From: a virus
Lineage: Duplodnaviria; Heunggongvirae; Uroviricota; Caudoviricetes
Length of the DNA: 64,000 nucleotides
Virus record (IMG/VR): IMGVR_UViG_3300033463_000003
Reading direction: 5' to 3' (one strand)
In this document: positions 1 to 64,000 of the stretch, piece by piece
Numbering within the stretch: the first letter of the stretch is position 1
Layout of the letters: each line of letters opens with the position of its first letter
Program-made: the position numbers and the translations under genes
The notes under the pieces: model-generated
The model's database searches: none
What the model was told of the DNA's origin: nothing
Seen by the model: the letters and a program-made list of their open reading frames with translations, nothing else

Positions 1-3
1 CGA

Positions 4-507
4 ATGAATGAGTGTGGGGTGTTTGGCTCTCAGCTTACTATCGCGCCAGGTGGAATAATTTCAAATTGTCAAATGGCCAATGACTCATATATTCAAGAAT
101 GCCCTGAAAAAGTTATACTTGGTAATATTAAAGATGGTATTACAAATTTAGAGCATTTAGATGAAATGAGGCATTTGGAAGCAAGAAGAATTGAGCCAAA
201 ACAATGTACTAATTGTCCAATTCGCCATGCTTGTTCAGAGTGCCCAATGGAAAACTTAAAAATGCATGGTAACTTACACAAGTCATCTAAAAACTGTGGT
301 TTTATAGTTGCTCAAGCAAGATCACAAAAATATTTTGCTGAAAAAGCTGAAGCAACAGACTATCCATATTATAAGAAAACAATTCAACATATTAAAGAAA
401 CAAATATGTATGACCCAAATTATAGATATTGGTATCAAGATAATTATGAAACTGAGTGGGTAGATAAGTCTAAGTTTGATAATGAAGATAAAACTGATAT
501 TGAATAA
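4..507 (+). CDS. Radical SAM protein, C-terminal SPASM domain (5' end lies outside window)
   Basis: Cys-rich SPASM pattern C...C-x2-C-x5-C-x2-C (CTNCPIRHACSECP) after a 'LGNI' motif; frame open at window start. Confidence 0.7.
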   Translation: MNECGVFGSQLTIAPGGIISNCQMANDSYIQECPEKVILGNIKDGITNLEHLDEMRHLEARRIEPKQCTNCPIRHACSECPMENLKMHGNLHKSSKNCGFIVAQARSQKYFAEKAEATDYPYYKKTIQHIKETNMYDPNYRYWYQDNYETEWVDKSKFDNEDKTDIE

Positions 508-555
508 TTTAATATTTTAATAGCTTAATATTTTAATAAATTAATAAGAAAATGC

Positions 556-563
556 GCTAAATT
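556..563 (+). promoter_or_regulatory. Phage-specific (putative late) promoter motif GCTAAATT, representative of 13 intergenic copies
   Basis: Intergenic copies at 556, 3677, 6323, 12573-12580 (minus), 22377, 24035, 29696, 31987, 54316, 55060, 60498, 62303, 62970; upstream of structural/membrane genes and ncRNAs. Confidence 0.7.
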
Positions 564-608
564 AATTGATAAAAGGACCCCCAAGTTTTTTTGTCAAGGA
601 GGTTTAGT

Positions 609-1136
609 ATGATTCCTAACTGGTTAGCAATAGTGATCGCGGTCGTAGGCTTACTTGGTACAGTTTTAGGTGTATTAGGTATTTCTGGATACATTGGTGA
701 ACGAGCAAAGTATAAAGCCAATAAAGCAAATCGTAAAGAAGAAGCCGAAGAAGAGGCTGTCGAGGCTGCAAAGAAAAAAGAATTACAAGATACAGTTCGT
801 GGTGTTTTTCAAGAAGAAATGAAGCCAATTGAAATAAAGTTAAATAATATTACAGCTGAAATTGCGGATATTAAAAAGGATTTAGCTGATAATACTATTG
901 GAACTGTTACAATGCTTCGTGATAGAATGAAAGCGATTTTAGATGAATGTAGGGATGCTGGTTATGCTTCAACAGGCACAAAAGCAAACTGACATGAACT
1001 CTATGGCACATATAAAAGTTTAGGTGGAAATCACTTTAAAGAATATGTTGATGCTTGGAGGGAAGAATTAGATGAACTTCCAGTCGCAGCTATTAAGAAA
1101 ACAAGAAAAACAACAAAAACTCCTGAAACAAAATAA
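609..1136 (+). CDS. Membrane-anchored coiled-coil protein, holin-like (code 4; TGA 990-992 read as Trp)
   Basis: N-terminal TM helix; reading through TGA gives ANWHELYGTYKSLGGNHF, a Y-x2-LGGN motif common in phage holin-like proteins; ends TAA 1136. Confidence 0.7.
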
Positions 1137-1190
1137 AAGATATATTAAGTAAAAAAATTGGTAGAAATGTGTAGTTTCTATCTTTTTTTA

Positions 1191-1199
1191 TTGTATAAT
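1191..1199 (+). promoter_or_regulatory. Sigma70-type extended -10 promoter (TGTATAAT), representative of many early/middle promoters
   Basis: Same motif upstream of operons at about 4254, 4515, 12613, 14666, 32250, 35821, 46511, 52019 and within the tRNA cluster. Confidence 0.7.
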
Positions 1200-1207
1200 A
1201 TATCGAG

Positions 1208-1582
1208 GTGAAGTATATGAAAACAGAAGAATTTAATAAAGTAGTTGAAGAACAAATTGAAAAAATTAAGTCAGTTTTAATTAAAAAAGCTGATGAATAT
1301 AATTTAGAAGAGGACCGTTTAGGCTTCTTTAAGCGTTCGGCAGCATTTGCTCAGATAACTCCTGAACAAGCTCTCTATGGCTTCCTTTTAAAGCATTTAC
1401 AAAGTATTACAGACATGGTTATGAGTGGTAAGAGTTATTCAGAAGATTTGTGGAGAGAAAAGATCACAGATGCAATGAATTATTTAGTTTTATTACTTGG
1501 TTTATTAGAAGATACTGGTAGAGCAAAAGGAAAACCTGGACCAAAACCAGCTGGTAGAGTTAGACTTTTGGAGAATAAATAA
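1208..1582 (+). CDS. All-alpha nucleotide-modification-associated / DUF1599-like phage protein
   Basis: KK..EY, KH, EKI.D..NY motif pattern. Confidence 0.5.
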   Translation: MKYMKTEEFNKVVEEQIEKIKSVLIKKADEYNLEEDRLGFFKRSAAFAQITPEQALYGFLLKHLQSITDMVMSGKSYSEDLWREKITDAMNYLVLLLGLLEDTGRAKGKPGPKPAGRVRLLENK

Positions 1583-2010
1583 TGTTAAGAGACTACAATT
1601 CACAAGCATTTACACCAGAAGAAGTTGAGGCAGGCTTATTACAAGACCTTCTCAACTATCTTTTAGATCATAATAAAAAAGCTAAAGAACAATACTATGA
1701 TATTCATATTACTTCAGATGGCTATTGCACAATTATTGAGTGGACTGATGTTGATTATGATCAAAAATTTGGGCCAGATGGAAAGTTTGAATTTGTTCCT
1801 TATAATGGTCAAATAATGTTAGAATTTACTTTTCCAGATAATCATACAGAACTTTGTTATAATGAAGAAGACTACCAAGAAAGACTTGAAGAATTCTTAA
1901 AAGAAAATCCAGGTTGGGTAAAAACTTCTTATGGAACTTGGACTAATGATATAGAAAATGAAAAATTTAGAAAAGAACTTGAAGGAGAAGAAAATGAGTC
2001 AAGCAGATAA
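1582..2010 (+). CDS. Hypothetical protein, paralogue of 52809..53153
   Basis: Shared AGL...N.LL, DIHI and GKFEFV...PDN segments. Confidence 0.6.
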   Translation: MLRDYNSQAFTPEEVEAGLLQDLLNYLLDHNKKAKEQYYDIHITSDGYCTIIEWTDVDYDQKFGPDGKFEFVPYNGQIMLEFTFPDNHTELCYNEEDYQERLEEFLKENPGWVKTSYGTWTNDIENEKFRKELEGEENESSR

Positions 2011-2839
2011 ATACTTTATTGAAGAGGCAACTGAACTCTTAACAAATGGATTTAATGATAAAGACTACGAAGTTAGACCTAAATGGCCAGATGGAACTCC
2101 AGCTCACACAATTAAAACTCATTGTGTAGTTCGTAGATATGACTTATCAAAAGAGTTTCCAGCTTTAACTTTAAGAACTCAAGCATTCAAGGGAGTTGTT
2201 AGAGAGCTTTTATGGATGTGGCAAAAGAAGTCAAATGTTGTTGATGAATTAGGTAAATCAGCAGGCATTTGGAGAGCTTGGGAAAGACCTGATGGAACTA
2301 TTGGCAAAACTTATGGTTATCAATTAGGAAAAGTCTCTCATTATTCTTATGGAGATTTAGACCAAGTTGATAATTTAATTTATTTATTAAAGAATAAGCC
2401 AATGGACCGTAGAATGATTGTTACTATGTGGTGCCCAGGTGAGCTTCATGATATGGCTTTACCTCCATGTGTCTATGAAAGCCTTTGGGATGTGACTGAT
2501 GGAAAACTTAATTGTACTCTTATTCAACGTTCAGGTGATGTTTTAGCTGCTGCAAGTTCAGGTGGCTGGGACACAATGGAATATGCAATTTTAGTTCATA
2601 TGTTAGCTCAAGTTTGTGGCTATAAAGTTGGAACACTTGTGCATATTGTTCATAATTTACATATTTATGATAGACATATTGAAGTAGTTAAAAAGGTTAT
2701 GGAAAATCCAGAATATCCTGCACCTACACTTTGGATCAATCCTGAAGTCAAAGATTTTTATAGCTTCACCGAAGAAGATTTTAGATTAGACAACTATCAA
2801 TCAACAAAATTACAAGAAAAGTTTGAAGTTGCAGAATAG
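1994..2839 (+). CDS. thyA: Thymidylate synthase ThyA
   Basis: RYDL..FP.LT, ELLW, YGYQ, MALPPC (catalytic Cys), QRSGD, HIYDRH; ATG at 1994 with RBS. Confidence 0.95.
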   Translation: MSQADKYFIEEATELLTNGFNDKDYEVRPKWPDGTPAHTIKTHCVVRRYDLSKEFPALTLRTQAFKGVVRELLWMWQKKSNVVDELGKSAGIWRAWERPDGTIGKTYGYQLGKVSHYSYGDLDQVDNLIYLLKNKPMDRRMIVTMWCPGELHDMALPPCVYESLWDVTDGKLNCTLIQRSGDVLAAASSGGWDTMEYAILVHMLAQVCGYKVGTLVHIVHNLHIYDRHIEVVKKVMENPEYPAPTLWINPEVKDFYSFTEEDFRLDNYQSTKLQEKFEVAE

Positions 2840-2848
2840 GAAAAATTT

Positions 2849-3661
2849 ATGATAAGCAGTTTATACGAACCATTTAAAAAGTGGAGTGAAAACGGCTCAA
2901 TATATATTATTTCAGACCCACATTTTGGTGATGAAGAAATGAAACACCTACGTAAAGATTATATAGGTGACGATGAACAAGTAAATAGAATTAATAAAAA
3001 AGTTCATAAAAATGATACCATTATAATTCTTGGCGATATAGGTAATATTGAGTACGTTAAAAAGATAAATGGTTATAAAGTTTTAATTTTAGGAAATCAT
3101 GATAAAGGCAAATCTTATTATCAAAGAAAGATTGAACAAGTAAGAGTATTTTGTAGTCATGGAATTACTAAAGAAGAACATCAAATTATAGACTTATATA
3201 CTTCAAATCAATTAACAGGTATTAAAGATGTTGAGATTGAAAAGAAGGCAAAAGAAATCTATGATAAGTATTCTAAACTTGAAACTAGGGATAATCATTT
3301 ATTTGATGAAGTTTATGATGGTAGCTTATTAATAGCAAGTAATATTCTTTTATCACATGAGCCAGTTGACTATCCATTTGCATTAAATTTACACGGACAC
3401 GACCATTCTGGTGTAGAGTTTGTAAATAATGTTTTACAAAAATATGATGCCGATATGTCAATTGAAGATATTGTGCCAAGCTATATTGCTACTATTAAAG
3501 AAAATAAGTTAATGCATATGAATTTATGTACTGAATGGCTTAATTATACACCACTTAATTTAAAAGATTTAATTAAGTCTGGCATCTTAAAACATATACC
3601 AGATATGCATAAAACTTGTATTGAAAAAGCAACCAAAAGAAAACAAAAGCGCAGTGAGTAA
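2849..3661 (+). CDS. Calcineurin-like metallophosphoesterase
   Basis: SDPHFG, LGD, GNHD, SHEP, HGHDH motifs. Confidence 0.85.
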   Translation: MISSLYEPFKKWSENGSIYIISDPHFGDEEMKHLRKDYIGDDEQVNRINKKVHKNDTIIILGDIGNIEYVKKINGYKVLILGNHDKGKSYYQRKIEQVRVFCSHGITKEEHQIIDLYTSNQLTGIKDVEIEKKAKEIYDKYSKLETRDNHLFDEVYDGSLLIASNILLSHEPVDYPFALNLHGHDHSGVEFVNNVLQKYDADMSIEDIVPSYIATIKENKLMHMNLCTEWLNYTPLNLKDLIKSGILKHIPDMHKTCIEKATKRKQKRSE

Positions 3662-3703
3662 ACTGCGTTTTTTATTGCTAAATTAAATAAGTAGGTGAAG
3701 TAA

Positions 3704-3913
3704 ATGGGAAAGAAAATAAAAGAGTTTTTTATTTGTAATTGTGAAAGAATAATGGAAATTTGCTCTTTCTTATTTTTTATTTTCTTAGTTGCTGGTTTTT
3801 GTTGCTGTATTTTTGGAGCTCCAAATATATGGCCAATTATTTGTTTTAGTAGTTCAGTAGCTTCATTTATTTTACTTATGGTAAATGTAGTAATTTTCAC
3901 AAGAATAGATTAG
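3704..3913 (+). CDS. Small two-TM membrane protein
   Basis: Two hydrophobic stretches; RBS and GCTAAATT upstream. Confidence 0.55.
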   Translation: MGKKIKEFFICNCERIMEICSFLFFIFLVAGFCCCIFGAPNIWPIICFSSSVASFILLMVNVVIFTRID

Positions 3914-3980
3914 TACATTTTTAATAGCTTAAAATGAAAGGATTAAACAGTTTTGTTTAATTTTTTATTTGGAGTGTGCT

Positions 3981-4214
3981 ATGGAAAATTTTTATACTTA
4001 TGCTAATTATGAGGATGCTTATTGTCACCAAAGATGAGCTGATTGTAAGAAAATTGGGCTATATCTTTTACTTAAAATTAATGATAAATGGGCTAAAACT
4101 TTATATAAGAGGCTAAGCAAATTTACATGGGATTGGCAGGATTCAGACGAAAAGAAAAAAGAGGATGCCAAACTTTTATTAGATGTAAAAATTTGAATAA
4201 TGATAAATGAATAA
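3981..4214 (+). CDS. Hypothetical 77-aa protein (code 4; TGA at 4035 and 4194)
   Basis: GGAG RBS; frame open only with TGA=Trp; ends TAA. Confidence 0.6.
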
Positions 4215-4267
4215 GATCTTTAAAAAGATCTTTTTATTTTATAAAATATACTGTATAATATAAATGT

Positions 4268-4496
4268 AAAGTTGAGGGCGATGAGGTTCCCTTAAAAATA
4301 ACATCAACTTTATTATGTGAGGATGGCCCAGTGCATAGGGCACGTAAAGTCCAAACATAGATAATTGTTACTAAAAAAATTCTAGATACTATATGCACAT
4401 TTCCAATAATCTGATTGATACCCGACCGGTGAGGGAATTATGACTAGTGTAAAGGGTATGGGAGAGCTAGGTGTACAACTAGTTCTTTTTCTTTTA
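4268..4496 (+). ncRNA. Candidate structured non-coding RNA with own promoter and terminator
   Basis: TATAAT at 4254; stems AAAGTTGA/TCAACTTT, GCCC/GGGC, TACCC/GGGTA; terminator GAGCTAG/CTAGTTC + U-tract; no plausible ORF. Confidence 0.4.
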
Positions 4497-4528
4497 TTTT
4501 ATAATAAATTATTGTATAATATTAAAGT

Positions 4529-4987
4529 ATGAAAAAAACTTGTTTTAATTGTGTACATTTTCATGGTTGTTTAGCTGAGGAAGATCCATCACAATATCAT
4601 ATTCACAATTATTGTGAAAAGTTTAATATGGTTTTACCACATGATTTAGAAAGTGAAGTTAATCGTTTTTTAGAATCAAATTGGAAAACTATGTGTAAAG
4701 CATCTATTGATTGTGATTATGGCGTAAATGATGACTTTGAAACTGGTGAGGCTGGTTGCTGGATGTTTGATGAAGCTAGTAAGCCATTTTGGTCAGATGA
4801 AAAGTTTGAAGAAAATAAAAAACATAATATAGAATTAGCAATAAAAACTTTAGAATATATGTTTGAAAAAGGTGAAGTAATAGATGATTATGAGGGAGAC
4901 ATTTATCTTCTTGATGATTACTATAATGAAGATGAACAGAAATATTTTAGAGATTTATTGATTAAACTAAAAGAGGAGAATAAATAA
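4529..4987 (+). CDS. Hypothetical Cys-containing protein
   Basis: ORF track; first gene after a TATAAT promoter. Confidence 0.6.
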   Translation: MKKTCFNCVHFHGCLAEEDPSQYHIHNYCEKFNMVLPHDLESEVNRFLESNWKTMCKASIDCDYGVNDDFETGEAGCWMFDEASKPFWSDEKFEENKKHNIELAIKTLEYMFEKGEVIDDYEGDIYLLDDYYNEDEQKYFRDLLIKLKEENK

Positions 4988-5184
4988 TGGCAAGGGAATT
5001 AAGTTCAAAAGTCGAGCATTGTCCAAGATGTAGAAAGTTAAAAGCAAAAAATAGTCCTTGTAAATCTTGCGGTTATACTGGATCAAAGTCTGAAGGAGTT
5101 TTTCACAAAGCTTTCACAGTTCAAGGTTTAGATGCAACAAAGCTTACAAGTGTTAGTATTAATGGCGTTACTTTTAAGAGGTAA
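4987..5184 (+). CDS. Small Zn-ribbon protein
   Basis: CPRC...CKSC; TAATG coupling with upstream gene. Confidence 0.55.
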   Translation: MARELSSKVEHCPRCRKLKAKNSPCKSCGYTGSKSEGVFHKAFTVQGLDATKLTSVSINGVTFKR

Positions 5185-5190
5185 TTAAGG

Positions 5191-5466
5191 ATGTGCTTAT
5201 TTAATAATAGAGTATTAAAGGCATATTTACATGACAAGTATGGTATTAAAGTAGCTAGAACAAAAGGTGGCTGCTATAAATATTATACTCTTTCTGATCA
5301 TGGTGATATGTATGGACCTGACTGGGGACCAACACTTGATACAGATGATTATGGTTCAATTTTATCTAGTAGGCTATTTAATAAAATTTCAGATATTATT
5401 GATGTTTTAGATCAAGCTAAAGATTTAAAAAAAGAATTTAGAAAGGGAAAAAAAGATGGCAAATAA
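5191..5466 (+). CDS. Hypothetical protein
   Basis: ORF track, operon spacing. Confidence 0.55.
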   Translation: MCLFNNRVLKAYLHDKYGIKVARTKGGCYKYYTLSDHGDMYGPDWGPTLDTDDYGSILSSRLFNKISDIIDVLDQAKDLKKEFRKGKKDGK

Positions 5467-5731
5467 AACTAAACTTATTACTGCCCATGAAGCTAAGCAA
5501 TTAGCCGATACTACAAATGATGTCATTAAAAGAATAAGTCATGATATTCATTTAGCAGCTTTAAATGGGTCAACAAAAGTATATTGTAATATTCCATTTC
5601 CAAGTAGAAAATTGCTTAAAAATATTGAAAGTACTTTAATTAGAAATGGCTATGATGTAAGCATTCTTCCAAATAGTGAAGATGATGCAAGTTTAGAATA
5701 TGTAGATATTTTAGTTAGCTGGGATAAGTAA
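5456..5731 (+). CDS. Hypothetical protein
   Basis: ORF track, overlapping operon spacing. Confidence 0.55.
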   Translation: MANKTKLITAHEAKQLADTTNDVIKRISHDIHLAALNGSTKVYCNIPFPSRKLLKNIESTLIRNGYDVSILPNSEDDASLEYVDILVSWDK

Positions 5732-5745
5732 TTAAGGAGTAAATT

Positions 5746-6270
5746 ATGGCAATTAAAGTAATTAAACATGGTAAGAAACCAGCACTTAAAAAAGTATGTT
5801 CAGTTTGTGGATGTGAATTTGAATTTGATGTTTCTGATTTACAAGAAGAGTATTGTTTAAATGCTTATCCATCATACAAACGTAGATATATTGTTTGCCC
5901 AGATTGTGGTGAAAAGATTTTTTATGATACTGTATCTGACCCTATAATTTATCCACAACCATATTATCCAACAACCCAACCATTAGAGCCTTGGTGGCCA
6001 AATAAACCATATGTTACTTGGACTTCTACTAAGTCGGCAGATCCATGTAAAGATTGTCCTTATAAAGATGGCTTAAAAGATACTTTAGGTAATCCTGTTG
6101 TTGGCGATAGCCCATGTGATTGGTGCTATAAAAATCCTAATAAATGGACTTGTATAAATACTAATACATCAGATTATAATACAGCAGTTAATTCTACATG
6201 TTCATATAACTCTTCTATTGCTGATTATAAAGCCACAGATTGGACAATTGGCTTAGGCATTAAAAAATAA
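5746..6270 (+). CDS. Zn-finger (CxxC) phage protein
   Basis: CSVC, CPDC, CKDC, CDWC pairs; RBS AAGGAG. Confidence 0.6.
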   Translation: MAIKVIKHGKKPALKKVCSVCGCEFEFDVSDLQEEYCLNAYPSYKRRYIVCPDCGEKIFYDTVSDPIIYPQPYYPTTQPLEPWWPNKPYVTWTSTKSADPCKDCPYKDGLKDTLGNPVVGDSPCDWCYKNPNKWTCINTNTSDYNTAVNSTCSYNSSIADYKATDWTIGLGIKK

Positions 6271-6351
6271 ATTAAAATTAAATAATTAATAGACAGGGGG
6301 TATTCTCTGTCTATTTTTTATTGCTAAATTATTTGATGAAGTGGTGTAAAA

Positions 6352-6627
6352 ATGACTAACGGGCAAGAGTTTAGACGTGATCAAATAGCTAAAAATTATA
6401 CACAGGCAGAATGGAACCAGATGTATAATAAGGCAGGAAAACAGGCTGATGATTTAGTCACAGTTTGAAATATGCTTTATACAGCAACATCCCATGCTGC
6501 AGTTTTATTTTACAATAAAATGTATAATGCAGTAGTGTCTGGTAAAAAGCTATCTGACCCAGAACTTCAGGCCGAGATTGATGCATGGAACCGCAGTCAA
6601 TCTACCACATCATTTGCTAGGGGCTAA
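6352..6627 (+). CDS. Small helical protein (code 4; TGA 6466-6468 = Trp), tandem paralogue of 6639..6890
   Basis: QADDLVTV[TGA]NMLY aligns with QADDLVKLWNTIY of the neighbour. Confidence 0.85.
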
Positions 6628-6638
6628 CATTAAGTATT

Positions 6639-6890
6639 ATGGAACCAGAATTTAGACGTGACCAAATAGCTAAAAATTATACCCAAGAGCAATGGAATCA
6701 GATGTATGAGAACGCTAGCTCTCAAGCTGATGATTTAGTTAAACTCTGGAATACAATTTATAACCAGCCGTCAAATGCTGCAGTTTTGTTCTACAATAAA
6801 ATGTATATGGCCGTAGCTTCAGGTAAAAAATTATCCGACCCTGACCTCCAAGAAGAAATTAGAGCTTGGAATGAGCAGGCGGCAAGGTAG
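6639..6890 (+). CDS. Small helical protein, tandem paralogue of 6352..6627
   Basis: Shares EFRRDQIAKNYTQ and AAVLFYNKMY. Confidence 0.8.
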   Translation: MEPEFRRDQIAKNYTQEQWNQMYENASSQADDLVKLWNTIYNQPSNAAVLFYNKMYMAVASGKKLSDPDLQEEIRAWNEQAAR

Positions 6891-6902
6891 GAGGGCGAGC
6901 AG

Positions 6903-7097
6903 ATGATTACTCCAGTAAATGAACGCTGCTTAGACCTCCGCGGTTTGAGTACAGATAAGAAGCCATTAAAGAAGGATTATAGCTTATTAGGTAATGGTTC
7001 CACCTTCTTAGAAATGGATACAGCCCAACTTTGGATGTATGACGAACAAAATGATCGTTGGTTAAATGTTACAAAGGCTCAATTAGGTATTAAGTAA
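6903..7097 (+). CDS. Small putative virion protein
   Basis: GLSTD.KP...NGS.F.EMDT...YD motif seen in small phage tail-associated proteins. Confidence 0.5.
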   Translation: MITPVNERCLDLRGLSTDKKPLKKDYSLLGNGSTFLEMDTAQLWMYDEQNDRWLNVTKAQLGIK

Positions 7098-7112
7098 TCG
7101 GAGGTTAATTCT

Positions 7113-7592
7113 ATGTTAGATGTAATATCATATGCATTAGCCCGAGGTTACACAAATGCTGCAATTAGTCAAGCTGGCAGCGGCTCTAAAGAAATTGAAG
7201 TTGAGGAAATTTCAGGAGCCGTTCCAAAAGATAAATTAGATGAGCTATTAAAGTCAAATAGAAACATAATTGTATGTAATGGTAGATACTACTGTTTAGC
7301 TCGTATTGAAGGAAATAACTACAAATATATAAACTCAACAACAAATGGTGCAGGCCAAGTTATTAATATGACTGAGCTTGACATTGATAAAAATACTGGT
7401 GATTTCTTCACAAAACAAATTGTATTTGAAGGCTCATCAGTTCAATACTTAGAAGATGCGTTAAACGCACACATTAATGATAATAATGTTCACATTACTG
7501 CAACGGAGCGTAATTACTGAAATAACAAGGTCTCCGCTGAGGCAGAAAGTATTTCAGGTGAACAAGATTATAAATTAAAGTTAAAGCATTAA
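7113..7592 (+). CDS. Putative tail-associated protein (code 4; TGA 7518-7520 = Trp)
   Basis: Read-through gives HITATERNYWNNK, the common H-x3-ER-x2-WN-x-K phage tail motif; ends TAA 7592. Confidence 0.75.
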
Positions 7593-7605
7593 GAAGGAGA
7601 AAAAT

Positions 7606-8880
7606 ATGGCTGACAAACTTTATATTTCACAAATTGCGCTTCCAGATGGTAATACGTATGAGTTAAAGGACTTAGAAGCGCGTGGTCTTATTGCAGACCT
7701 TGCTGCTGGTAGTTTAGCATTTGTTAAATCTACTGCTGCTGCTGATACCCCTTATGGTGTCACATGGAATGATGGTTCATCTGATATTACAGGTACATTA
7801 GTTGCCAGTGCAGACACAAAAGGTAAAATTTATTTAGTTCCAACTACAACTGGTTCTGGTAAAGATATTCATGCTGAATATGTTACTATTGTTTCTGGTG
7901 GAACATCACAAAATCCAACATTTGCTTGGGAAAAACTTGGTGATACTGAAATGGATTTCAGCTCACTTGGTGCCTTAGCATATAAGAATTCTGTTTCTTT
8001 AGCAAAAGGTAGTGGAGACCAAGTTCTTGGTGAATCTACTACATTTACAGCTGCTGCCTCAGCTGTTTCATTCACTGGTGGTTCAAGTGATACATTTGTT
8101 AAATCTTATCCAGGTTCAACAAATAAATTAGCTACAACTTCTATTAAAGGTGTTGGTACTGATATTACATTTAATGCTGTTAGTGCTGATCCAGGCACAG
8201 TTACTGCAACAAATACTGTTTTTGGAACTGATACAACTGCTTCTAAAGTTACTACAACTTCTAAAACAGCTACTAATTTAGTTCTTGATACAGCTACTAC
8301 TGCTTCTAAAGCAACTGCTGGCACAGCAAAAACATTGGCTAAAGCTGCTTCTGCTGCTACCCCAATCAGTTATGTTGGTGATGCAAATACAACATCTATT
8401 TTAAAAACAGCTACAGTTAATGGTGAAGTTTTAAGCTTTGGAACAGCTGCTGTTTCTCAAGGTTCTGTTACAGGAACAAATGGAACAGAATCCATTACAC
8501 CTTATACATTTACCGATGTCACAGTTCCAGTTATTACTTCTAACACTGAAGTTACATTTGATGCTGTTGGTTCTGCTACTGATGTTACAGTTCCAGTTGT
8601 TTCAAGCAATAGTGCTGTTACTGCTGCAGGTCAAATTACACTTGCATCCAAAACTGCTGCTACAAGTGCTGCTAATGCTACAGTTGTTGCTACTGGTAAA
8701 GTAGCTGCTTCTGATGCTAATGGTGATAGTGTTTTAGTTGGGCTTGGCACTGCTACAACTGCTTCTGCTGTTACAGGTATCGGAACTGGTGAAGCTGCTG
8801 CTCAAACAATTACTGTTGGAACAAATGACAAAGTTAAAGTTGCTGTTTATGGCGACCTCTCTGTCAGCGCTAACGACTAG
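7606..8880 (+). CDS. Thr/Ala-rich tail fibre-like structural protein
   Basis: I-x2-I-x-LPDG..Y..KD..AR N-terminus, WEKLG motif, low-complexity T/A/S/V beta-rich body. Confidence 0.6.
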   Translation: MADKLYISQIALPDGNTYELKDLEARGLIADLAAGSLAFVKSTAAADTPYGVTWNDGSSDITGTLVASADTKGKIYLVPTTTGSGKDIHAEYVTIVSGGTSQNPTFAWEKLGDTEMDFSSLGALAYKNSVSLAKGSGDQVLGESTTFTAAASAVSFTGGSSDTFVKSYPGSTNKLATTSIKGVGTDITFNAVSADPGTVTATNTVFGTDTTASKVTTTSKTATNLVLDTATTASKATAGTAKTLAKAASAATPISYVGDANTTSILKTATVNGEVLSFGTAAVSQGSVTGTNGTESITPYTFTDVTVPVITSNTEVTFDAVGSATDVTVPVVSSNSAVTAAGQITLASKTAATSAANATVVATGKVAASDANGDSVLVGLGTATTASAVTGIGTGEAAAQTITVGTNDKVKVAVYGDLSVSAND

Positions 8881-8896
8881 TAAACAAAAACAAAAT

Positions 8897-8924
8897 AAAA
8901 GAACCTCAAATTGAGGTTCTTTTT
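8897..8924. terminator. Bidirectional intrinsic terminator
   Basis: AAAAGAACCTC-AAATT-GAGGTTCTTTT between convergent genes. Confidence 0.8.
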
Positions 8925-8925
8925 A

Positions 8926-9159
8926 TTATAATCTTTTAAATGCTGCTTGATAATATTCTTTGTCTTTAGTTGGCAGAGCTTCAAAAGCTTCAAGTCAACC
9001 GGCTCCAAAATCTATTATTTCATAGATTAAGTCGTGATCAATTTCATCACGAAGTCTGTCTGTATTATCTGGGTCATCGCGAAGAATTTCTAGTGAGCGT
9101 TGATAATTTGCAGCAGTTCAATTTTCTATTTGTTGTAATTCTTTAATTTCATCTAACAT
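8926..9159 (-). CDS. Hypothetical 77-aa protein (code 4; TGA at 9118-9120 and 8995-8997)
   Basis: GAGG RBS; frame open only with TGA=Trp; ends TAA at the terminator. Confidence 0.65.
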
Positions 9160-9170
9160 AATTTACCTCG

Positions 9171-12100
9171 CTAATCTACTGAAAGTCATTCACCAGCAAC
9201 TTTTACAAATACTTTTTTAACTCGTTTATGTAGGCCATTAATTTTTGGGAACATTGAAGTTAAAGTTTGGCCAACTCAATGTCTATTTACTTTTACATAG
9301 AAATCTGGCCCATACTTTACATAAATTTCTTTAGCTTCATAAACAGTGGTGGTATAATAATATCTTGTAGCATTTATTTCATATTCAATTACCAATGAAA
9401 TACCATAAATCATGCCACCATAATAGCCAACTGTAACTACAAATGTAAGATTATTTAAGTCACTTCTTGATCAGGTTCCACAATCAGGAATGGCAACAAT
9501 ACTATTAGAAGTAGATGAATATTGGCCAGCTTCTCCAACCGCAGTGCCATTTTTGTATAATTGAATTTTACAGAAACGTGAATCATTCATAGTAGTGCTT
9601 TCAGCATGACCATAAGCTCTACAGCTAATACCTGTAATAACAGCATCATTTGGGATACTACTGAAATTAAATGTATAAGTAATAGTACCTGTTGTACCAT
9701 TGCCTGAAGAATATGAGTTAGAGGAAGTGCTAGTAGTGCTTGGACTTTCTGCCGTTTTACCAACAGCATTTGCCCATAAACCATTGTTACTACTATTTAA
9801 GCTTGTATATGAAGAATTTGTAGCAGTATATGTTGAACTTGCCGTATCTTTTCTTGCAACTAATTCATCAACAACCTCTACATAATTATCTGAAACTGAT
9901 AGTGGAATTGTAGCTGTTGTTTGATAGTCAGTTGGAGTAATTCTTAAAGTATACTCTTCACCCTCATTAATTGTTGTTGTAGTTGGTGTAATAGTTCCAA
10001 ATGTATCAATATAAGCATTAACTGCAACTGGTTCAGGAACTTTTGAGGTGAATGTAATTGAGCCAGCATGTATCAGCTCAAATGAATAAGTATAAGTAGT
10101 TCCTGATTTAGTAGCTTTTGCTGAAACATTTTCACCATTATGCACAATAAGTAAGATATTGCTACTTGGAACACTAGAAACTGTAAATGTAATAGTTTTA
10201 CCGGCATAATCTGTAATAGAATTATCTGATAGTGTGCCTGTGCCAGTTAAAGTGGCTGTTGTAGTAAATTGTGGTAAAACTGAAAACTTAAAAGCTAAAG
10301 CATGGTCTGCTGCAATATTACTTAATGTGTAATTGACAGCATGAACGTCGCCTGGAATAATATAATAAATAGCTTTTTCTATATTATTTTCTAATACTGT
10401 AATTTGGCCACTTGTGCTTGGAGTAATTGTAAGTGTTAAACTTTCACCAAGATATTTAGTTTGTGGTAATGTTGGGCTGATTGTTAATTCTGGCTCAGTT
10501 GCTGCTAAAGAAATGGTGTATTGAGGTAATGATTCATAGGTGATAGCTAATGTATGAGATTCACTAATACCATCAATAGTATAATAAACAGCAGCCACTT
10601 GGCCTAATGGAATTTCAAAAACTCCTGTTTCAGTTCCATTATCTACAACTCTAATAACACCTGGATTGCTTGGTGTAAGTGTTAAAGCTAAGTCATCACC
10701 AGTATAGAGAGTTTGAGGCAAGCTTGGTGAACAAGTAACTCCAGAACCAACTGTACCAGAAACTGTAAATTGTTCTGGTGGTTCATAAGTAATAGCTAAT
10801 ATATGAGCTTCAGCAACATCAGCGATATAGTGAGTTACTGGTTGAACATCAGTTCTTGAAATGGTGTAAATATAATCTTGACCGTTATCATTAACTATAA
10901 TAGCGCCACCAGCACTTGGTGTAATAGTAAATGAAATATCATCACCAGTATAAACTGATTGAGGAAGTGTTGGACTAATAGATAAACCAGATTGAACAGT
11001 ACCAGTAATTTGGAATTGTTGAGTTGGAACAAATGTAATACTTAAAGTGTGATTTGTTGTAATATTACTAATAGCATACTCAACAGTATGAACGTTTCCT
11101 CTTGGAATAGTATAGACTGTATCTACTCCATTATCGGTAACAGTAATAGCACCACTATCATTTGGTGTAATAGTAAATGCTTGGTCTGTGCCTTCATATT
11201 TATTATTAACTGGTAAGCTTGGGCTAATTGTTAAACCAGACCCAATAGAACCAGTAATATTATATTTAGCAAGCTCAGTAAATGTAATATTTAATGTATG
11301 AGCTGCCTGAACATTTTCAATAGTATAAACAACCGGTGTATAATCGTCAACTGGAATGGTAAATGTTTCAGTGACCACATTATTATCACGAACTATAATA
11401 GTGCCTGGTTTAGTTGGAGTAATTGTTAAGTCAAAGTCATTGCCTTCATAGGCAGTTGTTGGAAGACTTGGGCTAACAGATAAACCAGAAGCAATAGTTC
11501 CAGAAATATTATAGGTTACTGGGTTAACAAATGTAACAATAATAGTATGGTCAGCCGCTAAACCTGTTAAAGTATAAGTAAAATTATTACCAGAGGCAAC
11601 AATTTGTGAAGTAACATCAACATTATTATCTAAAACTTTAGACGGGCTTAAACCAGCTACATTTGGGGATAATGTGACTACACAGTTAGTTCCTGCCTCA
11701 CCTTCTTGTGAAGCGGGTGAAACAGAACCAAAAGCATTACAAGAGGCAGTAATTGAATAATATGTTATAGTATAAGAATATTCAACAGTAACATCCGCAC
11801 CATAAGTTCTCCAATATCTGTTATTACCAGTTGAAGAACCTGCCAGATATAAGCGAAGGTTATCAAAGTCTGACGGTGACCAAGTACTAGCCGCACCAGG
11901 TGTTAAAGTGTTTACAGCACCATAAGATGCAGTAGATGCAGAATATGCTTTACTTGAGCCCATAGCTGTAGAGCCAACATAAAGTCGAGCCGCCCTATCA
12001 GCAGGAACAGAAGTACTGTAAGTTCTAATTCTAACACGGCCACTTACACTTGTAATTGTTGCATTACTTGGAATATTGGCTGCATCAAAAGTAAGGTAAA

Positions 12101-12263
12101 CGGAACCAGTAGTATTTTTAGTAATAGTATATTGAGCATAGTTAGTGGTTCAATCAGCATTATGATATGCTCTAGATTCATTAGATATACTTAAATTACT
12201 ACTTCCAGTTGTACCAGAAGGAATAAGCGTTACCGAATCAGTTACTGTTTCAATTCTACTCAT
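9171..12263 (-). CDS. 1030-aa Ig-like/beta-sandwich repeat tail fibre or adhesin (code 4; four TGA=Trp)
   Basis: Extends the 830-aa track ORF in both directions; several ~83-aa repeats; GT[TGA]SRSDLNNL mirrors internal STWSPSDFDNL; C-terminal YVKVNRH[W] and FVKVAGE[W] motifs. Confidence 0.8.
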
Positions 12264-12295
12264 TGAATGTTTCCTTTACAAAATAAAAAGATAGA

Positions 12296-12538
12296 TTATT
12301 CTTTATAAACAATCCAAATATCTCCATTTGCGCCATCAGAGTCTGTTGGTTCGGAAGTACTTAAAATGATATTTCTAACTTGTGCTGTAGAATAAGCAAC
12401 ATTGTTTTGTGCAATAAGTTGACCTGTCATTGTATCGCCAGACTTATTAACTTTTGTAGTTCTAGCAGTTGCGTCTTTAATATCATGTGTGACCCCATCA
12501 GTAGTGGTAATTTGACTAATTTCGCTTGGATCTGGCAT
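12296..12538 (-). CDS. Small tail-associated protein
   Basis: DIKDATAR, KVNKSGDTMTG and STSEP..G.NGDIWI motifs typical of tail-fibre proteins. Confidence 0.6.
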   Translation of the reverse strand: MPDPSEISQITTTDGVTHDIKDATARTTKVNKSGDTMTGQLIAQNNVAYSTAQVRNIILSTSEPTDSDGANGDIWIVYKE

Positions 12539-12643
12539 AATATTTACTCCTTTTTTAAGTTGTTCTCAGTATAATTTAGCAAAATTATAGGCTTTTTATT
12601 ATAATAAAATTGTATAATATATATATATATAGGTTTTTTATTT

Positions 12644-13108
12644 ATGATTGAAATTATTAAAGCACCAAATCCAATTTTACATCAGAAGTCAGAGCCAGTT
12701 AAGCTTCCTTTAAGTCAAGAGGACAAAGCTTTACTTGATGAAATGTATAACTATTTAAAAGTTAATTCTGATATTGCTGCTGGTATAAGTGCAGTTCAAG
12801 TTGGTGTTTTAAAAAGAATGTGTGCTATTAAAACTATTATTGGTACGACAGTTCACAGTTATAAATTAGTTAACCCAAGAATTGTAAAGCATTCATCTAA
12901 GAAGTATTATTTAGAAGAAGGCTGTTTATCTGTAGACGAAGAGCATCATGAATTAATTGGCCGTTATGATGAAATTATGGTTATTGGCTATGATGCTATT
13001 ACAAATAAAAATATTACTATTAATACATCTGGTTGGCTAGCTCGACTATTACAGCATGAGATCGATCATATGGACGGAATTTTATTTACAAATAGGATTG
13101 AAGAATAA
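12644..13108 (+). CDS. def: Peptide deformylase
   Basis: GISAVQVG, EGCLS, HEIDH motifs. Confidence 0.92.
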   Translation: MIEIIKAPNPILHQKSEPVKLPLSQEDKALLDEMYNYLKVNSDIAAGISAVQVGVLKRMCAIKTIIGTTVHSYKLVNPRIVKHSSKKYYLEEGCLSVDEEHHELIGRYDEIMVIGYDAITNKNITINTSGWLARLLQHEIDHMDGILFTNRIEE

Positions 13109-13109
13109 T

Positions 13110-14426
13110 ATGGAAATGTTAAGTAAATTCAATATATTTTTTCAAGAAATCAATGCAAATACTGGACGAAACTATAAGATTTCAGTTTTAGAGTATTATA
13201 AAGATGACGAAGATATTAGGTATCTTTTAGATTTTATTTTTAATCCATACATTACAAGCGGCCTATCAACAAAGAAGCTAAATAAAGAAACTTGGTATAT
13301 TCTTGATACAACCCCAGACACTGTATTTGGAAGCTTTAAAGATTTATTAGAATATATAAAAGTTCATAATACTGGCCGTGATGTTGATATTGCTAATGTT
13401 AAATCCTGGTTTATGTCTGGTAATTCAATTATTAGGCACGTTACTTTAGAGGCTTTTGATGGTCAACTTTTAAACTTAGCATTTAATATTATTATCAAGA
13501 ATATTCAATTAGGTGTTGATGCTAAAACAATAAATAAAGTTATCCCAGGTTTAATTCCAGAATTTAATGTTCAGCTAAGTAATAAATACTTTGATAAACC
13601 AGATTTTGTTGAAGGTAAAGAATTCGCTATTACAACTAAGATTGATGGCTCAAGAATTATTGCTATTAAGGAAGCAGGCCAAGTTAGTTTCTATACACGT
13701 CAAGGACAAAAGTATGAAGGCCTAGTTGATTTAGAAGAGGAATTAAAAATAATGCCATTTGATAATTTTGTTTTGGATGGCGAAATTGTTGCTATTAATA
13801 CAGATAAAGAAAACACATATAAAAATACTATGAAGCTTTCTAGGACTAAGGATTTAGAAAAGCACGGGCTTAAAATGTTAGTATTTGATTATATGCCTGT
13901 AGCAAATTGGAAAATCCAAAAATGTCCATTAGCTTATCATACTCGTAGAACTACATTATCTTTTATGTTTGAGCCTGCGATAAAGTATGAATACTTTGAA
14001 TTATTACCACTTCTTTATGTTGGTAATGATACTTCTATGATTACTAAAATTTTAGATGAACAAGTAGCCGAAGGTGAAGAAGGTATTATGATTAATATCT
14101 GGGACGCACCTTATGAATTCAAAAGAACAAATAATCTTTTAAAGGTAAAAAAGTTCCAAGATACTGAAGTTGAAATCATTGGTTTTGAAGAAGGAACGAA
14201 TAAATTAGCTGGAACATTAGGTGCATTCATATGTAAATATAAAAATAATGAATTACGCGTAGGCTCAGGTTTGTCAGACGCTGATAGAGCTTATTTTTGG
14301 GCTCATAGGGACGCTTTTTTAGGAAAGATGATTACAATTAAGTATTTTGAAGAAAGTGTTGATTCAAGGACAAATTTACCATCACTCAGGTTTCCAATAT
14401 TTTTAAGAGTTAGGGAGGATATATAA
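13110..14426 (+). CDS. ATP-dependent DNA ligase
   Basis: KIDG (motif I), LDGE, EGIM, LLKVK, OB-fold VGSG and LRFP. Confidence 0.9.
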   Translation: MEMLSKFNIFFQEINANTGRNYKISVLEYYKDDEDIRYLLDFIFNPYITSGLSTKKLNKETWYILDTTPDTVFGSFKDLLEYIKVHNTGRDVDIANVKSWFMSGNSIIRHVTLEAFDGQLLNLAFNIIIKNIQLGVDAKTINKVIPGLIPEFNVQLSNKYFDKPDFVEGKEFAITTKIDGSRIIAIKEAGQVSFYTRQGQKYEGLVDLEEELKIMPFDNFVLDGEIVAINTDKENTYKNTMKLSRTKDLEKHGLKMLVFDYMPVANWKIQKCPLAYHTRRTTLSFMFEPAIKYEYFELLPLLYVGNDTSMITKILDEQVAEGEEGIMINIWDAPYEFKRTNNLLKVKKFQDTEVEIIGFEEGTNKLAGTLGAFICKYKNNELRVGSGLSDADRAYFWAHRDAFLGKMITIKYFEESVDSRTNLPSLRFPIFLRVREDI

Positions 14427-14611
14427 TGGCAAAGAAAAAAGAAAATAGCTTAAAATGGTGCTATATTGGTGAAAATAAAGATCAGGTAATGATGGTCTGT
14501 AGTAAGGAAGATTGGGAAGCTATTTGTGATATAGTTGAATGGGCTAAGAAACAGAGTATGCTACGTGAGTCTGATAATTGGAACTATTCTTATACTGCAG
14601 AAAATAGATAA
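14426..14611 (+). CDS. Hypothetical protein
   Basis: TAATG coupling. Confidence 0.5.
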   Translation: MAKKKENSLKWCYIGENKDQVMMVCSKEDWEAICDIVEWAKKQSMLRESDNWNYSYTAENR

Positions 14612-14688
14612 AATAAATAGGTTAAAAAAATGGCCACTTATTAAAAAAGCGGTCATTTTTTATTGTATAATATATTTGAGGTGTTAGA

Positions 14689-16170
14689 ATGTTTATAAAG
14701 AAAGTAGAACTAATCAAACCAATTAATTATCCTAAGGACATTCCAATGAATGAAGCTTTTGCTTATGGCCAAGATAATAGACTTTATAGAAGTTTAATTA
14801 GACTTTTTGAAGCCTTCTGGGTATATAATAAGAAAGAACTCTATTTAGTTGGGGGCGTTGTAAGAGACCTATTACTTGGCAAAGAGCCAAAAGATTATGA
14901 TTTAACAACTAATGCCACTCCAGAAGAAGTTAAAGCAATTTGTGAAGCTTTTGGATTAAAAACTTTTGACTCTGGAATTAAACATGGCACCTTAACTATT
15001 ATTGATGATTTTTATAAGCAAAGCTATGAAATTACAACTTACCGAACTGAATCTAAATATACGGATCATAGACATCCAGATAAAGTTGAGTTTGTAAGTA
15101 GCTTAGAAGAAGATTTAAAGCGCCGTGACTTCACAGTTAACTCATTTGCTTATAATCTATTAACACATGAAGTTTTAGCCTTAGAAGAGTCATTTTTCAA
15201 GGATTTAGAATATGGAATCATTAGAGCTGTTGGTGATCCAGCTGAAAGATATGAGGAAGATGCTTTAAGAATGTTACGTGCCTTACGTTTTATGGCCCAA
15301 TTAAATTTCAGCATTGAAAGATATACTTATTCAGCAATTGGTATGTGTAAAACTCTTCTTGGAAATATATCAAAAGAAAGAATCCGTGATGAATTAACCA
15401 AGATTTTATTAAGTGATAACCCTCAGATTTTAGAGCTTATTGCTTTGAATAGACTTGAAGATTATATTGGGGACTTTGAACATCCATACTTAAGTTGCAT
15501 GCTTGATTGTGAGCACCAAAACCCATGGCATTATACAGACGTTTTTCATCACACAATGGATGTAGTTAAAAGAGTGCCTAAAACATTTGAGCTTCGTTGG
15601 GCAGCACTTCTTCATGATATTGGAAAGCCTTTTGTTAAGCAATTAAAAGAAGGCACCAGAGATCATTATAGATATTTAGGCCACCAAGAAAAGTCAGCTG
15701 AAATTGCTCTTGAAATTATGGACCAACTTAAATTTTCAAATGACCAAAAAGATTTGATTTATAAGTTTGTTAAATACCATGATGATGATTTAGTTGAATG
15801 TAGAAATGCAACTTTTAAAAGAGTAGTTGTTGATATTGGCAAAGAGCACTTCAAGGATTTTATGAAACTAAGATTTGCTGATGCTATGGCTCACAGATTA
15901 ATTCACAGCACTAAATATGCCATTGAATATGTTGATAAAGTAATTGCCAGATTTGATAAGGTAATTTCTGAAGAGCAAGCCATGACTGTTAAAGATTTGG
16001 CTATTGATGGTAATGATATTCTTGCTGATGGTTTCTTACAAGGCAAAGAAATTGGTGAATGTTTAAGATGGATGCTTCAAATCGTGTTAGAGCACCCAGA
16101 ATACAATACACGTGAAAAATTATTAGAATATTTGGAGCTTTTTAAAGAAATGAGCTTCCAAAGTAGTTAA
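14689..16170 (+). CDS. cca: CCA-adding tRNA nucleotidyltransferase with HD domain
   Basis: VGGVVRD, DYD, RRDFTVN, EDALRMLRA, ERIRDE, LLHDIGK. Confidence 0.92.
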   Translation: MFIKKVELIKPINYPKDIPMNEAFAYGQDNRLYRSLIRLFEAFWVYNKKELYLVGGVVRDLLLGKEPKDYDLTTNATPEEVKAICEAFGLKTFDSGIKHGTLTIIDDFYKQSYEITTYRTESKYTDHRHPDKVEFVSSLEEDLKRRDFTVNSFAYNLLTHEVLALEESFFKDLEYGIIRAVGDPAERYEEDALRMLRALRFMAQLNFSIERYTYSAIGMCKTLLGNISKERIRDELTKILLSDNPQILELIALNRLEDYIGDFEHPYLSCMLDCEHQNPWHYTDVFHHTMDVVKRVPKTFELRWAALLHDIGKPFVKQLKEGTRDHYRYLGHQEKSAEIALEIMDQLKFSNDQKDLIYKFVKYHDDDLVECRNATFKRVVVDIGKEHFKDFMKLRFADAMAHRLIHSTKYAIEYVDKVIARFDKVISEEQAMTVKDLAIDGNDILADGFLQGKEIGECLRWMLQIVLEHPEYNTREKLLEYLELFKEMSFQSS

Positions 16171-16181
16171 AAGGAAAAAAT

Positions 16182-16700
16182 ATGAAAGTATTATTTTTAG
16201 ATATTGATGGCGTTTTAAATAGTGATAGGACCCTCTATGATGATGTTTCTTTAGAGGACGATTTAATCATGAATTTAAAGGCAATAATTGATAAAACAGG
16301 TGCAAAGATCATACTTTCTTCCTCTTGGCGCTGTATTCCTTCTGCTGTTCAAAAATTAATGGGTAAATTAGATGAGCATGATTTATATTTATCTGGATTA
16401 ACTAAGGACGGTGTTGAGGTTAGCACAGTTGAAGCTTTAGGATTTAAGCCAACTGAAAGATACACAGATACTGATTATAGTGGTAGCTGTCCAAAAGATA
16501 TTACACATGATAGAGGTGCTGAAATTGCTGTTTGGTTAGACGAGCACCAAGATAGAGTAGATAGTTTTGTTATTTTAGATGATGAAGATTATGATATTAA
16601 ACTATACTACCCAAGTCATTTAGTTTTAACAAGATACGAAACAGGTTTAACAGAGGCTAATGTTGAAGAGGCAATAAAGATATTAAATAAAGGAAAGTAA
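16182..16700 (+). CDS. HAD-family phosphatase (RNA-repair-type HAD_SAK-like)
   Basis: FLDIDGVLN, SSSWR, RG.EI..WL, FVILDD. Confidence 0.75.
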   Translation: MKVLFLDIDGVLNSDRTLYDDVSLEDDLIMNLKAIIDKTGAKIILSSSWRCIPSAVQKLMGKLDEHDLYLSGLTKDGVEVSTVEALGFKPTERYTDTDYSGSCPKDITHDRGAEIAVWLDEHQDRVDSFVILDDEDYDIKLYYPSHLVLTRYETGLTEANVEEAIKILNKGK

Positions 16701-16702
16701 TT

Positions 16703-17785
16703 ATGGAAGACAGAGAAACAAAATTTTTTATTAATCATATTGATAAATGGGATATAATGCAAAATATTAATTTTACAGAAGAAGACCAAAAGAAATTTTT
16801 AGAAGCTTTAGCAAATGCTCCTGAGGCAAATAAAGCTCTTAAAGATTTAATGAGCCCAATGTATCAAATGATTGCTGACGAAAATGAATTACGTTGGTTT
16901 TTTGATCATGTTTTAGTTAAGCCACAAGTAAATGAATCATATTCAGCTGTTTTTGTTAGCCGCCATAAGAAGCTCACAAAAGAAGAGCAAGAAGTAGTTG
17001 GCCTTACAAGAAAAGAAGCAGAATTTTTAGCAACACAAACTTTTAGACAAGCAAAATTCAAGGATGCTTTTAATATTGATGAAGAAAATAGTTGGACTTT
17101 TGATAGGTTTTTACAAAGAATTAGAAGATTTAATGTAGATAAATATGCTTATACAACTTCTAAGGGTGAACCAATTCCAACTAAAACTTTGGCTGTAATT
17201 TTCTATGTTAACCCATGTGATGATATTAAAGTTGTTAGGGAATTTGTTAATCAATACTTAGATGTTAGTCAATCAATTTCAAAAGCTATGTTAGGCGGAA
17301 AAACTTATACTGATAATTTACATGGTTATCAATGGTTTGGAAACGCTGAAAATAATCTTAAACACCTTAAAGCAAATCAAAAAGGCACAAGATATTGGAT
17401 GGATTTTGACTTAGACTGCCCAACTTGGTTTAGAGATCAAGATGGCAAAGGCGATGGCACGGGCTATTACTTCGATATGATGAAACGTGAATTAAATACT
17501 AGATTTGGAAAAGGCAATTATGTTATTGTTTCTACTTCTGGCGGCTATCATATTTTAGTTAAAACAAGTGCTATTAAGGCAAATCCGCATGATTTCTGTA
17601 AACAAATGGAAAAACTTTATAAACAAGGTGTCAAAGATGGCGAGTATCCACCATATTTAGATGAAAAAGGCGTTTGTAAGTTTGAGTGTATTGTTAATGA
17701 TAGTCAAATTCCAGGTTTACCACTTCCAGGCACATATCAATATGATAGACCAGTCGTAGTTTTAAATAAGGAGGACTTTGAATAA
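16703..17785 (+). CDS. Hypothetical protein, possibly AEP/prim-pol-like
   Basis: DFDLD and STSGGYH resemble AEP motifs I and II. Confidence 0.4.
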   Translation: MEDRETKFFINHIDKWDIMQNINFTEEDQKKFLEALANAPEANKALKDLMSPMYQMIADENELRWFFDHVLVKPQVNESYSAVFVSRHKKLTKEEQEVVGLTRKEAEFLATQTFRQAKFKDAFNIDEENSWTFDRFLQRIRRFNVDKYAYTTSKGEPIPTKTLAVIFYVNPCDDIKVVREFVNQYLDVSQSISKAMLGGKTYTDNLHGYQWFGNAENNLKHLKANQKGTRYWMDFDLDCPTWFRDQDGKGDGTGYYFDMMKRELNTRFGKGNYVIVSTSGGYHILVKTSAIKANPHDFCKQMEKLYKQGVKDGEYPPYLDEKGVCKFECIVNDSQIPGLPLPGTYQYDRPVVVLNKEDFE

Positions 17786-17900
17786 TGAGTTTCTTTATGA
17801 TTATTGGAATTATTACAGTAGCAACTATTATTGGGACTATTGCTGGAGTTTGTTTAGGTATTCCTCTTAGCAATTATATTAAAGAAAGAGTTAAATAATT

Positions 17901-18218
17901 ATGCCTCATTATTGTTTTAAGCAACCAAATAGAAAATATAGCGTCTGGTCAACTATTGTAGATGCTCCTATTTTTTATGATGCTACAAAAGCTGAAATCT
18001 GGGAGCATGAAAATGTCCGTGATGAGTTAGAGTGGAAGCAATGGGTAAAACCAAGCTTAGAAGCAGCTCTTGACAAAGGTGATATTGAATGCTGCCTTTA
18101 TAATGGTAATATGACTAAAGAAGAATTATTAGATTACTTTAAAGAAATAGGTTATCATGGCCAATATTATGATTATGCTGTGAATTGGAAACCCGATGAT
18201 GAGGAGGATTTTGAATAA
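17901..18218 (+). CDS. Hypothetical protein
   Basis: ORF track. Confidence 0.55.
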   Translation: MPHYCFKQPNRKYSVWSTIVDAPIFYDATKAEIWEHENVRDELEWKQWVKPSLEAALDKGDIECCLYNGNMTKEELLDYFKEIGYHGQYYDYAVNWKPDDEEDFE

Positions 18219-18691
18219 TGGAAAAGATTAAAATTAAAAAAACTACAAGATGTGATACTAGAACTTTGCCACCAGGCGCTGTTGTTTCTGAAGCTGATGC
18301 CACATTAGATACAAAACTACATATTCAAGCAGTTCAAAAATGTGCTATTGCATTAATTAATATGTTATTAGAGCAAGTAAAACAACATGATCATACAAAA
18401 TTAGATAGTATTTCTAAGTTTACAGCTGGTTTAAATAAAGGAATTGACAGTAAGGAATTTGATGATTGGTACGAAATGCATGTCGCCTCAGAGCGTCATC
18501 ATTTACTAAAAAATTGCCCAGAAGATGTTAATTTAGTCGATGTCATTGAAATGATTTGTGATTGTGTTTCTGCTGGTATGGCAAGAACTGGAAAAGTATT
18601 TGATATTGAAATTCCAGCTGATATTCTTACTAAAGCTGTTGCTAATACTGCTAAGATGCTTATAGATAATATTGAAGTAGATGAAGACTAA
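18218..18691 (+). CDS. HD-like (DUF5662-type) protein
   Basis: HDHTK, H..SERHH, D..EMICD. Confidence 0.55.
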   Translation: MEKIKIKKTTRCDTRTLPPGAVVSEADATLDTKLHIQAVQKCAIALINMLLEQVKQHDHTKLDSISKFTAGLNKGIDSKEFDDWYEMHVASERHHLLKNCPEDVNLVDVIEMICDCVSAGMARTGKVFDIEIPADILTKAVANTAKMLIDNIEVDED

Positions 18692-18992
18692 TATGAAATA
18701 CGGTTATCATTTTTATGACTGGGGCTTATGGGAAATAGATGAGCTCTTAGAAGTAGAAGAATTAAAAGAAGACTATATTACTAAAGATGCTTTTGGAACC
18801 CATAAATTCAAGAAAGAAGATTGGTGTTTGGTAAAAGCTTCTAAACCAATATTTATACTTCCACAATATAAGGATGGCAATTTTGTTTATACTGAAGTTA
18901 ATGAAGGTCCTTATTATAAAAAGAATATCTTTGATACAAAAGAAGAAGCTGAAGATTATGGTAGAAAACATAGTAGTTGTAATTTTATTTAA
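18681..18992 (+). CDS. Hypothetical protein
   Basis: ORF track, overlapping operon. Confidence 0.55.
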   Translation: MKTNMKYGYHFYDWGLWEIDELLEVEELKEDYITKDAFGTHKFKKEDWCLVKASKPIFILPQYKDGNFVYTEVNEGPYYKKNIFDTKEEAEDYGRKHSSCNFI

Positions 18993-19004
18993 GGAGATTA
19001 AATA

Positions 19005-19247
19005 ATGGTAGAATATACAGTTGAAACATTAGTTCATTTATATGACAGCTTAAATAATCAAATTGAAAGTGCTCAAAATGACCTATGCATGTGTAATTTA
19101 AATGTTAGTGTTATTCCAGATGAAAATAGAGCTGAAATTGAAGCGGCTTATGCAAAAACAGAAAAAAGACTTGAAAAACTTGTTAGCATGAGAGATGATG
19201 TTGAAAGTCTTCTTAATAAAATTTTAAAAGTTGAGGTTAATGAATAA
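19005..19247 (+). CDS. Hypothetical protein
   Basis: RBS AAGGAG. Confidence 0.55.
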   Translation: MVEYTVETLVHLYDSLNNQIESAQNDLCMCNLNVSVIPDENRAEIEAAYAKTEKRLEKLVSMRDDVESLLNKILKVEVNE

Positions 19248-19804
19248 TGTTAGAAAATGAATATAGTTTAAATGAAGAAATTCATCATTGGGAAGATGAC
19301 CCATTAAAAACAAAAATTATTCCACTATTTGAAGATGATAGAGTAAAACTTTATTATACAAAACAATGCACTAAAGATGAAAAAGGCCATGGTTATATTC
19401 AAAGGGATGTTTTAGCAGTTAATATTAAAGATAAAAATATTACTATTACACACCAGCCACATCTTGACCCATATGTTTCAGTTGAAGAAAATATTGTTTG
19501 TATGACCAGTGATGGTGAATGCTGGGTTTGTGACATTAATACTGGTAAAGAAAATAGTATTGATATGCCAATTGTTGCTTTTGACCATTACATAGACTTT
19601 GATACAGAAAATCAACGTAGAAATATTCCAAATACTTTTATTGTTAGTGGCGAAGGCTGCTATTGGGCCTGTGAAGCTTGGCCACAAGGTTTTGAAATCT
19701 ACATTGATAAAGATACTTTAGAAGAAAAAGCTCAAGATGTTTGGGACGAAGAGGAGGGCTATGAAGCTTATAGAAAAGAACTCGATGAAAGTAGCGAGGA
19801 TTAA
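19247..19804 (+). CDS. Hypothetical acidic protein
   Basis: ORF track, TAATG coupling. Confidence 0.55.
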   Translation: MLENEYSLNEEIHHWEDDPLKTKIIPLFEDDRVKLYYTKQCTKDEKGHGYIQRDVLAVNIKDKNITITHQPHLDPYVSVEENIVCMTSDGECWVCDINTGKENSIDMPIVAFDHYIDFDTENQRRNIPNTFIVSGEGCYWACEAWPQGFEIYIDKDTLEEKAQDVWDEEEGYEAYRKELDESSED

Positions 19805-19904
19805 ATATGTTTAGTCATGAATTAGAATATATTACAAATAAAGATTACCAAGAATGGTGGGATAAAATTATAGAAGAACTTAATAAGAAAGAGGACTTTG
19901 AATA

Positions 19905-20162
19905 ATGATCAAAGAAGAATTTATTAAAGCATTGGAGTCTGCACAAGTAGATGAACATGGCAGATTATATCTTCAAGGAAAGTATGATAACAAAATCTAC
20001 TTTGGAATTATTACTACTATTTGTGCTGACCTATTTGATGAATATATTTGTGATGATGAAACAGATGAAATTTATGATAGACATTTCTGGGATGATGATA
20101 CATTAGAAGTGCGTGTTATAAATAATCAAAGTTTCAATATAAAAGAAATGACAAAGGAGTAA
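19905..20162 (+). CDS. Hypothetical protein
   Basis: ORF track. Confidence 0.5.
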   Translation: MIKEEFIKALESAQVDEHGRLYLQGKYDNKIYFGIITTICADLFDEYICDDETDEIYDRHFWDDDTLEVRVINNQSFNIKEMTKE

Positions 20163-20165
20163 GTT

Positions 20166-20837
20166 ATGTTAGATTATAGTAAATTTGATCATATTTGGGG
20201 CTTAGACTGGGAACAACGCCATGAAGCTGAATCACAATTTGTTTTAGATGAAATTAAAAAGCGTCAAGATATGCTCAAAGAAAAAAGAGACCAACTTGAC
20301 CAACTTAATTATGAAGCTAATTTAATTACAGCTGATATCTGTAATGTTATTCGTGATGATCTTTGGGGAGCTTCTAAGTTTAATATGTTTTTTGGTATTA
20401 ATGATGAAGCATTTTGGAAAGCTTGGCGTTATTTTAATCATCATAAAGATAAAGATTTTGAAGATTATAAGGACCCAGAAGTTAAAAAAGAAGAAAAGAA
20501 TGCACTTAATTTCATTGATGGCATGATTAAACAATATATTTTTTCAGACAAAGATGAAGCTAAGTTAGTTGAATGCCTAAGTTATTGTTATGGTATTGGC
20601 TATGATTTTACGTATTCATATAAAGGTGAAACAATTCAAGTATATATTCCGCTCTATCAAAAAACTACATGTGATAATTATTTAGATATGCTTGCTGGTT
20701 ATAGACTTAATTTCAAAGAGTCAGAATATAGCTGGGGCTGGATTGCAGGTGGACTAGACTATAGAGCATTAAAAGAAAAACTTGATGCTTGGCTAGAAAC
20801 CCGTCAGGCAAAAAAAGAGGAGCAAAACAATGGATAA
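20166..20837 (+). CDS. Hypothetical protein
   Basis: ORF track. Confidence 0.6.
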   Translation: MLDYSKFDHIWGLDWEQRHEAESQFVLDEIKKRQDMLKEKRDQLDQLNYEANLITADICNVIRDDLWGASKFNMFFGINDEAFWKAWRYFNHHKDKDFEDYKDPEVKKEEKNALNFIDGMIKQYIFSDKDEAKLVECLSYCYGIGYDFTYSYKGETIQVYIPLYQKTTCDNYLDMLAGYRLNFKESEYSWGWIAGGLDYRALKEKLDAWLETRQAKKEEQNNG

Positions 20838-21162
20838 ACGTCATTTTAAAACAAATTTAATTCTGGGCACATATATTCCAAATATTTTCTTTGAATTACT
20901 TTGGGCCTCACAGCTAACCTATCTTACTTATATTGCAGTTAATCCACTTCCTCATATGGCAGAATGGCAATGTAAAGCTTGTATTATTGTGCTCCCAATT
21001 TTAGCTATTATATTAACTCTTGTTTCAATTATAAATATCCAAACAATTATAAGGGATACTAAGCAATATTTTAATACATTAGAGTTACTTGAAAAAGTGA
21101 AAATAGAAATGAAACCATATATAGAAGAAACATTAGAAAAAGTTAAAAAGGAGATTCATTAA
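20830..21162 (+). CDS. Two-TM membrane protein
   Basis: Hydrophobic segments. Confidence 0.55.
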   Translation: MDKRHFKTNLILGTYIPNIFFELLWASQLTYLTYIAVNPLPHMAEWQCKACIIVLPILAIILTLVSIINIQTIIRDTKQYFNTLELLEKVKIEMKPYIEETLEKVKKEIH

Positions 21163-21164
21163 TT

Positions 21165-21734
21165 ATGGCAAAGTTCAAAAAAGGACAAGTAGTTTATTTC
21201 TACGAACAAACAGGCGAATATGAAGGACAAATCAGATCTGGAAATATTACAGCTGCTACTAAAGATTTATTAACAGGCGTAATAAAATATAAGGTTAAAG
21301 TATGTCCTGTCATGGGTAATTTATGGAGCTATTTCTGTGAATATGAACGCGAATTAGATTTTGACCAACTTTATACTAGCCGTAAGCAAATTGAAAAAGA
21401 GTATAAAGAAGAAATTATCTATGGTGATTTGTCAAGAAAGCTTGCTAAGTTAGAAGAATTATTAGTAAGAACTATTGCAGAGGCCAAACCAAAATTTGAA
21501 AACGGCTCTTGGGGAACTACCATAACTTTAAACGGTGGCGAAATTACTTCTAAGATTGTTGTTAATGCTAAGGATGTTGAAATTGAAGGCATTGGAAGCT
21601 TACAAGAAGAATTTAAAAAGCTAAAGAAAGATGTTACTGATTTAAAGAAAAAAATTAAACCAAAAACAAAGAAGCCAGTTGTTAAAGAAAAAGAAAGTAA
21701 AACTGAAGAGCAAACAGTTACGGGGACAAAATAA
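21165..21734 (+). CDS. Hypothetical protein
   Basis: ORF track. Confidence 0.55.
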   Translation: MAKFKKGQVVYFYEQTGEYEGQIRSGNITAATKDLLTGVIKYKVKVCPVMGNLWSYFCEYERELDFDQLYTSRKQIEKEYKEEIIYGDLSRKLAKLEELLVRTIAEAKPKFENGSWGTTITLNGGEITSKIVVNAKDVEIEGIGSLQEEFKKLKKDVTDLKKKIKPKTKKPVVKEKESKTEEQTVTGTK

Positions 21735-21979
21735 TGACAGATTTCGAAGCATTAGAATATATTAAAAAACACTTAGTTGATATTGATAAGGCATTTGGTA
21801 CAGGTAGAACTCTTATTGGTGCTTGGTGTGATTATAGTAAAGAGTTTGAAGAATGGCTAGAATCAGTTTTAGCTAATAGACCAACAAACAAACCAAAAGT
21901 TGAGCAGCCGACACTCTGGGAAACTAGTAGTGAAGAGCACCCAATTGAAGATGATTGGAAGAATTTCTTAAATGATTAG
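21734..21979 (+). CDS. Hypothetical protein
   Basis: ORF track. Confidence 0.5.
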   Translation: MTDFEALEYIKKHLVDIDKAFGTGRTLIGAWCDYSKEFEEWLESVLANRPTNKPKVEQPTLWETSSEEHPIEDDWKNFLND

Positions 21980-22373
21980 CTGGATTTCATTTTTAATTTT
22001 AGTAGCTATGTTTTTTGCCCATCTTGTTGATGACTATTATTTACAAGGGTGATTAGCAAGCGGAAAACAAAAAAGCTGGTGGGAAAAGAATGCACCAGAC
22101 CCACTTTATAGACATGATTATAAAATGGCCTTATCTTGTCATGCTATGTCATGGTCTATTATGATTAGTGCCCCAATTATTATTTATAGTTTATATGCAG
22201 GAATAAACCTTGATTGGTTTTTATTAATAATTCCTGTAAATATGGCTATTCATGCTGTTGTTGATGATTTAAAAGCAAATAGACATAAAATAAATTTAAT
22301 TGCAGATCAAAGTATACATTTCAGCCAAATATTACTTACTTGGCTATTATTTATATTAATATTTGTCATGTAA
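21972..22373 (+). CDS. DUF3307-like membrane protein (code 4; TGA 22050-22052 = Trp)
   Basis: AH..DDYYLQG[TGA]LASGKQKSWW; later H..VDDLKAN and DQ..H motifs. Confidence 0.75.
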
Positions 22374-22460
22374 AGAGCTAAATTAAATGATAACTTTGGC
22401 AATTGTTTAGGACATGATGTGTCAATTTAATGCTGAGTTAATCTATAAAGGGAGACTAAT

Positions 22461-23363
22461 ATGGATAATTCAGGTTATACTGGCTGAAGAAAATGGAAGC
22501 CCAGCTCTGATGAATGGGTAGAACTATATACATCAAATAAAATTCCATTTCAACTCAAAGAAAATGAATATTTAATTGCAGAGTCAAGTGATGGTGTCTG
22601 TACATTCTACTGTAATGAAAATGGCAGTCTAAGAAAGTTTACAGGTGGGTCAATTAAAACAATTAAAGATATGACCCCTGTTTTCTTAGAAGAACAAAAA
22701 GAAACAGATAAAAAACCAGCTCCTAAAAAGTATTCAAAAGGCAAAAATGTAGTAATAACACCAAAAAATGTTGAACAGGTATGTGCCTTTGATTTAATGA
22801 AAGATCCAACAAAAACAATTAAGCTTTTGACTGGAACTTGAGGCACAGGTAAAACTTTAATCTTAGTATCTGCAGCATTAGAAGCATTAAAGCAAGGCAG
22901 ATTTGATAGAATTGTCTGGATTAGAAATAATGTTGATGTTAAGGATACAAAAGATTTAGGTGCGCTTCCTGGTGATGTGATTGATAAATTACTTCCATTC
23001 TTGGGGCCATTTATCGACCATGCTGGTGAAGCAAGCGTAAGAACTATGTTAAATAAAGGAACACTTGTTGTTGAACCACTTCAATCCTTGCGAGGTAGAA
23101 ATTTCAATAATACATTAATTATGTGTTCTGAAGCCGAAAACTTAACAAAAGAGCATATACAGCTTATTATTGCTAGAGCTGCGGAAGGCTCAGAGGTTTG
23201 GTTTGATGCAGATAATAGACAACGTGATAAAGCAACCTTTGAAAAATCAAAAGGTATTGAAACATTAATAGAAAGATTTGCTGGACAAAAGCTATTTGGG
23301 TATGTTCATTTAGTTAAAAGTGAACGTTCTGAAACAGCTGCTATGGCAGATTTACTTAATTAA
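22461..23363 (+). CDS. phoH: PhoH-family ATPase (code 4; TGA at 22485 and 22839, the latter in the P-loop)
   Basis: TGT[TGA]GTGKT P-loop, LGALPG..KL.P, LRGRNF, EAENLT. Confidence 0.88.
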
Positions 23364-23375
23364 GAGGTGATAATA

Positions 23376-24026
23376 ATGAGTTTAGTGGTCGCAATTAAAC
23401 ATAAAGATAGATTTGTTATTGGTGCTGATAAACAAGTTAGCACTGGTTTAAACAAAGATCATACTGCAATTAAGCTTTGGACTCTTTCTGAACTTCCAGA
23501 TGCAGTTATGGGAAGTGTTGGAACAATTAGAGCAATGCAAGTTATTCAATATTCAGATATTATTGATAAAAATTGCTTTGGTGAAGAAATTACAACTGAA
23601 TTTATTGTTAAGTCCCTTGTTCCAACTATTATAGCAACTTTAGAAGGTAATGGTGTTGAATGTTCTGAAGGCGATGAAAAGAAATCAATTAAATATATGC
23701 CTAACTCATTTATTTTTGCAATTAAGGATAAAGCTTGGCTTATTTGGAATGATTTAAGTGTTACAGAAATTACAGATGCTATGGCTATTGGCTCCGGCTC
23801 TGATATTGCTAAAGGTGTTTTATATGCAACAAAAGATAAGGACCCATTTAGCCGTATTGTAACTTGTATTGATGCTGCTGCTGAAGCAACTTTATATGTT
23901 GATGATGGTATTGACTTATTAGCAACAAAAGTTTATTCTGATGATGAAAAATTAATTAAAAAAGCATTAGGTATTGAGCTTACAGAAGAAAAGAAAAAAG
24001 CTAAGAAAAAGGTCAGCAAAAAGTAA
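23376..24026 (+). CDS. Ntn-hydrolase (proteasome beta/HslV-like) protein
   Basis: N-terminal S-L-V-V-A-I, GAD.Q, AIGSG. Confidence 0.6.
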   Translation: MSLVVAIKHKDRFVIGADKQVSTGLNKDHTAIKLWTLSELPDAVMGSVGTIRAMQVIQYSDIIDKNCFGEEITTEFIVKSLVPTIIATLEGNGVECSEGDEKKSIKYMPNSFIFAIKDKAWLIWNDLSVTEITDAMAIGSGSDIAKGVLYATKDKDPFSRIVTCIDAAAEATLYVDDGIDLLATKVYSDDEKLIKKALGIELTEEKKKAKKKVSKK

Positions 24027-24059
24027 ATAAAATTGCTAAATTTATTGTATAATAAATTG

Positions 24060-24130
24060 TTATCAATGAATCTTATTGTCGAGATTCAGGGTATAGATGT
24101 TCATTGATAATCATGGAAAAGGATCCATGA
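24060..24130 (+). promoter_or_regulatory. Structured 5' leader
   Basis: Perfect 11-bp stem TTATCAATGAA/TTCATTGATAA with a competing GAATCT/AGATTC stem, followed by TCATGGA/TCCATGA hairpin. Confidence 0.35.
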
Positions 24131-24159
24131 AAAATACTTAATAGGAGAGGTAATTATTA

Positions 24160-24603
24160 ATGAAAACAATTGAAAAAGAAGCTTGTAGTTATGGCTACTA
24201 CAGCAAATTACTTAAAAAGCCATTTGATTCTTTAGATGAATTAAAAGCAGCTGAAGATGAGTATAATAAAGCTCATGAAGCTGAAATTAAGGCTAAAGAA
24301 GAACGTAAAGCTGAAGCTGAAGAAGTTAAAGCTGCAATTAAAGCTCGTTATGAAGCTGAAATTGCTGCTAATACTGCAAAGAAAGATGCCTATAAGGCTT
24401 ATCTTGAAGCTTGTGATAAAGCTGATAATGCAGTTAAGGAAGCAAAACATGCTGAGCATGAAAAGTTAACAGCTTTCTGTGCAAAGCATCCTGAAGGTTT
24501 CCACGATACCATTCAAATTGGTAATGCAACTTATAACTATAACTATTCAACTAGTACAAGCTCAGCAGTAGACCCATTTATTAGATTACTTAGCTGGTTT
24601 TAA
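24160..24603 (+). CDS. Ala/Glu/Lys-rich coiled-coil protein
   Basis: Strong RBS, helical low-complexity composition. Confidence 0.6.
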   Translation: MKTIEKEACSYGYYSKLLKKPFDSLDELKAAEDEYNKAHEAEIKAKEERKAEAEEVKAAIKARYEAEIAANTAKKDAYKAYLEACDKADNAVKEAKHAEHEKLTAFCAKHPEGFHDTIQIGNATYNYNYSTSTSSAVDPFIRLLSWF

Positions 24604-24716
24604 TTAATTAAATAGTTAAAACAATATTAATAAAACTGAATCTTAATGGCACATTTTGTGCCATTTTTTATTTATTTTTAATGTATAATATAGTAATAAG
24701 TGAGGTTTATTTATTA

Positions 24717-25223
24717 ATGATTTCAGGTATTGTATGTTGCGATAAAGCTTGGGGAATTGGAAAGAAGAATAGTTTACTCTTCAATCTTCCAGCTGATATG
24801 AGCTATTTTAAGAAAAAAACAGAGCACCATATAGTAGTAATGGGTTATAATACCTATCTTAGCCTCCCGAAAAAGTTTAGACCGCTTCCAAATAGAGTTA
24901 ATTTAATTCTTTGGGATAAAGCACCATTACCAGATTGTTTAGATGGGTGTATAGTATTTAATGATTTTAACAACTTAGTTAACTTTGTTAAAATACTTGC
25001 TGAGGAATATGAAGTATTTATTTGTGGCGGGCAAATGTTATATCATAGCTTTATTGATTTATATGATAGAGTTTATGTTACATTAGTTGATACAATTGAC
25101 CAAGAAGCAACAGCATTCTTTCCAAATTTAGATGAAGCAGGTTTTGAATGCTTCCAGGAAACAGATTGGAAAGAAGATAATGGTTATAATATTAAATTTA
25201 CAGTTTATGAGAGGGCAAGATAA
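24717..25223 (+). CDS. folA: Dihydrofolate reductase
   Basis: GIG...L.F..P.DM..F, VMG..T, RPLPNR.N, ICGG, DAFFP-like motif. Confidence 0.92.
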   Translation: MISGIVCCDKAWGIGKKNSLLFNLPADMSYFKKKTEHHIVVMGYNTYLSLPKKFRPLPNRVNLILWDKAPLPDCLDGCIVFNDFNNLVNFVKILAEEYEVFICGGQMLYHSFIDLYDRVYVTLVDTIDQEATAFFPNLDEAGFECFQETDWKEDNGYNIKFTVYERAR

Positions 25224-25924
25224 TGATTAAAGATATTCCAAATAATGAATTTATTAAAATTAGACAAGAATTGGATAGTTATCCAGCCAATAGTGCAGAA
25301 CGAAGCATAGCAGCTCAAGGATATTTACTTACTTATGAATTACCAGATGAGGTAAGTAATAAAGATTTACTTGTATATTTCTATGGTGGCCAAACTTCAC
25401 AAAGAGTTTGGAAATGGTTATATCTTATTGAAAGAAGCATTCCATATTATAGTAGCAGCCAACCAGAATGGCAAAAACGTCTACTTTACTTTCCAGCAAC
25501 TTATATTTTTGAAGATTATTTACTTGATAAGAAGTTTAATTATAGAGGTCAGGAAGTAAAATTATTATTTTCAAGGCATTCTGGCGACCATAATACTTTA
25601 CATACTGGCCCAAATGAACAAGATGCTCCAGATTATTATATTTGGGTAGATGGTAAGCATATATTTATAGACTATAAATTTGCATCAGTTGCAAGGTTTT
25701 CTAATATACAGCAAGTCGCAGAGTATTATTCAGACGGCAAACATATGCATAATGCTAAGATATTATTATCATTTTTAGAAGCTGAAAATAAATTTTATCT
25801 TATTGATTATCTTAATAATGAGTATTATCCATTAGATATTCCTGCTCCGGCCACATATATTACAACTGCAGATAATAATAGTTATCAAGATCCGTTAGCA
25901 GTTTTAGTTGAAGAAGAAATTTAA
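25223..25924 (+). CDS. Hypothetical protein, possible PD-(D/E)xK nuclease fold
   Basis: PD-x9-IDYK. Confidence 0.35.
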   Translation: MIKDIPNNEFIKIRQELDSYPANSAERSIAAQGYLLTYELPDEVSNKDLLVYFYGGQTSQRVWKWLYLIERSIPYYSSSQPEWQKRLLYFPATYIFEDYLLDKKFNYRGQEVKLLFSRHSGDHNTLHTGPNEQDAPDYYIWVDGKHIFIDYKFASVARFSNIQQVAEYYSDGKHMHNAKILLSFLEAENKFYLIDYLNNEYYPLDIPAPATYITTADNNSYQDPLAVLVEEEI

Positions 25925-26425
25925 ATGCAAATTTATATATCTTATTTTTATAATATTAGATTTTTTACGCCAAATATGATTCCGGTGTCCACAGCAATTT
26001 GGGATCCAAAATGGATTCGTGAAAAAACACATAATAAATCATATTTTCTAAATGAGGATAATATTATGCTTGGGATTAAAGAAGAAAGCTTAATATTTAA
26101 TCCTGAAGTATTTGAAAGTATGGATGAGCAATGCCAGAAAGATTGCCCATATCGTAATAAAATTCCAAACTGTGACTTTATGATTAAGTATACAGAGCAG
26201 CTAAGGAAAGTCGATTTTAAGAATTATTTATTGCCGGAATTAGCTAGAGTTGCAGAGGATGTAAGAAAAATAACTCATTATGAAGGTGAGCCAATTATTG
26301 TATTAATGGTGCACGAGGCTCCAACAGTTCCATGTTCAGAAAGGCCAGTACTACAAAAAGTATTTAAAGAAAATGGAATTGAGTTAAAAGAATGGTCTAA
26401 AGAATTATCTGGGGAGGTACTTTAA
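25925..26425 (+). CDS. Hypothetical phage protein (DUF488-like)
   Basis: ISYF...P.STA.W.PKW; HE...PCSER. Confidence 0.45.
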   Translation: MQIYISYFYNIRFFTPNMIPVSTAIWDPKWIREKTHNKSYFLNEDNIMLGIKEESLIFNPEVFESMDEQCQKDCPYRNKIPNCDFMIKYTEQLRKVDFKNYLLPELARVAEDVRKITHYEGEPIIVLMVHEAPTVPCSERPVLQKVFKENGIELKEWSKELSGEVL

Positions 26426-26676
26426 TGGGTATATTCTTAATTATTATTGGTGCTATATTAGCATTTTGTTGCGGAATAGTTTATTTTGGTACTGCTCTAG
26501 CTACAAAAAGTCAAGAAAACTGGGATGACTTTATGAAGAGCTTTGAAGAAAATAATTTATCTGTCCCAGAAGAAACAGTTTATTCAATGGTATCAAGAAT
26601 GAAATTAATATCTGGCTGTGCTGCAGTATTTGGTATTATTTGCCTTCTTGGTGGCATTTTATTACAAATTTTTTAA
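26425..26676 (+). CDS. Two-TM membrane protein
   Basis: Hydrophobic N- and C-terminal helices. Confidence 0.55.
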   Translation: MGIFLIIIGAILAFCCGIVYFGTALATKSQENWDDFMKSFEENNLSVPEETVYSMVSRMKLISGCAAVFGIICLLGGILLQIF

Positions 26677-26868
26677 TTGAAAGGAATTGAAATTATGGAA
26701 GTCAAGAAAATTGCAGAATTTACAACAGCAGAAGTTGAAACATTAACAGCAGCTGGTAAGATTTTAGGTACTTTAGCAAATGCTATTGCTGCTTCAGAAG
26801 TTGACGGCCTTGATGTTGACTCAACAAACTTAATTATGGCTTTAAAAGATGTTATTGCCAGGGTGTAA
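26677..26868 (+). CDS. Hypothetical protein
   Basis: ORF track; true start probably ATG of MEVKK. Confidence 0.5.
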   Translation: MKGIEIMEVKKIAEFTTAEVETLTAAGKILGTLANAIAASEVDGLDVDSTNLIMALKDVIARV

Positions 26869-27012
26869 TTTATGTCAAGAAAAGATTATATTAATAGACG
26901 CCTCATGGAATTAGCTTGTATTGTAGAAACAAGAGGGCTTGATCCGGTTGAAGCAGAAGAAGAAAAAAGATTAGAAATTGAATTAGAAACTTTATCTAAG
27001 GAGGAGTAGATA

Positions 27013-28749
27013 ATGAAGAATATTTTAGATTTAGCTGCTGAGCTAAAAATCCCTCAGGAGTATGTTTTACCATATGGCTGGGATAAAGCTAAGATTGATT
27101 TTAAATATAGAGACGAATTAAAAGATAGGCCAGATGGAAAACTTATCTTAGTTACAGCTATTACTCCAACAAAAGCAGGTGAAGGTAAAACTACAACTAC
27201 AATTGGCTTACATGATGGCTTACGTAGAATTGGCGTTAATTCACTTGCTTGTTTACGTGAACCTTCTTTAGGGCCTGTTTGGGGAATTAAAGGTGGAGCT
27301 GTTGGTGCTTTAAAATCAACCATTGTTCCAAGTGATGATATTAATTTACATTTTACAGGTGATTTTCATGCATTAACTTCTACTATTAATTTAATGGCAG
27401 CTATTATTGAAAATCATATCTGGCAGGGCAATGAATTAAATATTGATCCTGAAAGAATTGTTTGGCCAAGAGCATTAGATGTTAATGACCGTTCAATTAG
27501 AAGCATTGCCGTTAATGCTGATGGCACAGCTGGCGATGATATGGATAATAGGGGCTTGGATATTGAACTTCAAAAGCTTGACCTTAAAGGTAAAGATGAA
27601 GCTACAATAGAAAAAACTCGTGTTAGAAAAACAAATCATAAATCGGAGTTTGTTATTACAGTTGCCTCTGAACTTATGACAATTCTTACTATTTCACAAT
27701 CTGAAGAAGAGTTTATGGATAGAGTTAATAAGATTTTGGTTGCATATAACAAAGATGGTGAGCCAGTTTATTTTGGACAATTCAATTGTAGCAAAGCAAT
27801 TCTTAAAATGATGCGAAATGCAATGAATCCAAATTTAGTGCAAACTCTTGAAGAAAACCCAGTTTTAGTGCACTGCGGGCCATTTGCTAACATTTCAATT
27901 GGTGTTAACTCAATTAATGCAACAAAATTAGCACTTAAAATGTCTGATGTTGTTGTTACAGAAGCCGGATTTGGTGGTGATTTAGGAGCTGAAAAGTTCT
28001 TAGACATCAAATGTCAGCTAGCTGGAATTCATCCAAATGTTATTGTTTTAGTAGCCACCGCAAGAGCTCTTAAACTTCATGGTGGTATTAAATTTGAAGA
28101 TCTTGAAAAAGAAAATGTTGAAGCCGTTAAAGCTGGTATTTGTAACCTTGAAAAACATTATAATAATATGAAATTATATGGCGTTCCAGTTGTCGTTGCT
28201 ATTAACCGTTTTCCAAGTGATACTAATGCTGAAGTAGAAGCTATTGGTCGATGGTGTGTTGAAAACCGAGCACCTTGGGCAATTAATTCAGCTGCTTTAG
28301 ATGGAAGTGCAGGGGCAGTAAGCTTAGCTAATACTATTAAAGGCATTTTAAATAGCCAAAGCATGCCAAATTTATTTCCAGATTTTGCTGATAATTTTAA
28401 ACCATTAATTCCAATAGATAAAAAAGAACAATGGACAATAAAAGAAAAAATTGGTTATATTTGTCAACAAATTTATGGTGCTGGAAATGTAGAATATACA
28501 GAATTAGCCAACCAACAAATTAATGAGTATGAAAATCTTGGCTATAATGCATTACCAATTTGTATTTCTAAAACTCCAAATTCATTAACTGATGATGCTA
28601 AGATACTAGGTGCGCCAACAGGCTTTACGATTCATATTAGGGAAGTTAGATTATATAATGGTGCTGGGCTATTAGTTCCATTATCTGGTAGTTTATTATT
28701 AATGCCAGGTTTACCAAAAGAGCCAAGGTGTTTAGATAAGTTTAATTAA
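27013..28749 (+). CDS. fhs: Formate--tetrahydrofolate ligase
   Basis: TAITPTKAGEGKTTT, REPSLGP..GIKGGA, HFTGD.HA, VHCGPFANI, TEAGFG, MPGLP. Confidence 0.96.
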   Translation: MKNILDLAAELKIPQEYVLPYGWDKAKIDFKYRDELKDRPDGKLILVTAITPTKAGEGKTTTTIGLHDGLRRIGVNSLACLREPSLGPVWGIKGGAVGALKSTIVPSDDINLHFTGDFHALTSTINLMAAIIENHIWQGNELNIDPERIVWPRALDVNDRSIRSIAVNADGTAGDDMDNRGLDIELQKLDLKGKDEATIEKTRVRKTNHKSEFVITVASELMTILTISQSEEEFMDRVNKILVAYNKDGEPVYFGQFNCSKAILKMMRNAMNPNLVQTLEENPVLVHCGPFANISIGVNSINATKLALKMSDVVVTEAGFGGDLGAEKFLDIKCQLAGIHPNVIVLVATARALKLHGGIKFEDLEKENVEAVKAGICNLEKHYNNMKLYGVPVVVAINRFPSDTNAEVEAIGRWCVENRAPWAINSAALDGSAGAVSLANTIKGILNSQSMPNLFPDFADNFKPLIPIDKKEQWTIKEKIGYICQQIYGAGNVEYTELANQQINEYENLGYNALPICISKTPNSLTDDAKILGAPTGFTIHIREVRLYNGAGLLVPLSGSLLLMPGLPKEPRCLDKFN

Positions 28750-28898
28750 TATGGAATATAAAAAATATACTAAATGTGATTTTTGCCAATATAGAGCTGG
28801 TGGAAGATGCACTGTAAAGCCAGACTCATTTTATTGTCGTGATGCACAAAATGAATTTTATCAATGGCTTAAAGAAAGAAAACAAGGAAGGAAATAGT

Positions 28899-29684
28899 AT
28901 GCAAGTAATTAAAGAATACGTTGCTGAAAAGAAAGAAAAACTTAAAAAAGAATTAGCTGATAAAAAATTAGTTATGGTAATTGTTCAAGTTGGCCATGTT
29001 CCTGCTTCCGACCGCTATGTAAGAAATAAAATTAAAGATGCAGAAGAAGTTGGAATTGAGTGCGACCTTATCAATTTGCCAGAAACTATTTCAGAAGATG
29101 ATTTATTAGTTCAACTTCATATCTTAAATAGTAGAAGAGACGTTGATGGATATTTAGTACAATTGCCTCTTCCAAAACATATCAGTGAAGAAAAAGTTAA
29201 GCTAGCCATTGCTCCTGATAAAGATATTGATGGCTTCCATCCTTTATCAAAAACAACTCCAGCAACTCCTCTTGGAATATATAATTATTTAAAAGATATG
29301 AACTATGACTTTGTTGGTAAAAATGCTGTTGTTATTGGTCGTTCTAATATTGTTGGAAAACCAATGGCACACTTATTGCTAAAAGAAAGCTGCAATGTTA
29401 CGGTTCTTCACAGTAAAACAAAAGAAGCTGATAAAGCGTTTTATTTGGAACATGCTGACTTAATAGTATCAGCAGTTGGAAAAAGAAATATTATTACTCC
29501 AGATTATGAACTAAAGCCAACTGCCACTATTATAGATGTTGGTATAAACCAAAATGATGAAGGTAAACTTTGTGGCGATATAGAGCAAGATTTACCTGTT
29601 GCATTCCAAAGTCCAGTTCCATCTGGTGTAGGTCTTCTAACAAGAATGTCTGTTATAGATAATTTAATAGAGCTTAGTAAATAA
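28899..29684 (+). CDS. folD: Methylene-THF dehydrogenase/cyclohydrolase
   Basis: VQLPLP, KDIDGF, IGRSNIVGKP, DVGIN, PVPSGVG; ATG of MQVIK preceded by RBS. Confidence 0.94.
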   Translation: MQVIKEYVAEKKEKLKKELADKKLVMVIVQVGHVPASDRYVRNKIKDAEEVGIECDLINLPETISEDDLLVQLHILNSRRDVDGYLVQLPLPKHISEEKVKLAIAPDKDIDGFHPLSKTTPATPLGIYNYLKDMNYDFVGKNAVVIGRSNIVGKPMAHLLLKESCNVTVLHSKTKEADKAFYLEHADLIVSAVGKRNIITPDYELKPTATIIDVGINQNDEGKLCGDIEQDLPVAFQSPVPSGVGLLTRMSVIDNLIELSK

Positions 29685-29723
29685 GCTCTTTTTTTGCTAA
29701 ATTATATACAGAGGTAAAAATTT

Positions 29724-30134
29724 ATGAGTAGATATATTGATAGAGAAGATTCAGGGACTCCAATTTTATTTTTAGATGCTTTTAGTGTAGTTCCAGGAGT
29801 TGGTCCAGATTCTGATATGGATGGGCACGATTTATCTGGTTTAACTTATAGTGAAGAAATGAGATTAGATGATTTCATTGAACATTTTAATGAAAATTAT
29901 GCAGAAAAAGCTTCTGAAGTCAGATATATGGGAATGAGAATGATTTTAGTAAAAGATTTCTGGGATGATGAATTAATGGGAATGGAACCACAAGATGATG
30001 ATGGTGTTGAAGCACAAGATTATGAACAAATGGTTCAGTCTGCTAAAGATAGCTGGGATCAATTATTTAATTTAACTCCCCAAGAAAAGGTTGAATTTGA
30101 AAAGCAACTTAGACAAAAATATCATATAAAATAA
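29724..30134 (+). CDS. Acidic hypothetical protein
   Basis: Follows GCTAAATT motif, GAGG RBS. Confidence 0.6.
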   Translation: MSRYIDREDSGTPILFLDAFSVVPGVGPDSDMDGHDLSGLTYSEEMRLDDFIEHFNENYAEKASEVRYMGMRMILVKDFWDDELMGMEPQDDDGVEAQDYEQMVQSAKDSWDQLFNLTPQEKVEFEKQLRQKYHIK

Positions 30135-30154
30135 ATTATATTGAGGTATATGAA

Positions 30155-30877
30155 ATGGAATATAAAAGATTAAATTTTGAAGATTATTTTACAATTTGCT
30201 CTCGTAACTGGAATCATATCGAAACAGATTTATGGCTTGCAGAATATAAGCAAGTCAAGTATACTTATAAAAAGCGTGAATTTATTGCTGAATATCAAGT
30301 AAGATTTGATGAGGCACGTAATTGTATTCAAGTTATTTTGCAAGAAACAAATGAAAAGTCTGACTGGCTTGTTAATTTTAGTTTTCCAAAAAATATTTAT
30401 GATAAATTTACTTATGAAGGTGAAGTCATTCAATTAAAAGCTCACGGTGGTTGGAGTAGAATGTGGCTTGCCCTTCAAGATATTGTTAGAGGTGAAGTTA
30501 GAGAACTTTTAATTAGACATCCAGGTTGCTTTATTGAAGTTTTTGGTTGGTCTCTTGGCTCTGGTATTGCAAGTTTAGCCGCAGAAGATATTCATTTTAA
30601 ATTTGGTGTAAAACCTTATTTATATACATTTGGAAGTGTACGACCATTTTTTGGTAAAAAAACTCTAAACTATGTAAGAAATTGTTGTGAAAAAGCTTAT
30701 AATTTCTATGATCATTGTGATATTGTTGGTTACATGGTTCCATTTATAGGTTGAGGCGCAATTAATCACTATAAAGTTAAATTAGAAAAGCATTTCTGCA
30801 TTACAAAATTATTTAAACCAATTAAATATCATACACAATATCAAACACCTGAATTATATGAATGGATTGACGAATAA
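30155..30877 (+). CDS. Class 3 lipase / alpha-beta hydrolase (code 4; TGA 30752-30754 = Trp)
   Basis: GWSLG nucleophile elbow, AH.G, TFGS.R, D-I-V; candidate catalytic His (KYHTQY) lies after the TGA; read-through restores TAATG coupling at 30875-30879. Confidence 0.82.
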
Positions 30878-31656
30878 TGAGCCTACCAAGAATTGCAGAA
30901 AGCAGAGTTGCTGAAATCGTTAAAGAATGTGTCCAGGTGCTAAATAATATTGGGCCAGATTTTTACTTATCTGAAGATGACTTTGAATTTGCTGGCTTAT
31001 TTGAAGCAACTGGTTTACAAGGTCAAACAGGCTTAGGAACAGATGATGGCCAAACATTTAAGCAAAAAGTATTATTTAATGCTAATTTGCTTCGTGAAGG
31101 TTTAGAAAATGCTTATCTTAACACAATTTATCATGAGCTTCTTCATGTTATTGTTAATAAATATATGATTGAGCATAATATTATTAAGCTAGATGAAAAG
31201 GGTGATTTTAAAGTCCTTGATGAAAAATTCTTTAAAGCTATTGAAGAAGATAATGGTCATGGCGGACTTTGGCTAGAGCTTGCTGTTAGAGTAAATAAAG
31301 TTTTAGGCTTAGAAATTCCAATTACTCCATACTGTAATAAGCGTGAAGTTAATGCAGTTATTGAGGCCAGTATTGAAGATTATGGGGAATTTGCTATTGA
31401 AATTACTTGTCAAAACTGTGATTCAAGCTTAAAATTATTATCTGCAACAAATCGTGAAGAACTGCCAGTTTTACCAATGCTTATAGAAATGTATTTAGAT
31501 ACAAAAGAAAAAAGATCTAATAAATTTTGTAAAAAATGTGGTGGAACATTGTATATTATTATAAGGGATAATAGGCTTATTGATTATTTAGAAGATAAAA
31601 TCAATAATGATTTATTAGGTGTATTTATTTCCCTTAGAAGGCAGTTTCTAAATTAG
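30877..31656 (+). CDS. SprT-like zinc metalloprotease
   Basis: HELLH, distal H (NGHGG.W), C-terminal CxxC pairs. Confidence 0.65.
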   Translation: MSLPRIAESRVAEIVKECVQVLNNIGPDFYLSEDDFEFAGLFEATGLQGQTGLGTDDGQTFKQKVLFNANLLREGLENAYLNTIYHELLHVIVNKYMIEHNIIKLDEKGDFKVLDEKFFKAIEEDNGHGGLWLELAVRVNKVLGLEIPITPYCNKREVNAVIEASIEDYGEFAIEITCQNCDSSLKLLSATNREELPVLPMLIEMYLDTKEKRSNKFCKKCGGTLYIIIRDNRLIDYLEDKINNDLLGVFISLRRQFLN

Positions 31657-31669
31657 GAGGCCGTAGATC

Positions 31670-31984
31670 ATGAAGATGTTTATTGAACATAAAGATTATC
31701 TTCCAGAGGGTTGGACTTTTGACAGAATTATTGAAGCTATTGAAGCAAAACAAGCTAAGCCATTTACTCGTGAAGCTTTAGCTGAAATTGTTTCAGAAGA
31801 AGCATTAAATCTAACTGAAGATGATTTAATAGAATATTTAGTTAAACACTACCAAGAAGAAGAGGAACCAGTTCCACCATTCTTAACTAGTTTAATGCCA
31901 CAGCAAAGATTTGCTTATGCGGAAAATCTTGATAAAGATGATGAATTAAATCAAGAATTTCCTGATCCAAAAGAAGAAAAATAA
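31670..31984 (+). CDS. Hypothetical acidic protein
   Basis: RBS AGGAGG. Confidence 0.55.
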   Translation: MKMFIEHKDYLPEGWTFDRIIEAIEAKQAKPFTREALAEIVSEEALNLTEDDLIEYLVKHYQEEEEPVPPFLTSLMPQQRFAYAENLDKDDELNQEFPDPKEEK

Positions 31985-32036
31985 TTGCTAAATTAAATAG
32001 ATGCTCAGGGGTGATTTGGCTTTTAAATCTGCCTCA

Positions 32037-32091
32037 GAAACTATACTTATTTCTACAGATAAACTTTGAAAATTTAGCCGCTAGTTAGTTC
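32037..32091 (+). ncRNA. Conserved carrier element copy F (no tRNA cargo)
   Basis: GAAACTATACTTATTTCTA...CTAGTTAGTTC; AACTA/TAGTT is a compensatory variant of the family stem; nested in ATGCTC/GAGCAT stem after a GCTAAATT motif. Confidence 0.65.
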
Positions 32092-32186
32092 GAGCATTTA
32101 AGATAAAATATCAACGATATTTAACTTAAAAGATACTGTAAATGATACCCAAAAATACTTCCTTACAAGATTCTATTATTAAGTTA

Positions 32187-32220
32187 AATATCGCTCAAAA
32201 AAATGAGCGATATTTTATTT
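32187..32220 (+). terminator. Intrinsic terminator overlapping a competing 15-bp helix
   Basis: AATATCGCTC/GAGCGATATT + U-rich tail. Confidence 0.7.
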
Positions 32221-32289
32221 TTATACCAATTTTAAGAAAAATATTATTGTATAATAAAATGAAGTATTGTAAAGATAGGAGCAAGTAAG

Positions 32290-32844
32290 ATGCAATTTAT
32301 TAAAACAAGACAAGTTAAAGATCCAGTTAGAGTAGTCGGTGAAAATGCTGGAATTGATATTTATATTCCAGAAAATACTGATGAATTTAAGAAAGACTTT
32401 TTAGCAAAAAACCCAAATTTTGAGGCACCTGAGGTATTAGATGAATCAGATGTAACACCAAGACTACTTGGTAAAAGCTATTTTTATAAAGGACAAATTA
32501 TTATTGCACCTCATCAAGATGCTATTATTCCAAGTGGTATTAGAAGTAAATTTGGGCCAGAACTTGCTTTAATTGCAAATAATAAGTCTGGTATTGCAAC
32601 AAAGAAAAAACTTGTTTTTGGCGCATCTGTTATTGATTGCTCATATCAAGGTGAGTGGCATCTACATTTAATTAATACTTCTGATACATATCAAGTGCTT
32701 AAGTGTGGTGAAAAAGCTATTCAGTTTATTCCACATTTAATTTCAACTGAACCTGTAGAAATTTTGGATTTATCACCAGAAGAATTTTACACAGAAAAAA
32801 CAAGTCGTGGTGAGGGTTGGCAAGGAAGCACAGGTTTAAAATAA
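32290..32844 (+). CDS. dut: Trimeric dUTPase
   Basis: AGID, NKSG, IDCSYQGE, RGEGWQGSTG. Confidence 0.9.
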   Translation: MQFIKTRQVKDPVRVVGENAGIDIYIPENTDEFKKDFLAKNPNFEAPEVLDESDVTPRLLGKSYFYKGQIIIAPHQDAIIPSGIRSKFGPELALIANNKSGIATKKKLVFGASVIDCSYQGEWHLHLINTSDTYQVLKCGEKAIQFIPHLISTEPVEILDLSPEEFYTEKTSRGEGWQGSTGLK

Positions 32845-32856
32845 GGGAGGAGTTTT

Positions 32857-33540
32857 ATGGAGTGTTTTTTATACGATAATTGTAATCATAAAGATTGTAA
32901 TGCTCCAGTCTGTTTACGTAGATATAAATTAGAATATTTATATAATGCTTCTTTATTATCAGGGCAGCAACGTAAGCATCTAGTTTTGAAAATTGACGAA
33001 GATGGTACAGACTTTGAAGAGTTTACAAAGTTAGCTTCAATAGCTCAAAATATTGATACCTTTGTTTCAGAAGGTCAAAATCTTTTCTTACACTCAAGTG
33101 TTTGTGGCAATGGTAAATCAAGTTGGGCCATTAGAATGATTGAAGCATATTTAAATAGAATTTGGCCACAAGCAGATTTATCTTGTAAGGCTTTATTTAT
33201 TAGTGTTCCAAGATTTTTGTTAGCTTTAAAAGAAGGCATTTCATCACATAACACATATGCAGAATATATTAAAGAAAATATAATGACTGCTGATTTAGTT
33301 GTTTGGGATGATATTGCAGCTAAAGTAGGAACTGAGTTTGAGTTAAATCATTTATTAAGTTTGATCGAAGGTAGAACATCTGCTGGTAAATCAAATATTT
33401 ATACTTCCAATTTAAATGCAAATGAAATTAAAGTTGCATTAGGTGATCGCGTTGCAAGCCGTGTTTGTAATTTATCTATTGATATTGAGCTTCATGGAAA
33501 AGATAAACGTAATTTAGGTTCACAAGGAGGTAATAAATAA
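32857..33540 (+). CDS. DnaC/IstB-like helicase loader ATPase
   Basis: CGNGKS P-loop, VWDD, YTSN, LGDRVASR. Confidence 0.8.
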   Translation: MECFLYDNCNHKDCNAPVCLRRYKLEYLYNASLLSGQQRKHLVLKIDEDGTDFEEFTKLASIAQNIDTFVSEGQNLFLHSSVCGNGKSSWAIRMIEAYLNRIWPQADLSCKALFISVPRFLLALKEGISSHNTYAEYIKENIMTADLVVWDDIAAKVGTEFELNHLLSLIEGRTSAGKSNIYTSNLNANEIKVALGDRVASRVCNLSIDIELHGKDKRNLGSQGGNK

Positions 33541-34829
33541 TGATTAGTCAAGTACAATTTATTAATAAAATTTTACAAGATAAAGATTTTTCATTGGTCA
33601 CTTTGAATAATCTATCAGCTGATTATTTCTTTAATTACCGCGCTGAATTTAATTATATTAAGAACCATTATGACTTATATAAAACGGTTCCAGATAAGTT
33701 AACATTTGCTAATGCTTTCCCAGATTTTGACTTTGTGGAAGTTAATGAGCCAATTGAATATTTGCTTGACCAATTATATAAAGATTATAACCAAAGCTAC
33801 TTAGCAACAAGATTTAATCAGGTTAAGAAGTTATTAGAGCAAGATAAGATTGATGATGCTGTTAAATACTTTATGGATTCAACAGAAAATATTCATCAAG
33901 GTGCTGCTATGACTTGTACCGATTTAACTACTGATACATCACGTTATGACCGTTATGTTGAAAAAACTAAAGATTGGAGCAAAGGTTATATTTCAACTGG
34001 TTTTCCAGAAGTTGATAAGTTAATTGGTGGTATTGACCGTGAAAATGAAAACATGGTTATTGCTGCTAGAACAGGTATAGGTAAAACTTATACTATGTTA
34101 AAGATGGCTGCTTCGGCTTCAGAACAAGGTTTTACAGTTGGTATTTATGAAGGTGAAATGACTGCTGATAAAGTTGGTTATCGTATTGATACATTATTAG
34201 GAAATATTAATAACTCCTATATTACAAGAGGCCGCTCAGAAGTTAATTATGAATATCAAAACTATATTAAAGGTTTGGCAGGTCGTAATCTTGGGCCAAT
34301 TAAAGTTATTACACCAACTGATGTATCTGGTCCTGTAACTGTTAATACTTTAAGAGCATTTATTATCAGAGAGCATATTCAAATTATGTTTGTTGACCAA
34401 TATTCTTTACTTGAAGATACAAGTCATGCAAGAACATCATTTGAGCGTGTTGGTAATATTGCTAAAGAAATTAAAAAGCTTCAAGTTGAGTTGGGTATTC
34501 CAATTATTGCTGTTTCCCAAATGAATAGAACTAAAACAGATAGTGGTGAACAAGATACAACTCAAATTGGCTTGTCTGATATGATCCCACAATATGCTAC
34601 AGTGCTTTTAATGCTTGATAGAAAAGATGAAGATAAATTAGTTATCAATATCGTTAAGTCACGTGATGGTGGCGGAAATAAGAAATTAACATATATCTGT
34701 GATTGGAATAACGGTATATTTACATATTTACCAGATGAAAAGGATTCAGTATCAACACATGAAGATATTGAAAATATTCGTGAAAGCTATAATATGCCAT
34801 TAGCAGATAATGATGGAACAGTATTCTAA
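33540..34829 (+). CDS. dnaB: Replicative helicase (DnaB family)
   Basis: AARTGIGKT, VDQY, SQMNR, KSRDG. Confidence 0.9.
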   Translation: MISQVQFINKILQDKDFSLVTLNNLSADYFFNYRAEFNYIKNHYDLYKTVPDKLTFANAFPDFDFVEVNEPIEYLLDQLYKDYNQSYLATRFNQVKKLLEQDKIDDAVKYFMDSTENIHQGAAMTCTDLTTDTSRYDRYVEKTKDWSKGYISTGFPEVDKLIGGIDRENENMVIAARTGIGKTYTMLKMAASASEQGFTVGIYEGEMTADKVGYRIDTLLGNINNSYITRGRSEVNYEYQNYIKGLAGRNLGPIKVITPTDVSGPVTVNTLRAFIIREHIQIMFVDQYSLLEDTSHARTSFERVGNIAKEIKKLQVELGIPIIAVSQMNRTKTDSGEQDTTQIGLSDMIPQYATVLLMLDRKDEDKLVINIVKSRDGGGNKKLTYICDWNNGIFTYLPDEKDSVSTHEDIENIRESYNMPLADNDGTVF

Positions 34830-34830
34830 T

Positions 34831-35802
34831 ATGCTTAAAATTGAAGATTATATTTTAGAAACAGATGTTGAAAGTGTACTTTCCAAACTACAATTAGCTT
34901 TAACAAATGGTAAGTTATCAAACTTTAGACGAACATCATCTGGTATAAGTGTGCCTTGCCCATTCCATGCTGATGGACATGAACAACATAATTCTTGCTT
35001 TATTACAGATGAAGGCATTTATCACTGCTTTACTTGTAATAGTGCTGGCACATTTTTAAAGTTTGTTGCAGGATGCTTTGGATCTTCTGAAGATTATGCT
35101 AAAAATTGGTTAACTTCTAACTTTCCAGCTACTAAAGAAGAGGTAGTAAGTATTGGTGAAGATATTATTATTCCAAGAAAGCAAGTAAAGATATTACAAC
35201 AGCCAAAGCAAAAAGTAGTAGATAATTCGCCATTAGATGGGTATCAAAGTTGGTGCCCATATTTAGGCCAAAGAAAACTTAGTCGAGCTGTTTGTGAAAA
35301 GTTTAATGTTAAGTATGATCCAAAATATCGCCAAGTCATATTTCCATGTTATGATAATAATGGTAATTTAATCACAATGCCAAGAAGAAATATTGATACA
35401 AAAGTATTCTACTTAGATAAAGATTTAGAAAAGCCATTATATTGTATGCATTATATTAAACAAAAAAATATTCAACAATGTATGATTGTAGAAGGTCCAA
35501 TTGATTGCTTAACTTGCTGGACAAATGGCGTTCCTGCAATAGCGACTATGGGCTCTGTTACAGAAGAGCAAATACAAAAATTGAATAAATCAAATATTAA
35601 TATTTTATATTTATGCTTTGATAATGATGATGCTGGAAGAAAGTTTGCTGCCAGGGTCAAATCAAAATTAAACAGAAGGATATTAACTATTGATGTCAAC
35701 CTTCCAAAAAACAGAAAAGATGTTAATGATCTTACAATTGATGAGTGGGAAAATTTAATTTCTACTTATAATTTGCCAAAATTTGATATTAAAACAGCTT
35801 AA
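34831..35802 (+). CDS. dnaG: DNA primase (CHC2 Zn finger + TOPRIM)
   Basis: CPFH, HCFTC, VEG.ID, FDND.AG, KDVND. Confidence 0.88.
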   Translation: MLKIEDYILETDVESVLSKLQLALTNGKLSNFRRTSSGISVPCPFHADGHEQHNSCFITDEGIYHCFTCNSAGTFLKFVAGCFGSSEDYAKNWLTSNFPATKEEVVSIGEDIIIPRKQVKILQQPKQKVVDNSPLDGYQSWCPYLGQRKLSRAVCEKFNVKYDPKYRQVIFPCYDNNGNLITMPRRNIDTKVFYLDKDLEKPLYCMHYIKQKNIQQCMIVEGPIDCLTCWTNGVPAIATMGSVTEEQIQKLNKSNINILYLCFDNDDAGRKFAARVKSKLNRRILTIDVNLPKNRKDVNDLTIDEWENLISTYNLPKFDIKTA

Positions 35803-35885
35803 AATAGAAAAATAAAGCTGTATAATATAATGTGTTAAAATACACAAAGATAAAATTAAAGATACTATAAAAGGAGTAAAACACA

Positions 35886-36758
35886 ATGAGTCAATTTAAT
35901 TTTAATGATTATCAAAAAGTGGTTACAAAGGCTCAATCAGGCCCAGCCACAAATTCCGTGAAAATCGGTTTCTTCAAACTTGCTCCAGGTGCAGAAGCAT
36001 TAGTTCGTATTGATTGTTCTTCACTTGATAGCCTCAAGTTTGCTACAGTCCATGCCCCAGCTTTTGGTAAAAAATTCGAAGGCCTTGGTTCTGGATTCAC
36101 ACCAGTTAGCTGCTTAAATGAAGTCGGTTCCTATTCTGATAGTTGCCCATTCTGTAAAGCTGCTGCTGAAGGCCATGAAGTTGTTGGCAAAGCTGCTAAG
36201 AAAGTTTATGTCCAAATGCTCGTTTCTTATAAAGATGCAAGTACAGGTCAATGGGCTGCTCCACTTCCAGTTGTTTGGGAACGTCCTGCAGGATTTTCAA
36301 CCGAACTTGCTGCAAAGTTAAACAATTACGGTGATTTAAGAAAAGTTTTATTTAAAGTCACACGTATTGGCGCTGGTAAAGATACTAAGTATTCATTTGA
36401 TTATGCAATGCCTGCAGTATTTAAACCAGAATTAGTTCCAGAAGATTTTTCTGCCTTTGATAACTTCAGCATTAATAAACATAGTTATTGGGAAAAATCA
36501 GCAGAAGAATTACAAGCTTATTTAGACACTGGTTCATTCCCAGCTGTTGAAGCAAAGCAAGTTGGTCCTAATGAAGCTGCTAAGGCTATTGTTGAACAAG
36601 CAGGTGGCGAAGCCAAAGTTGAAGAAGCTTTATTTGGTACAGCTGCTCCAGCTCCTCAACCAGCCCCAGCACCAGTTGCTACACCAGTTGTTGAGCAACC
36701 AGCTCCTGCTCCAGCAGAAGAAAAACCAGTTAGAAACTTTTCTGGATTTTCATTCTAA
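35886..36758 (+). CDS. Single-stranded DNA-binding protein
   Basis: Position in replication operon, C/H Zn-like motif, Pro/Ala-rich tail ending in aromatic residue. Confidence 0.65.
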   Translation: MSQFNFNDYQKVVTKAQSGPATNSVKIGFFKLAPGAEALVRIDCSSLDSLKFATVHAPAFGKKFEGLGSGFTPVSCLNEVGSYSDSCPFCKAAAEGHEVVGKAAKKVYVQMLVSYKDASTGQWAAPLPVVWERPAGFSTELAAKLNNYGDLRKVLFKVTRIGAGKDTKYSFDYAMPAVFKPELVPEDFSAFDNFSINKHSYWEKSAEELQAYLDTGSFPAVEAKQVGPNEAAKAIVEQAGGEAKVEEALFGTAAPAPQPAPAPVATPVVEQPAPAPAEEKPVRNFSGFSF

Positions 36759-36859
36759 GGTAATCTAAAAATAAATAAAAGATCCTGCAAAAATAGGATC
36801 TTTTTTATTGTATGATATAATGTGATAATTTGCGAAAATAAGCGAGGTTTATTATATAA

Positions 36860-39568
36860 ATGGTAGGATTATTTGGTGAAGAGTTTGAAATAAATGTACC
36901 AAAGCCTAAAGTAAAAGATTTAGTTAAAAAAACTAAAAAAACTGAAGAGGCTGGTAATAGTACTGAAAAACTTTTAAAGTCTAAAAAGGTTGATATTAAA
37001 GCAAAACTTGAGCTTGTTAGGCAAGAGGTTCATAAAGTATTAGGCAAGCAACAAAAAAATGTTGTTGTTATTCGTGATATTCTAACTTTTTATGCTTACA
37101 TTGATAAAGCTATTGAAAAAAAGATTATTGCTATTGATACTGAAACAAATAACTCAACAGACCCAGCTACTTGTAAAATGATGGGACTTTGTTTATATGT
37201 TCCAGGTGAAAAACAAGCATATATTCCTATTAACCATGTAAATATTGATACAGGTGAACTTTTACTAAACCAATTAACATATGAAGATTGTAGAGCTCAG
37301 TTGCAAAGGGTTCTAGACAATAATGTTTATATTTTAATGCATAATGGTAAGTTCGACTATGAGGTATTAAAAACAACTTGTAGTATTTGTGTTCCGCCTC
37401 ATTGGGATACACTTATCGGAGCAAGATTAATTGATGAAAATCTATATAGTGATAAGAAAACAAGTTTAAAATATCTATATGTTACTTTAATTGACCCAAC
37501 ACAAACAAAGTATGATATTGAAAACTTATTTCAGCATTTACCATATAGATTAGTTGACCCTGATTTATTTGCTTTATATGCTGCTACTGACTCTTTCATG
37601 ACATATAAGGTTTGGGAATGGGAAAAACCATATTTTGAAGGTCCTGAAAATGCTAGACTTAAATGGTTGGCTGAAAATATTGAAATGCCAATTGTCCAAG
37701 TTACAGCAGAAATGGAACTTTGTGGTGTCTGTATTGACCAAGAATTTGGTGCAAAGCTTAAAGATAAATATAATAAACAATTAACTAAAATCGATGAAGA
37801 AATTGCAAATGAGTTAAAAGTTTTGGAGCCAACAATTAAAGCTTGGAAACTTACACCAGATGCAACCAATAAATCAAAAACATATGTTCCGGCTAAGTCT
37901 AAGATGACAGCAGAAAAAATTGAACAAATGTATCCATTAGTCGAGGCTGATGGTAGACGTTATAAAGAGTCAAAGCCAAAATCTGAGCAACTTGAAGATC
38001 CAATTAATTTAGGCTCACCAGTTCAATTAGCTATTCTTTTCTATGATATTTTAGGCTGTCCTCAAGTAAGTAAAAAATCACCAAGAGGCACAGGTGAAGA
38101 AGAGCTTGAAGCTATTGCTGAAAAGATGCCTGATTTAAGAATTTGTAAGTTATTAGTTGAACGTCGTGGTGTTGTTAAGTTAATTACTACATATATTGAT
38201 GTTATTCCTGAACTTGCTAAACACTGGCCTGACGGAAGAATTAGATATAGATTAAGCTCAATGGGAACTGACACTGGACGTTTTGCTTCAGGTGGTAAAT
38301 TTAGATTCCTTGATGAAAATGATGAGCCAGTTATATTAAATTCTATTAACTCACAAAATATTCCATCGCATAACCCAGAAGTTAGATTATTATTCAAAGC
38401 AGCTCCAGGTTATAAAATTGTTGGTTCAGACTATTCTGGACAAGAGCTAAGATTAGCCGCTTTCCTTAGCCAAGATAAAACATTATTGGAAGCTTATGCA
38501 AAAGATAGGGATGCTTATGCTATGATTGCAAGTGCTATGTTTGGTGTCCCATATGAAGATTGCCTTGAATTTTATCCAGAAGGTACTGAATTAGAAATTG
38601 ATGGCCAAAAAGTTATTGCTGGTAAGAAAACCCATGTTAACAAAGCAGGTAAAGAAAGAAGATCAGTTGGTAAAACATGTGTCCTTGCTGGAAACTACGG
38701 TATGGGTGGTGCAGGTGCTGGTTCACTTATGGGTAAATCTGCAAAAGAAGGTACTGAGTTATTAAATAAATACTTTACAATGTTTAGTGGCTTAAAAACT
38801 GCTATTGACCAATCTAAAGAAAATTTAAAGCGTGTTGGCTATGTTGAAGATGTAGCTGGACGTAGAAGAAGATTGCCTGATATTTATTTAAAGCCATATG
38901 AAGTTAATTTATTAAACCCAGCTGATGTTAAAGTTGATGTTAATCCATTTATTAATTGTCCAGATATTGTAATTAAAGACCCAAGAATAACTAAATGGGA
39001 AAATGCACTTAATAATAAAATTGCTGAACTTCGTCGTGCAGGTAAAGCATTTACAAATAAAAACTATGAAGATATTGCCTTAGAAGCTAAAAAAGAAGGC
39101 GTATTAATTCAAGCAAATACGGGTAGAATTGCACAAGCTGAACGTCAATGCTTTAATGCTATGATTCAAGGTTCAGCTGGTACATTAACTAAAAAAGCTA
39201 TGTTAGACATCTTCCATGATGAACAACTAAGAGCTTGGGATGCACATTTAATTATTACTGTCCATGATGAAGTTTTAGTTGAATGTAAAGAAGAATATGC
39301 AAGTTTAGTTGAAAAAAGATTGCCAGAAATTATGATTAAAGCGGCAGTTGAACTTGGTATTGTGGCTCCAAAAATGAAGTGCGACCCTTATTGTGTTAGC
39401 CGTTGGTATGCAGATACAGCAGCAGTAAGTGTCAGAGCTGAATTTGAAAAGCTAGAAAAGAAAGAAACAAGGGATGAAGCTATTATTGATTTATGCAATA
39501 ATCACCCTGAGTATACAAAAGAATGTATGCTTCAAGCTATTGAAACTGGTTCAGACCTAGAATTTTAA
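36860..39568 (+). CDS. polA: DNA polymerase family A (3'-5' exonuclease + polymerase)
   Basis: DTET, HNGKFD, YAA.D; TGRFAS, DYSGQELR, motif B R..GK...LA.NYG, IQG.A, VHDE. Confidence 0.95.
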   Translation: MVGLFGEEFEINVPKPKVKDLVKKTKKTEEAGNSTEKLLKSKKVDIKAKLELVRQEVHKVLGKQQKNVVVIRDILTFYAYIDKAIEKKIIAIDTETNNSTDPATCKMMGLCLYVPGEKQAYIPINHVNIDTGELLLNQLTYEDCRAQLQRVLDNNVYILMHNGKFDYEVLKTTCSICVPPHWDTLIGARLIDENLYSDKKTSLKYLYVTLIDPTQTKYDIENLFQHLPYRLVDPDLFALYAATDSFMTYKVWEWEKPYFEGPENARLKWLAENIEMPIVQVTAEMELCGVCIDQEFGAKLKDKYNKQLTKIDEEIANELKVLEPTIKAWKLTPDATNKSKTYVPAKSKMTAEKIEQMYPLVEADGRRYKESKPKSEQLEDPINLGSPVQLAILFYDILGCPQVSKKSPRGTGEEELEAIAEKMPDLRICKLLVERRGVVKLITTYIDVIPELAKHWPDGRIRYRLSSMGTDTGRFASGGKFRFLDENDEPVILNSINSQNIPSHNPEVRLLFKAAPGYKIVGSDYSGQELRLAAFLSQDKTLLEAYAKDRDAYAMIASAMFGVPYEDCLEFYPEGTELEIDGQKVIAGKKTHVNKAGKERRSVGKTCVLAGNYGMGGAGAGSLMGKSAKEGTELLNKYFTMFSGLKTAIDQSKENLKRVGYVEDVAGRRRRLPDIYLKPYEVNLLNPADVKVDVNPFINCPDIVIKDPRITKWENALNNKIAELRRAGKAFTNKNYEDIALEAKKEGVLIQANTGRIAQAERQCFNAMIQGSAGTLTKKAMLDIFHDEQLRAWDAHLIITVHDEVLVECKEEYASLVEKRLPEIMIKAAVELGIVAPKMKCDPYCVSRWYADTAAVSVRAEFEKLEKKETRDEAIIDLCNNHPEYTKECMLQAIETGSDLEF

Positions 39569-39579
39569 GGAGTAGTATT

Positions 39580-40707
39580 ATGCAAATTAAGACAAAAGAT
39601 TTTAAAGAGGTTGTTGACAAAATTTTATTTGCGGCAGACTTAGACAAAACAGCTGCAAACTTAGAAATCTTAGCAAAAGGTAATTCATTATATTTAACTG
39701 TTACCAATAGAGCTGAGTATTATGTTTCTGTTAAGTTTAATTTAGAGCAAGAAACAGAATTTAGAGCAGTTGTTGATGCTGCATTGTTCTTAAATCTTAT
39801 TTCTGGAATTACAACAGATGCATTTGATTTAACTATTGATAAAAATGTAGTTAAAGTTAAAGCAGGTAAGAGTAATTATAAGTTAGCCATGATTTATGAT
39901 AATGATAAGCTTATGACTTTACCTGTTATTGCTATTGGAAATAAAACAGTTGAAATGCCAATTAGTAATGATATTTTAAAGAGCATTCTTAATGTTAACA
40001 GTAAAGAATTATTAAAAGTTAAAAATATTGATGTTAGCGAATTACAACGTTTATATTATATTGATGAAACTGGCTGCTTTACATTTACAACTGGTGCATG
40101 CTTAAATTCATTTACATTAGAAAAACCTGTTAAAATGCTTCTTACTGATAGAATTGTTAAGCTATTTAAGTTATTTGATGAAGATGTTTTATTTAGTTTC
40201 GGTTATGATGCTTTACCAAACTCAATGATTCAAACTAAAGCAACATTTGAAACAGCAAATATTTATGTTGCAGCAATTCTTCCTGTTCGTGATGACTTAT
40301 TAGCTCAAGTAGTTGGTCCATGTTCAGCAACTAAAAATTATATTAATACAACATATACAAATCATTTAGTTTTATCAGTTAGTGCTTTAAATGCAGCTGT
40401 TTCAAGATTAATGTTATTTGCAAAGAATAGTGTTGAAAAAGCTAATATGCTTCGTGTTCCAGCAACTGTTGTTTTATCAGCCAATGAACTTTCTATGACT
40501 GATACTTTAGGAAATACTGAAGTTGTTGCAGTTGAAAATGAAAGCTATGTTGAAGATGGCTATACAATGATTATTAACTTAGCTGATTTAAAACTTGTCC
40601 TTGATTCATGTAAAGAAGATCATATTACTGTAAATTGTGGTAATCATAGATCTGTTATCATTTCAAGAGGTACAATTAGTAATTTAATTCCAGAAGGTAG
40701 TAAATAA
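39580..40707 (+). CDS. dnaN: Sliding clamp (DNA pol III beta-like)
   Basis: 375 aa three-domain size, C-terminal LIP-like tail, adjacent to polymerase. Confidence 0.65.
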   Translation: MQIKTKDFKEVVDKILFAADLDKTAANLEILAKGNSLYLTVTNRAEYYVSVKFNLEQETEFRAVVDAALFLNLISGITTDAFDLTIDKNVVKVKAGKSNYKLAMIYDNDKLMTLPVIAIGNKTVEMPISNDILKSILNVNSKELLKVKNIDVSELQRLYYIDETGCFTFTTGACLNSFTLEKPVKMLLTDRIVKLFKLFDEDVLFSFGYDALPNSMIQTKATFETANIYVAAILPVRDDLLAQVVGPCSATKNYINTTYTNHLVLSVSALNAAVSRLMLFAKNSVEKANMLRVPATVVLSANELSMTDTLGNTEVVAVENESYVEDGYTMIINLADLKLVLDSCKEDHITVNCGNHRSVIISRGTISNLIPEGSK

Positions 40708-41180
40708 TGGCAAATAATAGAGGCAAGGCTTGGGAACAAAAGTTTAAAGAAGATTTTAAACGATCTTTTCCTGGCGGCACTATAGACAGAATTTATGACA
40801 CTACTAATGGCTTTAAAACAATAAGTAATATTTCTGACTTTATTGGCTATAACTATCCTAATATCTTTTATTTAGAGTGTAAAAGTCATTTAGGCAATAC
40901 ATTCCCATTCCAAAACTTAACCCAATATGATAAACTAAAAGAAAAAGTAGGAATTAAAGGTGTTAGAGTTGGTGTTATTCTTTGGTTTATAGAGCATGAT
41001 AGAGTGCTTTATATTCCAATTAGCTCAATTACAAAAATGAAAGAAGATGGAAAAAAGTCAATTAATGTTAAAATGGCCGATGAAAAGCTGTATAATATTA
41101 TAGAAATTCCGTCAACTAAGAAGCGTGTATTTCTTGATTCAGATTACTCTATCTTAGCTAATTTACAGGAGGGCGAATAG
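40707..41180 (+). CDS. recU: RecU-like Holliday junction resolvase
   Basis: NRG..WE, DF.G, LECKS. Confidence 0.75.
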   Translation: MANNRGKAWEQKFKEDFKRSFPGGTIDRIYDTTNGFKTISNISDFIGYNYPNIFYLECKSHLGNTFPFQNLTQYDKLKEKVGIKGVRVGVILWFIEHDRVLYIPISSITKMKEDGKKSINVKMADEKLYNIIEIPSTKKRVFLDSDYSILANLQEGE

Positions 41181-41181
41181 T

Positions 41182-41703
41182 ATGAATGCAAAATTAGAAG
41201 CAGCATTAAATAACGTGGAAATGACATATGGTGAACTTGTAGAAATTTCAAATAGCATGTTAAAGCCAATGTTTGATCCAATTAACACATTAGTTTCAAC
41301 AATTAATTCAAGTATTAATTCATTATCTATTGACCAAATTCGTGATTATATCTTACAACTTCAATTAAAGGCTTTTGAAATAAGTGAAATTAAAGAAAAA
41401 GCAGCTCTTAAAGCTGAACTTGCTGAAACACTCCAAAAAGAAAAGTTTGCAGTTGAATTTAATGGTTTAGATGGTTCAGCGGCAGTTAAAGATAAGTTAG
41501 CTCTTGTTGCGACTTCTTCTGAAACTGTATCTGAAGCTTTGTATAACCTCGTTGCAAACCTCCTTAAAACAAAGCTTGACCAATTACATAGATTAGTAGC
41601 AGCTCTTACATCTATCTTAATGAGTAGAATGTCTGAAGCCAAGTTTATTAATGCTAATACCTCTGTTGGCCAGCCAGGTGAAAAAACATATTTAACAGAA
41701 TAA
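41182..41703 (+). CDS. Helical hypothetical protein
   Basis: ORF track. Confidence 0.55.
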   Translation: MNAKLEAALNNVEMTYGELVEISNSMLKPMFDPINTLVSTINSSINSLSIDQIRDYILQLQLKAFEISEIKEKAALKAELAETLQKEKFAVEFNGLDGSAAVKDKLALVATSSETVSEALYNLVANLLKTKLDQLHRLVAALTSILMSRMSEAKFINANTSVGQPGEKTYLTE

Positions 41704-41817
41704 TTATTAGATTATTTTGACTCAAATGTAGCTATAAAAGGCTACATTTTTTATATAAAAACATTAAAAATATTAAAATTATACCGTATAATATAATATA
41801 GGATAGGAGCAAAAGCT

Positions 41818-43323
41818 ATGTTAAAGAAAGAAAATTCATATTATATTTTAAAAGCTGATGCTGCATGTGGTAGAAGTCACTACCTTCACTATAAAATTGG
41901 TGAAGCTGATAAGCCGGTTAGACCACAAGATTTGTGTAGCAAATATACAAAAACTACCAAAAATCTTACATCAAAAACAATCCAGTTAGATTATCAACCA
42001 TTGCCACATAATAGTAAAAAACGACTTAATGATAAGACAATTCATAAAGCCTTAGATAAAAATATTTTCAAAAAGGTTGACCCAAATTTAATTAAGGGCA
42101 TCTATGGAGAAACAGATGGCTATGATGAATTTTTTGAAGTTTTAGATAAAAGTTTAACTGATGCTGATATTGTAAGATTAGTTGCAGAAACAGTTGATAA
42201 ACTAGCGCAAGATCCAAATAACTTTACAGCAAAGCTAACACAAGTAAATAATATTGTATTAGATTATAAACAACAAAAGCATTTAGTTGATGATAATATT
42301 GTTAGCCAACTTGAAACAAAGTTTAAATTAGATTTAAGTAAAGCTCAAGGAAAAAATATTTTGCTGATTGGGCAGTTTTTACCTGATTGGATTGCTACTT
42401 TTGCTCTTAATAATAATATAGTAATCTGGCATGATGAAAAAGATCAGATAGTTGCTTATGGCTATGAAAAACTAAATAAACAAATTAAATATATAAATGA
42501 TATAGAGGAGCTTCTTGATATGGAAATTAAATTTGATAATATTATTGCCAATCCGCCATATGGTTCAGTAGGTGCTAATATTGCTGATACTATTAGGCAA
42601 GAAGTTGATTATGTTGAATTCATTAATCTTCTTCCAGCAAATGATTATAAAAGAAATACAAATAAAGATTTATTTAATTATCAATCAGATATGGTTGCAA
42701 TTAATAAAGGTTTTGCTGATGCAACTGTTACTACACATTGTGCTTTAATTCATAAAACTAAAGTTAATAACTACACAGAAGCTGAATTTTTAGGTACAAC
42801 TTATCTTTATAGGTCATTAGATAAATACTTTATGTATGTTGCAGATAATCCAGTTCAAGGATACAACTCAGGAACTGCCCCAGAAAATTGGACTCCATAT
42901 AATACTTTTGTTATTGGCCAACGTGTTATTGCCTCGGGTAATTTACCAAAAGGCACAAATAATGATGCATATAAATGGAATATTGAAAAGTCATTAACAA
43001 TAGAAGAGCTAATTAAAGAACATAATGCTAACTGGTATGTTGAACGTAATAAAGTTAGAATTGACTTATGTGGATTAACCAGAACAGAAGAAGAAATTAA
43101 AAATATTAATGCATTAGTTTATAATAATAGAGCTTTCTGGGCGTTAGTATTTACCTCTATTAATACAGATGCTGGCGTATTCCCATTAACAAGAGTTTTC
43201 CCAGAAGTTGATTATACAAAAATTAAAACAGTTCATGATTTATTAGCTGCATGTAATTATACAGAGGCAGAAATTCAAGAAGTAATGAATGATGTTGAAA
43301 ATTTTAAGCATTTAGAGGATTAG
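41818..43323 (+). CDS. Protein with amino-methyltransferase motif IV (NPPY) and N-terminal GIY-YIG/T5orf172-like segment
   Basis: FDNIIANPPYG; YKIGE near N-terminus; no SAM-binding motif I seen. Confidence 0.5.
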   Translation: MLKKENSYYILKADAACGRSHYLHYKIGEADKPVRPQDLCSKYTKTTKNLTSKTIQLDYQPLPHNSKKRLNDKTIHKALDKNIFKKVDPNLIKGIYGETDGYDEFFEVLDKSLTDADIVRLVAETVDKLAQDPNNFTAKLTQVNNIVLDYKQQKHLVDDNIVSQLETKFKLDLSKAQGKNILLIGQFLPDWIATFALNNNIVIWHDEKDQIVAYGYEKLNKQIKYINDIEELLDMEIKFDNIIANPPYGSVGANIADTIRQEVDYVEFINLLPANDYKRNTNKDLFNYQSDMVAINKGFADATVTTHCALIHKTKVNNYTEAEFLGTTYLYRSLDKYFMYVADNPVQGYNSGTAPENWTPYNTFVIGQRVIASGNLPKGTNNDAYKWNIEKSLTIEELIKEHNANWYVERNKVRIDLCGLTRTEEEIKNINALVYNNRAFWALVFTSINTDAGVFPLTRVFPEVDYTKIKTVHDLLAACNYTEAEIQEVMNDVENFKHLED

Positions 43324-43324
43324 T

Positions 43325-43837
43325 ATGAAATTATCAGAAGAAGTAAAAAATAAAATAATTGAAATACTTGATTCTAAAGAGTTTATGTCTGACCTTTATG
43401 AAGGCTTAGATCCGGCTAAACGTGAGGAGCTTGGACAGTTTTATACTCCAGCTGATATTTGTATTACTATGATTGAAAAGTTTCATACAGATAGTCTGGC
43501 CAATAAAAATATTTTAGATCCCACAGTTGGTTCAGGTAATCTTCTTATTGCTTGTTTAATTGCAGGAGCAGATAGCGATAAAATATATGGTAATGAACTT
43601 GATGCCATTGCTGTTAAACTTTGTAGAAAAAGAATTAATAGAGCTTGTGATATTTTGAGCAAACCACATATTCAAGATTGGCAAATTCACAAAGGTAATG
43701 CTTTAGATAGTTTTTGTTTAAAGGAATTTGGTCCAGATTATAGACAAAAATTAGAACAGCATTATTTAGATGAGCAATTTAGTTTATTTCCAATGCTTTC
43801 AAAAGAACAACAAGAGTTTTTAAAAGAGGTAGATTAA
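43325..43837 (+). CDS. N6-adenine DNA methyltransferase SAM-binding half
   Basis: GQFYTP, LDPTVGSGNLL, IYGNELD; no NPPY. Confidence 0.7.
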   Translation: MKLSEEVKNKIIEILDSKEFMSDLYEGLDPAKREELGQFYTPADICITMIEKFHTDSLANKNILDPTVGSGNLLIACLIAGADSDKIYGNELDAIAVKLCRKRINRACDILSKPHIQDWQIHKGNALDSFCLKEFGPDYRQKLEQHYLDEQFSLFPMLSKEQQEFLKEVD

Positions 43838-44095
43838 ATGAAATATATACAAGTAAATAATAATAAATATGTAGTTGAATTTGACTCAGAGCTTGAACGT
43901 AGCCGTTTTGAAAGCTTTGTTACTACAGATAATTCATTAAGGGCTGCTGATGTTATGAAAATGCTTAATATTACACGTCCTACACTCTGTCATTATGTTA
44001 AAAAGGGCCTTATTAAAATTGATAAGAGCTATACTGGAAAACAATATAGATATGAACGCGAATCAGTTATGGCATTAATGGAGGAAAAGAAATAA
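43838..44095 (+). CDS. MerR/excisionase-like HTH protein
   Basis: VM..LNITR.TL..YVKKG.I. Confidence 0.65.
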   Translation: MKYIQVNNNKYVVEFDSELERSRFESFVTTDNSLRAADVMKMLNITRPTLCHYVKKGLIKIDKSYTGKQYRYERESVMALMEEKK

Positions 44096-44096
44096 T

Positions 44097-44918
44097 ATGT
44101 TTGAAAAAGTTTCTAAATTTCATCCTGATAAAGTAGCTGATCGTATTGCAGGTGCTCTTGTTGACTTAGCATATAAAAAGCAAGAAAATCCAAAAATTGC
44201 AGTTGAAGTTTTATTAGGTCATGGTGATTGTCATATTATAAGTGAAACATCTTGTACCTTTTATCCAAATGAAGTAACAGAAATAGTCCACAGGATAGCT
44301 GGTGAAAAAATTAAGGTTGACTATGCTGAGGTTGGGCAAGATATTTATTTAGCTCGAAATCAAGAAAAAGAATTTAGATGTGGTGACAACGGTATTTTTA
44401 GGGGTGTACCAGTATCAAATGAGCAGGTAAGCTTAATTAAATTGGCTGAAGATTTTGATAAAAAATATGCTTCAGATGGTAAATATATTGTAGATAAAGG
44501 TGATGTTATTATTTGTCAATCAAATGCAAAAACATCTGCAATTCAGCGTTTTACAAAAAGATATGGACAATCAATTAGAGTTAAAAAAATTAACCCATTA
44601 GGTGATTGGACAGGCGGAACTGATGTTGACTGTGGTGCCACTAATAGAAAACTTGGTTCAGATATGGGCGATAGTGTAACTGGTGGTGGCTTACATGGTA
44701 AAGATTTATCCAAAGCTGATGTAGCAATTAATATTTATTGCTGGCTACAAGCACAAGAAACAAAAAGAACTATTACAGCATCTTGCGCTATTGGGGATAC
44801 AACTGTTATGATTGATGGCAGATTTATAAAATATAAAGATATAGTAGAAATTGCTAAGAATTATATACAAAAAATTGGTGGTTTTGAAAAGTTTGCTGAA
44901 TATGGCTTACTAAGATAA
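44097..44918 (+). CDS. metK: S-adenosylmethionine synthetase (short form)
   Basis: HPDK.AD.I, GD.GI, NPLG.W.GG...D.G.TNRKL, GGG.HGKD.SK.D. Confidence 0.85.
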   Translation: MFEKVSKFHPDKVADRIAGALVDLAYKKQENPKIAVEVLLGHGDCHIISETSCTFYPNEVTEIVHRIAGEKIKVDYAEVGQDIYLARNQEKEFRCGDNGIFRGVPVSNEQVSLIKLAEDFDKKYASDGKYIVDKGDVIICQSNAKTSAIQRFTKRYGQSIRVKKINPLGDWTGGTDVDCGATNRKLGSDMGDSVTGGGLHGKDLSKADVAINIYCWLQAQETKRTITASCAIGDTTVMIDGRFIKYKDIVEIAKNYIQKIGGFEKFAEYGLLR

Positions 44919-44951
44919 AAAATATTGTATAATAATAAGAAGGAGTTTTTT

Positions 44952-46115
44952 ATGGCATCTGTATTAGAATTAGCAAAGAAAATTAATAAAACTTATAAGG
45001 ATGATAAATTAGCTATTACAGCTGATATTACACCTAAATACACAAGGGTAGCAACTGGAGCTTTCGGTTTTGACTATCCGCTTCAAGGAGGCTTGCCAGA
45101 AGGTAGAATTGTTACTTTTGCAGGTCTATTCCATTCAGGTAAAACAACTGCTGCATGTTTAGCTGTTGCTGCTTACCAAAGAAAATATCCAGATAAAACT
45201 TGTGTCTATATTGATATGGAGCATTCACTTGATCTTCAATTCCAAGCAAGAATGACTGGTATGCAATTAGACAAAATGGTTTATATGTCACCAACTACTT
45301 TAACAGGTGAACAAGTATTAGATACAATTTTAGAATTCCAACAATCAGACGATATTGGTATTATTGTTTTAGACAGTATTCCAGCACTTCTTCCAGCCCA
45401 AGCCTTAGAAAATGATATGACTAAGGACCCAGGTATGAGGGGAACTATTGCTAAACCACTTCATAGATTCTTAATTGCTATGTCTGGTTTAGTTGCTCAA
45501 AAACAAAATATCTTCATTATGGTTAACCAAGTTCGTGTTGCAGGTATGACATTTACTGGTGCTCCAATTTATGCTGAACCAGGTGGTCAAGGTCCTCAAT
45601 ACTATTCTTCAGTTAAAGTTCGTTTTGGTACAAGAACATTCATCAAGGGTGATAAGAATGATGCCTCTGATGGTGAAGGTGCTGACGGATTTAGATTAAA
45701 ATTTGTCATTACTAAAAATAAATGTGGTAATGTTGCTCGTGGTGGTGGCTTTATGTCATTCAGCTATGATAAAGGCTTAATGTGGTTAGAAGATTTAATT
45801 GAAATTGCTTCTAAGTTTGATTTTATTAAGAAAAATGGTTCATATTGCACTTTAATTAATCTTGAAACAGGTGAAGCTTACAATGATGAAGAAGGTAAGC
45901 CATTAAAAGGTTATTTAAAAGATTTAAAGGCCTATATTTATGAACATCCAGCTTTCCAAAATGAATATATTGCTATGTTAAATAAATTCATTTCTGGTGA
46001 TGATACTTCTTATGGTGATATCCTTGATGCTCGTGAAAAAGCTGAAATTAAGGAACAAGAAGAGTCAGTAGAAGCTCATAATTCAGGCGCGGTAATTTCA
46101 GATGGCACTAATTAA
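44952..46115 (+). CDS. recA: RecA/UvsX recombinase
   Basis: GGLPEGR, HSGKTT, D.EH.LD, VLDSI, NQVR, KNK. Confidence 0.92.
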   Translation: MASVLELAKKINKTYKDDKLAITADITPKYTRVATGAFGFDYPLQGGLPEGRIVTFAGLFHSGKTTAACLAVAAYQRKYPDKTCVYIDMEHSLDLQFQARMTGMQLDKMVYMSPTTLTGEQVLDTILEFQQSDDIGIIVLDSIPALLPAQALENDMTKDPGMRGTIAKPLHRFLIAMSGLVAQKQNIFIMVNQVRVAGMTFTGAPIYAEPGGQGPQYYSSVKVRFGTRTFIKGDKNDASDGEGADGFRLKFVITKNKCGNVARGGGFMSFSYDKGLMWLEDLIEIASKFDFIKKNGSYCTLINLETGEAYNDEEGKPLKGYLKDLKAYIYEHPAFQNEYIAMLNKFISGDDTSYGDILDAREKAEIKEQEESVEAHNSGAVISDGTN

Positions 46116-46476
46116 AAATCTTGCAGTAGATAAAGATAAACCTACTCGTCATTACTCAAAAAAACAGGAAGATGCTGTTGCTAAAACACTTGATGGTACC
46201 ACGACTAAAAATTCTGGTGCTACAATGTTTGGTGGCAAAGGTGATGTTTATACTAATGATGGCTTATTCTTGATTGAGTGCAAAACAAAAATGACCCACG
46301 CAGATTCAATCACAATTAGAAAAGATTGGTTTGAAAAGAATAAGCAAGAAATGGTATTTGAAGGTAAAGATCATGAAACTCTTGCTTTCAACTTTGGGCC
46401 AAATGAGCCTATGCACTATATTATAGATGAATATCTATTCTTAGAGCTCCTTGAATATCTAAGAAGTAAAAAATAA
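46102..46476 (+). CDS. Hjc-like PD-(D/E)xK resolvase
   Basis: SGA..G.KGDV, IECKT. Confidence 0.7.
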   Translation: MALIKNLAVDKDKPTRHYSKKQEDAVAKTLDGTTTKNSGATMFGGKGDVYTNDGLFLIECKTKMTHADSITIRKDWFEKNKQEMVFEGKDHETLAFNFGPNEPMHYIIDEYLFLELLEYLRSKK

Positions 46477-46523
46477 TTAAAAAGGGCCAAAATCTACGGC
46501 CCTTTTATTGTATAATATATTGT

Positions 46524-46892
46524 ATGAGATCGAAAATTGTTAAAGAACAACTTGATAACTGTAGCTTTGCGGATTTGTCAGATTACAATCAAGCAACTAT
46601 GACATACCATATTCCAAGATATGTAAAACCAAATTATGTTGTTGGTAAAGGATATCTTGTTAGAATTGATAGTCAGCTAGTTGATAATCCAAATTCTATT
46701 TTAGCTACAAATTGGAATAGCGGAACGTACCCGAAATATCCTTATTATAAAATATATGTTTCAAAGAGTTTAGGTAAAATGATTTATCTTGATGGCCTAG
46801 CATTTGATATGGCTACAAATAGCGATCTATCAACAATGTGGTCAGGCTGGATTAGCGTAGACAATTTAACATTAATTAAGGAATTACAATAG
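46524..46892 (+). CDS. Hypothetical protein
   Basis: ORF track. Confidence 0.55.
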   Translation: MRSKIVKEQLDNCSFADLSDYNQATMTYHIPRYVKPNYVVGKGYLVRIDSQLVDNPNSILATNWNSGTYPKYPYYKIYVSKSLGKMIYLDGLAFDMATNSDLSTMWSGWISVDNLTLIKELQ

Positions 46893-46901
46893 GAGGCAGT
46901 T

Positions 46902-47927
46902 ATGGGACAAAGTTTAGCGGTTAAATATAGACCAACAGTATTTGAAGATGTAGTAGAACAAACAACTACAGTAACAATACTTAAAAGAGTTTTAGAAACA
47001 AAAAACTTTAAAAATTGTTATTTATTTTCAGGAAAAACAGGTTCAGGTAAAACAACTTGTGCCAGACTTTTTGCTAAAGCAATTAACCAAGGTGTAGGCG
47101 ATCCAATTGAGCTTGACTGTGCTTCTAATGGTGGTGTTGATAATGTTAGAGCTATTATTGATTCAGCAAATCAAAGAAGTTTAATGGGTGAATATAAAAT
47201 CTTTATTTTAGATGAATGCCATGCTATTACATCTGCAGGTTGGCAAGCATTCTTAAAAGGTATTGAAGAAACTCCTAAGTATACAATCTTTATTTTCTGC
47301 ACAACAGAGCCAAATAAAGTGCCAGCTACAGTATTAAATAGAATGCAAAGATATAATTTTTCAGCTATTTCAAATTCAGGTATTCGTGATAGATTAATTA
47401 AAGTTTGTCAAGCTGAAGGTTTTATCAATTATAATGAAACATGTGATTTAATTAGTAAGATGGTTCAGGGTAGTATGCGTGATGCTTTAACTTATCTTGA
47501 ACAATGTGCTGATTATTCAACAGATTTATCTTTAAATAATTCTAAAAATGTTTTAGGTAATTTGTCATATGAAACTATGTTTAAGTTAACTTGGGCATTA
47601 AATTCTGGTGAAGAGGGTAAAGTTTTAGCAACTATTGATGACCTTTATAATAGTGGTGCAGACTTAAAGAATTTTGTTAACAGCTATTTAGAATTTGTAT
47701 TAGACTTAATTAAATATATTACATTTAAAGATATTGTTTTAACAAATATTCCAGCTTACTTAGCAACAGAAGAAAATGCGGTCGTTCAATATACAGTTGA
47801 AATTCCAGATGCTTTAAATAGATTTAATGAGTTTGCAAAGAGCTTATTAGATTTAAAAGCAGCAATTAAATATGATTCTTCATATAAGTCAACAATTGAA
47901 GCATCTTTAATTAGATTAATGAGGTAA
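46902..47927 (+). CDS. dnaX: Clamp loader gamma/tau subunit
   Basis: KYRP..F.DV, G.TGSGKTT.AR, DE.H, EE.P, CTTE, G.MRDA. Confidence 0.9.
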   Translation: MGQSLAVKYRPTVFEDVVEQTTTVTILKRVLETKNFKNCYLFSGKTGSGKTTCARLFAKAINQGVGDPIELDCASNGGVDNVRAIIDSANQRSLMGEYKIFILDECHAITSAGWQAFLKGIEETPKYTIFIFCTTEPNKVPATVLNRMQRYNFSAISNSGIRDRLIKVCQAEGFINYNETCDLISKMVQGSMRDALTYLEQCADYSTDLSLNNSKNVLGNLSYETMFKLTWALNSGEEGKVLATIDDLYNSGADLKNFVNSYLEFVLDLIKYITFKDIVLTNIPAYLATEENAVVQYTVEIPDALNRFNEFAKSLLDLKAAIKYDSSYKSTIEASLIRLMR

Positions 47928-47929
47928 TT

Positions 47930-48730
47930 ATGGAGCTTATTGGACAACAACATATATTAGCTGCTTTAGAAAAATACACTCTTAGAACATTACCAAAAAC
48001 ATTATTATTTATTGGTGATGCAGGAAGTGAAAAACATCTGCTTGCTCAAAAGCTTGCAGAACGTTTTGGTTTAGAAGTCGTTGAAATTACAAATAAGGTT
48101 ACAGATGAAGATATTATTAGCTTCCAACAAGATCCTAATACAAAGTTCTATACAATCTTATTAAATAACTTTACAGAAAAACAACAAAACCAATTTTTAA
48201 AGTTTATTGAAGAGCCATCACCAAATGTTTATATTATTTTAATGGCCAGAACAACTGTTGGTATTCTTCCTACGATTTTAAATAGATGCATTAAGTTCTA
48301 TTGCAGCGAATATACACAAGAGCAATTAGAAAAAGTTGCTTCATTTGCTGTTAGAAACCCAAATGATCTTGTATATAAAATTTGTAAAACGCCAGGCCAA
48401 TTAATGGATGTTGACGGTGATATAATTGCAGCCCTTTATAAGCGCTGTGTAGAAATTGTCACCTTAATTTCAAAAGCTAACTATGCTAATGCTATTAAAG
48501 TAGCAACTGAAGTAAATTGTAAAGAAGAGTATGATAAATATGATTATAACCAATTCTTTGCAATGATGGAGTATGTTGCTTTTGAAAATTTCTTAAAAAC
48601 AAAAAGTGATCTAAGTTATAAAATTTATACTTTAACAAATAGCTATCGTCAAAAGATGATAACATTACCACTTGCTAAAGAAGCTTTATTACTAAACTAT
48701 TTAACTAATTTATGGGAGGCTACAAGATAA
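47930..48730 (+). CDS. holB: Clamp loader delta'-like subunit
   Basis: LIGQ, degenerate P-loop, LK.IEEP, LPTI.NRC. Confidence 0.7.
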   Translation: MELIGQQHILAALEKYTLRTLPKTLLFIGDAGSEKHLLAQKLAERFGLEVVEITNKVTDEDIISFQQDPNTKFYTILLNNFTEKQQNQFLKFIEEPSPNVYIILMARTTVGILPTILNRCIKFYCSEYTQEQLEKVASFAVRNPNDLVYKICKTPGQLMDVDGDIIAALYKRCVEIVTLISKANYANAIKVATEVNCKEEYDKYDYNQFFAMMEYVAFENFLKTKSDLSYKIYTLTNSYRQKMITLPLAKEALLLNYLTNLWEATR

Positions 48731-49635
48731 TGACATTTAAAGAATTAAAAGATAACCTCCTAAAAGGCTTCGTTCCAACAGATTTATTGATTTTTGTTTG
48801 TAAGGATAATCATTTTTTAGCTGACCAATACCTTAATGAAATATGTATAAAAGCAGGTAAAGAAGCAAATACAGTTAAGAGTATTTTTGAACCAACTAAT
48901 TCTGCATTAGCTTTAGTTTTTGATTATAGTTCAGCAATAAATGTTGTTAGAACTGAAGTGTTTGAAGAAGTTGCCGAGGATTACTCTATCTTTGAAAATA
49001 CTATTGTTATTTGTGATAAAGTAGATAAGAAAATATTACCTCTTGTTGAAGATTATATTATTGAATTACCAAAACCAACAGAAGGTCACATTAAAGCTTA
49101 TATGCAAGTAATTTGTCCAGAGCTTTTGCCAACAGATATTAATTGGCTATATAAAGCTGCTAATGGTGATATTTATAAAATTAAAAATGAATTAGATAAA
49201 GTTAATTTATTTTATGGTAAAACCAAAAAAGAAATCTTAAATGAATTAAGATTCAATACATCTTCAGACTTATACTCAGCAACTATATTTGATTTACTTG
49301 AATTTGTTGCTATGAATAATCGTGTTGAAATTATGGAGTTTTTTAAGCATAGGGAAGCTTGTGATTTTGACCCGATTGCATTTACTAATTTACTGCTAAA
49401 GAAGTTTAAAGAAATATTATTAATTAAACATAGAAGTAATGTTAATTTAAAGCTTCTTGGTATAACTGATTGGCAAGCTAAAAAAATTCGTGAAAATTAT
49501 CCATATTATCCAGAGGATTATTTATTTAGTGTAATTAAATTCTTATCAGGTATTGATCAGGATTTGAAGTTAGGAAGATTAGATTTGCCTAAAGCACAGT
49601 TGTTAGATTACATCATCTTAAATGTAGTCAGATAG
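48730..49635 (+). CDS. Clamp loader delta-like subunit (putative)
   Basis: G-D-I-x2-I-x-NELDK motif, D.DLK.G C-terminus, follows dnaX and holB. Confidence 0.6.
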   Translation: MTFKELKDNLLKGFVPTDLLIFVCKDNHFLADQYLNEICIKAGKEANTVKSIFEPTNSALALVFDYSSAINVVRTEVFEEVAEDYSIFENTIVICDKVDKKILPLVEDYIIELPKPTEGHIKAYMQVICPELLPTDINWLYKAANGDIYKIKNELDKVNLFYGKTKKEILNELRFNTSSDLYSATIFDLLEFVAMNNRVEIMEFFKHREACDFDPIAFTNLLLKKFKEILLIKHRSNVNLKLLGITDWQAKKIRENYPYYPEDYLFSVIKFLSGIDQDLKLGRLDLPKAQLLDYIILNVVR

Positions 49636-49645
49636 GAATTATTGT

Positions 49646-50560
49646 ATGTCAGAAAATTTTTCATATTCAAAACTAGAAACATATGACCAATGTTCTTTTA
49701 AGTATAAATTAAAATATGTTGATGGGCATTATATTTACAGTGCTAATATTGCAACAGAGTTTGGAACAGCTATTCATGAAGCTGAAGAAACAATAGCAAA
49801 TAGCATTAAGGACGGAAAACCAATTGATTATATTGCTATTAAAAATAAATTAATTATGAAGCTTGCTGAGTTAGAACATAAATATCCAGAAGCTTACCGT
49901 GAAGAGCTAGATAAAGCATTTAAAACATATAAAGATAAAGCATATGACTATTTAGAACACGGCATTTATAGACTTGAAAATTTCTTAAAAGCAAATCCAC
50001 AAATTAAGGTGGTAGGAGCTGAGATTCCAATTAAGTTTGAATACAAAGATAAATATGTTTTTAAAGGTTTTATCGATAGATTACTTCTTGATACAAATAC
50101 TAATAAATATATTCTTCAAGATATTAAAACTTGGGGTGTGCCAAAAGAGCAAAAAGAATTAACAACGCCACTCCAATTTGTTATTTATTCAATGGCATTA
50201 AAAGATTTATACAAATGTACAACTGATGATATTAAATGCCAATATGATTTACCAGTATGTGATTTAGTTCAAGATGCTGGTACAAGTGGTTTTATCGGAC
50301 GTGGTATGAAGAAACTTGATAGCTTATTTGATAAAATTGAAAAGCAAGAATTTGAACCAAAGCCAAGTCCATTATGCCACTGGTGTGAATTCTGTGCAAC
50401 TAACCCAAATCAACCAGAAGATGGGAAGAACTTATGCCCATACCACTCTTTATGGACAAAAGATAGAAAAACATTTGAAAAAGCTTCTGAGTGGAAAGGA
50501 CTTGCTGAACATGGCATTGTCCTGGAGGCTTATATCAATAAAAACAAAAAAACTGTATAA
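49646..50560 (+). CDS. PD-(D/E)xK (RecB/Cas4-like) exonuclease
   Basis: SYS.L..Y.QC, G.AIH, G.IDR, DIKT, Q..IY, C.WC.F. Confidence 0.8.
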   Translation: MSENFSYSKLETYDQCSFKYKLKYVDGHYIYSANIATEFGTAIHEAEETIANSIKDGKPIDYIAIKNKLIMKLAELEHKYPEAYREELDKAFKTYKDKAYDYLEHGIYRLENFLKANPQIKVVGAEIPIKFEYKDKYVFKGFIDRLLLDTNTNKYILQDIKTWGVPKEQKELTTPLQFVIYSMALKDLYKCTTDDIKCQYDLPVCDLVQDAGTSGFIGRGMKKLDSLFDKIEKQEFEPKPSPLCHWCEFCATNPNQPEDGKNLCPYHSLWTKDRKTFEKASEWKGLAEHGIVLEAYINKNKKTV

Positions 50561-50590
50561 TATAATATAACTTGAAAGGAAATTTTAATT

Positions 50591-50779
50591 ATGGCTAAAA
50601 AAGAATTTGATATTAAAAAAGTATTTGAAGACACTTTAAAAGGTTTTAATAATGACCTTGTTGCAACTAATGCAAGAATTGGCCTTATTACAGAACTTGT
50701 TAACTTTTTTGAAACAAATAAATTAGTTGTTTATCAAGAAGTAGAAGAAGAATCAAAAGCTAAAAAGGAAGAAAAATAG
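50591..50779 (+). CDS. Hypothetical protein
   Basis: RBS AAAGGA. Confidence 0.5.
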   Translation: MAKKEFDIKKVFEDTLKGFNNDLVATNARIGLITELVNFFETNKLVVYQEVEEESKAKKEEK

Positions 50780-50783
50780 TTTA

Positions 50784-51380
50784 ATGTCAACTCCACAAGA
50801 AGAAATTACTGCAATTCGTGAAGCATTACAGCCTATTTCAAAAACACCAGAAGAAAATAAGACACTTTGTGAAAAATATCCATTTTTAAAGTGGTATGGT
50901 GATCCTCTTTATGTTGGCTATGACGAAGAACATGAGCTTGATTATAAATATACCTGGGAAGATGAAATACCTGATGGCTGGCGAAAAGCTTTTTGTCCAC
51001 AAATATGGGATGAGCTTAAAGCTATTTTAGAGCAAGGTGATTATCTTGATAAATTTAGATTTTCCCAAATTAAAGAAAAATTTGGAACTATTAGACTTTA
51101 TCATTGTGGCGTCCCAGAAGAAATATTTAATGAAATTATTAAGTGGGAATCTAAATGGGAAAAAGAGTCTGCAAAAACTTGTATTGACTGCGGTGCTCCT
51201 GCAACTCATATGTCAACTGGCTGGATAAACTTTATCTGTAGGGATTGTGCTAGAACTCGTGCTGCTGAACAAGAAAAGCATTATGGCGGGCATGATCATT
51301 TCGTTAAAATAGAAAATATTGACGAATTTTATAATGACCGTGAGGCTTATTGGAAAAAGCATAAAGATGAGGAAATCTAA
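50784..51380 (+). CDS. Conserved phage protein
   Basis: GW...QIKEKFG.IR.Y ... C..CG...GWI...C motif common in large phages. Confidence 0.65.
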   Translation: MSTPQEEITAIREALQPISKTPEENKTLCEKYPFLKWYGDPLYVGYDEEHELDYKYTWEDEIPDGWRKAFCPQIWDELKAILEQGDYLDKFRFSQIKEKFGTIRLYHCGVPEEIFNEIIKWESKWEKESAKTCIDCGAPATHMSTGWINFICRDCARTRAAEQEKHYGGHDHFVKIENIDEFYNDREAYWKKHKDEEI

Positions 51381-51977
51381 ATGATTAAGTTAAGTGCTTG
51401 GGATAGATTATATTGTAATACTATGGACTGAGCTTTAAGAAGAATGGCGCCCAATGATTTAGAATTTTATCATGATACTATTCAAGATTGGACTGATGCT
51501 TTATTAGCTTTTCAAAAAGTTAAAGAAGAATTGTTTAAAACTTATAGCATTACCTATAAGTCTGGCAATAAGTTTAAAAGAAGCTGTATTAAAGGTTTGG
51601 AATTAACTGCAGACCAATTATTTGAATTATTTCATAAACATTTAGAGCAATATACAAATAAAACTGTTAGATATTTTATCTTTCATTGGTGGAATGATCT
51701 AAGATATTATATTGAAGGTGCACAACCAACATTAGACTGTCCTTGGGAACTTTATAAAGAAGCTACTAAAGAAGAAATTGAACAAGCAAATAAAAATTTT
51801 ATTGGACATACATTCAATAGTGGTAGAATATTAGAGTATCGTGGTATCAGATTTCCTATTGATGATGAATGGAATGATGCTTGGATTGTTGCTAAAGATG
51901 GCCATGTTAGAAGCTTCCAGTTAGTCTGGGATTGGTGATACCCAATAGATGAATTCCTGGACTTATATAATCTTTAA
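51381..51977 (+). CDS. Hypothetical protein (code 4; TGA at 51429 and 51936)
   Basis: ATG directly follows the upstream stop; read-through joins both ends; ends TAA. Confidence 0.65.
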
Positions 51978-52045
51978 AAAGTAAGCCATAGTGCTTATTT
52001 TTTATTTACTTTTTATTGTATAATATATAGAAGAGGTAAATCAAC

Positions 52046-52189
52046 ATGGCAGAAGAAAAGAAGAAGAAAAAAATAGCAACAAGGCATATTCGCAAAGCAT
52101 TAAGAAAAAATGGCTTTGGTAAAAAGAAAAAAACTAAGAAAGAAATTGAAGAAGAGGCCTTAGCCGTGTGGATTTGGCCAGGAGAGTAA
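52046..52189 (+). CDS. Small basic protein
   Basis: GAGG RBS after TATAAT; 47 aa, Lys-rich. Confidence 0.45.
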   Translation: MAEEKKKKKIATRHIRKALRKNGFGKKKKTKKEIEEEALAVWIWPGE

Positions 52190-52191
52190 TA

Positions 52192-52797
52192 ATGGAACTT
52201 AGATTTGCAAAAAAAGAAGCTGAAGGTAAAGTTAAGGAAGTTCAAAATGTTTTAGATGACCTTATTGAAAAGCATAAAAAAGAAACAGCTGAAAATGAAG
52301 ATTACCAGGCTATGATGACTGAATATAAAAAGAGCCTTGGCAAAATCAATAAAGATGGTTGTAGTAGCCCTTGGGAATGGAGCTATGGACTAGATTATTT
52401 AGTTGAATTTCTTCGTTTCATGAAAGATTATTACACTTTAGGCGTGAATGTCTGGGCAATGGAAAGAAAGGATGAAGATCCTAAAAAATATAAAAATGCT
52501 CCAACCAGACTTCAGACTTTAACTAAAACTCTTGAATACTACGATAAATGGCAAAATCTTGAAGATGAATATATTACAGTAGTTGAACATCCAGAAACAT
52601 TTAAAGAACATGATAATGGCGATGGAACTGTTACTATTGATGACTTTGGTTTCCATTGTGAATATAAATATGGACCTAAAAATAATAGAAGAAAAGCTAT
52701 GAAAATTACATACAAAAAATTATATAAAGCCCAACAAAAATATAAAAAATTATTCTTCATGTCATTATTTGAACATATTGAAGAGTGGTGAGATTAA
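52192..52797 (+). CDS. Hypothetical protein ending W-W-D (code 4; TGA 52789)
   Basis: EEW[TGA]D-TAA; WWD C-termini are frequent in such phage proteins. Confidence 0.6.
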
Positions 52798-52808
52798 AGG
52801 GGGGCTCT

Positions 52809-53153
52809 ATGAAAGAATACAATAGAATTTATTTTAATAAAAATGACGTGGCAGCTGGTTTACACTTAAAGTTTGTAAATTTTCTTTTATCTAACCTTGA
52901 AACTAGTGACTATAGAGTTGATGTCCATATATTTACAGAAGATTGTGATGCTATTGTTGTTGAGTTTGCAAGGCAACTTTGGGATTGCATAGATGATATG
53001 GGCAAATTTGAATTTGTTAATGGTGATGAAGCTGTTGTAAAAGAAGTTATATTACCAGATAATACATTTACATATGCTGATAGCGAAGAAGAGGCAAAAT
53101 CATTAATTGATGATTGGTATAAAGCACGTAAGAAAGTAAAGGATAAAGAATAA
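52809..53153 (+). CDS. Hypothetical protein, paralogue of 1582..2010
   Basis: Shared motifs listed for 1582..2010. Confidence 0.6.
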   Translation: MKEYNRIYFNKNDVAAGLHLKFVNFLLSNLETSDYRVDVHIFTEDCDAIVVEFARQLWDCIDDMGKFEFVNGDEAVVKEVILPDNTFTYADSEEEAKSLIDDWYKARKKVKDKE

Positions 53154-53344
53154 TGAAAAAGTTTTGGGAAACAGTATTAAAAGTATTAGAAACAATTGTT
53201 GGTGTTATTTTAGCATTTATTGGTGCTATTTTAATTTCCCCATTTGTTGTTTTATATGTTTTATTTGCATTACCTTGTGCTGTTATTGCTGATATTTGGG
53301 ATAAGCCAGAAGTAATTTATAGTAGTTGGGGGAGTGAAGAATAG
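53153..53344 (+). CDS. Small membrane protein
   Basis: Long hydrophobic stretch. Confidence 0.5.
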   Translation: MKKFWETVLKVLETIVGVILAFIGAILISPFVVLYVLFALPCAVIADIWDKPEVIYSSWGSEE

Positions 53345-54261
53345 TGAAATATTTTATTGTATCAGACATCCATAGTTTTGCTACAGAATTAAAATACGCA
53401 TTAAAAGGTGCTGGTTTTGATAAGAAAAATAAAGATCACACATTAGTTGTAGTTGGTGATATTTTTGACCGTGGTGATGAAACAATTGAAACATATAATT
53501 TTCTTTCTTCAATTCCTAAAAAGCGTTGTATCTTAATTAAAGGCAATCATGAATTCTTATTTAGGGACTTACTTAGAAAGAGCTGGCCAGAAAGCCATGA
53601 TTTTTCTAACCATACAGTTGATACATTTTGTCAAATTGCCCATCGTGATATTGCTGATTTACACAATGGTGATGTAGACTGGGAAGAAATTAAAGCTTTT
53701 GTTAAAACAAGTAAAATCTGGGCATGGCTTCAATCAAAACAATGGAAAAACTATTTTGAATTAGGTCCTTATATTTTCTGTCATTCATTTATTCCCGTTA
53801 GTTTAAAACCAAAGTTTAAATCAGCAGCTATGTATTATGGGACTTGGAACCTATCTGGTAAAGCATTTAAATATTGGGATGATTGGCGTAATGCTATGGA
53901 TTTTCAATGGGAAGATGCAACCTGGGGAGACCCAATTGACTACTACCAAGCTGGATTATTTGAAGAAGAAAGTAAAAAAGGTAAAGTATTGGTAGTCGGG
54001 CACTGGCATGTTTCTGATTTCTGGAAGCGCCTTGCAAATATTAAAAGCTATGAAAGTCCAATTACTGAAATATATTATAGTAAAGATTTTATTGGACTTG
54101 ATTGTGGTGTATTTCGTGAACCATATGGAGGCTATTTCCACCCACAAAATGTCTTAGTTATTGATGATGCAGATTTTAGTAAGTGTTATGATACTTATGG
54201 TTATGAGCTTGAATATGTAAAACCTGCACGAATTATTGAAACTGTTACACCAAAAAGCTAA
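53344..54261 (+). CDS. Metallophosphoesterase (Ser/Thr phosphatase family)
   Basis: SDIHS, GDIFDRG, GNHE, GHWH. Confidence 0.85.
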   Translation: MKYFIVSDIHSFATELKYALKGAGFDKKNKDHTLVVVGDIFDRGDETIETYNFLSSIPKKRCILIKGNHEFLFRDLLRKSWPESHDFSNHTVDTFCQIAHRDIADLHNGDVDWEEIKAFVKTSKIWAWLQSKQWKNYFELGPYIFCHSFIPVSLKPKFKSAAMYYGTWNLSGKAFKYWDDWRNAMDFQWEDATWGDPIDYYQAGLFEEESKKGKVLVVGHWHVSDFWKRLANIKSYESPITEIYYSKDFIGLDCGVFREPYGGYFHPQNVLVIDDADFSKCYDTYGYELEYVKPARIIETVTPKS

Positions 54262-54338
54262 ATCTTAACTGGTAGCACAGTTAGATAAAGTTTTAGTTGT
54301 GCTACCATTTTATTTGCTAAATTTATTGAGGCAAAAGT

Positions 54339-54734
54339 ATGAAAACTAAAATTAAAAGATATTGCGAATGATGTGGAAATGAAATTAAAGATCGACATGC
54401 TAAAAAATTTTGTTGTAGAGCCTGTTATCTTGAAGCACATAAATTAGAACACTATAAAAAATATTTAGAAGATAATTCTATTGCATGGGGCATTCAAAAC
54501 ATGCAGCGATATAAAAAATATTTTTTAGAAGAACAAAATCATAAGTGTGCTATTTGTGGCTGCGATGATACTTGACAAGGTAAACAACTAGTATTTATAT
54601 TAGATCATATTGATGGCAATGCCGATAATAATAACCGAGATAATTTAAGGCTAATTTGCCCAAATTGTGACTCGCAATTAGATACTTATAAATCAAAAAA
54701 TAAAAATTCAGCTAGAAAAAAATATCGTAAATAA
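54339..54734 (+). CDS. HNH endonuclease (code 4; TGA at 54369 and 54573), absent from ORF track
   Basis: CAICG...T[TGA]QGKQL...LDHIDG..NN...NLRL.CPNC.SQ..TY..KN; Trp is typical at this position in the family. Confidence 0.88.
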
Positions 54735-54748
54735 TGTATATTATATTT

Positions 54749-55031
54749 AGGAGAGTGGTGTAACGGTAGCACAGCGGTCTTCTGTTAATTGGAGCACTTA
54801 TTAAGGGATTAGTAAGTGAATGGTGTAAATTCAATGAACCCTGTAAAATGGTAACGTTGAGCGAAGCCTCGAAAGAGGAACGTGCAGAGACTATAATCAC
54901 CCATCTAGACCAGATGAAAGCATAGTCCAGACCACAAACTGTTAGGCAATGAAAATTGTAGTGGTAAGCAAAACCGTAAAGAGGAGCTTCCAAAACTCCG
55001 GGCGCGGGTTCGAATCCTGTCTCTCCTGCCA
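54749..55031 (+). tRNA. tRNA with anticodon UCA (UGA-decoding, Trp-type), split by a group I intron, with 26-nt extra arm
   Basis: Exons 54749-54781 + 54969-55031 rejoin to GCGGT-CT-TCA-AA-ACCGT; acceptor AGGAGAG/CTCTCCT, G73, CCA; A1-U72, G2-C71, G3-C70 as in bacterial tRNA-Trp. Confidence 0.85.
54782..54968 (+). mobile_element. Group I intron (187 nt, resembling the tRNA-Leu(UAA) IC3 type), no ORF
   Basis: P/Q/R/S-like elements AAATTCAATGAA, GTTGAGCGAAG, GTGCAGAGACTA, GCATAGTCC; P7 GACTA/TAGTC; U.G wobble at 5' splice site; terminal G. Confidence 0.88.
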
Positions 55032-55097
55032 TAAGTTTATATTAATTTAAAAAATATAAGCTAAATTAAATGAGTTTGAGTAAATCAAACTTACATA

Positions 55098-55166
55098 GTG
55101 AAAAGCACACCCGTAGAAATGCGGGGTCGCAAAACTATAGGGTCTTATTAAAGATAGCCAGTTGCC
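55098..55166 (+). promoter_or_regulatory. GEMM-I (c-di-GMP-I family) riboswitch aptamer, A20 variant
   Basis: G-CACAC-CCGTA-GAAA-TGCGG-GGTCGC-AAAACTATAGGGTCT...AGATAGCCAGTTGCC fits P2 (GAAA tetraloop), P3 and junction pattern. Confidence 0.85.
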
Positions 55167-55252
55167 TCAATCAAAGTATTTTGGTTGGGGCTTTATTTTT
55201 AATAAGATAGCCAGCTGCCTCAATCGTTCTATACGGTTGGGCATTTTATTTT
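55164..55252 (+). terminator. Two tandem intrinsic terminators, each preceded by a copy of the aptamer 3' end
   Basis: GCCTCAATC..GGTTGGGGC-TTTATTTTT, then GATAGCCAGCTGCCTCAATC..GGTTGGGC-ATTTTATTTT. Confidence 0.75.
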
Positions 55253-55273
55253 GTAGAAAAGGAGGCAAGGTTA

Positions 55274-55975
55274 TTGGATAGAGATATTGCATTAAAGTAT
55301 GTCAGACGAAAAAAACGCAATAAAAGAGTCGCAATAATTTCAGGCATTAGCACAATAATTCTTACAATATTCATAATTATTGCCTTCAGTCTGATTCATG
55401 TTGATAGATTTACTATCACAACAAGTGAAGAGCCTGAGCTGTGCTTAACACTTAATCAAAAAGAGTTTACAACTAAACTTACAGCTCCTCCACTTCTTAA
55501 AGCAACAGATACTCAATATACTTACGTAATTGAAAATCTGGATGAAACTGAAGGGAGTAAAAACACAGATTATTATTTCGCTTATTCCTTCTATTTAGGT
55601 GGCCAGGGTAAATCAGAGAGTATAAACTATAACTTAGCTTTATCGCTTGATAAATACTCAAATAACATTGAAGAAGCAATAAGAGTGATGATAATAAGGA
55701 ATGGTATAAAAGAAGTTTATGCTAAACCAGACCAAAATGGAGAAGCTAAACCAATCTATTACGGTGAAACACATGAAAGTGCACCAGAACAAATTGGAAT
55801 AACAACACCATTTAGATCAAATAAAAACATTATAGTTGAAGCGTACGAAATCAAACCTGGCGACTTTGATAAATACACAATTGTAATGTGGATCGACGGT
55901 TGGGAATCCGTCAACGAAATGAAGGGCGGGGTGTTCTCAGCCAATATAAAATTCTCAACTCATTCAATTAATTAA
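55274..55975 (+). CDS. Membrane-anchored extracellular protein
   Basis: Basic N-terminus plus one TM helix; TTG start with GGAGG RBS. Confidence 0.65.
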   Translation: MDRDIALKYVRRKKRNKRVAIISGISTIILTIFIIIAFSLIHVDRFTITTSEEPELCLTLNQKEFTTKLTAPPLLKATDTQYTYVIENLDETEGSKNTDYYFAYSFYLGGQGKSESINYNLALSLDKYSNNIEEAIRVMIIRNGIKEVYAKPDQNGEAKPIYYGETHESAPEQIGITTPFRSNKNIIVEAYEIKPGDFDKYTIVMWIDGWESVNEMKGGVFSANIKFSTHSIN

Positions 55976-55995
55976 TTTTAAGGAGAAAAAGAAAA

Positions 55996-56892
55996 ATGAA
56001 AAGAAAATCAAAAATCTTAGCAGCTGCTATTGGATTATTAGCATTTAGCACAGCTGCATCGATCACAGGCACAGTCGCTTGGTTCACAGCTAGTAATGTT
56101 GTTTCTGCCGAAGGTATTTATGTTATGGCAGAAAAAGAAGATGGTATTGTTATGGCTAATGAAGACTTTGATTCTTGGTCAACAGCTGTTCAAGCTTCAC
56201 ACGATGGCACAATTGGTAGTCCAGCGGCTCAAGCAGGATTTATTCCAACAAGTACAAAAGATGCTTCTACATGGGCACATGCTAGTGCAGTTCAAGCAGA
56301 CGATGAATTAGCTGTTGAATCTTCATATGCATTAGTTACACCAACATTAAATGGTTCCGATACTGGTATTTATAAAGCTTCTATTAACAATGTTGATAAG
56401 AATATTTATTTATTAAATACTTTCTATCTTAAATCAGCAAGCACAGACCCAATTTCTGGCAATTTATATTCTTATGTTAAAGCTGAAGTTGTTGGTACAA
56501 GCGTTAGTGTTGAATTAAATAAAGCTTTAAGAGTTTTAGTTAAATATGGCTCTGATGTTAATGTCTATGCTCCAATTAATGGTGCAACTACTTCTTACTC
56601 TGTTTGTACAGCTATTAACTCTGGTGATAATCCAGCAACCACAGATGTTACTGAAACAAGCTATCCAACAAAAGAATCTGTTTCAGCTCTTACTGGTGCC
56701 ACTACAAACTTATTAAAGAGTAATGTTACAATTCCAGCAAATAATCCAGATAGTGTAAATGTTAATACTTTCCCAGTAAACGTTTACTGCTACTTTGAAG
56801 GTGAAGATGCTGCTTGCTTCTCTAATAACATTAAAGCAACATTAGATCAACTTTCAATTACTGTTAAACTTGGAACTAGTTCAACTCTTTAG
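55996..56892 (+). CDS. Secreted fibre/pilin-like protein with SipW-cognate-type signal peptide
   Basis: Basic-hydrophobic leader ending GTVAWF; Thr/Ser/Asn-rich beta body. Confidence 0.6.
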   Translation: MKRKSKILAAAIGLLAFSTAASITGTVAWFTASNVVSAEGIYVMAEKEDGIVMANEDFDSWSTAVQASHDGTIGSPAAQAGFIPTSTKDASTWAHASAVQADDELAVESSYALVTPTLNGSDTGIYKASINNVDKNIYLLNTFYLKSASTDPISGNLYSYVKAEVVGTSVSVELNKALRVLVKYGSDVNVYAPINGATTSYSVCTAINSGDNPATTDVTETSYPTKESVSALTGATTNLLKSNVTIPANNPDSVNVNTFPVNVYCYFEGEDAACFSNNIKATLDQLSITVKLGTSSTL

Positions 56893-56967
56893 TATCTAGT
56901 TTAATTAAATAACTTAGGGCTAGATACGCCAATCTAGCCCTTTATTTCCCTTAAAGGAGGCTTAAGT

Positions 56968-57642
56968 ATGTCTAAGAAAACAATTAAATTAATTGCAGCT
57001 ACTTCTATGGCTATCTTTAATTTACTTGCTTTATTTGCTGGTACTTTTGCCTGGTTTGTAAATACTAAAAAAATAGATGGTAATAATATAGCTGTGCAAA
57101 TGGAAGCACATGAATTAAATTTATCACATAGTATTTATAAATTTGATGATAATTTAAAATCTATAGTAGAAGTTAATACTTTAGATTTAAATCCATATGA
57201 TACTGTTATTACTGAAAGAAATGAAAATAATGCTATCATAATTAAAGCAACTTTGCAGAGTAATATGTTTAGTGACCAAGCTACAGCTGATGTAAATATT
57301 AAATTACACTGCTTAGAAGAATATGCCACTACAGATTATCTTTCAAATATTACACATTTTAAGTTTGCCCCACTTTCTATTACTTCTACCAACATTACAG
57401 ATATTTACAATCAAGCTGTAGCTGGTTTAGAAAATGAGACACCATTAAAATTTATTACAACAGTTAAATTAACTGAAATTGAAACAACTATTATAAATGC
57501 GCCAATTATTAATAATCAAGTAGTTATTTATGGCTTATTTAACTATGATGAACCATTAATTACTGCACGTGGAATTGACTTTGAAGAAGCACCAACATTT
57601 AGTAATGATATAGACTGGTTGAGGTTTGGAATACATGATTAA
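56968..57642 (+). CDS. Secreted protein with SipW-cognate-type signal peptide
   Basis: Leader ending GTFAWF. Confidence 0.6.
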   Translation: MSKKTIKLIAATSMAIFNLLALFAGTFAWFVNTKKIDGNNIAVQMEAHELNLSHSIYKFDDNLKSIVEVNTLDLNPYDTVITERNENNAIIIKATLQSNMFSDQATADVNIKLHCLEEYATTDYLSNITHFKFAPLSITSTNITDIYNQAVAGLENETPLKFITTVKLTEIETTIINAPIINNQVVIYGLFNYDEPLITARGIDFEEAPTFSNDIDWLRFGIHD

Positions 57643-59953
57643 AAAACGTTTTGCTTATATTTTAATCACTTTATTCTCTGGACTATTATTAGCATTGTCT
57701 GGAATTACTTTAGCTTGGTTTTTCAATACTACTGCAGATATTAATATTACTGCTGATGGTGAAATTTTTACAAATTATTTTCATTGCGGTAATGGTTCTG
57801 AGGATGAGCCATATGTAATTACTCGCCCAGTGCATTTATATAACTTAACAAAACTATATGAAGAACTTCCAGATTTTGCTTCTTCTAATCATCATTTTCA
57901 ACTTGGTTATGATTTAGAAAATAATGGTAATTTAGAATTCTATTCTTATAATGATGCCGGAGTTCAACAATCGGGATATTCTGATAGTTTAAACATGAAT
58001 TATTATGAAAACTTTGTTCCAATTGGCAGCGAAATAAAGCCATTTGGAGGCACTTTCGATGGTTCTAGCTTAACTATTAATAACTTAAATATTTCAGGCT
58101 CAGGAATTTCAGATATTGGTGTTTTTGGTTATGTTACTAAAGATGCTGAAATTAAGGATTTATATATTAATAACTTAGAAATTGATATTACAGATGCAGT
58201 TGATGATGAACATAATCATAGTAATGCTTATGTTGGTTATATTGCAGGCCATATTGATGATGCAACCTGTTTTACAAATACTTATGTAAATAACTGTGAA
58301 ATTACTGGTAATTCAGTATTAACCAAAAATGACTGGGGCTATTTCGGTTATTGTAAAAATGCTGCTTCTATTCAAGCTTTTATTGATAAAGCTAAAGAAG
58401 GTCAAGGTGAGGCCAGCACTTGGGGTGGCTCAATCGCTTTTGATGCTTTCAACCAAAGATTATATCATCACATAAGTTCAGCAAGCAATATTAGATTTAA
58501 AAACGGAAATTCTACATATACAAACGGTTTAATTAGAACTGAGTCCGATAGTGATAGTGCTATTACAGTTTATAGAGGCGGCAATGCTTCTACAGCAGCT
58601 ACTTATTTAAGTCAAGACCCAGCAAATAATTATGTTGTTTATAATATGATTGGTGCTGGAACTCACTCAATTAATAATAAGCAAAATAATTCTGGCACTA
58701 CTTATACTGCTACTTCTGCTGTTAATGGTACTTATGAGCCATTAATTATTGATAGTGATTATACTGTTGCTGATAGAAATACAGGTTATTTAACTAGCTC
58801 ACAATATACTCAAAATGGTTCAAGCCACTACTACAATGCCATTGATGGTACTGTTCGTTCAGCCTCTTATCCAAATGGTCAAATTGCAAACTCTTTAGAT
58901 GACAGTTATCATAATCAAAGCAGTCTATATAATGGTTCAACCGGTGGCCCAAAATTTACTTATGATGGTAGTAAGCTTGAAATCTTAACAAACAGCTCTG
59001 CTTCTTATGGTGCCAGTAATTATAGATTAATTAGCGATGATTATAATTCAGGCCACACTGTTTCTAATTCAGCTTTAACAGGTTATACAAAAACTAACTA
59101 TGACACATTAGGCTTAAAAAGATATAAGTCAGCTAGAGCTCATTTAGAACAAGTTTTATCCGGAAGTCAATATGTTCATGGTATTCACTTTATGGGTGAG
59201 GCTCCTGCTGCAAATAAAACAGTTAATGTCCCCCATGCAGTGATTAATGGTGAAGTGAACTCTAATTATCCAGTTTTATTAAGCACTGTTGACTTCGTAG
59301 TTCAAGAAGAAGGCTATATCACCTTATTTGCTGGCGCTTATTATCCAGCAACGCAAACTACTATTGCTGATAGTTTCTTTGATTTATATAAAGTAAATAG
59401 AAATGCTAACGGTGGTATTGCTTCTATTCAAAAAGTATATAAAATTTATAAAGATTCTAATAATAATTATACTTATACAAGTTCAGCTAATCAAACAGTA
59501 TCAGGTGCAACTTTAATGTTTGATATGAGCTATTTAACAAGTCAGCCACCAAAGAATAATGTTGCTTACTATTTTGAAATTCCAGTTGATGCTGGTGAAT
59601 TTGCTATTGGTGCTGTATCTGGAAAAACTGCTGGCGCTTATTTAATGTATCTTGACTTAGGAACAAATGGTGGTGAGGGCCAAGAAGAAACATTGGTTGA
59701 TGATTTTGGCTCAGTTGAATATAGAACAACGCCAGATACAGTAGAACATAATATAGTTTTAATTACTTATATTCAACAAGCGTCTCAAACAAACACATTA
59801 TCAGTTGTTTACATTGAAAGTGAAAAAAGATATAATATTTCATATTCTGGCACACTTACTCAAATTATAGTTACAGTTTTAAATACTGACTATTATGTCT
59901 ATTTTAATGGCACTCTATTGCTGCAGGAAATTCAATCAAATTACTTAAATTAA
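57635..59953 (+). CDS. Large adhesin-like secreted protein with SipW-type leader and GLUG-like segment
   Basis: Leader ending ITLAWF; G.G...PY.I, F.G.FDG...TI.NL.I, G.FGY pattern. Confidence 0.6.
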   Translation: MIKKRFAYILITLFSGLLLALSGITLAWFFNTTADINITADGEIFTNYFHCGNGSEDEPYVITRPVHLYNLTKLYEELPDFASSNHHFQLGYDLENNGNLEFYSYNDAGVQQSGYSDSLNMNYYENFVPIGSEIKPFGGTFDGSSLTINNLNISGSGISDIGVFGYVTKDAEIKDLYINNLEIDITDAVDDEHNHSNAYVGYIAGHIDDATCFTNTYVNNCEITGNSVLTKNDWGYFGYCKNAASIQAFIDKAKEGQGEASTWGGSIAFDAFNQRLYHHISSASNIRFKNGNSTYTNGLIRTESDSDSAITVYRGGNASTAATYLSQDPANNYVVYNMIGAGTHSINNKQNNSGTTYTATSAVNGTYEPLIIDSDYTVADRNTGYLTSSQYTQNGSSHYYNAIDGTVRSASYPNGQIANSLDDSYHNQSSLYNGSTGGPKFTYDGSKLEILTNSSASYGASNYRLISDDYNSGHTVSNSALTGYTKTNYDTLGLKRYKSARAHLEQVLSGSQYVHGIHFMGEAPAANKTVNVPHAVINGEVNSNYPVLLSTVDFVVQEEGYITLFAGAYYPATQTTIADSFFDLYKVNRNANGGIASIQKVYKIYKDSNNNYTYTSSANQTVSGATLMFDMSYLTSQPPKNNVAYYFEIPVDAGEFAIGAVSGKTAGAYLMYLDLGTNGGEGQEETLVDDFGSVEYRTTPDTVEHNIVLITYIQQASQTNTLSVVYIESEKRYNISYSGTLTQIIVTVLNTDYYVYFNGTLLLQEIQSNYLN

Positions 59954-59971
59954 TGTTGTATAATATTAAAT

Positions 59972-60181
59972 ATGATATATAGAATTTTTTGGATAAACCC
60001 AGATAAACAAAGACAAGAAGTATCTGAATTTGAAGACCAAACTATTGCATTATTTGTAGCGAAGAAAAAAGTAAATGAAGGTATGCAAAATGTTGTCATT
60101 CAGCTTTTTCCAGGTAGCCAAACAATTCCAGATGATGCTATACCTGTTGTAGATGCTAAAATAGAAGAAGAAAATAATTAA
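59972..60181 (+). CDS. Hypothetical protein
   Basis: Own TATAAT promoter. Confidence 0.5.
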   Translation: MIYRIFWINPDKQRQEVSEFEDQTIALFVAKKKVNEGMQNVVIQLFPGSQTIPDDAIPVVDAKIEEENN

Positions 60182-60230
60182 ATTTTAAAAAAGATATTTA
60201 CAATTATAAAAAATAGTTGTATATTATATA

Positions 60231-60476
60231 TGTAATCACCTGTGTCGGGGTTCCACAGCTATCTTGGCTGTCATTGCCTGCCCAGCTGCCTGAGCTAAAT
60301 GTATACTAGCTCATATAACCTGGTGTCATTGCGGGCTAAGTGTGGAATAACGAGCGTTAGCCAACCTAGTCGGAGGGTCAGATCGTAATCACCTGACGTT
60401 AAATCAAGGATACTCCGTGAATAAGTAGTTGGAGAAGAGTAGGATACAAATAGCAGAGCGCCCGCAGAAGATTACA
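60231..60476 (+). ncRNA. Candidate ~245-nt structured ncRNA
   Basis: GC-rich island closed by TGTAATC/GATTACA; internal stems GCGGG/CCCGC, CCAAC/GTTGG, CGGAG/CTCCG, GAGCTA/TAGCTC, TTCCACA/TGTGGAA; sigma70-like promoter upstream. Confidence 0.6.
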
Positions 60477-60548
60477 GCAATTCTTAAAAAAGAATGTGCT
60501 AAATTAAAAGTAAGCAAGTTAGCAAGGCTTACAACAGCTAATTTGCAT

Positions 60549-60605
60549 GAGCCTATACTTATTTCTATTTTTAAAGAGATCATGAAGAAAAAGGTTAGTT
60601 AGGCC
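60549..60605 (+). ncRNA. Conserved carrier element copy A (short cargo)
   Basis: GAGCCTATACTTATTTCT...GTTAGTTAGGCC. Confidence 0.7.
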
Positions 60606-60636
60606 AATAATTTTAAGAAGAAGGAGTTAAAAGAGT

Positions 60637-60717
60637 ATGTTAAGAAATGTTACTGTTAACGTTAGACCTACAGCAACAGCCAAACCAGCATTTGGTACTT
60701 TTGAACATGCTTGTTAA
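60637..60717 (+). CDS. Small 26-aa ORF
   Basis: AAGGAG RBS; followed by a terminator at about 60748-60786. Confidence 0.35.
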   Translation: MLRNVTVNVRPTATAKPAFGTFEHAC

Positions 60718-60786
60718 CTTCTAAACCTCTTATTCTTAAACAAATAAGCCGTGAGTGTTAATGAGCATTCACGGTTTTTATTTTTT

Positions 60787-60862
60787 GGGGGTGTAGCTCA
60801 ATTGGGAGAGCATCTGATTTGCATTCAGAGGGTTGGGAGATCGTGCCTCCTCACTTCCACCA
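60787..60862 (+). tRNA. tRNA-Ala(TGC)
   Basis: Cloverleaf, G3.U70, CCA; atypical T-loop ATCGTGC. Confidence 0.85.
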
Positions 60863-60866
60863 TTAT

Positions 60867-60941
60867 GGGCCGATAGTTTAATTGGGAAAACACCCGCCCT
60901 GCAAGCGGGAGTTACGGGTTCAATTCCCGCCGTGTCCACCA
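60867..60941 (+). tRNA. tRNA-Ala(TGC), imperfect acceptor stem
   Basis: CCCGC-CC-TGC-AA-GCGGG, CCA. Confidence 0.75.
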
Positions 60942-60946
60942 TTAAT

Positions 60947-61021
60947 GCCCCTGTAGTATAATGGCTATTACAGTTGTCTTGTAAACATCAGAAGGCCGTT
61001 CGATTCGACCCTGGGGCACCA
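60947..61021 (+). tRNA. tRNA-Thr(TGT)
   Basis: Cloverleaf, CT-TGT-AA loop, CCA. Confidence 0.85.
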
Positions 61022-61026
61022 TATAT

Positions 61027-61103
61027 CCGGGATTGGCTCAGTTTGGTAGAGCACTTGATTTGGGATCAAGGGGTCAAAAGTTCAAATCTTTTATCTCGGG
61101 CCA
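61027..61103 (+). tRNA. tRNA-Pro(TGG)
   Basis: CTTGA-TT-TGG-GA-TCAAG, CCA. Confidence 0.85.
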
Positions 61104-61108
61104 TAAAT

Positions 61109-61184
61109 GGGGCCATAGCTCAATTGGGAGAGCGCCACATTAGCATTGTGGAGGTTGCGAGATCGTCCCTCGTTGGTTCCACCA
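61109..61184 (+). tRNA. tRNA-Ala(AGC)
   Basis: CCACA-TT-AGC-AT-TGTGG, G3.U70, CCA; T-loop ATCGTCC. Confidence 0.85.
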
Positions 61185-61189
61185 TTATA

Positions 61190-61307
61190 GAACCTGTGCT
61201 TATTTCTAATAGGGCAAGCAGGTTGTCGCTGGTTCGAATCCAGCCTTCCCAACCATTATCGGGAAGTAGCTCAGTTGGCAGAGCACCCGCAAAATATTAG
61301 CCAGGTC
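61190..61307 (+). ncRNA. Carrier element copy B enclosing a circularly permuted tRNA (anticodon degenerate, possibly GGC)
   Basis: 3' half (T-arm, CTTCCCA-ACCA, ending 61255) precedes 5' half (CGGGAAG, D-arm, CCCGC; 61260-61290); closing stem ACCTG/CAGGT. Confidence 0.8.
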
Positions 61308-61312
61308 AAATT

Positions 61313-61388
61313 GCACTCTTAGCTCAGCTGGGAGAGCGACTGCTCGACGTGCAGTAGGTCATAGGTCCGAGCCCTATAGAGTGCACCA
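61313..61388 (+). tRNA. tRNA-Val(GAC) with C33
   Basis: ACTGC-TC-GAC-GT-GCAGT, CCA. Confidence 0.75.
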
Positions 61389-61559
61389 TTAAATTCATAG
61401 AAGGAGAAAAAGATTATGATGAATTTAACCAAAAAGATTAAAAATATAAGAAAAACCAAAAGAATTGGTTTCTTTCATCATGGCTTAATTAGTTAGTAAA
61501 AAACTTAAATTAATAGTTTATGCTGGGTAGTTAAGTCTGCTCAGCATTTTTATTAAATT

Positions 61560-61636
61560 GCCCCCATAACTCAACTGGATAGAGTAACGGTCTTCTAAAC
61601 CGTAAGTTGAAGGTCCGAGTCCTTCTGGGGGCGCCA
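61560..61636 (+). tRNA. tRNA-Arg(TCT)
   Basis: ACGGT-CT-TCT-AA-ACCGT, CCA. Confidence 0.9.
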
Positions 61637-61639
61637 TTA

Positions 61640-61697
61640 GAGCCTATACTTATTTCTAGCTTCAAGCAAACAACTTTTAATTGTTCATAGTTAGGCC
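61640..61697 (+). ncRNA. Carrier element copy C (two mini-hairpins as cargo)
   Basis: GAGCCTATACTTATTTCTA...ATAGTTAGGCC, spaced between two tRNAs. Confidence 0.7.
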
Positions 61698-61701
61698 ATA
61701 T

Positions 61702-61779
61702 GGGTCCATAACTCAGTTGGATTAGAGTACGAAACTTTTAATTTCGGAGTCGAGAGTTCGAGTCTCTCTGGACCCACCA
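61702..61779 (+). tRNA. tRNA-Lys(TTT)
   Basis: CGAAA-CT-TTT-AA-TTTCG, CCA. Confidence 0.88.
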
Positions 61780-61783
61780 ATAT

Positions 61784-61861
61784 GCACCCTTAGCTCAGTT
61801 GGCTAGCAGCACTACACTTTTAATGTAGGGGTCCTGGGTTCGAGTCCCAGAGGGTGCACCA
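61784..61861 (+). tRNA. tRNA-Lys(TTT)
   Basis: CTACA-CT-TTT-AA-TGTAG, CCA. Confidence 0.88.
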
Positions 61862-61864
61862 TAT

Positions 61865-61941
61865 ACCTCCTTAACTCAACTGGTTAGAGTACTTGCCTCT
61901 TAAGCATGGAGTTCTGGGTTCGAGTCCCAGAGGAGGTACCA
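61865..61941 (+). tRNA. tRNA-Lys(CTT)
   Basis: CT-CTT-AA loop, CCA. Confidence 0.88.
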
Positions 61942-61971
61942 TTAAAATAAATATATTGTATAATATATTAT

Positions 61972-62047
61972 GCCGGCTTAGCTCAGCTGTTAGAGCAACG
62001 CACTAGTAATGCGTAGGTCGGGGGTTAGAGTCCCTCAGCCGGCACCA
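61972..62047 (+). tRNA. tRNA-Thr(AGT)
   Basis: ACGCA-CT-AGT-AA-TGCGT, CCA. Confidence 0.85.
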
Positions 62048-62050
62048 TCA

Positions 62051-62158
62051 GAGCCCATGCTTATTTCTTTCGGCTTCTAACCGGGTGGTCGTTGGTTCGA
62101 ATCCAACCGTTCCAGTTGGAACGTAGCTCAGTGGGAGAGCACCTTATTTAGCTGGGCC
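62051..62158 (+). ncRNA. Carrier element copy D enclosing circularly permuted tRNA-Arg(TCT)
   Basis: 62071-62115 = positions 29-73; 62117-62143 = positions 1-28; rejoined CC|CGG-CT-TCT-AA-CCGGG; acceptor TGGAACG/CGTTCCA perfect; no CCA; closing stem GCCCA/TGGGC. Confidence 0.88.
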
Positions 62159-62211
62159 AAAACTAAAAAACTATATTATTTTAAGATTTTTCAATGTATA
62201 ATATAGTGCAT

Positions 62212-62286
62212 CCTCCTGTAGCTCAACAGTTAGAGCGGGCGCCTTATAAGCGTCATACCTTGGTGCGACTCCAGGCAGGAGGACCA
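62212..62286 (+). tRNA. tRNA-Ile(TAT)
   Basis: GGCGC-CT-TAT-AA-GCGTC, CCTCCTG/CAGGAGG, CCA. Confidence 0.8.
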
Positions 62287-62524
62287 ATAATAAAAAATAT
62301 ATGCTAAATTAAAATGCGAGGAGAGAACAAAATGATGATTAGAAGAAGTTATCAATTGAGCCAATTATCAGGTTTATGTGGTCATAACCAATTTTTGTTT
62401 TACTCCAATCGCGATTAAATAGAATAAGCTTAAAGTATAATATATAATTTAATGAGCAGCGATTGGAAAAATTGTTGCTCATTTTATTTACAAAGCAAAA
62501 ATTCTATGGTATAATATTAAATAC

Positions 62525-62599
62525 AGGGAAGTAGCCAAGTGGTAAGGCATGAGACTTTGACTCTCACATTCGAAGGTTCGACCCCTTCCTTCCCTGCCA
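62525..62599 (+). tRNA. tRNA-Gln(TTG)
   Basis: TGAGA-CT-TTG-AC-TCTCA, CCA. Confidence 0.88.
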
Positions 62600-62601
62600 A
62601 T

Positions 62602-62686
62602 GCTCTGGTGGTGGAACTGGCATACACATGGCACTTAAAATGCCACGCCGTAAGGATTGAGAGTTCAAATCTCTCCCGGAGCACCA
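62602..62686 (+). tRNA. tRNA-Leu(TAA)
   Basis: TGGCA-CT-TAA-AA-TGCCA, long variable arm, CCA. Confidence 0.9.
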
Positions 62687-62690
62687 TTAT

Positions 62691-62767
62691 GCTCCTCTAG
62701 CCCAACTGGCAGAGGCAATAAGCTCAAAACTTATTCAGTCTGAGTTCGAATCTCAGGGGGAGTACCA
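62691..62767 (+). tRNA. tRNA-Leu(CAA) with short variable loop
   Basis: ATAAG-CT-CAA-AA-CTTAT, CCA. Confidence 0.8.
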
Positions 62768-62770
62768 TAA

Positions 62771-62891
62771 GAGCCTATGCTTATTTCTTAAGGACTGAAA
62801 ATCCGCGTGTAGGTGGTTCAACTCCATCCCTTCCCGCCAAATATTTGGGAAGTGTAGCTCACCGGTAGAGCAGCGAACTATTAGCTAGGCC
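62771..62891 (+). ncRNA. Carrier element copy E enclosing circularly permuted tRNA-Phe(GAA)
   Basis: 62792-62839 = positions 29 to CCA; 62847-62874 = positions 1-28; rejoined GC|GGA-CT-GAA-AA-TCCGC; closing stem GCCTA/TAGGC. Confidence 0.85.
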
Positions 62892-63191
62892 AAAAAATAA
62901 AAAATTTCAGAAATATATTTACAATTAATTAAAAATGTTGTATAATATATGTGAGCGTTAAAAATATACGCTAAATTATAATGGCGCAAAGCTAGGAAGG
63001 AAAAGATTATGCAAAAACTATCTATCATGTCCCTTAATCGTGAACATAGTGATTCAGTATATTTCGGTTGCTGGAATATTTTTGCTACCATCGGATCATC
63101 TAGTTTTGAGCAGGTTAATGAATAAATAAATTAAAAACATTAACAAAAAATGAAATTAGGTGGTCTGAATAAGATCACCTTTTATTTTACT

Positions 63192-63277
63192 GGGTAGGTG
63201 GTAGAGTGGTCAATTACACCTGACTGTAAATCAGGCGCCACAGGCTTACGGTGGTTCGAATCCATCCCTGCCCACCA
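63192..63277 (+). tRNA. tRNA-Tyr(GTA)
   Basis: CCTGA-CT-GTA-AA-TCAGG, long variable arm, CCA. Confidence 0.9.
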
Positions 63278-63282
63278 GATAT

Positions 63283-63358
63283 GTGGACGTGAATCTGACG
63301 GTTTAGATGCTAGTCTGTGAAACTAGATTACTGAGTTCAACTCTCAGACATCCACCCA
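63283..63358 (+). tRNA. tRNA-His(GTG)
   Basis: CTAGT-CT-GTG-AA-ACTAG; G-1:C73; CCA. Confidence 0.85.
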
Positions 63359-63362
63359 AAAT

Positions 63363-63452
63363 GGTCTATTAGCTCAGTCTGGTAGAGCGGCCGACCAAAG
63401 TGTCGGTGACAAACAGCGCGCGAGTGCATTGGTTCAAATCCAATATAGACCA
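63363..63452 (+). tRNA. Atypical tRNA-like RNA (6-nt anticodon loop, 20-nt extra region, no CCA)
   Basis: Perfect acceptor GGTCTAT/ATAGACC, D- and T-arms; GCCGAC-CAAAGT-GTCGGT arm plus GCGC-GCGA-GTGC hairpin. Confidence 0.6.
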
Positions 63453-63460
63453 TCGTATAT

Positions 63461-63535
63461 GCTCCCATAGACAAGCGGTTAAGTCATGCGCCTTTCACGC
63501 GTATATCGCCGGTTCGAATCCGACTGGGAGTACCA
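63461..63535 (+). tRNA. tRNA-Glu(TTC)
   Basis: CT-TTC-AC loop, CCA. Confidence 0.88.
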
Positions 63536-63539
63536 AAAT

Positions 63540-63616
63540 GGGTCATTAGCTCAGCTGGTGGTAGCGACTGACTGTTAATCAGTAGGCCGAAGGTTCAAGT
63601 CCTTCATGACCCGCCA
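63540..63616 (+). tRNA. tRNA-Asn(GTT)
   Basis: ACTGA-CT-GTT-AA-TCAGT, CCA. Confidence 0.9.
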
Positions 63617-63620
63617 ATTT

Positions 63621-63694
63621 CCAGGCATAACTCAATGGTAGAGTGCACGACTGATAATCGTGATATCTTAGTTCAATTCTAGGTGCCTGGACCA
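63621..63694 (+). tRNA. tRNA-Ile(GAT)
   Basis: CACGA-CT-GAT-AA-TCGTG, CCA. Confidence 0.88.
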
Positions 63695-63697
63695 TAT

Positions 63698-63771
63698 AGG
63701 AGTTTGGTATATTGGCCGTGCCTTGGTCTCCAAAACCAATGAAGTGAGTTCGATTCTTACAACTCCTGCCA
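63698..63771 (+). tRNA. tRNA-Trp(CCA)
   Basis: TTGGT-CT-CCA-AA-ACCAA, G73, CCA. Confidence 0.88.
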
Positions 63772-63773
63772 AT

Positions 63774-63852
63774 GGCCCTGTAGCTCAGCCGTGGTGAGAG
63801 CACTGGTCTGAAAAACCAGGTGTCGGCGGTTCGACTCCGCCTGGGGCCACCA
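63774..63852 (+). tRNA. tRNA-Phe(GAA)
   Basis: CTGGT-CT-GAA-AA-ACCAG, CCA. Confidence 0.9.
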
Positions 63853-63902
63853 AATAGTTAATTTATTATAGATTAACTGTATAATATTATGTATTGCAAC
63901 AT

Positions 63903-63979
63903 TGCGGGGAAGTGTAACGGTTTGCATCTGAGGCTCATAACCTCAGGGTAGTGAGGTTCAACTCCCACCCCCGCGACCA
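63903..63979 (+). tRNA. tRNA-Met(CAT)
   Basis: TGAGG-CT-CAT-AA-CCTCA, CCA. Confidence 0.85.
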
Positions 63980-64000
63980 GGACCGTTGGTGTAGCGGTTT
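63980..64000 (+). tRNA. 5' fragment of a further tRNA, truncated by window end
   Basis: GGACCGT-TG-GTGTAGCGGTTT resembles an acceptor/D-arm start. Confidence 0.5.

Follow-up and report, generated by a model that had tools for sequence, protein, structure and literature searches.

Permuted tRNA genes of red and green algae and of Thermofilum place the 3' half ahead of the 5' half and connect the acceptor ends through a linker, and their transcripts are spliced at a bulge-helix-bulge into working tRNAs. In YrlA (RF02553), the order is T arm, closed acceptor stem and D arm, mounted via the anticodon stem on a terminal helix. YrlA is found with Ro60/Rsr, in phages among other places, with several RNAs per locus, some of them without the tRNA domain (PMC4201824), and lies beside a gene for a large helical-repeat protein and RNA-repair genes. 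In vivo, YrlA associates with Ro60, and it contains pseudouridine 55 and dihydrouridine. A further described case is phage phiLo, in which Ro60 is accompanied by the adjacent stem-bulge-stem RNAs Yrl1 and Yrl2 (PMC12135203; 9l5y).

The element described here lies in a 64,000-nt stretch of phage DNA (the window) and shares these properties with YrlA, including the nucleotides of the tertiary pairs and the setting beside a large helical-repeat protein and RNA-repair genes; with phiLo it shares a phage helical protein and adjacent stem-bulge-stem RNAs. It differs from YrlA in its terminal stem (hereafter the handle), in keeping the full 7-nt anticodon loop and in copy number, which rises to a dozen per phage. 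The phiLo Ro60 has a vWA domain and needs a CGAA motif, in place of which TerD, a UAUUUC box and RNAs with tRNA parts were found here. In contrast to the algal and Thermofilum genes, the position of the break is not constant here, the identity elements are not coupled, and the stem made by the ends is a different one that is conserved.

Against the Rfam model of YrlA, the element scored 41.7 bits and its relatives 31.9–43 (gathering 69), the match in the relatives covering mostly the tRNA part (model 23–88). The Ro stem of the model aligned with non-pairs. The GNCGAA of the Ro60-binding motif GNCGAAN0-1G was found in none of 125 handles within the first 30 nt. No gene of Ro60 size lies within 4 kb downstream of the element, and the genes called there gave no match to TROVE (PF05731), which was absent as well from nine related phage records (one complete with terminal repeats) and from the complete genomes of phages Weasels2 and RcXuper. 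Where the Ro60 partner of YrlA has a C-terminal vWA domain with MIDAS, the protein encoded beside the handle has TerD and no TROVE match. The element resembles YrlA with Ro60 in plan but scores below gathering, lacks the GNCGAA motif and has no TROVE/vWA partner. Within an incomplete coverage of the literature, so that absence is not certain, no description was found of a phage permuted tRNA, of TerD with Ro60 or Y RNA, or of the handle.

The window belongs to a large tailed phage, also assembled as a 225.7-kb ENA contig, that carries Pol A, DnaB, primase, RecA, a CCA-type enzyme and a long tRNA array. Features of the element and its surroundings, in window coordinates, are as follows.

14689–16170, + strand: phage tRNA nucleotidyltransferase (CCA-adding type)
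61560–61636: linear tRNA-Arg(TCT)
61972–62047, + strand: tRNA-Thr(AGU), ending 3 nt before the handle; TATAAT at 61959–61964
62051–62158, + strand: whole RNA element (handle and permuted tRNA cargo), a larger unit than the tRNA part alone
62051–62068, + strand: handle 5' strand (G, bulged A, 5-bp helix, bulged U, 3-bp helix, unpaired UAUUUCU)
62071–62143, + strand: permuted tRNA, the cargo of the 62051–62158 RNA
62071–62085, + strand: tRNA positions 29–43, anticodon arm, with the intact loop CUUCUAA at 62074–62080 and UCU at 62076–62078
62086–62107, + strand: variable loop (C48) and T arm with a UUCGAAU loop
62108–62123, + strand: acceptor stem sealed as a hairpin (66–72, G73, one U, 1–7), without CCA
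62124–62143, + strand: U8-A9, D arm (loop AGUGGGA), A26 and C27-C28, the last pairing with G42-G43 across the break
62150–62158, + strand: handle 3' strand; eight helix pairs with pair probabilities of 0.8–0.99

A first-pass annotation, made from the letters of the window, had described a permuted tRNA-Arg(UCU) in the order 29–73, a 1-nt linker and 1–28, and this order was confirmed (62071–62115, one U at 62116, 62117–62143). When the halves were un-permuted and CCA was appended, ARAGORN returned tRNA-Arg(tct) with all four stems fully paired, and the pairing was retained and covaried in 16 elements. The linear tRNA-Arg(TCT) that the annotation placed at 61560 was likewise present. Its coordinates for the element, 62051–62158, enclose the terminal stem, but that stem, which defines the family, and the partner protein went unmentioned. 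Where it had described a 7-bp acceptor hairpin without CCA, the sealed end and the missing CCA were upheld but the predicted fold had 6 bp and an AGUU loop; 7 bp would demand a 2-nt loop.

The Levitt pair is G15:C48 in this element and A:U in four relatives, and position 20 is G as opposed to A20 in the real linear Arg tRNA at 61560. Folding predictions that counted neither tertiary contacts nor modifications gave the split anticodon stem weak pair probabilities (0.12–0.38), and a free energy of –29.0 kcal/mol for the proposed model compared with –34.2 kcal/mol for the MFE. The element is probably co-transcribed with tRNA-Thr(AGU); in a promoter scan of the locus the signal was not above chance.

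The handle and the adjacent gene

The handle stem is formed by 62051–62061 with 62150–62158, opens with a G-C pair and bears the conserved UAUUUC. Its 5' box occurs six times in the window (0.06 expected), with a complementary 3' strand at each occurrence, and a descriptor found 37 clean copies in the window and five related 147–237-kb phage contigs compared with 0–1 per shuffled genome. Over all loci, 91 distinct handles were collected from phages and gut and rumen bacteria, and 125 after a further RNA-based search; in a loose-pattern search for further elements, most matches were due to chance and were removed by a stem-pairing filter. GA, U8 and CUUAUUUC were invariant in 91 of 91 handles, an invariance imposed in part by the search, whose descriptor tolerated one mismatch. 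The 5-bp helix covaried at five pairs among the 91 copies, one of which was U-A in 52, A-U in 24, C-G in 8 and G-C in 7. No Rfam family matched the handle. Group II intron domain V, group I P7 and known small ribozymes were considered as identities and were dropped by eye, the bulge being on the opposite strand or a key pair varying.

The five further handles of the window are as follows.

32037–32091, + strand: handle and 28-nt cargo, outside the tRNA array
60549–60605, + strand: handle and 30-nt AU-rich cargo
61190–61307, + strand: handle and permuted tRNA body; the acceptor loop contains ACCA, and the anticodon arm is degenerate
61640–61697, + strand: handle, small hairpin and Lys(UUU) anticodon stem-loop
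62771–62891, + strand: handle and permuted Phe(GAA)-type tRNA with a 28/29 break and GCCA in the acceptor loop

Four of the six window handles begin 3–5 nt past the CCA of a tRNA. A short CCUACAGCAAC-containing stretch was noted before a terminator at 60665–60685 and also after the matching handle in contig L025. In two other contigs (L031:10895 and, on the minus strand, L002:1100), a whole handle RNA lies within the acceptor loop of a permuted tRNA, 3' of its CCA. The nested RNA sits directly upstream of rtcB, as was confirmed in genome G001; in G004, the gene start alone was seen.

The continuation of the window was traced via contigs L113 and L143 (the L143 overlap was identical at 4893 of 4893 positions), and window and L143 combined hold ten handles. 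The handle adjoins one gene, which encodes a helical-repeat and TerD protein of about 660–670 aa, and in the window's phage this gene is found 9 kb beyond the window, closely preceded by two handles.

L143:13897–15870: partner gene of the window's phage, 657 aa

In four phage genomes, the handle was directly upstream of a gene of about 670 aa. Among loci fetched by protein, it was present in 15 of 15 viral (about nine distinct) and 11 of 11 GTDB loci, or 26 of 26, the GTDB labels being Christensenellaceae, Anaeroplasmataceae, Erysipelotrichaceae, Lachnospiraceae, Clostridia and Bacteroidales; some of these may be phage contigs binned into MAGs. One GTDB locus (L141) carries a permuted tRNA. 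In the reverse direction, the partner gene was present in seven of ten further loci found by RNA, and in G003 a handle without a detected partner gene lies 0.7 kb from the contig end. In nearly all loci, a handle precedes the gene by about 100–260 nt; most bacteria have this copy alone, with an 18–27-nt cargo. RNA-repair genes are close by. A Pnkp-Rnl1 fusion gene lies 1.1 kb downstream of the L143 partner gene, and RtcB adjoins the handle or the partner gene in G001 (after the nested handle), L133 and Weasels2. A phage Thg1 (tRNA-His guanylyltransferase) was noted between the tRNA array and the partner gene (L143:8105–9040).

No significant Pfam match and no PDB sequence match were obtained for the partner protein. 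The model of a homologue to which the L143 protein is 56% identical (pLDDT 94.7) has a helical N-terminal part, with helical repeats over residues 130–390, and a TerD beta-sandwich at residues 427–586 (Z 13.5, rmsd 2.2, 145 aligned). Its longest structural alignments were to Xenopus Ro60, Deinococcus Rsr and phage phiLo Ro60 (1yvp, 2nvo, 9l5y), over 205–298 residues compared with 149 or fewer for others, at weak scores (Z 4.5–6.6, rmsd 5.4–6.5) under the tool's threshold for helical folds. Foldseek gave no Ro60 among the matches listed for the whole model and no match at E ≤ 0.001 for the N-terminal model. A ring of HEAT repeats like that of Ro60 is at most suggested for the partner by this modelling. 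The nearest named family was MXAN_6230/SCO0854 Prok-RING_4 (NF041916, PF14447; E 1e-18, far below cut-off; TM 0.79 to its predicted structure). Unlike that family, the partner had no detected RING domain. The architecture of the family is one that, we take it, Pfam describes as ROT/TROVE-like repeats with TerD, possibly in an RNA-processing complex, and no RNA partner was named for it in the incomplete literature covered.

Distant homologues of the partner (26–29% identity, over part of the protein) are present in two cultured phages, as gp266 of Rhodococcus phage Weasels2 and gene 7 of Rhodobacter phage RcXuper, and both loci were selected by protein alone. Immediately after gp266 there are four UACUUC-box repeats, of which three fold into an 8-bp terminal stem, and inside one repeat (record 85644–85761) is a permuted tRNA whose loop, CUCUUAA, likewise has U36-A37-A38; RtcB follows 3 kb beyond these handle-like repeats. 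In RcXuper, four copies of a similar box occur upstream of gene 7, the first preceding a YrlA-like domain, and the stems are less clear. We infer that the stems of both phages are homologous to the handle. A permuted two-piece tmRNA was noted directly upstream of the handle-like array and partner homologue of RcXuper (L372:1390–1806).

Cargo classes

The cargoes of the 91 handles comprised 55 short cargoes, 25 permuted tRNA bodies, four T-arm minihelices, two normal-order tRNA bodies without CCA and five others. Canonical anticodon stem-loops, chiefly Lys UUU, Pro UGG and Cys GCA, were present in 16 of 41 non-redundant short cargoes compared with 2.0 in shuffles (maximum 7, 500 shuffles). An anticodon loop was absent from 25 of the 55 short cargoes, from the T-arm minihelices and from the 18–27-nt cargoes of most bacterial copies. 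In the permuted class, acceptor stem sequences were wholly different, yet 7 bp were retained in 18 of 25.

The loop C-U-N-N-U-A-A was common to 16 of the 22 permuted elements with an intact anticodon loop, among them the 62051 element. Anticodons in this subclass were GUU (four), GCU (three), UCU (three), UUU (two), UGU (two), GGU and UAU. Thus, positions 34 and 35 vary freely and the acceptor stems are unrelated, whereas C32-U33-U36-A37-A38 are fixed in 16 of 16 elements of a subclass that was chosen by that loop, nine members having been found without a loop constraint and seven by a pattern that fixed CU and AA, not U36; shared ancestry contributes to the fixed U36-A37-A38. In the alignment of the 16 elements, 98.3% of cells paired in the proposed structure compared with 78.2% in shuffles (0 of 500 reached this value), the structure having been derived from the same 16 sequences, which favours it over slid controls. 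Both sides changed at 17 of 30 pairs, among them all seven of the acceptor stem and some that span the break; the D arm was invariant. The break between positions 28 and 29 that the first-pass annotation had reported holds for the 62051 copy; among the 16 subclass elements it is 28/29 in seven and 29/30 in nine, and in the seven the junction can slide because the next base can pair (G41-U).

CCA was present in none of the 16, and NCCA in register in 13 of 41 permuted elements overall. Together with the hairpin at the acceptor end and the missing A20, this supports the view of an uncharged tRNA mimic put forward in the annotation, and the 62051 element is probably never charged. Its proposal that nucleases open the RNA and that the phage CCA enzyme completes it is unlikely for this copy, with its tight acceptor loop, and the enzyme probably does not act on it; for the siblings at 61190 and 62771, which have NCCA in place, opening and CCA finishing are plausible.

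A20 is a determinant for ArgRS. The 62051 element is not Arg-specific because elements with the same flanks read UGU, GGU or UAU instead of UCU, and also because it has G20; a ligand of ArgRS, another role that had been put forward, is unlikely on the same grounds. In L326, acceptor, T and D arms nearly identical to those of the 62051 copy accompany a different anticodon arm. U36-A37-A38 marks ANN-decoding tRNAs that bear t6A37, and the element probably mimics anticodon arms of this class. ANN decoders are t6A substrates (PMC12632869). ROOL RNAs (about 200 bits) were noted in the tRNA arrays of the closest relatives of the element (L326:3194–3795 and L347:4381–4973).

Possible functions of the element

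The element probably belongs to a modular family of protein-bound small RNAs on the Y-RNA plan, in which a constant terminal handle carries variable tRNA-derived cargo. Given membership of such a family, a role as bait or in repair is somewhat favoured. Our preferred reading of the whole, offered tentatively since both binding and function are deduced, is a protein-bound anticodon bait against anticodon nucleases; among the roles that the first-pass annotation had listed, an anticodon-nuclease decoy also fared best. Cutting of the anticodon loop is a recurrent antiphage strategy (PMC13692257), and cleavage of tRNA-Lys by PrrC is improved by t6A37 (PMC13191261). In contrast with YrlA, the break has moved from the loop to the 5' strand of the anticodon stem, and an intact loop is therefore possible.

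In this mechanism, the 62051 RNA would be released by cleavage from the transcript of tRNA-Thr(AGU), the CCA of which lies 3 nt upstream. The helical/TerD protein would bind the handle in the way that Ro60 binds a Y-RNA stem, shielding the paired ends. The cargo would fold as an L-shaped tRNA, unchargeable because its acceptor end is a hairpin, and would display a free C-U-N-N-U-A-A loop, which is that of ANN decoders of the t6A37 class (Lys, Arg, Thr, Asn, Ser, Ile). This loop would bait host anticodon nucleases, so that the particle would act in tRNA conflict and repair, and the handle would keep a cut RNA together for possible resealing by the phage Pnkp-Rnl1 (RtcB in relatives). A bait for anticodon nucleases is proposed because the anticodons are diverse, some cargoes are bare stem-loops and repair ligases are encoded; the bait cannot serve the whole handle family, because many cargoes have no anticodon loop. 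In a wider form, which we regard as possible and rather doubtful, the handle RNAs would make up a second, Ro60-independent class of handle-plus-cargo RNP, its protein-protected stem serving to display a collection of tRNA parts and its 62051 member as a renewable decoy, resealed by phage ligases, that draws host anticodon nucleases off all t6A-class tRNAs.

The same RNP could instead carry its cargo as a RYPER-like tether or adaptor for bringing in a host RNase (PNPase or RNase J/Y), the ribosome or an enzyme that modifies tRNA (such as the t6A machinery), with the loop as docking site. The t6A enzymes also read U36-A37-A38, so that the fixed loop speaks for such docking as well. The topology equals that of YrlA. 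The tether between Rsr and PNPase is a Y RNA (PMC4201824), and in phiLo the phage Ro60, together with its Yrl RNAs, attaches to host PNPase and slows it (PMC12135203). The invariant D arm, the retained T loop and the kept Levitt pair argue in the same direction and were counted against a bait, as an elbow-binding partner of the kind proposed for YrlA would also fit the D arm and Levitt pair. A tether leaves unexplained the ten copies of one phage, with their different anticodon arms, and the frequency of cargoes that consist of a bare anticodon stem-loop and have no elbow; it is judged unlikely. A mainly cis-acting handle, by which the protein regulates itself via its own leader or a nuclease processes tRNA transcripts while cargoes merely stabilise or titrate, would account for the position upstream of the gene at nearly all loci, for the sole copy in most bacteria and for the window copies that begin just after a tRNA CCA; we consider it improbable, since the cargoes show structural selection of their own and copies also occur downstream of the gene, far from any ORF, and in one case nested in another's acceptor loop.

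The presence of all positions 1–73 and the score as tRNA-Arg once un-permuted would suit a genuine permuted tRNA gene of the Cyanidioschyzon or Thermofilum type. Its transcript would lose the handle, have 28 ligated to 29 and its acceptor loop opened, and receive CCA, giving a working tRNA-Arg. Besides a CCA enzyme, the phage encodes Thg1 and an RNA ligase, and in M. smegmatis RNase P cleaves YrlA, which also acquires CCA (PMC4201824). Such a gene is the most improbable of the readings, as the break and its distance to the handle vary, no bulge-helix-bulge motif is present, anticodon and acceptor stem are uncoupled (L326) with identity elements unmatched, A20 is missing, just 2 nt separate 72 from 1, all 16 subclass elements lack CCA, and the same handle bears cargoes unable to become tRNA. 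Scarcely more probable is that the handle is a new small ribozyme or a ligation or circularisation signal, the linked protein being a maturase or incidental. For this, there are the unpaired run that never varies, the compact stem with its two bulges, a short pseudoknot that AGA and UCU could form (with no covariation there to test) and the RNA ligases nearby; against it, there is no Rfam ribozyme match, and the box becomes UACUUC where the protein homologue is distant, which suggests recognition by protein.

Known phage answers to tRNA-cutting defences are spare tRNAs and repair enzymes, and the preferred reading of a protein-bound bait, an uncharged RNA on a protein platform, would be a different strategy if true. 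RNA-based counter-defence by a resealable decoy may be new, no earlier description having been found. On one constant handle, the cargo ranges naturally between an anticodon arm alone and an entire tRNA body, so that the family makes the purpose of the tRNA-like domain of bacterial Y RNAs testable, and related loci in two cultured phages allow such tests now. The handle RNA is also a candidate RNA partner for an uncharacterised helical/TerD protein family of many gut and rumen bacteria.

Other features of the window and related genomes

The phage carries A34 tRNAs for Ala (AGC), Thr (AGU) and Leu (AAG), at window positions 61109, 61972 and 62212, and an Ile(UAU) tRNA (L143:7404), all rare in bacteria, which may hint at the host group. 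A tRNA-like gene with an expanded anticodon arm, to which ARAGORN assigns no anticodon, was noted at 63362–63454. In G001, genes of the structural region (L057–L068) were broken up under table 11 while their orthologues were whole in G002, which suggests stop-codon recoding in the late genes of G001. Two stretches without Rfam match are possible non-coding RNAs, namely an ORF-free, GC-richer stretch after a promoter-like site (60240–60480) and, about 6–8 kb past the window end, a possible large one in about 1.9 kb without called genes that is GC-richer than its surroundings (L143:11300–13200). A c-di-GMP-I-GGC riboswitch-like match, unusual for a phage (55095–55170; 54.5 bits, gathering 59), lies just upstream of a four-gene operon (55274–59953) that encodes proteins with hydrophobic N-termini.

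What the first reader, a model, noticed from the sequence alone, without database searches (positions are those of the whole stretch)
62771..62891. Permuted tRNA-Phe(GAA) with the same 28/29 breakpoint and an internal CCA
Seen: GGA-CTGAAAA-TCCGC...CCTTCCC-GCCA, a 7-nt linker, then GGGAAG...GAGC-A-GC. Joining the ends regenerates the GC|GGA anticodon stem. Two independent tRNAs (Arg, Phe) share this breakpoint (28/29, or 29/30 for Phe), suggesting a specific insertion or processing geometry. Inference: RNase P-type cutting of the linker would give a chargeable two-piece tRNA, like two-piece tmRNA, with the carrier stem grafted on the anticodon stem.
Basis: partly seen in the sequence, partly recalled or inferred. 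Interest (0 to 1): 0.8.

Follow-up and report, generated by a model that had tools for sequence, protein, structure and literature searches.

The report
Permuted tRNA-Phe mimic on phage carrier-stem
A large phage's tRNA cluster holds a tRNA-Phe look-alike whose two halves are in swapped order, mounted on a conserved RNA stem shared by dozens of related elements; it is most likely a tRNA mimic rather than a decoding tRNA, and I found no description of this stem family.

Summary
Positions 62792-62839 are tRNA positions 29-76 of a tRNA-Phe(GAA), including G-CCA. A 7-nt linker follows, then 62847-62874 are positions 1-28. Rejoined in silico, ARAGORN calls it tRNA-Phe and it folds as a cloverleaf.

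It is not a lone permuted gene. Its flanks (5' AGA-N5-U-RCU-UAUUUCU, 3' AGY-N5'-C) form a covarying 'carrier' stem. The stem occurs six times in the window and 3-11 times in each related jumbo-phage record. More than 60 distinct copies were found. The cargo varies: anticodon-arm hairpins, D-arm plus anticodon arm, T-arm plus closed acceptor, whole tRNAs, or permuted tRNA bodies.

Four metagenomic homologues of the Phe element keep the 28/29 break, the invariant anticodon hairpin and the CCA. Their carrier, 28:42 pair, T stem and acceptor stem change compensatorily.

The nearest known architecture is YrlA, the bacterial Y RNA with a permuted tRNA-like domain. M. smegmatis YrlA is cut by RNase P and gains CCA. 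But the Rfam score is sub-threshold, the Ro-binding motif is missing and related phages encode no Ro60.

Best reading: a non-decoding tRNA-Phe mimic, probably opened by RNase P into two pieces. Its partner and purpose are unknown.

The parts
62487..62515 (+). sigma-70-like promoter (TTTACA-17-TATAAT, TG-extended) of the unit tRNA-Gln, tRNA-Leu, tRNA-Leu, Phe element
   Evidence: 11 of 12 matches; tRNAs. The next promoter is at 62918-62946.
62770..62788 (+). carrier 5' strand: A-G-A(bulge)-GCCTA-T(bulge)-GCT followed by the invariant loop TATTTCT
62792..62804 (+). anticodon hairpin: 3-bp stem GGA/TCC (positions 29-31 / 39-41) and loop CTGAAAA with anticodon GAA
   Evidence: AGGACTGAAAATCC is invariant in all 5 homologues
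62805..62839 (+). rest of the 3' half: positions 42-43 (GC), variable loop, T arm, acceptor 3' strand CCTTCCC, G73, CCA
62840..62846 (+). 7-nt linker AATATTT closing the acceptor stem. The inferred RNase P site is between U62846 and G62847.
   Evidence: Sequence. Linker length and sequence vary among homologues while CCA and U(-1) are kept. Cleavage itself is an inference from PMC4201824.
62847..62874 (+). 5' half: acceptor 5' strand GGGAAGT(G), D arm GCTC-ACCGGTA-GAGC, A26, positions 27-28 (GC)
62875..62891 (+). carrier 3' strand: spacer GAACTATT, then AGC-TAGGC-C pairing with the 5' strand
62049..62162 (+). sister element: carrier with a permuted tRNA-Arg(UCU)-like body, break 28/29, acceptor closed by a tetraloop, no CCA
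   Evidence: 38.1 bits; YrlA model 41.7 bits
61188..61311 (+). sister element: carrier joined to a 5-bp anticodon-stem equivalent (no anticodon loop), T arm, CCA-bearing acceptor loop, D arm
   Evidence: 37.6 bits; YrlA model 37.7 bits
61638..61701 (+). sister element: carrier with short cargo, a D-arm-like hairpin plus a Lys(UUU) anticodon-arm-like hairpin
   Evidence: 67.2 bits
60547..60609 (+). sister element: carrier with short cargo that is not obviously tRNA-like
   Evidence: 55.1 bits
32035..32095 (+). isolated carrier copy outside the tRNA array
   Evidence: 49.9 bits

Best explanation
The element is one member of a phage-borne family of small structured RNAs in which a conserved 'carrier' stem displays tRNA-derived modules. 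The carrier's 5' and 3' ends pair as G-C, bulged A, 5 covarying bp, bulged U, 3 bp, followed by an invariant UAUUUCU strand. Here the cargo is an almost complete tRNA-Phe(GAA) body entered at 28/29 of the anticodon stem. The RNA would therefore fold into a tRNA-like L with three features: an intact anticodon hairpin, a carrier helix branching from the anticodon stem, and an acceptor stem closed by CCA plus a 7-nt linker.

It is co-transcribed with tRNA-Gln and two tRNA-Leu from the promoter at 62487-62515, and is released by the host's tRNA-processing enzymes (inferred). Its acceptor and T stems stack to the standard 12 bp, U precedes G+1, and CCA is encoded. RNase P therefore probably opens the acceptor loop and 3' trimming stops at CCA. 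That would give a two-piece RNA held together by the carrier and acceptor stems, as shown for M. smegmatis YrlA (inferred).

I think it acts as a non-decoding tRNA-Phe mimic. It could be a decoy or adaptor that presents a tRNA body and anticodon loop to tRNA-binding proteins, such as anticodon nucleases of host defence, repair enzymes or synthetases. Meanwhile the invariant carrier loop would bind an unidentified partner. The structure and family membership are shown. Processing, partner and purpose are inferred.
For: Family membership. The 5' box occurs 6 times in the window against 0.16 expected, and 3-11 times on one strand in each of 5 related phage records with 0 in the reversed-pattern control. 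Of 74 distinct 5' boxes, 71 have a complementary 3' box within 330 nt; 2.45 are expected with random stems. Six of 9 carrier pairs show changes on both sides. The model R1, built without the long-cargo copies, finds the Phe, Arg and 61188 elements at E 5e-7 to 8e-6.

Cargo is tRNA-derived and under selection. ARAGORN and MFE folding recognise the rejoined sequence. The short cargoes are hairpins with 7-nt loops that keep U33 and the purine 37 expected for each anticodon, G37 for Pro(UGG) and Leu(UAG) and A37 for Lys, Cys, Thr and Ser. The Phe homologues L205, L220, L206 and L225 keep the break, the anticodon hairpin and the CCA, while carrier stem 1, stem 2, pair 28:42, the T stem and the acceptor stem change compensatorily.

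Non-decoding reading. Ordinary tRNA-Phe, tRNA-Arg(UCU) and tRNA-Lys genes sit in the same arrays. The Arg element and its homologue share one body but carry different anticodons (UCU vs UGU) and closed acceptors without CCA. Some CCA-bearing members lack an anticodon loop.

Architecture precedent. The Rfam YrlA model is the only family other than tRNA that hits these elements: 41.7, 37.7 and 22.7 bits. YrlA has the same permuted order, and M. smegmatis YrlA is cut by RNase P and carries CCA (PMC4201824).

Synteny of the carriers between the window and G002 argues for stable inheritance.
Against: - There are no expression or processing data.
- No partner protein was identified. Ro60/TROVE is absent from the window's large ORFs and from 5 related records.
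- The carrier lacks the GNCGAAN0-1G Ro-binding motif, and its stem bases covary freely.
- The YrlA scores are far below the gathering score of 69, and any permuted tRNA might reach them.
- The L206/L225 version has a fully canonical tRNA-Phe body (7-bp acceptor, A73, G15:C48, G27:C43, G28:C42), and CCA is conserved. This is what a chargeable tRNA would look like.
- Two family members carry non-permuted tRNAs that ARAGORN accepts, so the carrier might be only a processing or stability device.
Confidence: 0.55

Rival explanations
1. It is a true permuted tRNA gene. The transcript would be matured into a functional, aminoacylated tRNA-Phe used in translation. This could happen either as a nicked two-piece tRNA after the carrier strands are trimmed, or after cutting at the carrier junction and ligation of 28 to 29 (circular intermediate, then RNase P and 3' end processing).
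For: The rejoined sequence is called tRNA-Phe. The CCA, the GAA loop and the 12-bp acceptor/T stack are conserved across 5 homologues. The L206/L225 body is canonical, including A73 and G27:C43 / G28:C42. One related phage has RtcB inside its tRNA array between carriers. The window phage encodes a CCA-adding enzyme.
Against: - No tRNA-splicing endonuclease is found in 5 related records.
- RtcB is present in only 1 of 5.
- The carrier junction is not a bulge-helix-bulge motif (direct reading).
- Ordinary tRNA-Phe genes sit in the same arrays.
- Sister elements cannot be charged or cannot decode: closed acceptors, missing anticodon loops, one body with two anticodons.
- The window-type body has G73, C15/A48 and a mismatched 8-bp acceptor stem.
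- Established ribosome-tRNA structural knowledge suggests that a helix branching at 28/29 would probably clash in the ribosomal A and P sites (inference).
Confidence: 0.13
2. The carrier is only a processing or stability cassette: a leader-trailer stem, like the stems that flank rRNAs. Its cargoes would be cut out and act as free tRNA halves, anticodon hairpins or tRNAs. The permuted order would have no meaning beyond how the cargo was captured.
For: Carriers start about 3 nt after the CCA of the upstream tRNA and often end a transcription unit. Some hold ordinary-looking tRNAs. Carriers can be nested inside the acceptor loop of another carrier's cargo.
Against: An 11-nt strand (URCUUAUUUCU) is invariant across diverged phages while the stems covary. 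That points to specific recognition rather than mere pairing. Released 17-nt hairpins would be unstable. The stem is too short and too bulged for RNase III (inference).
Confidence: 0.17
3. It is a Y RNA in the strict sense: the carrier would bind the host's Ro60/Rsr and the tRNA-like cargo would recruit an effector such as PNPase.
For: The domain order is YrlA-like and the YrlA model gives partial hits. The Rfam consensus and the carrier share the string AUGCU at the same place. Ro60 genes exist in gut bacteria such as Bacteroides thetaiotaomicron (control line). RtcB lies next to carriers in one phage, as in the Salmonella rsr-yrlBA-rtcBA operon (PMC4201824).
Against: The GNCGAAN0-1G motif is absent. 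The bases that Ro60 reads in Y RNAs correspond here to freely covarying positions. There is no TROVE gene in the phages. The host is unknown. The scores are below the gathering cut-off.
Confidence: 0.07
4. It is a DNA-level relic: a repeated hairpin element that captured tRNA gene fragments by recombination in a tandem tRNA array, with no function as RNA.
For: Tandem tRNA genes with short spacers are the obvious source of a '3' half-spacer-5' half' unit. Nested copies exist.
Against: Compensatory changes occur in the carrier, T, acceptor and 28:42 pairs among homologues, with an invariant anticodon hairpin. All copies lie on the transcribed strand. Positions are syntenic between phages. Purine 37 matches the anticodon.
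Confidence: 0.05

Closest known systems
YrlA-type bacterial Y RNAs (Rfam RF02553), especially M. smegmatis YrlA (Chen et al. 2014, PMC4201824)
   Same: A terminal stem formed by the 5' and 3' ends carries a tRNA-like domain in the same permuted order: anticodon-stem 3' strand, variable region, T arm, closed acceptor stem, D arm, anticodon-stem 5' strand. M. smegmatis YrlA has a 7-bp acceptor stem, is cut by RNase P in the acceptor loop and ends in CCA, giving two pieces. Several paralogues occur per genome, some without the tRNA-like part (YrlB). YrlA is also found in some phages.
   Different: The carrier lacks the Ro-binding GNCGAAN0-1G motif and instead has an invariant URCUUAUUUCU strand. 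No Ro60 gene is nearby or anywhere in the related phages. The Phe and Arg elements keep a complete anticodon hairpin as a third branch. Cargo is modular (anticodon arm only, halves, whole tRNAs). Rfam scores are 22.7-41.7 bits against a cut-off of 69.
Circularly permuted tRNA genes of Cyanidioschyzon merolae, some green algae and Thermofilum pendens (own knowledge; reviewed in PMC4090602 and PMC3400036, found, not read)
   Same: The 3' half lies upstream of the 5' half, with the acceptor ends joined by a short linker, and the leader and trailer pair.
   Different: Those genes are matured through a bulge-helix-bulge motif, a splicing endonuclease, ligation to a circle and then end processing. 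Their junctions lie mostly in loops. Here there is no BHB motif and no endonuclease gene, the break is in the anticodon stem, a canonical copy sits in the same array, and the host is a bacteriophage.
Two-piece (permuted) tmRNA (Rfam RF04321)
   Same: A permuted gene whose transcript is opened in the loop joining the acceptor strands, giving a two-piece RNA with a chargeable CCA end.
   Different: There is no mRNA-like tag frame and no tmRNA pseudoknots. There is no hit at the locus, and ARAGORN finds no tmRNA in the window.
Small stable RNAs of unknown function in the phage T4 tRNA cluster (species 1 and 2 / rnaC, rnaD; own knowledge, not checked here)
   Same: Non-tRNA stable RNAs encoded inside a phage tRNA cluster and processed along with the tRNAs.
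   Different: No sequence or structural likeness was tested.

Membership tests
YrlA / bacterial Y RNA (RF02553) | Score at or above Rfam's gathering cut-off (69 bits) | tested here: not met
   22.7 bits for the Phe element covering model positions 23-88 only; 41.7 and 37.7 bits for the sister elements
YrlA / bacterial Y RNA (RF02553) | tRNA-like domain: T arm and D arm separated by a closed acceptor-like stem, mounted on a stem formed by the 5' and 3' ends | tested here: met
   direct reading; structure model energy -27.8 vs MFE -32.4 kcal/mol; compensatory changes among homologues
YrlA / bacterial Y RNA (RF02553) | GNCGAAN0-1G motif near the 5' end (Ro60/Rsr binding; PMC4201824) | tested here: not met
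   The 5' strand is AGA-GCCUA-U-GCU-UAUUUCU. The corresponding positions covary freely in the family.
YrlA / bacterial Y RNA (RF02553) | Encoded within about 4 kb of a Ro60 (TROVE) gene on the same strand | tested here: not met
   No TROVE among 30 window ORFs scanned, which include all 27 of 250 aa or more under code 4. No PF05731 hit in 5 related phage records, 4 of them at least 96% complete. The rest of the window phage's genome is not held.
YrlA / bacterial Y RNA (RF02553) | Bound by Ro60/Rsr in vivo | not testable with these tools
   needs immunoprecipitation or a binding assay
Permuted tRNA gene matured to a functional tRNA (Cyanidioschyzon / Thermofilum type) | 3' half upstream of 5' half; the rejoined sequence is a tRNA | tested here: met
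   ARAGORN calls tRNA-Phe(gaa), 76 nt; cloverleaf MFE
Permuted tRNA gene matured to a functional tRNA (Cyanidioschyzon / Thermofilum type) | Bulge-helix-bulge motif at the junction and a tRNA-splicing endonuclease | tested here: not met
   The junction has single-nucleotide bulges, both on the 5' strand, and no 3-4-3 BHB motif. PF01974 is absent from 5 related records.
Permuted tRNA gene matured to a functional tRNA (Cyanidioschyzon / Thermofilum type) | Ligated, aminoacylated mature tRNA detected | not testable with these tools
   needs RT-PCR across 28-29 and acid-urea gels
Two-piece tmRNA (RF04321) | tRNA-like domain plus a tag-encoding mRNA-like domain | tested here: not met
   No hit at the locus at E up to 10; ARAGORN finds no tmRNA in the window.
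Canonical tRNA (RF00005) | Collinear cloverleaf recognised by tRNA models | tested here: not met
   No RF00005 or ARAGORN call at 62771-62891 in native order.
Phage 'carrier-stem' RNA family (defined here; model R1) | AGA-N5-U-RCU-UAUUUCU ... AGY-N5'-C with N5/N5' complementary | tested here: met
   R1 gives 43.1 bits, E 5e-7, full length, and the element was not in the training set. 71 of 74 5' boxes have the paired 3' box against 2.45 expected.

The most novel reading that the evidence does not exclude
The carrier elements would be an undescribed, phage-specific class of modular RNAs. They display tRNA parts (anticodon arms, half-molecules, whole or permuted tRNAs) on a conserved protein-binding stem. 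This would be a 'library' of tRNA decoys or adaptors aimed at tRNA-targeting host defences or at the tRNA-handling machinery. Within it, the Phe element would be opened by RNase P into a two-piece, CCA-ended tRNA-Phe mimic that PheRS can charge.
Probability: 0.3. Interest if true: 0.85.

Novelty: new variant of a known kind. Interest (0 to 1): 0.7.

Why it matters
I found no report of a permuted tRNA-like gene in a bacteriophage outside the Ro60-linked YrlA RNAs. No Rfam family covers the carrier. The family is abundant, with 3-11 copies per genome in a group of uncultivated jumbo phages of about 220-240 kb. It is clearly under structural selection. It presents exactly the tRNA parts that anticodon nucleases, synthetases, RNase P and repair ligases recognise.

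If these RNAs are decoys or adaptors, they would add an RNA-based layer to the phage-host conflict over tRNAs. If the CCA-bearing members are charged, they would be a natural two-piece tRNA outside the tmRNA and YrlA cases. Either way the scaffold is a compact, naturally modular display stem for small RNA modules, and it gives a testable system.

Tried and rejected
1. Whole-genome search of the window's own genome: none is held.
2. GenBank phages: the array matches only through ordinary tRNAs. A 64-nt carrier gives only chance hits. No cultured phage with the family was found.
The strict pattern gave one chance hit. The window's own phage is therefore not in that collection.
Most hits were coding sequence, for example in Flavobacterium. 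Only two records held true carriers, a Clostridium sp. CAG:288 scaffold and a 19.8-kb Bacteroidales MAG contig with three copies, likely phage DNA.
5. Partner-protein hunt:
   - TROVE is absent and EndA is absent.
   - RtcB is in 1 of 5 records, and RNA-ligase-like genes are in 4 of 5.
   - The CCA-adding enzyme is in 2 of 5 plus the window.
   - Genes next to isolated carriers in the window and in G001 are unrelated.
   - No gene tracks the family.
6. Ideas considered and dropped on direct reading:
   - Self-cleaving ribozyme: no known core motifs and no Rfam hit.
   - K-turn: no G.A pairs.
   - ENE-like triple helix with the A-rich tail: the tail is absent when a tRNA follows directly.
   - tmRNA-like tag frame: no conserved frame or stop.
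   - Integron attC-like or REP-like DNA hairpin: different core, cargo lies inside the hairpin, all copies on the transcribed strand.
   - boxA-like antiterminator: weak likeness only, and it does not explain the cargo.
7. The plain MFE fold of the native element does not give the tRNA-like model (-32.4 vs -27.8 kcal/mol) and its z-score is only -1.09. Thermodynamics alone neither supports nor excludes the structure. The support comes from covariation.

Full report
CONTEXT. The window is a large phage. Its genes are dense on one strand and include DNA polymerase A, DnaB, primase, RecA, a clamp loader, thymidylate synthase, a folate-pathway pair, a CCA-adding enzyme and a ligase. From 60787 to the window's end it carries a tRNA array with more than 25 tRNA genes. 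Earlier notes of this scan call it a TGA-recoded rumen jumbo phage. I did not verify the habitat, but I used code 4 when listing ORFs. No whole genome is held for the window.

THE OBSERVATION. The finding's coordinates, 62771-62891, are exactly the closing G-C pair of a hairpin-like element. Reading 5' to 3':
- a carrier strand;
- an anticodon hairpin GGA-CTGAAAA-TCC (anticodon GAA);
- GC (positions 42-43), a 5-nt variable loop and a T arm;
- the acceptor 3' strand, G73 and CCA;
- a 7-nt linker;
- the acceptor 5' strand, a D arm and A26;
- GC (positions 27-28);
- the second carrier strand.

Joining 62847-62874 to 62792-62839 gives 76 nt. ARAGORN calls this tRNA-Phe(gaa), and it folds without constraints into a cloverleaf at -25.8 kcal/mol. 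In native order no tRNA tool reports it. The body is a little odd. It has an 8-bp acceptor stem with one U.C mismatch and a 4-bp T stem, still a 12-bp stack, plus C15/A48 and G73. The companion Arg(UCU) element at 62051-62160 also breaks at 28/29. So the description is correct.

WHAT SURROUNDS IT. The flanks are not arbitrary. The 18-mer at 62771 recurs at 60549, 61190, 61640 and 62051, and in weaker form at 32037: 6 matches against 0.16 expected. Each copy has a 3' partner. The unit is A-G-A(bulge)-N5-U(bulge)-RCU-UAUUUCU ... cargo ... AGY-N5'-C.

An exact-pattern scan of IMG/VR returned many loci. In these, a regular-expression search found 64 candidate copies, about 62 after discarding two chance matches (L060, L070). 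The N5 stem takes at least 16 different sequences, always with its complement. Because that search required pairing, I made a test that does not. Of 74 distinct 5' boxes, 71 have the complementary 3' box within 330 nt, against 2.45 expected with random stems. On an alignment of 34 short members, 6 of the 9 carrier pairs show changes on both sides, while UAUUUCU and the bulges are invariant.

A covariance model built from those short members finds the three long-cargo copies of the window that were not used to build it. The Phe element scores 43.1 bits, E 5e-7. Nothing else in the window scores below E 0.1. Three of the window's short copies were in the training set.

Five related phage records of 147-237 kb carry 3-11 copies each. 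All copies lie on the coding strand, and the reversed-pattern control gives none. The carriers keep their places between the same tRNAs in the window and in record G002.

THE CARGO IS MODULAR AND tRNA-DERIVED.
- Most members carry 30-48 nt holding a 4-6-bp hairpin with a 7-nt loop. The loop has U33 and the purine 37 proper to its anticodon: UUUGGGA for Pro, CUUUUAA for Lys, CUGCAAA for Cys, UUUAGGA for Leu.
- Some add a D-arm-like hairpin.
- Some carry a T arm plus a closed mini-acceptor.
- Two carry non-permuted tRNAs that ARAGORN accepts (for example G001).
- About twenty carry permuted bodies. These enter at 28/29 or 29/30 with the anticodon hairpin kept as a branch (window Phe and Arg, L010, L016, L029, L001, L011, L043). 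Others enter through the anticodon loop, so that a 5-bp anticodon stem continues into the carrier (window 61188, L043, L010, L001, L024, L044).
- Acceptor loops are of two kinds. One kind is a tight loop without CCA (window Arg, a UUCG loop in L016, and others). The other kind begins N73-CCA; about ten members do, far above the 1 in 64 expected by chance.
- Carriers can be nested inside the acceptor loop of another carrier's cargo (L044, L206, L225).

HOMOLOGUES OF THE Phe ELEMENT. IMG/VR gave none. The single metagenome scan gave four.

L205 and L220 have the same unusual 8+4 acceptor/T geometry but differ in three ways. The carrier is GCCAA/TTGGC instead of GCCTA/TAGGC. An acceptor pair changes from A-U to C-G. 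The linker is TTATAT.

L206 and L225 carry a fully canonical tRNA-Phe body:
- a 7-bp acceptor stem GGGAGAG/CTCTCCC;
- A73 and G15:C48;
- a T stem CCTAG/CTAGG in which three of the five pairs differ from the window's, two of them on both sides;
- G28:C42 instead of C28:G42.

Their acceptor loop holds a nested carrier with a tRNA-Ile(UAU)-like cargo that has C33.

In all five sequences the break is before GGA (28/29), the string AGGACTGAAAATCC is invariant, CCA follows the discriminator and U precedes G+1. The structure is under selection.

WHAT IT RESEMBLES. With permissive thresholds, the only Rfam family other than tRNA that hits these elements is YrlA, the bacterial Y RNA. The full-length Arg element scores 41.7 bits, the 61188 element 37.7, and the Phe element 22.7. 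All are below the cut-off of 69.

Chen et al. 2014 (PMC4201824) describe YrlA as follows:
- a terminal stem with the motif GNCGAAN0-1G that binds Ro60/Rsr;
- a tRNA-like domain in the same permuted order, with T and D arms separated by a closed acceptor-like stem;
- a location within 4 kb of rsr.

In M. smegmatis, YrlA has a 7-bp acceptor stem, is cut by RNase P in the loop and carries CCA, so it exists as two pieces.

Membership fails, however, on three defining features. The motif is absent, and the positions that Ro60 reads are here freely covarying. The score is sub-threshold. There is no TROVE gene in the window's large ORFs or in five related records, four of them at least 96% complete. 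I therefore say it is built like YrlA, not that it is a YrlA.

AGAINST A TRUE PERMUTED tRNA GENE.
- The junction is not a bulge-helix-bulge motif.
- No splicing endonuclease is found in the relatives.
- RtcB is present in only one of five relatives.
- Ordinary tRNA-Phe genes sit beside the element in the window and in L206.
- Sister elements cannot be charged or cannot decode.

The possibility is still not excluded for the CCA-bearing Phe class, especially the canonical L206 form.

MECHANISM I COMMIT TO.
- Shown: the element is a member of a conserved, covarying carrier family, and its cargo is a structurally conserved, permuted tRNA-Phe body with an invariant anticodon hairpin and CCA.
- Inferred: it is transcribed from the promoter at 62487-62515 together with tRNA-Gln and two tRNA-Leu.
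- Inferred: RNase P opens the acceptor loop at 62846/62847 and the 3' end is trimmed to CCA, giving two pieces held together by the carrier and acceptor stems.
- Inferred: the RNA is a non-decoding tRNA-Phe mimic whose invariant carrier loop binds an unidentified partner.
- Speculative: it serves as a decoy or adaptor for tRNA-binding proteins such as anticodon nucleases, repair enzymes or PheRS. The RtcB gene embedded among carriers in G001 and the RNA-repair theme of jumbo phages (PMC7824862) fit this but do not prove it.

NOVELTY. I found no paper on permuted tRNAs in phages, nor on this carrier. Rfam has no family for it, GenBank phages lack it, and it is rare in bacterial genome bins. For the finding itself I rate it a new variant of a known kind: a permuted tRNA mimic on a stem, like YrlA. 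The carrier family as a whole may deserve more. I reached them independently and tested them here.

Noticed in passing
L206:4660-4775 and L225 (same place); L044:10962-11021: Carriers are nested inside the acceptor loop of another carrier's permuted tRNA. In L206/L225 the inner cargo is a tRNA-Ile(UAU)-like sequence with C33 instead of U33, which ARAGORN still calls a tRNA.
   Followed up: partly
G001 (IMGVR_UViG_3300021400_000048) 2357-6151, locus L233: An RtcB RNA ligase gene (2913-4097, minus strand) sits inside the tRNA array with carrier elements on both sides. This recalls the Salmonella rsr-yrlBA-rtcBA arrangement. RtcB is absent from the other four related records.
   Followed up: partly
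A true copy of that box follows the Arg-type carrier in G002 (L082:4331-4341). This may be coincidence in AT-rich DNA.
   Followed up: no
window 63362-63454: A 93-nt tRNA-like gene. ARAGORN reports it as 'tRNA-???' with a two-base anticodon (aa). Rfam tRNA scores 48.4 bits. It has a long extra arm or insertion and an odd anticodon loop.
   Followed up: no
window 63284-63355, 60867-60938, 63903-63976: Three tRNA-like genes are seen by the Rfam tRNA model (40.7-41.7 bits) but missed by ARAGORN. The first has a GUG (His) anticodon loop.
   Followed up: no
window 61406-61497, 62333-62419, 63010-63125: Short ORFs (about 25-40 codons, one very basic) sit between tRNA blocks. They have ribosome-binding sites, late-promoter-like boxes upstream and terminators downstream (61520-61547, 62451-62483, 63158-63180).
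   Followed up: no
window 62051-62160 vs L082:4216-4330 (G002): The Arg-type element and its homologue are identical except for one anticodon base (UCU vs UGU) and a completely replaced, but still fully paired, acceptor stem-loop. The acceptor hairpin behaves as a swappable module.
   Followed up: partly
window 55094-55169: A c-di-GMP-I riboswitch aptamer (59 bits, above gathering) lies upstream of an ORF with no Pfam match.
   Followed up: no
L237 (Clostridium sp. CAG:288 scaffold) and L278 (Bacteroidales MAG contig, 3 copies): These are the only true carriers found in the GTDB genome scan. They probably lie on phage DNA binned with bacterial genomes, and might hint at hosts.
   Followed up: no
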